From Candidatus Thorarchaeota archaeon (GTDB lineage: Archaea; Asgardarchaeota; Thorarchaeia; Thorarchaeales; Thorarchaeaceae): 19,426 nucleotides of DNA. Shown here piece after piece: positions 1-19,426 of the stretch (positions are counted from its first letter, which is position 1; every line of letters starts with the position of its first letter). The stretch is taken from the NCBI GenBank assembly GCA_003345595.1, contig PRDI01000121.1, positions 1 through 19,426 on the forward strand, written 5' to 3'. The translations under genes and the position numbers were made by a program. A model generated the notes under the pieces. That model was not told where the DNA came from. It did no database searches and saw nothing but the letters and a program-made list of their open reading frames with translations.

Positions 1-2
1 GC

Positions 3-539
3 AAAGCCCTGCTCTGGACACTCATATCCGTTGTCCTAGGTGCGGTGTTCTTCGTCGTGCTGTCAATTCCACCCGAGCCCTATGTCATGGTCGATCTCTT
101 CAGATTTGGGCTATGGCCGGCTCTCGCAGTTATCTCAACGGTTGGTGCCATTAGAGGCCCCTTGGCCGGACTGCTGACTGGATATCTGGGTGCGCTGCTC
201 TATAGTCTGCTGTTCTTCGGCACTGTGGTAACAGCTTCGCTGAATCCTCTAGCCTTCGGAGTGATGGGCTTCGTCGTAGGTCTTCTTCGATATGACTTCG
301 GGAACGGCCGCTCACTCGCCAGACTGTCGGTCATGTCTGTAATTGGCTTCGTCTTTACAATACTCGTCACAATCGTGGTCGGCCTCACGGTGGAAGCGTA
401 CTCCGACCTAGTGGCGTTGGGATTCGTACTACTCCCGTTGTTGACTGTCGGTGTTCCTACAGTGTTCTTGTTGACGCCATTGTTCAGTTGGGTCTGGCAG
501 TCGCTGGCATCGCGGATTCCTCATGCCAAATCAGTGTGA
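3..539 (+). CDS. ECF-type transporter S-component-like membrane protein (5'-truncated by window edge)
   Basis: Frame is open from position 3 (KALLWTLISVVLGAVFFVV...), so the start lies outside the window. About 6 hydrophobic segments and a 'GAIRGPLAGLLTGYLG' motif resembling the S-component GxxxGPxxGxxxG motif. Confidence 0.65.
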   Translation, partial: KALLWTLISVVLGAVFFVVLSIPPEPYVMVDLFRFGLWPALAVISTVGAIRGPLAGLLTGYLGALLYSLLFFGTVVTASLNPLAFGVMGFVVGLLRYDFGNGRSLARLSVMSVIGFVFTILVTIVVGLTVEAYSDLVALGFVLLPLLTVGVPTVFLLTPLFSWVWQSLASRIPHAKSV

Positions 540-651
540 CCGAGTGGGGCAATCACTGACTTCAGAATCACGCACGTAGAGGTAGCGGGTCGGGAGCTTC
601 CACAGAAAGTTGCAGGCTGGAAACTTTCCATCTGAACAGTCGAACCCAAAC

Positions 652-711
652 GTTTGGCGGAAACCAAACACTTTATAAGCAAGTATCGCCTATGTTTGGC
701 ACGTGTCAAAC
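652..711 (+). promoter_or_regulatory. Archaeal promoter (TTTATAA 672-678) flanked by two GTTTGG-N6-YCAAAC inverted-repeat operators (652-669, 694-711)
   Basis: gtttgg-cggaaa-ccaaac and gtttgg-cacgtg-tcaaac read directly; the second overlaps the expected TSS (~700). RBS GGTGA at 731-735 precedes ATG 744. Confidence 0.75.
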
Positions 712-743
712 GTTCCGTAACTATCATCGTGGTGAATGAACCT

Positions 744-1652
744 ATGTCTACAGACTTTCACACAGTCTTTAATGATCTCAAGACAAGCCTCGGACTCGCA
801 AAGAAGAGCGTACTCAGCTATTTGCTTGCTAACCTTGGCATGGTCTTTGTTATTGCAATACTGTTTGGCATCATTGCAGTTCCCATCGTACTCCTGGCGC
901 TGGTCACAACTGGTCTGTTCTGGGAAAACATGGGTCTGATGATGTCGACATGGGCTACGCACAGTCCTCTGCTAGTTGGAGGAATCGGCATTTTGGTCAT
1001 GATTCCAATTGTGTCCCTCTTTCTGGTGGTTGTCGGCTCAATCTATGGGATGAGCAACGACTTGGTCATGACAGGCGAAACCAAAGCTGAGGCAGCCTTC
1101 TCTTATCTCCGGCACAAGTTCCTCGCCTTCGGAGGTGCGGGTGCTATACTGACAATCATAGTAATTGTCCCCCAGGTAGTCGTCTGGGGCACCGCTTCGT
1201 ACTTGCTCGGGTACACGGTAGTAGGTCTGGCTGCACAGGCTCTGACTGCCTTCTCCTTCATCTGGACCTTTGTCACCATTGGTCTGACTTCAATGGTCCT
1301 CCCGGCTGTTGTCAATGGAAAGGGAGTGCAGGCAGCTGTGAGTGAGTCCTTCAGACTTGCGGTCAAGCACTTCGATCGTGTCTTCGGCCTGTGGACCGGC
1401 ATAGTCCTCCTGGCAGTGGCAATGTTCGCGCCTGTCATGATTTGGGGGCTCGCTGTCAACTGGACAATGATGGCACCTGAGTTAATGTTCTTGCCTGTGA
1501 TCGGTGCACTGGGCGCTTGGACTGTTATCGCAGGTCTTCTCTGGATACTTCTGCTCTTCCCAATGGTGGTCATCGCATTTGTCAAGGTCTACCATGAGAT
1601 CACAGATGGAAAGGTCGCACCGAAGCAAGGCCCCGATGTACCTATCGTATGA
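744..1652 (+). CDS. Multi-pass membrane protein, paralog A (resembles GDPD membrane-domain/DUF975-like proteins)
   Basis: The ORF-track start 654 lies upstream of the TATA box; ATG 744 follows GGTGA. About 6 TM helices; motif 'AVSESFRLAVKHFDRVFGLW'. Confidence 0.8.
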   Translation: MSTDFHTVFNDLKTSLGLAKKSVLSYLLANLGMVFVIAILFGIIAVPIVLLALVTTGLFWENMGLMMSTWATHSPLLVGGIGILVMIPIVSLFLVVVGSIYGMSNDLVMTGETKAEAAFSYLRHKFLAFGGAGAILTIIVIVPQVVVWGTASYLLGYTVVGLAAQALTAFSFIWTFVTIGLTSMVLPAVVNGKGVQAAVSESFRLAVKHFDRVFGLWTGIVLLAVAMFAPVMIWGLAVNWTMMAPELMFLPVIGALGAWTVIAGLLWILLLFPMVVIAFVKVYHEITDGKVAPKQGPDVPIV

Positions 1653-1665
1653 GCGCACGCAATAT

Positions 1666-1704
1666 GAGAGATTGCTCCCCTCGGAACAAGAGGGGAGTGC
1701 TCTC
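1666..1704 (+). terminator. Intra-operon stem-loop (attenuator/processing or stabilising hairpin)
   Basis: ctcccctc (1675-1682) pairs with gaggggag (1690-1697), extended by two G-U pairs and gagag/ctctc; no U-tract follows. Confidence 0.45.
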
Positions 1705-1731
1705 AAACCACCTCTAGTGGATGGATGAAAA

Positions 1732-2604
1732 ATGAAAAACTCAAACTTTGAAACCCTCTTGGAGGATTTGAGAATCAGTTTCAGGTTCGCTTGGAAGAAC
1801 GTAATCTCCTATGTCTTGGCAATGATTGGTGTCTTGATAGTTGCAGGCATTCTCATGGTCATTATGGCAGCCGTCATCATTGTTCCAGTAATCCTCGTTT
1901 GGGGACTAGAACCAATGATCCAGTTCTTCGTTTCTCTTGGCCAGAACTGGTCAGTGCTCCAAGGCGCCGAAATGTTCAGTTTGATCGTGTTTCTGGCGAT
2001 TCCTCTATTCGGTCCGTTCCTCGTGGCCCTTGGTGCCCTGTTCGGTATGGCTCGCGAGATAGTCGAGAGTGATGGCACTACTGCCGAGGGCGTGTTCGTC
2101 TGGTACAGAAAGAAGTTCCTGTCTCTTGCCGGAGGAGGTGTAGTCCTCTTTCTGGTGAGCTTGATGCCAATCGCCCTGATGAGTATCTGGGCCTTTACTG
2201 TCACGGGCAGCTGGATGTTAGGATTGCCAATGGCGGCAGTGGCAGCGTTCGCAGTTGTCTGGCTCGTAATGACGACTGGAATGCTATCAATGCTCTTTCC
2301 AGGGATAATAGACGGACTCTCAGTTCTGGGTGCCGTCAAGCAGTCCGTACGACTCACCCGGCAATACTTCGACAGAGTGTTCGGCACTTGGTTGTCCTAC
2401 ATCGCCGTGTTCATCATCTTCTCTGCGTTGACGGTCGTCATGATTCCTTTAGGCGTGATCGCCGGTCTGGCGCTTGTGTTTCTAGCTCTGCCAGCTATGA
2501 CGATTGGACTGACCAGGGTCTACTTGATCCTGACAGACAATGCGAGTGCGGCAGAAACGACAGAGGATGAAGGTCCTGGCGTAAGAATCGTCGGAGGTGT
2601 GTAA
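1732..2604 (+). CDS. Multi-pass membrane protein, paralog B of 744-1652
   Basis: Colinear similarity to the upstream gene (e.g. AVKQSVRLTRQYFDRVFGTW vs AVSESFRLAVKHFDRVFGLW; TRVYLILTD vs VKVYHEITD). Confidence 0.85.
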   Translation: MKNSNFETLLEDLRISFRFAWKNVISYVLAMIGVLIVAGILMVIMAAVIIVPVILVWGLEPMIQFFVSLGQNWSVLQGAEMFSLIVFLAIPLFGPFLVALGALFGMAREIVESDGTTAEGVFVWYRKKFLSLAGGGVVLFLVSLMPIALMSIWAFTVTGSWMLGLPMAAVAAFAVVWLVMTTGMLSMLFPGIIDGLSVLGAVKQSVRLTRQYFDRVFGTWLSYIAVFIIFSALTVVMIPLGVIAGLALVFLALPAMTIGLTRVYLILTDNASAAETTEDEGPGVRIVGGV

Positions 2605-2607
2605 GAC

Positions 2608-3252
2608 TTGACAGAGCCAGCGCGAGTAGAGCCCATGAAGGACCTTGAGGTGGTGACCGACTCCAATGTTATCAGGGTCCTCCTTGAGCCAGTCCGATCT
2701 GATATTGTATTCAAGTACCTCGTGAATGGCTCAATGACAGTGAAGCAGCTGGCTGACGCTCTTGGCAAGAACCCTGGAACCATACTGCATCACATTGAAG
2801 CACTGAAGAAAGCAGGTCTTGTGGTTCAGGAGCGCACTCAGCTCACTTCAACTGGAATAGTACAGCGATACTACCGAGCGACCGCCAGAGAGTTTCGCCT
2901 GGGCATCAGTGAGATGATACAGGCTAACGGGGGCATCGCTCGTTTCGCAAGAGACCGCTTCAGGTCCATGATATCAAGCCTGTCGGTATATGGCATGGAC
3001 ATACCAGAGTCTGAGGCGGAACAGGCAACATTGTTGTTAAGAAATCTGATCGAGCGCGAGAATGCTGTCAGCTCAAAGATTCAGGTACTAGATGCGGAGA
3101 GCTACAACAGACTTCCGCCATCGGTCAGAGGAGACGTGTCGCGGATCATGCGTCGTTTTGCTCTGGAAGAAGATCCGCAATATCGAGACCTGCGAGAGAA
3201 GTGGCATGACTTCCTCCGGTCTCATCGAACAGGTGGAATGAAGAATGAGTGA
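2608..3252 (+). CDS. ArsR/HTH_20-like winged-helix transcriptional regulator
   Basis: 'LLEPVRSDIVFKYLVNGSMTVKQLADALGKNPGTILHHIEALKKAGLV...RYYR' is a typical archaeal ArsR-like wHTH. TTG start is preceded by GGAGGTG (2593-2599); alternative ATG at 2635. Confidence 0.85.
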   Translation: MTEPARVEPMKDLEVVTDSNVIRVLLEPVRSDIVFKYLVNGSMTVKQLADALGKNPGTILHHIEALKKAGLVVQERTQLTSTGIVQRYYRATAREFRLGISEMIQANGGIARFARDRFRSMISSLSVYGMDIPESEAEQATLLLRNLIERENAVSSKIQVLDAESYNRLPPSVRGDVSRIMRRFALEEDPQYRDLREKWHDFLRSHRTGGMKNE

Positions 3253-4009
3253 ATATCGAAGAAACAAGGGAATGGTTGCATGCATAATTGCCGTCATAGC
3301 CGGAGGAGCTCTCGCAGTCGGTGCTTTGACCTACTTTGGGTCCACTGGTTGGTGGTGGTTCCCGGGCTGGAACACTGCTAAGACAGTCTTTCCATTTGAG
3401 CAGGAGGTCGGCAACACAACAGGTACAGTGAACCTCCACGTAGACTTGGCCGCTGGTGCAGTTGCCATCAAGTTCGAGGAGAACACGACCCTCCTGTACA
3501 GAATGACTGTCGAGGTTCAGAACTACACGCTTGCTAGGGACGGAGCTCCTGCCGTGAGCTTTGTTTCGAATGTGATCCGGCTGAACTATACTGGCGCAGC
3601 GGTCAACGTGACTCTGGGCACAGGTGCCAACTACACAATTGACATTGATGCGTCAGCCGGTGCGGTTTCCGTTGCACTAGACAATGGAGCTCGCATTGGC
3701 GACATGGCCCTGACGACGTCAGCGGGCGCCATCTCAGTTCTCATGAGTGACAACGTGGTCATCTTGGGCGATGCCACATTCGATCTAGACACTTCTGCAG
3801 GAGCTATCAGCTCGAGTATCGACATCCCAACAGGAGTCGGCGGCAGCTTTGAGGGTTCGGCTTCGGTTGGCACAGTGACCGTGAACCAAGTCGGGTGGAA
3901 CCAGATAACATCTCACCACTATGAAACCGACGACTACGATAGCGCTGTGACGACGCTCACGATTATAGCCCAGACGTCAACAGGCACTGTAACGGCCAAT
4001 CTCAGTTAG
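3245..4009 (+). CDS. Membrane-anchored extracellular beta-strand-repeat protein (DUF4097/LiaG-like)
   Basis: N-terminal TM; repeats DLAAGAV/DASAGAV/TTSAGAI/DTSAGAI/SASVGTV/QTSTGTV; 7 N-x-S/T sequons; 8-nt overlap with the regulator stop. Confidence 0.75.
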   Translation: MSEYRRNKGMVACIIAVIAGGALAVGALTYFGSTGWWWFPGWNTAKTVFPFEQEVGNTTGTVNLHVDLAAGAVAIKFEENTTLLYRMTVEVQNYTLARDGAPAVSFVSNVIRLNYTGAAVNVTLGTGANYTIDIDASAGAVSVALDNGARIGDMALTTSAGAISVLMSDNVVILGDATFDLDTSAGAISSSIDIPTGVGGSFEGSASVGTVTVNQVGWNQITSHHYETDDYDSAVTTLTIIAQTSTGTVTANLS

Positions 4010-4020
4010 CACACAATGAT

Positions 4021-4057
4021 AGAGGGAGGAGAGACTTCTCCCTCTGATTCTTCTTTC
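4021..4057 (+). terminator. Stem-loop plus pyrimidine tract ending the 744-4009 operon
   Basis: agagggagga-gagac-ttctccctct (10-bp stem, one G-U) followed by gattcttctttc. Confidence 0.65.
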
Positions 4058-4175
4058 GATTGAGAGTCTGATTCTCAGCGCCGTAAAGTCTGCTAACCCT
4101 CGACCTGTGACTTGCGCCGTACCACAGGCCTATATGCTACTCGCGAAGGTGCTCCGGATCAAAGGGGTGAAAGCT

Positions 4176-5096
4176 GTGCATCAGTGTTCCCGGTTCCTGG
4201 ATGTGGGCACTCTTCTTCCGTTGTTCATAGTTTCATTGCTATTCTTGACTACTCCGAACATGCCTAGCGCACAGGGCATTCTGCAGGCGCAGAGCGAAGA
4301 TCTCGGGAACACCAAGGTGGCTGTATATGTCAATTATAACCAAGCTCAAGGTAGCAGTATAGCTCTGCTCAACATGTTCACTTGGATGAATGCAACCGTC
4401 ACAATCACAAATGCATCCGACATAATCGGAGGCGGCCTGGCAGGCGTTGACATCTTCGTTATGCCCGGCGGCTCCGAAACTCGATATGGAACCGAGCTCG
4501 GCCAACAGGGCTGTCAGGCCATTCGTGACTTCGTGGCCGGTGGTGGCTCATATTTTGGCATCTGTGGTGGGTCGACCTTCGCCTGCAAATACGCACTGGG
4601 ACTCTTCAACGGCTCTCTTCGGCGCCCAGTGCCTGGGGTTGCAGACGGTACCTACGTGATTCAGCTGGCTCTCAACATGAGTTGTGGCATTCCTGGCTTG
4701 TCTGAGGAATCTCCCTCTTTCCGAACCTTGTATTGGTCGTCTGGCTATTTCGACACTGACAACTTCACAGGTATCATTCCGGTGGCGACCTACACGAATA
4801 GCACTCTGGCTCCGATGATTGCATTCCAGTATGGCTCTGGAAGTGTTTTCCTCTCTAGTCCCCATCCGGAGTATGAAGAGGATGATGATCGGGATGGCAC
4901 TACTGCATTTGACTACTTGGACGACCCGGAGTCGGAGTGGGGCATCATGATGAAGATTGCGCGTTGGCTCGTGGAGGTTTCGCCCCCTGCTTCTGATACT
5001 GACACGACAACAGGTATTCCCTATTTGTATCTGGCAATCGCAGGTTCAGTCGCGGTCATAGCTGTGGCTTCCATAGTTGTCGTCAGGCGGCGTTGA
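4176..5096 (+). CDS. Surface-anchored class I glutamine amidotransferase-like (BPL_N-type) hydrolase
   Basis: Motifs FVMPGG, GGSYFGICGG (Cys elbow) and SPHPE (His-x-Glu); signal-like hydrophobic segment; C-terminal TM + RRR; 6 sequons. GTG 4176 follows GGGGTGA (4164-4170); the ORF track starts at 4107. Confidence 0.8.
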   Translation: MHQCSRFLDVGTLLPLFIVSLLFLTTPNMPSAQGILQAQSEDLGNTKVAVYVNYNQAQGSSIALLNMFTWMNATVTITNASDIIGGGLAGVDIFVMPGGSETRYGTELGQQGCQAIRDFVAGGGSYFGICGGSTFACKYALGLFNGSLRRPVPGVADGTYVIQLALNMSCGIPGLSEESPSFRTLYWSSGYFDTDNFTGIIPVATYTNSTLAPMIAFQYGSGSVFLSSPHPEYEEDDDRDGTTAFDYLDDPESEWGIMMKIARWLVEVSPPASDTDTTTGIPYLYLAIAGSVAVIAVASIVVVRRR

Positions 5097-5144
5097 CAGA
5101 GTACACGAGCAATGACTCAGAGTCTTGGTGTTCGACAGTTTTGC

Positions 5145-5720
5145 CTACGCTGTTCGTATGACACCCTTTCGCCGAGTGTTCCCAGCTGTCGGGTAACACA
5201 ACAGCCCTATCAGGAACAATGCAGGGAGCGGGTAGCAGACTGATGCGGTAATTTCGCTGGGCGGGACCGGTATGAGGTGTCCCCAAGGCAGTCCAGAAAG
5301 ATATGGGCTGAATGTGACCGACAAACACAGCAGCATGATGCACGAGAACATCAATGCACCCACTAGCAACGGGATACGACTGCCCACAAGTCCGTGACGG
5401 TGCCCAAATACTGCCAACACGTACGCGACCCGCACGACCGCGACGAGAAGGAGAATCGGGACTTCGAGCATTGGGAACAGCACAAACGACATCTGGTTAT
5501 TGAAGACGGGTGGATTGTTCAGCACGACAAAAGCCCATGTGACGGAGCTGAACACTCCAGTGATTGTGTCGGCAAAGACTTCTGACGGATGCCGAAACAC
5601 TACAACGAAAGGAGCGAACAGGGCAAGGACAACTAGGGCGAATAATGTGAGAATACCCGCCCAGCGACTGCTCTCTCCATCTTTCCTCGGAAGACGGGGA
5701 ATGAATCTCGAGCCGATCAA
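5145..5720 (-). CDS. Hypothetical membrane protein (4-5 TM)
   Basis: 191-aa ORF filling the gap between + strand genes, with several hydrophobic segments; TTG start uncertain. Confidence 0.6.
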   Translation of the reverse strand: MIGSRFIPRLPRKDGESSRWAGILTLFALVVLALFAPFVVVFRHPSEVFADTITGVFSSVTWAFVVLNNPPVFNNQMSFVLFPMLEVPILLLVAVVRVAYVLAVFGHRHGLVGSRIPLLVGALMFSCIMLLCLSVTFSPYLSGLPWGHLIPVPPSEITASVCYPLPALFLIGLLCYPTAGNTRRKGVIRTA

Positions 5721-5916
5721 AGCGGGCTATTCCTGAACGATTCTCCAGATGTGCCGACGTAGGGTTGGTTTCAGACAGGAAACCGGTAACCATACTACGT
5801 TAGCGCACATAAATCATTGCATTGACGGTCGTGTTAGCATCATCCCATAGACACCCGTGCCAGATAACCGGTTGGCGTCACCTCTCCGGACGGTGTCCGA
5901 TTATCTTCTTGACCGA

Positions 5917-5957
5917 AAGGCCTCCGGGTTTATATCCCCCCACCATGGTAAGGCCTC
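5917..5957 (+). promoter_or_regulatory. Probable promoter of ABC operon (TTTATAT 5929-5935) flanked by aaggcctc direct repeats
   Basis: TATA-like box; aaggcctc at 5917-5924 and 5950-5957. Confidence 0.45.
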
Positions 5958-6952
5958 GCGTTCAATCACCAAGAGGCGACTCTCAGACGAGCCAACAGTC
6001 ATTCGTGATAAGCACTCAGGATCTCGGCAAGACATACGGGGATGTTGCCGCACTGAGTTCACTCAATCTAAGGGTGCCAGAAAACTCGATTTTTGCTTTC
6101 CTTGGGCCCAATGGGGCTGGCAAGACCACCACAATCAAGCTCCTAGTGGGTCTAACGAGGCCGACAAGCGGCAGTGGAACGGTACTCGGCTACGACATCG
6201 TTCGGAACAGTAACGAGGTTAGAAGAGGAGTGGGGTACCTTGCTCAGCATCCGAAGTTCTACAAAGAGATGACGGCAAGAGAAACCATGCGGTTTGCTGC
6301 GCGTTTCTACTTCAAAGGACCACGTGACAAGATTGAGGAGAGAATCGAGCATCTTCTCTCGATTGTCGAACTCGATGAGAAGTCAGACAGGCCGATTGAG
6401 GGTTTTTCTGGTGGAGAGATGCAGCGGCTGGGGATTGCTCAGGCGCAGATTAACTACCCAGAGCTTCTAATCCTCGACGAGCCTGCCGCGGGGCTCGATC
6501 CCGAAGGAAGAGAGGACGTCCTGAAGATCATGGAAAGTCTACGTTCAGAATCGACCATATTCTACAGCACCCACATCCTTGATGATGTGCAGCGAGTCAG
6601 CGACACTGTAGCGATCCTGAACAAGGGCCACATGATAGCGCAAGCACCCATCAGCCAGCTTCTTGCCGGTAGCGAAGGTGTGGCCTATGCACTCACGCTG
6701 GAGGGAAACACCCAGAAGGCATACGCCCGGCTCTCTGAGGAACCTTGGGTGACAGGCATAACTGAGAAGAAGGTCAAGGACAAAACGCAATGGGTCGTCA
6801 CTGTCAGTGATGATTCGATGGCCAAGAAGAAGATTCTCAGGACGGTAATGGCCGATGACACCGTCGATGTCTTGGATTTCGGCCTGAAGCAGTACGAACT
6901 CGAAGAGATCTTCATGAAGATGGTGGAGGACAGCAACAATGTCACGCAGTAA
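5945..6952 (+). CDS. ABC-2 type exporter ATP-binding subunit (start uncertain: ATG 5945, ACG 5987 or GTG 6005)
   Basis: Walker A GPNGAGKTT, Q-loop, signature FSGGEMQR, Walker B LLILDEP, H-loop STH, and C-terminal 'LEEIFMKMV'. Confidence 0.92.
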   Translation: MVRPRVQSPRGDSQTSQQSFVISTQDLGKTYGDVAALSSLNLRVPENSIFAFLGPNGAGKTTTIKLLVGLTRPTSGSGTVLGYDIVRNSNEVRRGVGYLAQHPKFYKEMTARETMRFAARFYFKGPRDKIEERIEHLLSIVELDEKSDRPIEGFSGGEMQRLGIAQAQINYPELLILDEPAAGLDPEGREDVLKIMESLRSESTIFYSTHILDDVQRVSDTVAILNKGHMIAQAPISQLLAGSEGVAYALTLEGNTQKAYARLSEEPWVTGITEKKVKDKTQWVVTVSDDSMAKKKILRTVMADDTVDVLDFGLKQYELEEIFMKMVEDSNNVTQ

Positions 6953-7682
6953 AGCATTCGAGCCTGTCATCGAAACTGGCTGGAGAATGGGTTTCTCGAA
7001 CCTAGCGCGCAAGGAGCTCAAGGCTTGGTTCGGGACATCCGCATGGTGGCAGCAGGCACTCATGTGGACTGGGGCGCTCGGCCTGTTCTCTTCCATAGGT
7101 TTCCAAGAACCGGAAACAGGCTTGATGATCTTCTACATAATGGCATTCATATTTCCGTCCATTGCAGTGTTGGTCGTCGCCACGGGAACGATACTTGAAG
7201 AGAAGGATTCGGGGTCTGCTGCGTGGGTCCTGTCAAAACCCGTGTCCAGAACAGCGTTTGTCTTGGCCAAGCTCTTGCCGAATTCTCTCAACATTGCCGT
7301 TTCGATGGTCCTGATACCTGGCCTAGTAGTGTTTCTTCTGGCTGTTCTGTTTGGTGCGGCTCCGAACATATTGGCTTTCTATGTAAGTCTCATTCCCGTC
7401 ATTATGTGGCAGATGTTCCTCCTCTTTCTGACCGTATGTCTGGGAACCTTCTTTGAGAAAGCCGGGTCAGTCGTCTGGCTGCCGATAATCTTCATCTTCT
7501 TTGGAGCCAACCTTGGAATGAATACGACTATCGGACCCTTTGGTCCATGGGGTCTCCTCACGGTGGCTACGGGAATATCCACTGGCACAGGCTTCTCAGT
7601 CTATCCACTAATCATAACTATCGTCGTCTTGGTCGCGCTGGGTGCAGCTGCAATCTGGAGATTCAGTAGGCACGAGTTCTAG
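6939..7682 (+). CDS. ABC-2 type exporter permease
   Basis: 'NLARKELK', 'EEKDSGSAAWVLSKPVSRTAFVLAK', C-terminal 'WRFSRHEF'; 6 TM; overlaps the ATPase gene. Confidence 0.9.
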   Translation: MSRSKAFEPVIETGWRMGFSNLARKELKAWFGTSAWWQQALMWTGALGLFSSIGFQEPETGLMIFYIMAFIFPSIAVLVVATGTILEEKDSGSAAWVLSKPVSRTAFVLAKLLPNSLNIAVSMVLIPGLVVFLLAVLFGAAPNILAFYVSLIPVIMWQMFLLFLTVCLGTFFEKAGSVVWLPIIFIFFGANLGMNTTIGPFGPWGLLTVATGISTGTGFSVYPLIITIVVLVALGAAAIWRFSRHEF

Positions 7683-7780
7683 ATGACTTGTTTCCTACCA
7701 GTCTGTGACAGAAGCTCAACTGCAGGTAGTTGCAGTGTTCCGCGCAGCGTCTGCCATTTGACAGCACCATGTGCCGTGAA

Positions 7781-9106
7781 TTAGTCCTGTGCAGCCATAG
7801 ACTCTCCATTTAACGTGCCATCCATCAAGGAGCCATAGGCTGTCATATCGAAATGCCCGTGGCCTGACAGATTGAAGAGAATTGATCTTTCTTCGCCTCT
7901 TTTCTTTGCCTCAAGGGCGAGGTCGATGACTGCCTTTATTGCGTGAGACGACTCAGGAGCTGGGACGATGCCTTCTGCTCTGGCGAAAAGGACCCCTGCA
8001 TTCAAGGCGTCGACTTGGTTATAGGCCAATGGTCTGACCCTGCCCTCCTGTATCAGTGCGCTTAGTGTTGGAGCCGAGCCGTGATATCGTAGCCCGCCTG
8101 CATGTATTTTCGGCGGAATGAAGTTCGCGCCGAGAGTGTACATTTTCAGTTTTGGTGTGAGTCCTGCTGTGTCCCCAAAGTCGTAGCGATACTCGCCGCG
8201 ACTGAGCTTGGGGCAGGCATCTGACTCGGCAGCGATGAACTCGGTGTCCTTGAATCTGGGGTCGGCGATGAAGGGATATGACAGACCCGCGAAGTTGCTG
8301 CCGCCACCAACACAGCCAACAATGTAGTCTGGTTTGGTGTCGATTAGATTCAGTTGCTGCTTTGCTTCTTGACCTATGACTGTCTGATGGAGTAAAACAT
8401 GGTTCAGGACAGATCCAAGAGTGTATTTCGTGTTCTGGCTGCCAAGTGCGTCTTCGAGAGCTTCGCTAATCGCGATTCCCAGAGACCCGGGGTGTCCTGG
8501 CTGTTCTCGATTGAGTCTTCTCCCAAACTCGGTGTTTTGCGAAGGGCTGGGAACGACTTTCGCTCCGTAGAGTCTCATTAGAGTTCCACGATATGCCTTC
8601 TGTTCATAGCTGACCCTTACCATGTATATCATAGCTTCGAGACCAAAGTGTGAACAGGCGAGGGCGACGGCGCTGCCCCATTGACCAGCACCTGTTTCTG
8701 TGGTGTATCGTTCCACTCCCTCTTTCATGGCATAGTAGCACTGCGCCAGCGCTGTGTTCGTCTTGTGGCTGCCGGTTGGCGAAACATCCTCTCTCTTGTA
8801 GTAGATTCTGGCTGGGGTCTTTAGCATCTCCTCGAGTCCGTACGCTCTCTGAATTGGGGTTGGTCTTCCAAAACGGATCATTGCCTCTCTCACTTCATCG
8901 GGGATTGGTACGGTCCTTTGTTGAGAGACCTCTTGTCGCACGCACTCTTCCGCGAATATTCTTGTCAGTGCTTCGGGATTCACGGGCTCGCCCGTCGTCG
9001 GGTCGATTGGGGGAGGAAGTGGGCTCCGCAGGTAGGGAACTATGTTCACGTAGCTCTTTGGTGTATCATCAGGATCTAGTGCGATTCTGATCTGTTGTCT
9101 TATCAT
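7781..9106 (-). CDS. trpB2: Tryptophan synthase beta chain, type 2 (TrpB2; PLP-dependent)
   Basis: SPTGSHKTN (PLP Lys), TETGAGQWG, HPGSLGIAISEA, LGSVLNHVLLHQT, GCVGGGSNF, IHAGGLRYHG, PAPESSHA, NLSGHG; RBS GTGAGGA (9120-9114). Confidence 0.97.
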   Translation of the reverse strand: MIRQQIRIALDPDDTPKSYVNIVPYLRSPLPPPIDPTTGEPVNPEALTRIFAEECVRQEVSQQRTVPIPDEVREAMIRFGRPTPIQRAYGLEEMLKTPARIYYKREDVSPTGSHKTNTALAQCYYAMKEGVERYTTETGAGQWGSAVALACSHFGLEAMIYMVRVSYEQKAYRGTLMRLYGAKVVPSPSQNTEFGRRLNREQPGHPGSLGIAISEALEDALGSQNTKYTLGSVLNHVLLHQTVIGQEAKQQLNLIDTKPDYIVGCVGGGSNFAGLSYPFIADPRFKDTEFIAAESDACPKLSRGEYRYDFGDTAGLTPKLKMYTLGANFIPPKIHAGGLRYHGSAPTLSALIQEGRVRPLAYNQVDALNAGVLFARAEGIVPAPESSHAIKAVIDLALEAKKRGEERSILFNLSGHGHFDMTAYGSLMDGTLNGESMAAQD

Positions 9107-9295
9107 CTATGATTCCTCACATTCATGTTTCCCGAGGACTGCGTGCGGTTTCCCATCTGCAGCATGTACTATGACATCGCCTTGGTCGAGTCTTCGTACG
9201 ACTGACTTGTGAGAGAACGACGCCGTGGAAGAATATCGCGCGAGGATGGTATCTACAAAACTAGCTGTAAGGGTCGCTTCAGACCCCTGCCCCAT
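9107..9295 (-). CDS. Possible 62-aa upstream ORF abutting trpB2 (TAG-ATG)
   Basis: TAG at 9109-9107 directly precedes the trpB2 ATG in the same frame; no RBS of its own; no recognisable domain. Confidence 0.3.
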   Translation of the reverse strand: MGQGSEATLTASFVDTILARYSSTASFSHKSVVRRLDQGDVIVHAADGKPHAVLGKHECEES

Positions 9296-9315
9296 TGGTA
9301 GGGACGCACGCTCAT
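9253..9315 (-). CDS. Putative Trp leader peptide MSVRPYQWGRGLKRPLQLVL
   Basis: ATG at 9315 lies 8 nt after a perfect GAGGTGA RBS (9330-9324), which is about 32 nt downstream of TTTATAA (9369-9363). It is the first ORF of the predicted trpB2 transcript; Trp at codon 8. Confidence 0.6.
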   Translation of the reverse strand: MSVRPYQWGRGLKRPLQLVL

Positions 9316-9362
9316 CGCGATTTTCACCTCAGGACTGGAGGCAGGCGTTCGTGGCGGCCATC

Positions 9363-9408
9363 TTATAAAGATTGCTCATAGCTGTACATCAATGTACACT
9401 TCTGTGCA
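9363..9408 (-). promoter_or_regulatory. trpB2 promoter (TTTATAA) with phased TRP-box-like sites TGTACA-N4-TGTACA-N4-TGTGCA
   Basis: tgtaca 9383-9388, tgtaca 9393-9398, tgtgca 9403-9408 and degenerate tgctca 9373-9378, all at 10-bp period. TGTACA is the TrpY TRP-box consensus. Confidence 0.75.
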
Positions 9409-9621
9409 TCTACTAGCTCACCCCAAGAGAGATTTCAACCCGAACCACAGCAGAAACGAAGTACCTGGAACATGGGTGCGGTGATGGTTTGTCAGAGATC
9501 ACCTGCGTTCGTTGACATGAGATCGATGCTGATGCAGTTGGGTGTGGCGGGAACTGCAGTCGTTGGCAGTGATTCAGCCGCTCAGAAACACCGGTCGATG
9601 ATGGCTGCGTACTAAGCAAGC

Positions 9622-9664
9622 TTTATATATGAATGTAGTACATGACTGTACAACGCACAGTACA
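9622..9664 (+). promoter_or_regulatory. padR promoter (TTTATATA 9622-9629) with downstream operator (AGTACA-N4-TGTACA; TGTAC-N8-GTACA)
   Basis: agtaca 9637-9642, tgtaca 9647-9652, gtaca 9660-9664, overlapping the expected TSS. Confidence 0.7.
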
Positions 9665-9717
9665 AGGTGAGATACAATAATGTGCAAAACAGCCCACAAG
9701 GAGGCGAGTACTGAGCC

Positions 9718-10092
9718 GTGAGCGGTGGATCTGGTCCTGCAACAGAGGAATTTGAGAGATGGTCCACTGAGGTGAAGAAAGGTGCTGCGGCCCTCGCAAT
9801 CCTGGCAGTGTTGGAGGAAGGTCCTGCCTACGGGTACGAGATTGTCAAGCGCCTGAGCGACAAGGTGACATTCCTTCAGCTTGAACAGGGAACAGTATAT
9901 CCGTTGCTTCGTCGTCTCGAGAAGGAGCGGAAACTGTTGATCAGTGAATGGGACTATGCGGACCCGACGAAACCGAAGAAGTACTACCGCCTTGAGGACG
10001 AGGGCAAGAGAGCCCTCAAAATGATGACCGAAACATGGTCTGTACTAACGAATGAAATGAAAGAACTACTTAGGAGAGTTAACGCACAATGA
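9718..10092 (+). CDS. PadR-family transcriptional regulator
   Basis: 'KKGAAALAILAVLEEGPAYGYEIVKRL...EQGTVYPLLRRLEK...PKKYYRL..EG' is the canonical PadR signature; GGAGGCGA RBS before GTG. Confidence 0.93.
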   Translation: MSGGSGPATEEFERWSTEVKKGAAALAILAVLEEGPAYGYEIVKRLSDKVTFLQLEQGTVYPLLRRLEKERKLLISEWDYADPTKPKKYYRLEDEGKRALKMMTETWSVLTNEMKELLRRVNAQ

Positions 10093-11177
10093 GTGAAGAA
10101 CCACTGGAAATGATCGAGAAGTATCTCGAACGGGTTAGGATATACTTGCCCGTTGACAGTCAAGATACACTGACCGAGATCAGAACGCACTTGATTGAGG
10201 AGGCCCAGTCTTTGGGCCAAGGGAAGATAACCCGCGGCTCAGTGATGCTAGCCATCGAACGCTTCGGCGACCCGAAGGAAGCTGCGAACGCCTATGCTGG
10301 GACTGGCAAGAAGGTGGGCATCATACCGGCTGAGTACGTACTGCCTGCCGGCAGGATGGCGATGGCCCTTGTTGCTCTCGTGATCGCATTCGGTATCGGC
10401 GCTTACTTCGTGTGGGTTTCCTTGTCCTTGTGGGGCTTCCCGACTATCGAGAACTGGCCATTCAACATCCCTGTCATGATAGTGTTCTGGGTGGGGCTCG
10501 GCGTTCTCGTCATCGGAGTCCTGTCTTTCCTTGATAAGTACAAGGCACCAACTGAGAAGACTGTCCTTGAGGGAGTCCTAGGCGCTGGAAGCGGTGTCTT
10601 CACGCCCAAGTCCAGGACTGACGCAGCCGGCGACATAGTGTTTGGACTGGTCTTCGCAGTAATTCTCTTGCTGCCTCAGATACAGCTCTGCTTCATCCCC
10701 GCATTTCTACCAGTCGTGGGAGTCATGGCGTTTCTCATGGCGGTGGGCGCGGCCAAGGGCTATCTTTTCTTCAAGGCAGGAGAGAACAATGCGAATCTGC
10801 TGTTCGAAGCCGTCCTCTCAGCCGCATGGATTGTTGCGTGCATGGTGCTGGTTACCACCGGCTGGCCCATTGTCTATGTTTGGAACAATACGAACGGTGT
10901 ATGGTCGCTCTTCTATCTGCCCGACCTGTACGGTGACATTTCCTTCCTACCTCTCTTGTTTAATGGTGTCTGGACGTTCATAATCTTCATCGTCGCTGTT
11001 ACCAACTCGTGGCAGCTTGTGATCTCCGGGATGAAGATCCCTATGTACATGAAGGCTGGAAAGGGCTGGTGGTGGCAAGGGACTTGGGGGTCCGGACTCC
11101 ACTCAGGCTGGAAGAAGTGGTCAAGAAGACTGTTCGGCAGGCAGTCTGATGATTCTGCCCCGAAGCAGTCCTCTTAG
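10089..11177 (+). CDS. HAAS/DUF1700-like N-terminal domain membrane protein (PadR partner)
   Basis: 'IEKYLERVRIYLP...EIRTHL...AIERFGDPKEAANAY' helical N-domain followed by about 6 TM; ATGA overlap with padR. Confidence 0.8.
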   Translation: MSEEPLEMIEKYLERVRIYLPVDSQDTLTEIRTHLIEEAQSLGQGKITRGSVMLAIERFGDPKEAANAYAGTGKKVGIIPAEYVLPAGRMAMALVALVIAFGIGAYFVWVSLSLWGFPTIENWPFNIPVMIVFWVGLGVLVIGVLSFLDKYKAPTEKTVLEGVLGAGSGVFTPKSRTDAAGDIVFGLVFAVILLLPQIQLCFIPAFLPVVGVMAFLMAVGAAKGYLFFKAGENNANLLFEAVLSAAWIVACMVLVTTGWPIVYVWNNTNGVWSLFYLPDLYGDISFLPLLFNGVWTFIIFIVAVTNSWQLVISGMKIPMYMKAGKGWWWQGTWGSGLHSGWKKWSRRLFGRQSDDSAPKQSS

Positions 11178-11198
11178 AAGCAAGTCATTATATGAATC

Positions 11199-11243
11199 GT
11201 GAGAAGGCGTGCCTAGCGGCATCCCTTCTCATCTCTTTCTTTG
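11199..11243 (+). terminator. Stem-loop plus T-rich tract after the padR operon
   Basis: tgagaagg-cg-tgcc-tagc-ggca-tc-ccttctca followed by tctctttctttg. Confidence 0.65.
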
Positions 11244-11364
11244 TCAATGGGTTCACGATGATGTGAAGCGGTGGACTCGGTTAACAGCAGGTGTCGTAGG
11301 GAAGCGGAACACTTCCTCAATCGCTCCACAAGTTTCAAGCGGAGGGAGTCACAGAGGAGTTCCC

Positions 11365-12258
11365 ATGTCGCAGTCTGAACAGGGCCCTGTGCGGTTTGCA
11401 AGGCGTGGCCCACATGGAGAGTTGGAGTTTCCCTTCCCGGTGGACCCAAAGCAGCTGACGGTCGATACCAGAAGGATTGTCTGCAAAGTAGTTGATGGAG
11501 TACCTCTCAGGAAGTACACAAGCTTCTATGCTGTGGGCGTGTACGGAGGCATAGCCACCGCATACTCGGTCGGGTGCAACTTCAGGTGTGTCTTCTGCTG
11601 GGTGGACTGGTCCCGCGACTGGCCCGAGAGCCACGGCGTTTTCTACTCACCCAAAGAAGTGTATGCGCGCCTGCGAAACGTGATGCTCAACAGAGGTTTC
11701 AGAAGAGCTAGAGTGAGTGGAGCTGAGCCAACACTGTGTCCAGACCATCTCTGTGCCATACTGGACCTTGTTCATCAAGAGCCGAGTGCTTTCGACCTGT
11801 TCGTGATTGAAACGAATGGAGTAGTTCTTGGGATGGAACCAGACTTGGCTTCCCGTCTGGCAGAGTATGCATCAAGAAATGCGTCAGATGGCACGGTGGG
11901 GCATGTTCGATTGTCAATCAGAGGGGGCCTCCCCGAACCATTCGAAGAGAAGACTGGTTGCAGCCGTGAGTTCGTCGACCTGCCATTCATCGCCGTACAG
12001 CGACTATGGGCTGCGGGGGTTTCGTTTCATGTGGCCGTGGTTGTTGACCCTCGATTCACCTCGAAGGAAGAGAAGGACACGATCTATCGACGACTCGGTG
12101 AAATAGATCAGTCGATTCGGAGAAACGTCGAAGAGGAATACCTCGATCCATACCCTCACGCACTTGTGAGACTGAGGGCAGTGGGCAGAACAGATGTGAC
12201 TGGTGAGAAAGTTTCTGAAAGAGAACGTCAGGCATCCAGATCTAGGCCGCGCGAGTGA
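11365..12258 (+). CDS. Radical SAM protein (archaeal COG5014-like)
   Basis: YGGIATAYSVGCNFRCVFCW (CxxxCxxC), RVSGAEP, IETNG, VRLSIRG; ATG 11365 follows GAGGAG. The ORF-track extension from 11209 runs through the terminator. Confidence 0.88.
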   Translation: MSQSEQGPVRFARRGPHGELEFPFPVDPKQLTVDTRRIVCKVVDGVPLRKYTSFYAVGVYGGIATAYSVGCNFRCVFCWVDWSRDWPESHGVFYSPKEVYARLRNVMLNRGFRRARVSGAEPTLCPDHLCAILDLVHQEPSAFDLFVIETNGVVLGMEPDLASRLAEYASRNASDGTVGHVRLSIRGGLPEPFEEKTGCSREFVDLPFIAVQRLWAAGVSFHVAVVVDPRFTSKEEKDTIYRRLGEIDQSIRRNVEEEYLDPYPHALVRLRAVGRTDVTGEKVSERERQASRSRPRE

Positions 12259-12450
12259 CCAGTCGATGATATCAAGCCTCCTCGGCCTATGCTGATCAGA
12301 CCACGTGCAGATTGAGAGGTGCATTTCTACACGATTCTGGAAATGGCAGAGAAAAGACGGCTGAATTGTGACTGATGGAAGAATTCCGACCCCTTCTGTT
12401 CTGCTGTTGTCATTAGTATCTTATACCGGCGCAAACCAGCCGTTCTCAAG

Positions 12451-13959
12451 GTGGCATTTGGTCTGACGTTTCAGAAGACGGTCCTTGTGTGCTGCATGGC
12501 CATAGCCGCAATGTTGCTTTCGCTTGGGTTCACCGGATCTGACTTGTCGTCCATCTGCGGGTTGGACGCTTCTCAGAAGACACCGCAGGATAGCATCGCT
12601 GAAGCAGCAAACTACACAAGTAGCTTAGAGGAATGCACGTCAGTGATAGTCACAGGGAGTGCCGCGAAAGACGGCAGAGCGATACTGATGAAGAACAGGG
12701 ACTCCTCCGAGGAAGAGAACATCCCTGTGTACCATCCCGCAACAAACACCACTTTCGCGTTTGTAGCTGTCAATTCGCTGTGGATGGGGATAAACGAGAA
12801 AGGTCTCGCTGTAATGAACACTGCAATGCCTGCGTTGTCCGACAGCCCGTATGCCGGGTCTTACAACGGCATTCTCAACCAACGGATACTTCAGACGTGT
12901 CAGGATGTGACTGATGTTGAGGTCAAGCTCAAAGCCGATGACTCTCCCCTTCTGCCAGACCCCGGTTCTCCCGAGGAGTCAGTGGCCACATGTGTCGGCG
13001 TAATAGATAGCCACGGACTAGGGGCCTTCTTTGAGATTGGCGACTTGTATGTGTCGGTTGAATACGTCGCCGATGGATACCAGTCGCGCGCAAATCACCC
13101 GAGGACTTATCCTGGTCTAGCGAGTGGGCCAAGCGGTAGAGATCAGCATGCACTTGATGCATTGGATGCAATACTTGCAGAGAAAGGAGCAATCTCGTGG
13201 CAGGATGTGGCTCAGAGAGTCTCTAGATACGTGAGAGAGAAGCAGACCGGTTCAGACGAATTCCGGATTGGTGGCGAGGTGTGCAATGACTATACTGTTT
13301 CAGCGATGGTTGCTGTCAGTGGGGATTCAAGATATGATGGCAGGCTCAACATAATGTGGTGCGAGTATGGCCCTGTGCCAATGACCGGGGTCTTCTTGCC
13401 CTCGATGGCCTATGGCGGTTCTCTACCCTCTATTCTGAACGACATGGTCAGCTACACACAAGTGAAGAGGAACTACGCCTGTGACATTGACACGGGCTTC
13501 TATGATTCATTGCGCGTCAGGAAGATACAGAACTACTCGTTTGCCGCTGAGGACTACACCTTCGAGCAATATGACCGCCTAATCGATTTCATTCCTGAAG
13601 GGCTATCAGATGCTCAGCTCAACGAAACTCTCAACGACTTCATCAGACTCACGGTGTCAGTCGCCACCGACATGTACGTGAATGAGAGTAGTACGCGACC
13701 CAAGTATGCAGTTCCGTTTGTCGTCGATGCTATCCCGACAGTGCCCACTACAAGGACCGAAACTACGTCAGCAACTGCAACACCATCGATAACCTCTGCC
13801 ACCACGAAGCAGACCACTTCGGTCAGCGAGATTGATTCCTACGTCCTAGCAGGGACTATGATTGTTGCCGGGCTCACATCTGGCGTCCTACTTGCTCTCG
13901 CAATCCGTTCAATCCAGATATCCAAAAGAAGCTTGGCGTCCCAATGTGCATTGACTTGA
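12451..13959 (+). CDS. Surface-anchored Ntn-hydrolase (peptidase C45/C69, acyltransferase-like)
   Basis: Signal/pro-region, then 'CTSVIVTGSAAKDGRAILMKNRD' (N-terminal Cys nucleophile), 'GINEKGLAVMN', 'RANH'; Thr/Ser-rich linker and C-terminal TM with basic tail. Confidence 0.85.
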   Translation: MAFGLTFQKTVLVCCMAIAAMLLSLGFTGSDLSSICGLDASQKTPQDSIAEAANYTSSLEECTSVIVTGSAAKDGRAILMKNRDSSEEENIPVYHPATNTTFAFVAVNSLWMGINEKGLAVMNTAMPALSDSPYAGSYNGILNQRILQTCQDVTDVEVKLKADDSPLLPDPGSPEESVATCVGVIDSHGLGAFFEIGDLYVSVEYVADGYQSRANHPRTYPGLASGPSGRDQHALDALDAILAEKGAISWQDVAQRVSRYVREKQTGSDEFRIGGEVCNDYTVSAMVAVSGDSRYDGRLNIMWCEYGPVPMTGVFLPSMAYGGSLPSILNDMVSYTQVKRNYACDIDTGFYDSLRVRKIQNYSFAAEDYTFEQYDRLIDFIPEGLSDAQLNETLNDFIRLTVSVATDMYVNESSTRPKYAVPFVVDAIPTVPTTRTETTSATATPSITSATTKQTTSVSEIDSYVLAGTMIVAGLTSGVLLALAIRSIQISKRSLASQCALT

Positions 13960-14076
13960 ATCTCCTCCGTCTAGACGGTTGGACCTCCGACGCATCTAGG
14001 GAGAACGTGTTGCTATTCTAAAACAAAAGGCTACAAGCCTGGGGGGGCGTATAATGCGGGTTTCAACCATGCGTTT

Positions 14077-14343
14077 CTAAAGCGCCCTCCTTAATCCTTC
14101 GAACATATCCAGTGTCTTTGTTCCTCTTGTGCAGCAGTACAGGTTTTCCGTTCCGGTTCGGATTGTGATTGGGCAGGTTTTACAGATGCAGCCCTTCTCC
14201 ATTGTGATTATTGAGCTCTTTCCCATGGCACAGAAGTTATCTGCAGTTTCACGTGTTCCTTTGAAGCTCGGACACCCACGGCAGAGGCACTTCAATTCGG
14301 TTGTGTATACGTCACTACTCCGCTGCGTAAGTTTGGGTGTCAA
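14077..14343 (-). CDS. DUF2769-like small Cys-rich archaeal protein
   Basis: CLCRGCPS...FCAMGKS...GCICKTCP...YCCTRG pattern typical of DUF2769; TTG start. Confidence 0.75.
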   Translation of the reverse strand: MTPKLTQRSSDVYTTELKCLCRGCPSFKGTRETADNFCAMGKSSIITMEKGCICKTCPITIRTGTENLYCCTRGTKTLDMFEGLRRAL

Positions 14344-14576
14344 TCTGCCATTTCACTTCCTCGGATTCATTGGCGATGCTATTCCCACCTGTGGATTTTG
14401 AGCTTGCCCTGTTATGAATGTTCGGAGTGATGTTGACTTGGCGGTGCGTTTCCCAATTGACCCTAGCACAGGAAAGAAAGCACTAAAATAGAGCGGTCAA
14501 GTGATACCGGTTGCATATGCTTTAGGACTAGCAATGGTCCCAGATGAGTGCGCAAATCGCGGGGAACTTGGAACCC

Positions 14577-16364
14577 ATGAAAGGGATGCACAACAAGCTG
14601 CTGTCAGCTGACCTGTCTGTCCAATCATCAGCGGAGTCAACAATAGATGCCGAAAAGCTCACGGGCTACTTAGGTGGTCGTGGGTTGGGTGTCAAGCTCT
14701 TCACGTCACTCGTCAATCCCCGGACAGACCCACTTTCTCCAGACAACTGCCTTGTTTTCGCAACAGGTCCTCTGACCGGATCAATCGTTCCAACGAGTGG
14801 CCGCTTCTCACTTGTTACAAAGTCCCCACTGACTGGCCTAATCCTCTACTCCAACACGGGCGGCTCCGTCGGACCTGCTCTGAAGAGCACAGGTTACGAT
14901 TGTCTGGTAGTGAGGGGGCGTCTTGATGAACCTTGCTACATGCTGGTTTCAGAGGGTGAAGAACCCCAGATCATCCCTTGCCGTGACCTATGGGGCTTGG
15001 ATACTCTGGAAACTCAGAACAGACTTGAATCTCTAGGCCTTGGCAGGTTCCACTCTCTCATGATTGGGCCAGCCGGGGAGAATGGAGTCCTCTATGCGTC
15101 TATCATGAATGATGGCAACCATCGCGCTTTTGGCCGAGGTGGGTCAGGAGCAGTGATGGGCGCGAAGAATCTCAAAGCAATTGTCATAAAGGTCGGAAAG
15201 GCGAAGCCGGATATTGACAACCCGGAACTGCTCACCACGTATGTGAAATCCGCCAGAGACAAGATGAAGGTCGCCCCGATCACAAACTCATCCCTTCCCA
15301 TGTTTGGAACCGCCGGTCTCCTAAACGTCATCAACGAACTAGGAATGCTCGGAATCAAGAACTTCCAAGTTGGCTATTCGCACGAAGCTGAGAATCTCAG
15401 CGGAGAAGCAATCCGCGAGCAGATATTCGAGAAAGACGAGGGATGTTATGCCTGTCCCATTCGTTGCGGCCGAATGACAAAGACCCAATCAATGAATGGG
15501 AAGGGTCCTGAGTTCGAATCCCTACTGCTTGGGACACTGACCAGCATATTCGATCTGGTGACTGTCACTGAAGCAAACTATCACTGCAACCTTCTAGGCT
15601 TGGACACTGTTTCAACCGCAGGAACTATCAGCTGCGCAATGGAGCTCCGTGAGAAGGGAGCCCTGAACGACGATAGGATTCAGTTTGGAAACAAAGACAT
15701 CCTGATTCCTTTGATAGAAGACATTGCTTACAGACGGGGCATCGGAGAAGAGCTGGCGTCCGGGTCTGCCCAACTGGCCGCAAAACACGGTATGCCTGAT
15801 GCGGCGGTGCATGTCAAGGGAATGGAGCTCCCTGCATATGATCCTCGCGGCGCGATTGGCCATGCACTTGGCTATGCCACCTCGAATAGGGGCGGGTGCC
15901 ACCTGACAGGCTACTTGGTCTCGATGGAGGTCTTTGCCGCACCCAAGAAGATTCCGCGTGCCAGCACAGGTAGCAAGGCTGACCTGCTAGTGCTGAAGCA
16001 ACATCAGAGCGCAATCGAGGACAGTCTCATTGTCTGCAAGTTCGCAGGCTATGCTCTAGGGTTCGATTTCTACTCAAGGTTTGCCACTGCTGTGACTGGT
16101 GAGGACCTCAATATCACTCGCCTGATGAAGATTGGCGAGCGAATCTACAACCTTGAGAGGCTCTTCAACGTCAAGGCCGGACTATCAAGGAAGGACGACA
16201 CCCTGCCAAAGCGGTTCCTGACAGAACCTCTGAGCGAGGGGCTGTCAAAGGGGAGAACCGTGCCACTGGATTCAATGCTTGAAGACTACTACAGGCTCAG
16301 GGACTGGGACAAAACAGGTGCGCCATCTAGAGCAAAGTTGGAGGAGCTTCACATAAAGCCGTAG
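14577..16364 (+). CDS. aor: Tungsten-dependent aldehyde:ferredoxin oxidoreductase family protein
   Basis: YLGGRGLG, DPLSPDN, KSPLTG, GRGGSGAVMGAKNLKA, CYACPIRC, GPEFES, GLDTVS, PAYDPRG, NRGGCH, DDTLPKRF, YYRLRDWD. ATG 14577 (MKGMHNKLL) fits the family N-terminus; alternative start 14544. Confidence 0.95.
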   Translation: MKGMHNKLLSADLSVQSSAESTIDAEKLTGYLGGRGLGVKLFTSLVNPRTDPLSPDNCLVFATGPLTGSIVPTSGRFSLVTKSPLTGLILYSNTGGSVGPALKSTGYDCLVVRGRLDEPCYMLVSEGEEPQIIPCRDLWGLDTLETQNRLESLGLGRFHSLMIGPAGENGVLYASIMNDGNHRAFGRGGSGAVMGAKNLKAIVIKVGKAKPDIDNPELLTTYVKSARDKMKVAPITNSSLPMFGTAGLLNVINELGMLGIKNFQVGYSHEAENLSGEAIREQIFEKDEGCYACPIRCGRMTKTQSMNGKGPEFESLLLGTLTSIFDLVTVTEANYHCNLLGLDTVSTAGTISCAMELREKGALNDDRIQFGNKDILIPLIEDIAYRRGIGEELASGSAQLAAKHGMPDAAVHVKGMELPAYDPRGAIGHALGYATSNRGGCHLTGYLVSMEVFAAPKKIPRASTGSKADLLVLKQHQSAIEDSLIVCKFAGYALGFDFYSRFATAVTGEDLNITRLMKIGERIYNLERLFNVKAGLSRKDDTLPKRFLTEPLSEGLSKGRTVPLDSMLEDYYRLRDWDKTGAPSRAKLEELHIKP

Positions 16365-16376
16365 GAGTGAGATGAA

Positions 16377-16991
16377 ATGACAATCGACGAAGAAACCTTT
16401 CGCATCTTTCAGAGGGTCGGAAAGGAGGTGCTAATGCGAAATCTGGGGTCCAGCCATTCTGGCAATATCTCAATCCGCTCTGGAGGGAAAATCATCATCA
16501 AGAAGCGTGCAGCCATGCTGGGCTGGCTTGAACCCGAAGACCTAATCGAATGCACCTTGGACAAAGAGGACTCATCGTCATTGCTCGCCAGCACAGAGCT
16601 CGGCGTGCATCGTGCCATCTACCAACAGACGGACGCAATGGCTGTTGTCCACACACATTCTCCCTACAGCGTGGTCCTATCGCTCATTGAAGACGAGATC
16701 ACGTGCATTGATGCAGAAGGCATGTTCATGTACAAGAAGATACCAGTCGTGGAACTCAATGTGCCTTCAGGTTCTTCTGAGGCAGCTGAAAAGGTGCCTC
16801 CTATCCTGAAGAACTACCCTGCATGTGTGATCAGGAGTCACGGGGTATTTGCCAAGGGAATAACACTGGAAGACGCTCTCCAGAACGCAACCGGAGTTGA
16901 ATTCTCGGCGCAGATAAGATACCTCACGATGTTGACAGGCAAGCCTTTGAAGAGGGACTACAGCAAGGAGAAGGACTTCGGAAACTGGTGA
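16377..16991 (+). CDS. Class II aldolase/adducin family protein (FucA/MtnB-like)
   Basis: SGNIS, STELGVHRAIY, VVHTHSPY (HxH metal ligands), SHGVFA; 12 nt after aor with a GGAGTGA RBS. Confidence 0.92.
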   Translation: MTIDEETFRIFQRVGKEVLMRNLGSSHSGNISIRSGGKIIIKKRAAMLGWLEPEDLIECTLDKEDSSSLLASTELGVHRAIYQQTDAMAVVHTHSPYSVVLSLIEDEITCIDAEGMFMYKKIPVVELNVPSGSSEAAEKVPPILKNYPACVIRSHGVFAKGITLEDALQNATGVEFSAQIRYLTMLTGKPLKRDYSKEKDFGNW

Positions 16992-17130
16992 TTGACGGGT
17001 GTGGTATGAGATGAGATACCGGAAAAAGGCACATGCACAATCCGTCGTCGAAGAGGGTGAACCCGGAGTCGTTTGGGGGACGGAAGTCCTCGTGTCCGGT
17101 CTTGTGTGATAGATGAACTGTCTAGAACAT

Positions 17131-18264
17131 TCAGCGTATGCCAGACTCGTGGTATCTGGACCGACTCCTGTATATGAGGGCCGTCCCCCATATTATCACG
17201 ATGACTGATCCAATCGTTATGTACGCCGCGGGATCTGTCAACAAATCGGTCCATGTCCATGCCCGCGATACTGAAACCAGAACGATGTCGCTACAGTTGT
17301 TCCCTGCTGTGTCCCAAACACGAAGCATGAAGACATACACAGCTGGTGCGAAACCATCGACTGAGATATCGATTGACAATCCATCCCAGGCTCCGTGCTT
17401 GACCTGTGACTCGTTCCGTAGGATTTCGTAGTGGGAAGGGTTGAGGTCTGATGGGGCCCAAACCACCGTGTGGCCCGTCGTACCTTGAACATAGGCGATG
17501 TCTGGTGGATGATCCGTGGTCGGGGGCGTAGTATCCGGTACTGGACTGAATTGAATGTCTAAGACCGTAGGGCTCTCGTAGGCATAGTCTTCCGTGTTGG
17601 AAAACACCAGTCCGACATACGAAAGTCTGACGTCCGGATTGAGTGAGCCGTTCCAGAGGGTAAATACGTTGTCGCCGAGTTGGCCCTTTATTTCACCCGT
17701 GCTCGAATCGTACCATTCACTCAGGGTGCCTGTCCAAGACCCATAGTTATACATCGACGTAAGACGGTCAACAGCAGTGGCCTCCATCCACCAAAGATCA
17801 GAGTACAAAACATCGTTAACTCCAAGGACGAATACTGGAGCCTTGGTTTCGTCGAAGAGGCCTGCCCACACGCAGCCCGTCCTGTTCGTGGTTCCAGGAT
17901 GTTTGAAAGCAATAGTTACGTTGAGGAAGTCCCTTAGACTGAGCGAAAAGGGCAGTTCGTAGAAGTACTCGGTTCCGTGTGAAGGCGAAGGATCATCTGG
18001 TATGCTCGAGGTGTAGAGTCCATCTCCGTCTGATAGCAGACTGATTCCGCTCTGAACCTCCCACAAAAAACCGGGCGGGGGATCTGGATCAACGACCCAG
18101 CCAGTTGTGTTAGAACAGTCATGATGCCATGAGGGTGGATCTTGAGAGAAATAGTCTGCAGTGCTGGCAGTTGCAGTAGTCCCAGCAAGGTAGGCCAGTG
18201 GGTGGCCGCAGAAGGAGGCCGCAAGAACCAAGGACGCCACAATGCTGAAACCCATGCCCTTCAT
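17131..18264 (-). CDS. Secreted, C-terminally anchored protein with one Ig-like module
   Basis: Signal peptide; 'DTTPPTTDHPPDIAYVQGTTGHTVVWAPSDLNPSHYEILRN...DGFAPAVYVFMLRVWDTAGN...D.VLVSV' Ig-like module; C-terminal TM + YRSRSR. Confidence 0.8.
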   Translation of the reverse strand: MKGMGFSIVASLVLAASFCGHPLAYLAGTTATASTADYFSQDPPSWHHDCSNTTGWVVDPDPPPGFLWEVQSGISLLSDGDGLYTSSIPDDPSPSHGTEYFYELPFSLSLRDFLNVTIAFKHPGTTNRTGCVWAGLFDETKAPVFVLGVNDVLYSDLWWMEATAVDRLTSMYNYGSWTGTLSEWYDSSTGEIKGQLGDNVFTLWNGSLNPDVRLSYVGLVFSNTEDYAYESPTVLDIQFSPVPDTTPPTTDHPPDIAYVQGTTGHTVVWAPSDLNPSHYEILRNESQVKHGAWDGLSIDISVDGFAPAVYVFMLRVWDTAGNNCSDIVLVSVSRAWTWTDLLTDPAAYITIGSVIVIIWGTALIYRSRSRYHESGIR

Positions 18265-18302
18265 GACGACTCACTAACCTCATTTCAGAAAAAAGCTTTA
18301 TG

Positions 18303-18324
18303 GATGTCTGGACATCGTAGACAT
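18303..18324. promoter_or_regulatory. Overlapping palindromes in divergent intergenic region
   Basis: gatgtc-tg-gacatc (18303-18316) and atgtct-N9-agacat (18304-18324), next to AT-rich aaaaaagctttat. Confidence 0.4.
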
Positions 18325-18504
18325 GTGCTGTGCAAGCATGATTGCATCCGAATGAACAAGTATCTGTCTGAATCGACTCATGTGGACTCTCGAAGCTCGT
18401 TGGAGTGCCAATCGCCGCGAATTCAGATTCCTCACTGAGTTGAGCTGCGCCAGCAGTCATGTTAATCTGCCGAGTTGTTGTGTTAGAGTCTGGTGCCATT
18501 TGGA

Positions 18505-19425
18505 ATGAATCGGACTGACGACCAAGTGTTTCGACACCTGCGGCAGCGTGGTTATCGCGTACGCATGGTGTCGGCTGAGCACATCTCGTCGCTAAAAGAG
18601 GAGATTGAGGAACGTTATCGGCAGGGTGAGCTTGACGGGGAGTTCTACAACCAACGTCTTGCTTGGTTCGACTTCAAGTTGCCTGAGCACCTATCAGATG
18701 CTCGATCGCTGATTGTAGTCGCAGTTCCTCGGCCACAGACCCAAGCCACTTTCACTTGGAAGGGACGGAAGCGATCACTTATCCTTCCGCCAACATACAC
18801 GGCCTATGACGAAATCATGCAGCAGACCGCGGATCTCTTGGGCGCCATTCTCGAGAAGAAAGGATACAGAGTTGTGAAGACGGGTCTGCCGCTCAAGCTC
18901 TTGGCGGCGCGAAGCGGTCTGACTCAGTACGGTCGAAACAATGTCTGCTATGTGCCCGGAATGGGAAGCTTTCTCCAACTTGTTGCCGTCTACTCTGACA
19001 TGCCCTGTTCCGAGGATAAGTGGCAAGAGCCCGCGATGATGAAGGCCTGCGAATCGTGTGAACTCTGCCGCAAGGCGTGTCCCACAGGTGCCATACCGTC
19101 TGATCGGTTCCTCTTACGAGCAGAGCGTTGTATCGTCTTTCATAATGAGCGGCCGGGTGACATTCCGTTTCCGGCCTGGATGAAATCCTCGTGGCACAAT
19201 TGCATTGAAGGCTGCCTTCGCTGCCAGAGAGTCTGTCCAATCGATAAGGCGTTCCTGAAATGGATTGAGGACCGAGAGGAGTTCTCGGAGCAGGAAACCG
19301 CTATGCTTCTTGAAGGCACATCACGCGAGAAACTGCCGCCTGAAACAGTGAAGAAACTACAGCATCTCTCAATACTTGACGACTTCGACAGGCTGCCGCG
19401 CAACTTGAGCGTGTTCTTCCCGTAG
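18505..19425 (+). CDS. Epoxyqueuosine reductase (QueG)-like 2x[4Fe-4S] protein
   Basis: 'LKLLAARSGLTQYGRNN...GMGS' (QueG-like segment), CESCELCRKACPTGAI, ERCI, CIEGCLRCQRVCP; start ATG 18505 or GTG 18493. Confidence 0.85.
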   Translation: MNRTDDQVFRHLRQRGYRVRMVSAEHISSLKEEIEERYRQGELDGEFYNQRLAWFDFKLPEHLSDARSLIVVAVPRPQTQATFTWKGRKRSLILPPTYTAYDEIMQQTADLLGAILEKKGYRVVKTGLPLKLLAARSGLTQYGRNNVCYVPGMGSFLQLVAVYSDMPCSEDKWQEPAMMKACESCELCRKACPTGAIPSDRFLLRAERCIVFHNERPGDIPFPAWMKSSWHNCIEGCLRCQRVCPIDKAFLKWIEDREEFSEQETAMLLEGTSREKLPPETVKKLQHLSILDDFDRLPRNLSVFFP

Positions 19426-19426
19426 T

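Follow-up and report, generated by a model that had tools for sequence, protein, structure and literature searches.

The closest described counterpart of the leader reported here is trpL of Escherichia coli and Salmonella (RF00513), in which a short open reading frame (ORF) preceded by a Shine-Dalgarno (SD) sequence lies 5' of a Trp-biosynthetic gene, carries a tandem pair of Trp codons 7-10 codons from its start, forms part of a conserved RNA structure with 1:2, 2:3 and 3:4 alternatives and a GC hairpin plus U-run terminator, and follows a promoter operator for the Trp-responsive repressor TrpR. In archaea, the characterised control of tryptophan synthesis consists only of the DNA-binding regulators TrpY and Tar, the former of which binds TRP boxes (PMC6737238). 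Our literature searches found no archaeal leader-peptide sensor, and the ribosome-read Trp sensors encountered there were bacterial only. Here we describe a two-ORF folded leader located on the minus strand, 5' of the trpB2 gene, in a Thorarchaeota genome (G000). Like trpL, it combines an SD-preceded short ORF bearing a Trp codon at a comparable distance from its start, a conserved RNA structure around that ORF and a putative promoter operator for a Trp-responsive repressor. Unlike trpL, it has an archaeal host, usually one Trp codon instead of a tandem pair, a single stem-loop instead of alternative hairpins, no GC hairpin and U-run terminator, and a distance of ~190 nt to the gene that is filled by a second, overlapping ORF. 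The leader matches the RF00513 model neither in sequence nor in structure; Rfam gave no match over the window (the whole 19,426-nt stretch of DNA analysed) at gathering thresholds, and none over positions 9080-9420 at E<=10, Trp_leader RF00513 included. With the TrpY/TRP-box system of Methanothermobacter thermautotrophicus (PMC6737238) the locus shares TGTACA boxes abutting the promoter of a trp gene and relatives that encode TrpY-family homologues, but that system has no known translated leader, whereas a two-ORF leader is present here.

The downstream gene, trpB2 (7781-9106; like all features below, on the minus strand), encodes a stand-alone TrpB-like PLP enzyme of 441 aa that matches Pfam PALP and the NCBIfam models NF009057 (669 bits) and TIGR01415 (641 bits), and that contains one Trp in its 441 residues. 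The choice of start codon is supported by homologues, the N-termini of which start at the ATG, and an N-terminal extension of TrpB2 was rejected for this reason. That the in-frame TAG at 9109-9107 is read through or recoded was likewise rejected, given that upstream stops vary in position and frame among homologues. The gene has its own SD, GAGGA (9114-9118), which falls within the 3' end of the second leader ORF, and an SD-like sequence precedes trpB2 at most loci in the family. Neither trpA nor trpC was found in the 83%-complete G000 assembly, in which trpB2 is the sole tryptophan-making gene found.

The sequence features named in the preliminary description of this DNA can all be read at the minus-strand positions it gave, beginning with an SD, GAGGTGA (9324-9330), followed by ATG 9315 and a 20-codon ORF with one TGG. 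This ORF, uORF1 (9253-9315; 20 codons plus TAG), encodes MSVRPYQWGRGLKRPLQLVL, with its stop at 9255-9253 and Trp as codon 8 (TGG 9294-9292), and is missing from an ORF listing made with the default length cut-off. The earlier proposal of a Trp-codon leader peptide implied that relatives should keep the ribosome-binding site, the short ORF and the Trp codon, and all three are conserved: homologous uORF1 of 13-29 codons with one to three Trp codons are found in 51 distinct leaders, with a purine-rich SD-like sequence 5-10 nt 5' of the start in most genera. The start codon varies only between ATG and GTG and lies in the TGG frame in 37/37 leaders; ATG in that frame is present in 33 of the 37, the other frames having 4 and 2. 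The spacing from ATG to TGG is 21, 24 or 27 nt, and the distance from a neighbouring GAGYGTG motif to TGG is 16-19 nt whatever the frame of uORF1. All 41 distinct uORF1 peptides contain at least one W, two or three being present in 12 of them, and W makes up 7.1% of their residues as against 1.3% genome-wide. Two observations stand on the side against Trp sensing, namely that most leaders carry one Trp codon only and that genus g6 has a weak SD before uORF1. Between TGG and the stop lie 15 to 54 nt, and the C-terminus varies in its residues; unlike in TnaC, therefore, Trp lies at no fixed distance from a conserved C-terminal Pro-stop. The Trp codon forms part of a heptamer, CCAATGG (9292-9298), that occupies invariant or near-invariant columns of two alignments (A1 and A2) and also holds, one base upstream of TGG, the start codon of the second ORF (9295-9293). 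The heptamer occurs in 48/50 leaders, the exceptions being two paralogues in one genome (G016) with CCACTGG and CCACTGT. Short W-rich frames are found upstream of trpB2 in other Asgard families too.

The leader was found in 50 distinct sequences from 14 of the 16 genera of one Thorarchaeota family and in 57/86 genomes of that family, counts that, like all leader counts given here, overstate independence because the sequences are phylogenetically related; it was found in 0/125 genomes of 26 other Asgard families. An exact pattern for the core gave 29 matches among 185,579 species genomes, and these came only from Thorarchaeota/Promethearchaeota metagenome-assembled genomes (MAGs) or from MAGs without a taxon in their title (uncultured archaeon). 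The leader core is single-copy in G000, where no second copy was found before other genes, and no second match to the core model (R1) was found in the few trpA-bearing genomes of the family. The association with trpB2 is strict: the gene lies 134-217 nt downstream in 35/38 leaders of a first set and in 50/50 leaders with enough downstream DNA, and in G016 a leader precedes both trpB2 paralogues. In genus g4, one of the two genera without the leader, trpB2 was also absent from the three genomes searched, and in genome G018 trpB2 is reduced to residues 1-173 (45% identity) while the leader ATG has become ACG, a pattern that suggests joint decay of leader and gene.

A single long stem-loop, P1-P2-P3 (9222-9335), supported by minimum free energy (MFE) folds and covariation, encloses the uORF1 start, the Trp codon with the overlapping ATG, and the uORF1 stop. 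The 5' strand of its basal helix P1 is GAGCGTG (9307-9313; family consensus GAGYGTG), an SD-like motif 9-11 nt 5' of the second ORF that pairs with CRCACRCUC-like 3' strands; in the window, the 3' strand of the stem-loop comprises ACCAT (9250-9246) and CCTCGCGCGAT (9245-9235). The UGG codon is paired in P2 with a predicted probability of 0.79. The apical hairpin P3, AGGGGUC-UGAAGC-GACCCUU (9269-9288), is the 7-bp hairpin AGGGGUC/GACCCUU previously noted at 9288-9269; it begins 5 nt 3' of UGG in every family member (ungapped alignment), has 90.8% of cells paired and shows three pairs changed on both sides, as exemplified by GCGUCC/GGACGC in leader L012 and GGCUCC/GGAGCC in L011. Over the whole stem, 92.9% of cells are paired, as compared with 26-52% when the partner is slid, and native strands pair at -23.7 kcal/mol as compared with -19.9 kcal/mol for swapped ones. 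Changes on both sides affect 18/28 pairs in an alignment that was itself fitted to the structure model (138 cells, against 49 +/- 8 in shuffles), while MAFFT with RNAalifold recovered P3 only. These swap and pair-count comparisons were used in place of RNAduplex runs that set the 5' strand against shuffled versions of the 3' strand, in which the signal per sequence was weak (mean z -1.1). The 246-nt leader of the window alone folds no better than its shuffles (z -1.19); across 19 leaders the stem-loop has a mean z of -1.96, and the spacer from uORF1 to trpB2 shows no structure signal (mean z -0.24). It is in comparative evidence, and not in the folding of a single sequence, that the leader stands out as far from chance. 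RNA structure over uORF1 does covary, in the form of P1-P2-P3. Immediately 3' of the stem's 3' strand lies a pyrimidine-rich tract, ATATTCTTCC (9227-9236), corresponding to a family-wide peak in T (0.41) and in pyrimidines (0.71) at +64 to +80 from CCAATGG. A conserved helix between this tract and the uORF1 SD, by which the latter would be sequestered, was rejected, the partners of the uORF1 SD being heterogeneous.

The 146 nt between uORF1 and trpB2, formerly regarded as a spacer, in fact belong to a conserved overlapping frame, uORF2 (9107-9295; 62 codons and a TAG stop), which lies at -1 to that of uORF1 and is open in 50/50 leaders. Its AUG is made up of the U and G that open the Trp codon and the A that precedes them (A-AUG-G), and in the window its stop abuts the trpB2 start (TAG|ATG). 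Between this AUG (AUG2) and the trpB2 start, the 50 leaders average 0.3 stops in the uORF2 frame and 3.2-3.3 in the other two. The uORF2 stop lies from -44 to +38 nt of the trpB2 start in 48/50 leaders, most often at +4 (the ATGA overlap), and no more than 23 nt away in 42/50; the overlap with trpB2 reaches 119 nt in genus g10, an arrangement hard to square with simple coupling. What is retained seems to be the frame and not the protein. The N-terminus is semi-conserved (M-A-x-G-S-x-x-A/T-R-L-V) and coincides with the covarying RNA hairpin, but no conservation is seen beyond residue 16 (30% identity from residue 17 to the end, against 29% in a shuffled control), uORF2 has no Pfam match, and two leaders of the same genus, L001 and L004, read its 3' part in different frames and yet each ends at the trpB2 start. 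The frequency of TGG is 0.61% in the uORF2 frame, compared with 1.25% and 2.17% in the other frames, and TGG is absent from 40/50 uORF2 bodies.

The preliminary description proposed that pausing at UGG would switch the leader between folds and thereby control trpB2. Of this, a translated leader read at its Trp codon remains the best reading, in view of the retained ribosome-binding site, ORF and Trp codon and of the covariation, while the switch itself finds no support in the family. The GUCCC/GGGGC mini-hairpin, the two anti-RBS pairings and the long-range pairing between 9311-9301 and 9154-9141, from which it was built, are confined to the genus or out of register in L004 and are not family-conserved features, and for the long-range pairing the MFE fold takes a proximal partner instead. 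What the family conserves is one long stem-loop rather than a set of alternative hairpins, and no conserved antiterminator-type alternative helix was found across the family leaders. Masking of a ribosome footprint at UGG left the predicted accessibility of the trpB2 SD unchanged in 27/34 leaders, raising it in three and lowering it in four. Nor does the genome have a terminator-type U-run signal: oligo-T is not enriched 3' of 1710 ORFs (T5+ in 2.6%, against 1.1% of random windows), and 169 convergent gene pairs show no oligo-T signal at gene ends (T4+ 9.5%, A4+ 8.6%). An intrinsic terminator was rejected in the leader itself, where a terminator scan gave no match and only the pyrimidine-rich tract follows the stem. 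TRAP-like (G/U)AG repeats were dismissed as well, only two or three triplets being present.

Transcriptional control probably adds to whatever the leader does. Four hexamers with a 10-bp period (9373-9408; TGCACA 9408-9403, TGTACA 9398-9393, TGTACA 9388-9383 and TGAGCA 9378-9373) precede the TATA box TTTATAA, which is present at 9369-9363 as first described, is kept in the family as YTTATAWR at a fixed distance from the SD, and would place the transcription start at ~9340. Two or three TGTACA boxes occupy the same position in all family leaders, and the phased hexamers resemble TRP boxes, which makes them a candidate TrpY operator. Full-length homologues of the TrpY_fam model are encoded in 24/24 other genomes of the family, at 152-169 bits and hence just below the 180-bit cut-off; no TrpY homologue was found in G000, an assembly that is 83% complete. 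The trpB2 gene is a TrpY target in M. thermautotrophicus, and a TrpY-type repressor probably acts at the TGTACA boxes here too.

The reading that we favour, with reasonable though far from full confidence, is that of a translated, structured trpB2 leader in which tryptophan is sensed in some way by a reading ribosome. How such a sensor would act on trpB2 is a more tentative matter. The output we lean to, though itself rather unlikely, is a hand-over between frames. When charged tRNA-Trp is scarce, the ribosome on uORF1 would pause with UGG in its A site, cover the 5' strand and prevent closure of the stem-loop; translation would then pass to the -1 frame, either by the small subunit, stalled or rescued, initiating anew at the overlapping AUG or by a -1 shift aided by the hairpin 5 nt downstream. 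Translation of uORF2 would bring ribosomes to the trpB2 start by translational coupling and would shield the 190-nt leader from termination or decay. With ample tryptophan, uORF1 would be read to its stop, the ribosome would depart, and the stem-loop would close over both start regions and lower trpB2 output. Since a ribosome that stalls at UGG lies over the AUG of uORF2 as well, the hand-over calls for an additional, hypothetical step. The strictest form of the idea, in which sensing would operate purely by reading-frame choice and a ribosome stalled at a hungry Trp codon would be converted in place to the -1 frame, is unlikely. Classical premature termination of transcription at the stem-loop is an equally unlikely output, and the remaining outputs taken together are less likely again.

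Parts of this scheme have parallels elsewhere. As in the translational attenuation of cat and erm, the 5' strand of a stem-loop holds the leader ORF, so that a ribosome in the ORF would open the stem-loop, and as in termination-reinitiation at ATGA overlaps, the stop of an upstream ORF falls on the start of the gene under control; unlike in cat and erm, the signal would be an amino acid and not an antibiotic, and AUG2, the start that could be exposed, lies under the stalled ribosome and not in the 3' strand. As in programmed -1 frameshifting, a -1 ORF runs past the 0-frame stop in all leaders, and a stable hairpin begins at an invariant 5 nt after the A-site codon, inside the 5-9 nt range for a stimulatory structure. 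The sequence C-CAA-UGG (C CAC UGG in G016) is not, however, a canonical slippery heptamer X XXY YYZ, and the conserved AUG that opens the -1 frame points to initiation. With the eukaryotic uORF control of amino-acid response genes (GCN4, ATF4) the locus shares two uORFs before an amino-acid-related gene, the second of ~60 codons and often overlapping the main start out of frame. The likeness is an analogy only, for here the uORFs overlap each other, the initiation signals are of SD type, and no eIF2-type delayed re-initiation is implied.

Among rival explanations, the one that survives best, though we consider it improbable, is a constitutive leader without Trp sensing, in which stem-loop and uORF2 would set basal trpB2 translation through coupling or mRNA protection, uORF1 would serve as a helper in opening the structure, and regulation by Trp would fall wholly to the TrpY-type repressor at the TGTACA boxes. 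Overlap with the uORF2 start (AUG then G) and pairing in P2 offer another explanation for the invariance of UGG, the need for AUG2 accounts for the retention of CAA despite a genomic preference for CAG (13005 against 5864), and the predicted P2 pairing, the operator-like boxes, the TrpY_fam homologues of relatives and the single Trp codon of most leaders all agree with such a leader. It does not explain why the uORF1 start is held in the UGG-reading frame across three spacing classes, nor why leader L018, which has lost AUG2, retains UGG, nor why L095, which has lost the first TGG, preserves an in-frame Trp through a TGG two codons downstream. The extra Trp codons of 12 among the 41 peptides, the depletion of Trp codons in uORF2 and TrpB2, and the W-rich frames upstream of trpB2 in other Asgard lineages also speak against it.

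More improbable still is an RNA element recognised by a protein or ligand, either akin to a riboswitch or bound by a Trp-activated RNA-binding protein, in which the stem-loop itself, with its bulged CCA and GUYUAG strand, would be the sensor and the ORFs would be by-products. Some conserved nucleotides are indeed left unexplained by the helices (CCA before AUGG, GUYUAG after P3), the invariant C in CCA is the third base of a codon that varies, and covariation in the hairpin goes along with changes in the encoded peptide (GPxGP, APRGA, RPHGR). Against this, an RNA-only model needs neither an in-frame ATG or GTG with its SD nor a frame of 62 codons that stays open as far as trpB2 in every leader, and the element has no Rfam match even at the permissive threshold used, T-box included. 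Furthermore, the N of UGGN varies and covaries with a partner in an internal NCCA (CG, GU, AU, UA), which argues against T-box-like pairing with the 3' end of a tRNA. Finally, a plain two-gene operon in which uORF2 encodes a functional small protein, such as a partner of TrpB2, would suit an ORF of ~62 codons that is always present, with a semi-conserved N-terminus and operon-like stop/start overlaps, but is most improbable given the shuffled-level identity beyond residue 16, the 3' part read in different frames by same-genus relatives, the lack of a Pfam match and the overlap of the conserved N-terminus with the covarying hairpin.

Comparative support for this leader is as strong as sequence alone allows, resting on about 50 independent-looking variants, a kept frame, covariation, strict linkage to trpB2 and decay alongside it. 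The design departs from that of bacterial attenuators in that two overlapping frames share a Trp codon and a start codon and in that no terminator is present. The leader also points to a recurrent annotation gap, uORF1 being too short to be listed under default ORF settings and the structured core (model R1) having, like uORF1, no Rfam family. The Thorarchaeota, as part of the Asgard group, belong to the archaeal lineage closest to eukaryotes. With this leader the long-standing question whether archaea use ribosome-mediated sensing of amino acids becomes directly testable, and point mutants can set the Trp codon apart from the overlapping start codon. If the strictest form of the scheme were true, this would be an amino-acid sensor operating by frame choice alone in the archaeal lineage nearest to eukaryotes, and the leader bears on how uORF-type control might have looked before eukaryotes.

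All features named in the preliminary description of the trpB2 leader were found on the minus strand where it had placed them: a TATA-type box, TTTATAA (9369-9363), a GAGGTGA ribosome-binding site (9330-9324), a short open reading frame of 20 codons, here termed uORF1, which starts at the ATG at 9315, carries a Trp codon (TGG, 9294-9292) and ends at 9255-9253, and a 7-bp hairpin (9288-9269). The downstream gene, trpB2 (7781-9106, minus strand), codes for a stand-alone TrpB-like PLP enzyme (Pfam PALP; NCBIfam NF009057, 669 bits). Comparison with relatives identifies ATG 9106 as the true start of trpB2, since it is where the N-termini of homologues begin and since in-frame stops further upstream vary between relatives. 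On the other side of the leader, a divergent PadR-family regulator gene (from 9718, plus strand) overlaps by 4 nt the next gene, which codes for a 362-residue protein with an N-terminal HAAS domain (9718-11177 for the pair). Folded alone, the 246-nt leader is no more stable than its shuffles (z -1.19), and hence the single sequence proves nothing.

A search of 61 related genomes located trpB2 in 44, and the DNA upstream of it was read. Two relatives of the same genus are near-identical to the window from the TGTACA boxes to just beyond uORF1, whereas the spacer, for the most part, and the flanks have diverged. The same arrangement recurs at every family locus with enough upstream DNA, at a TrpB2 identity of about 70% and with GTG-start loci included. 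A 60-nt covariance model of the leader core (R1) gives one match in the window's own genome and matches in 57 of 86 family genomes, representing 14 of 16 genera; in one of the genera lacking a match, three genomes were also searched for trpB2, which was found in none of them. Outside the family, R1 matches nothing in 125 genomes drawn from 26 further families belonging to the phylum. A search of 185,579 species genomes placed the exact core pattern at 29 loci, for which all taxon-naming titles are Thorarchaeota or Promethearchaeota, the remainder giving no more than "uncultured archaeon" or "archaeon". Wherever the sequence extends far enough beyond a distinct leader, trpB2 follows at a distance of 134-217 nt from the CCAATGG that contains the Trp codon. 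In genome G016, a separate leader precedes each of two trpB2 paralogues 10 kb apart (G016:C6:11482-12984 and 22284-23800); in both leaders the ATG within CCAATGG is gone (CCACTGG, CCACTGT), the -1 frame is still open in each, and a UUG overlaps a Trp codon two codons downstream. A decaying locus (G018:C167:5500-10719) retains the leader core at 8399-8458 with the start codon lost (ATG to ACG) and the stop and boxes degraded, and about 210 nt further on lies a trpB2 remnant matching only residues 1-173 at 45% identity.

In 33 of 37 distinct leaders, the frame of the TGG contains an ATG 12-36 nt upstream with no stop in between, versus 4 and 2 for the other frames, and when GTG starts are included all 37 have a start in that frame. 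The start-to-TGG distance is 21, 24 or 27 nt, invariably a multiple of three, while the distance from the conserved GAGYGTG motif near the start to the TGG stays at 16-19 nt; preservation of the frame is therefore independent of the RNA motif. Among 51 DNA variants of uORF1 there are 41 distinct peptides of 13-29 residues, all containing Trp and 12 of them two or three, and Trp makes up 7.1% of uORF1 residues, compared with 1.3% for the long ORFs of the genome. The residues following Trp vary with compensatory substitutions in the hairpin (GPxGP, APRGA, RPHGR, GRxRP) and the stop lies 15 to 54 nt from the TGG. Hence, selection is read as acting on the Trp codon and its frame, not on the peptide. 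A TnaC-like arrest peptide is argued against by the variable peptide and the variable stop position. The TGG also overlaps the start (9295-9293) of a second frame, uORF2, which lies in frame -1 relative to uORF1 and opens with the ATG contained in the near-invariant CCAATGG. The Gln codon before TGG is invariably CAA, whereas the genome prefers CAG, because its last A is the A of the uORF2 start. A constitutive leader, with UGG conserved solely through this overlap, is an explanation that we regard as unlikely.

Each leader, folded individually, is predicted to form one long stem-loop, in which the uORF1 start region pairs with a segment beyond the apical hairpin. Among 19 non-redundant leaders its mean MFE z-score is -1.96, with all values negative, versus -0.24 for the remaining spacer. 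Pairing between the 5' and 3' strands yields -23.7 kcal/mol for native partners and -19.9 for partners swapped between lineages, and in 21 of 51 leaders the native partner ranks among the best 10%. In an ungapped subgroup of 13 sequences the 28-pair structure is 92.9% paired, as compared to 26-52% with a slid partner. Both-side changes occur at 18 of the 28 pairs (138 cells versus 49 +/- 8 in shuffles) in an alignment of 40 distinct sequences that is model-fitted and thus biased toward the model's own structure. In every member the apical hairpin starts exactly 5 nt after UGG, and the predicted pairing in the folded form is 0.79 for UGG, 0.67 for the uORF1 start and 0.65 for its SD. Such a structure might instead be an RNA element bound by a factor, which we consider improbable next to the conserved reading frames. 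The alternative helices proposed in the preliminary description did not hold up: no conserved alternative helix was found among the family leaders, and with a ribosome footprint masked at UGG the trpB2 SD is predicted to become more accessible in 3 of 34 leaders, less accessible in 4 and unchanged in the other 27.

In the window, uORF2 (9107-9295, minus strand) comprises 62 codons and its stop is flush with the trpB2 start (TAG|ATG). Across 50 distinct leaders, a mean of 0.3 stops separates the two starts in the uORF2 frame, versus 3.2-3.3 in the other two frames. With the exception of one lineage, the end of uORF2 falls within a range from 44 nt upstream to 38 nt downstream of the trpB2 start, most often in an ATGA overlap, a stop-on-start geometry shared with coupled genes. 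In two loci of one genus (L001 and L004) the last part of uORF2 lies in different frames, both ending on the trpB2 start codon. The first 16 residues overlap the structured core; beyond them, peptide identity is 30% versus 29% in a shuffled control, that is, not conserved. The open frame ending at trpB2 and the unconserved peptide point to selection for translation up to the trpB2 start and not for a product, and a functional small protein encoded by uORF2 is very improbable. Trp codons account for 0.61% of the uORF2 frame, versus 1.25% and 2.17% in the other frames, with none in 40 of 50 uORF2 bodies, and TrpB2 has a single Trp among 441 residues; this scarcity suggests that translation through uORF2 must proceed when Trp is limiting.

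We therefore favor, with moderate confidence, ribosome-read Trp sensing of some kind. While awaiting tRNA-Trp, a ribosome on uORF1 would lie over the 5' strand and the first hairpin arm and thereby hold the stem-loop open; for a biosynthetic gene, low Trp should turn expression on. Classical termination control would give this direction, but neither a terminator nor gene-end use of oligo-T was found in the window's genome. In particular, a terminator scan of the leader was negative, oligo-T after stop codons is not enriched (T5+ 2.6% versus 1.1% in random windows; 1710 long ORFs) and 169 convergent pairs show T4+ in 9.5% and A4+ in 8.6%, so this Thorarchaeon does not seem to use U-tract intrinsic terminators at its gene ends. 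Should uORF2 act positively, through coupling or leader shielding, low Trp would have to raise entry into it. A frame hand-over at the stalled ribosome is proposed for this step, as suggested by the exact A-AUG-G overlap, the hairpin 5 nt on and an open -1 frame poor in Trp codons; the site is no canonical slippery sequence. Of the two features that mark -1 frameshift sites it has one. The leader would work like bacterial leader-peptide attenuators, but lacks their alternative hairpins, terminator and any Rfam model match; its resemblance to eukaryotic two-uORF leaders is by analogy only. Literature searches returned no archaeal case of such a leader.

Upstream of the TATA box, all family leaders carry two to four TGTACA-like boxes with a 10-bp period (9373-9408, minus strand, in the window; same position in L003-L025), which match the TRP boxes that TrpY binds in Methanothermobacter (PMC6737238). 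All 24 other family genomes searched have TrpY_fam (NF053754) homologues (152-169 bits), also in genera that lack trpB2, and none was found in the window's own assembly (83% complete). In another Asgard family, a TrpY-family gene (L028:2864-3400, plus strand; 197.5 bits, above cut-off; homologous gene in L029) is divergent from trpB2, and the short intergenic region harbors TGCACA/TGTACA boxes and a TATA-like box and no R1-type leader. Frames whose last residues form Trp clusters lie upstream of trpB2 in three other Asgard families (FWAWRWLTWP, RWCICWASSWHW and GWPWRGPWQ, each before a stop), ending at 68-75 nt in L031 and L117, -118 in L118 and -183 in L119; the presence of this frame in the trpB2 transcript is uncertain in L031 because TATA-like boxes lie in between. 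In two other Asgard families (L026, L027), an ORF of 122-131 codons with a helix-turn-helix-like C-terminal part ends on or overlaps the trpB2 start, and in L026 it is closely preceded by an 8-codon ORF (MMGDSIWV) that has a perfect GGAGGTGA.

Profile searches detected neither trpA (PF00290) nor trpC (PF00218) in the window's genome. Only 6-7 of 86 family genomes contain trpA, so that for most members trpB2 is the sole trp gene retained. Given the known reaction of TrpB2, the enzyme probably salvages indole in this organism.

Follow-up and report, generated by a model that had tools for sequence, protein, structure and literature searches.

Introduction

To our knowledge, very few archaeal regulator-operator pairs have been described and none has been tested in Asgard archaea. 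The box recognized by the archaeal regulator TrpY has the consensus TGTACA, and Karr et al. are said to have described TrpY at the Methanothermobacter trpB2 promoter in 2008. The TrpY of Methanothermobacter thermautotrophicus is a tryptophan-responsive repressor of trp genes that binds TRP boxes, according to the summary in PMC6737238 of the TrpY/TRP-box work by Xie & Reeve (2005) and Cubonova et al. (2007). In Thermococcus kodakarensis, the TrpY homologue neither binds nor regulates the trp promoter, and the trp regulator is Tar (TK0271), an activator with the site TGGACA-N8-TGTCCA (PMC6737238). Our literature search found no paper that joins TrpY with Asgard archaea, Thorarchaeota or Bathyarchaeota. 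Here we analyzed a stretch of 19,426 nucleotides from a Candidatus Thorarchaeota archaeon (contig PRDI01000121.1; called the window below), in which a first-pass annotation had pointed to TRP boxes at the promoter of trpB2.

The Thorarchaeota arrangement shares with that of M. thermautotrophicus the several copies of TGTACA hexamers at trp promoters, with a stand-alone trpB2 among the genes that have them upstream, an NF053754-type HTH + ACT regulator in the lineage, and tryptophan-synthesis genes as targets, the likeness being one of family profile. It differs in the setting of the Thorarchaeota trpY, which follows a GNAT gene at a locus unlinked to its targets and, having no boxes there, shows no sign of autoregulation. 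The regulon also differs, consisting of trpB2, an Aro8/KAT-II-like aminotransferase and a TFE-beta-like gene in organisms most of which are without trpE. The boxes take the longer form ATGTACA-N4-TGTACAT and keep fixed distances to the TATA box, a leader frame with a Trp codon follows the promoter, and the regulator protein falls below the family cut-off.

In other Asgard archaea, Bathyarchaeia and Thermoproteota, divergent trpY-trpB2 pairs show the same boxes, target gene and regulator family. Regulator and target share one intergenic region there, making autoregulation likely in those lineages, whereas in Thorarchaeota the pair is separated and only the trpB2 side has kept the boxes. Tar of T. 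kodakarensis is likewise an archaeal regulator of aromatic amino-acid genes with a site upstream of the BRE/TATA, but it belongs to another protein family, uses another site and is an activator. The enterobacterial TrpR and trpL attenuator also combine an operator at the promoter with a Trp-codon leader frame downstream; their parts, however, are not homologous to those described here, where the basal machinery is archaeal, and the likeness is one of layout alone. The Thorarchaeota boxes are a new example of a known switch, unusual only in that the regulon is rewired and that linkage and autoregulation have been lost.

Results

Helically phased boxes at the trpB2 promoter

Reading the sequence from 9000 to 9800, we found four hexamers with a period of exactly 10 bp: TGCTCA at 9373-9378, TGTACA at 9383-9388, TGTACA at 9393-9398 and TGTGCA at 9403-9408. 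The array adjoins TTATAAA at 9363-9369, and the minus strand toward trpB2 reads AGCAATC-TTTATAA. Because this BRE/TATA lies on the minus strand, the promoter faces the minus-strand gene at 7781-9106. The features of the promoter are as follows.

7781-9106, minus strand: trpB2, encoding a TrpB-like PLP enzyme, the regulated gene (NF009057, 669 bits; TIGR01415, 641 bits)
9363-9369, minus strand: trpB2 TATA box, TTTATAA on the minus strand, with C/TTTATAA at the same place in 12 genera
9370-9378, minus strand: BRE-like stretch that reads AGCAATC toward trpB2 and overlaps the fourth, degenerate hexamer of the phased array
9383-9388, unstranded: proximal TRP box, TGTACA, 13 nt upstream of the TATA box
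9393-9398, unstranded: middle TRP box, palindromic TGTACA, 23 nt upstream of the TATA box, reading ATGTACA with its flanks
9403-9408, minus strand: distal TRP box, TGTGCA on the plus strand and TGCACA in the direction of trpB2, 33 nt upstream of the TATA box

The fourth hexamer, TGCTCA on the plus strand and TGAGCA on the minus strand, is a degenerate box that keeps the phase and overlaps the BRE. The four hexamers at a 10-bp period abutting the trpB2 BRE/TATA, as first annotated, were thus confirmed in the sequence, and the fourth was found to be conserved in several genera. A search of positions 9050-9760 against Rfam returned no known RNA family. A scan for sigma-70 promoters and terminators gave nothing useful, this type of scan being irrelevant for an archaeon.

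Conservation of the boxes

Single TGTACA hexamers occurred 7 times in the window where 3.4 were expected, an enrichment that was not significant. The pair TGTACA-N4-TGTACA occurred once in the 2,732,298-bp assembly, at the 9383/9393 site before trpB2, and about 0.14 such pairs were expected per assembly from the 625 TGTACA hexamers counted. A weight matrix was built from box sites in other genomes and then run on this genome; its three best sites were 9393 (20.3, the best), 9383 (20.1) and position 15562 of contig C27 (20.1). A near-match at C99:24997 lay inside a 594-codon reading frame and was taken as chance.

The trpB2 orthologues of 12 Thorarchaeota genera all had phased TGTACA-type boxes just upstream of C/TTTATAA. 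The boxes stood 13, 23 and 33 nt from the TATA box in 7 of the 12 genera, the in-phase box at offset 33 included, and in variants phased at 10 bp in the remaining ones. Exact TGTACA was enriched 77-fold in the 55-nt stretches that directly precede the trpB2 TATA boxes of these 12 genera: the stretches, 715 nt in total, held 17 copies, as many as the remaining 55,205 nt of these loci. The hexamer that overlaps the BRE, ATG(A/C)G(C/T)AAT with TGMGYA on the trpB2 strand, was conserved before the TATA box in several genera.

In the 31 Thorarchaeota genomes searched, TGTACA-N4-TGTACA occurred 43 times, compared with 9 times for the reversed control. A chance origin of the boxes was ruled out by the rarity of the single pair, this family-wide excess and the 77-fold positional enrichment. 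As far as sequence can tell, the boxes upstream of trpB2 are a real, conserved operator.

A box regulon in Thorarchaeota

The flanks of the pairs defined an extended site, ATGTACA-N4-TGTACAT. We inspected 41 box-pair sites for the gene downstream, with the following outcome.

21 of 41 sites: before a class I/II aminotransferase of about 423 residues (Aro8/KAT-II-like), downstream of pyrF
8 of 41 sites: before a 117-residue winged-helix/four-cysteine protein (TFE-beta-like)
3 of 41 sites: before trpB2
1 of 41 sites: before hisG, a pair in a single genome, 266 nt before the gene (L044, G015:C71)
1 of 41 sites: before trpE, an exact pair in G022
7 of 41 sites: miscellaneous or coding

The most common carrier of the box pair in Thorarchaeota was the Aro8/KAT-II-like aminotransferase gene (L040-L067, e.g. 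L040:1501-2924), whose product has as its best solved relatives Pyrococcus PH0207 (a KAT-II homologue), the T. profundus multiple-substrate aminotransferase MsAT, LysN and human KAT-II. At its promoter, the box pair lies downstream of a conserved TATA-like AGAAACAGATAAAGG element, with an extra box upstream. In the genome under study, only the last 49 codons of this gene were assembled, at a contig end (G000:C109:18392-18538).

The anthranilate synthase gene trpE (PF04715) was found in 4 of the 61 Thorarchaeota genomes and was absent from those of this genus. All four genomes having trpE carried TGTACA-type boxes upstream of its TATA box. The rarity of trpE in the family and the lack of any PF01842 ACT match in this genus suggest that TrpB2 works as a stand-alone enzyme, perhaps in indole salvage. 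Boxes were thus present before trpB2, before trpE where that gene occurs and before the aminotransferase gene, which bore out the enrichment at tryptophan-related genes that the first-pass annotation had proposed to look for. These boxes at tryptophan and aromatic amino-acid genes form a predicted regulon rather than a single site. We also noticed a box pair, in a single genome, 190 nt before the gene for TFB (TFIIB) (L232, G041:C266).

The box pair lay about 95-120 nt before the start codon of the 117-residue winged-helix/four-cysteine protein, a position conserved in 8 genomes. This genome has a one-mismatch copy, and at least 9 Thorarchaeota genomes in all had the pair before this gene. The copy here is TGTACA-N4-AGTACA at G000:C27:15562-15577, about 120 nt upstream of a 114-residue winged-helix gene at 15694-16035 (L247) that adjoins the Gar1, SRP19 and FtsJ genes. 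The winged-helix protein carries an invariant C-x-C-x2-C...C...C motif. The best profile match of the 117-residue protein was the winged helix of the human Pol III subunit RPC6/RPC39 (E 2e-6), and its look-alike clusters carry Rpc34/B-block domains. These features make it resemble the general factor TFE-beta. In other Asgard families its homologues were without boxes, although trpB2 there does have them.

A TrpY-family regulator in Thorarchaeota

The ACT domain PF01842 had no match in this genome; in relatives, it detected TrpY-like proteins only weakly, in frames of about 175 residues, one of which was a full-length match to NF053754 (153 bits, E 7e-45). Because PF01842 detects these proteins so weakly, NCBIfam NF053754, "TrpY family transcription regulator" (HTH + ACT-like, curated cut-off 180 bits), was the right probe. 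With it, the search for a TrpY homologue that the first-pass annotation had suggested gave one full-length match per genome in 54 of the 60 other Thorarchaeota genomes, among them 23 of 23 high-quality genomes and all three congeners. The Thorarchaeota proteins scored 152-169 bits, which is below the curated 180-bit cut-off. Among the congener genes are those at G001:C10:16998-17489 and G003:C4:376571-377062. The boxes at several genes, together with these TrpY-family homologues, support the proposal that a TrpY-type regulon extends to Thorarchaeota. The guess of an Asgard lineage in the first-pass annotation also proved right.

The annotation had also remarked that the window holds no trpY, and the NF053754 search found none in the whole of this assembly either, which is 83% complete. 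The end of contig C117 (45187) aligns with the trpY neighborhood of congener G001 and stops some 400 bp away from the gene; of that neighborhood, no less than 9 kb are unassembled here. Since C117 ends about 400 bp short of the syntenic position, the most plausible reason for the missing trpY is a gap in the assembly.

A GNAT acetyltransferase gene precedes trpY by 20-50 bp in Thorarchaeota (e.g. L083:416-1672), and the two are probably co-transcribed. The 1.5 kb to each side of trpY contained no box pair in any of 30 Thorarchaeota loci and single hexamers in 4; autoregulation therefore cannot serve as evidence for a link between regulator and operator here. In six other Asgard families, trpY was divergent from trpB2 in 20 of 20 loci, and in 17 of these the protein scored 183-200 bits, over the cut-off. 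The short intergenic region between the two genes holds TGTACA-N4-TGTACA or close variants in most of these loci, placed between the shared TATA region (TTTAAAT box) and the start of trpY. Divergent trpY-trpB2 pairs were also seen in 20 of 50 loci of Bathyarchaeia, Hodarchaeota, Brockarchaeota and Thermoproteota. VDRRTV, the putative recognition helix, did not vary between the Thorarchaeota proteins and the box-adjacent TrpY proteins.

A leader frame downstream of the operator

Two further features lie between the promoter, from which transcription would start near 9340, and trpB2.

9324-9330, minus strand: Shine-Dalgarno-like GAGGTGA of the leader frame, with GAGGTG conserved 7-10 nt before the leader start codon
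9253-9315, minus strand: leader frame MSVRPYQWGRGLKRPLQLVL of 20 codons, including a Trp codon (9292-9294), together with a small hairpin

Across orthologues, the trpB2 leader frames had 17-20 codons with an invariant Trp codon, the nucleotides CCA(A/C)TGG being invariant as well, and their consensus was M.SV...QWHWGPRGPV. A 5-bp hairpin follows the leader, and compensatory changes were seen at two of its pairs. All four Thorarchaeota genomes with trpE (L237-L240) had a leader frame, MTRR...RRDC(H/V)W, before that gene. The trpB2 and trpE leader peptides differ from each other, and each has a Trp codon near its end.

The leader frame is a putative second, post-initiation tier of control at trpB2. 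The two-tier layout, repression plus a leader peptide, which had been read from this one sequence at the outset, held up in that a conserved Trp-codon leader frame and hairpin lie downstream of the operator. In a second trpB2 paralogue (L038, G016:C6:22493-23800), the TATA box, Shine-Dalgarno sequence, leader frame and hairpin were kept and there were no TGTACA boxes; the two tiers are therefore separable.

What binds the boxes, and with what effect

We consider it probable that 9373-9408 is a tryptophan-regulon operator at which the Thorarchaeota TrpY would bind and repress trpB2 in a tryptophan-dependent manner. TrpY is most likely the binder, because trpY adjoins the boxes in other Asgard archaea, VDRRTV is conserved and the biochemistry of the Methanothermobacter protein is published; that binding would respond to tryptophan, and that its effect would be repression, is suggested by analogy with that protein. 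The binder would be a TrpY-family member with an N-terminal HTH and a C-terminal ACT-like domain, encoded elsewhere behind the GNAT gene. Its targets at trpB2 would be palindromic boxes of the extended form ATGTACA-N4-TGTACAT, which share one helical face, lie immediately upstream of the BRE/TATA and run into it. On the model of the Methanothermobacter protein at the trpB2 promoter of that organism, TrpY carrying tryptophan would occupy the strong boxes, 13-38 nt upstream of the TATA box, and from there spread cooperatively across the weak in-phase box into the BRE and TATA box. Such an extension is suggested by the layout, in which the strong boxes are aligned on one side of the helix and the weak box, in phase with them, lies over the BRE; it would keep TFB/TBP off and turn trpB2 off when tryptophan is plentiful. 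The Trp-codon leader frame downstream would add a second tier.

Homology alone does not prove TrpY function, since the T. kodakarensis homologue neither binds nor regulates the trp promoter. The boxes could instead be a conserved tryptophan/aromatic operator bound by another transcription factor, with the TrpY-like protein in some other role, as might be suspected from T. kodakarensis, where Tar and not the TrpY homologue (TK1227) regulates trp (PMC6737238), and from a Thorarchaeota TrpY that scores below the family cut-off and whose gene has moved behind a GNAT gene, without boxes. We think this unlikely, because the box sequence is the TrpY consensus and not the Tar site TGGACA-N8-TGTCCA, trpY adjoins the same boxes and the same target gene in sister Asgard families, the HTH recognition helix is conserved, and both TrpY and the boxes are near-universal in Thorarchaeota. 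Even with TrpY as the binder, the sign of its effect could be reversed: it might activate trpB2 by recruiting TFB/TBP from upstream of the BRE and be released or switched by tryptophan. Strong boxes upstream of the BRE/TATA, at trpB2 as at trpE, stand where archaeal activators such as Tar have their sites, and the box pair downstream of the TATA-like element at the aminotransferase promoter means that two promoter classes could respond oppositely. Activation nevertheless seems quite improbable to us, given that the array runs in phase into the BRE with its fourth, degenerate box, which fits occlusion, and that the sole characterized TrpY is summarized as a repressor (PMC6737238), reportedly also at a trpB2 promoter with upstream boxes.

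Two proteins encoded next to boxes could also be thought of as their binders. One is the product of the following gene.

9718-10092, plus strand: PadR regulator gene, neighbor of trpB2, followed by a gene for a HAAS-domain membrane protein

By this account, PadR would co-control trpB2 and its own operon without any dependence on tryptophan. The padR promoter here does contain AGTACA-N4-TGTACA at 9637-9652, with GTACA three times, and padR and trpB2 are divergent neighbors in this genome and in G001. Across 20 PadR loci, however, trpB2 was adjacent in only two (this one and one congener), and the box pair was absent from all 18 without it; where PadR is encoded elsewhere in a genome, the boxes are still found before trpB2. 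Moreover, PadR orthologues have a palindrome of their own, RCTRTD-N5-HAYAGY, 70-107 nt before padR in 15 of the 20 loci, the GTACA repeats of the padR promoter are not kept even in congener G001, and the weight matrix scored 14.6 at padR against about 20 at the trpB2 boxes. PadR as the box binder was rejected on these comparative data (20 PadR loci and the 12-genus trpB2 set), and we give the idea almost no credence; the explanation by PadR that the first-pass annotation had set against its own reading thus fails, with no box pair in 18 PadR loci and a separate PadR palindrome. The other protein is the 117-residue winged-helix/four-cysteine protein, taken as an autoregulated factor that binds the boxes itself. 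A box pair before a factor's own gene is a pattern often seen with autoregulation; here it is conserved in 8 genomes, and the copy at C27:15562 is among the three top-scoring sites. This too is hardly credible in view of the resemblance of the protein to the RPC6/RPC39 winged helix, the Rpc34/B-block domains of its look-alikes, its TFE-beta-like Cys motif and the homologues without boxes in other Asgard families.

With TrpY as the most likely binder, the TrpY/TRP-box/trpB2 link would be ancient and widespread, spanning Asgard archaea, Bathyarchaeia and Thermoproteota, and the Thorarchaeota would offer a case of regulon reshaping upon loss of a biosynthetic operon. Novelty may lie in the unexpected aminotransferase and TFE-beta-like members of the regulon and in the stacked leader frame. 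A more far-reaching proposal, which we put forward tentatively and with some doubt, is that the TrpY switch was uncoupled from its own gene, rewired to a tryptophan salvage module and a TFE-beta-like gene, and stacked on a leader at trpB2 and trpE. If so, the salvage module would consist of a stand-alone trpB2 and an Aro8/KAT-II-type aminotransferase in organisms mostly without a trp operon, the TFE-beta-like target would tie tryptophan supply to the basal transcription machinery, and trpB2 and trpE would have an archaeal design of repression plus attenuation in two tiers. For Asgard biochemistry, the TrpY protein of a congener and a 50-bp operator provide a pair defined by sequence.

The padR promoter and the adjoining frame

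PadR-HAAS pairs were conserved in 19 loci of the same family. In all PadR orthologues, the TATA box is followed by the palindrome, roughly ACTRTRTAAYRCAYAGT; the count of 15 among 20 loci refers to a looser form of it. In the padR promoter of this genome, the palindrome reads ACTGTACAACGCACAGT (9645-9661) and follows TTTATATA (9622-9629). It probably serves as a PadR autoregulatory operator, and the GTACA repeats in the padR promoter are mostly a by-product of it. The AGTACA-N4-TGTACA at 9637-9652 is at the same time a TRP-box pair with one mismatch, lying over the expected padR transcription start. TrpY cross-control of padR in this species is possible, though unsupported, and the 9637-9652 pair is not conserved in G001. 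The trpB2 BRE/TATA on the minus strand is nearly identical to its plus-strand counterpart at padR, which reads AGCAAGC-TTTATATA (9615-9629).

Lastly, the TATA box at 9363-9369 is palindromic and could also fire through the boxes, toward a plus-strand frame of 47 codons at 9472-9615. This frame lies between the boxes and the padR promoter and matched no family; it was kept open in congener G001 despite many substitutions.
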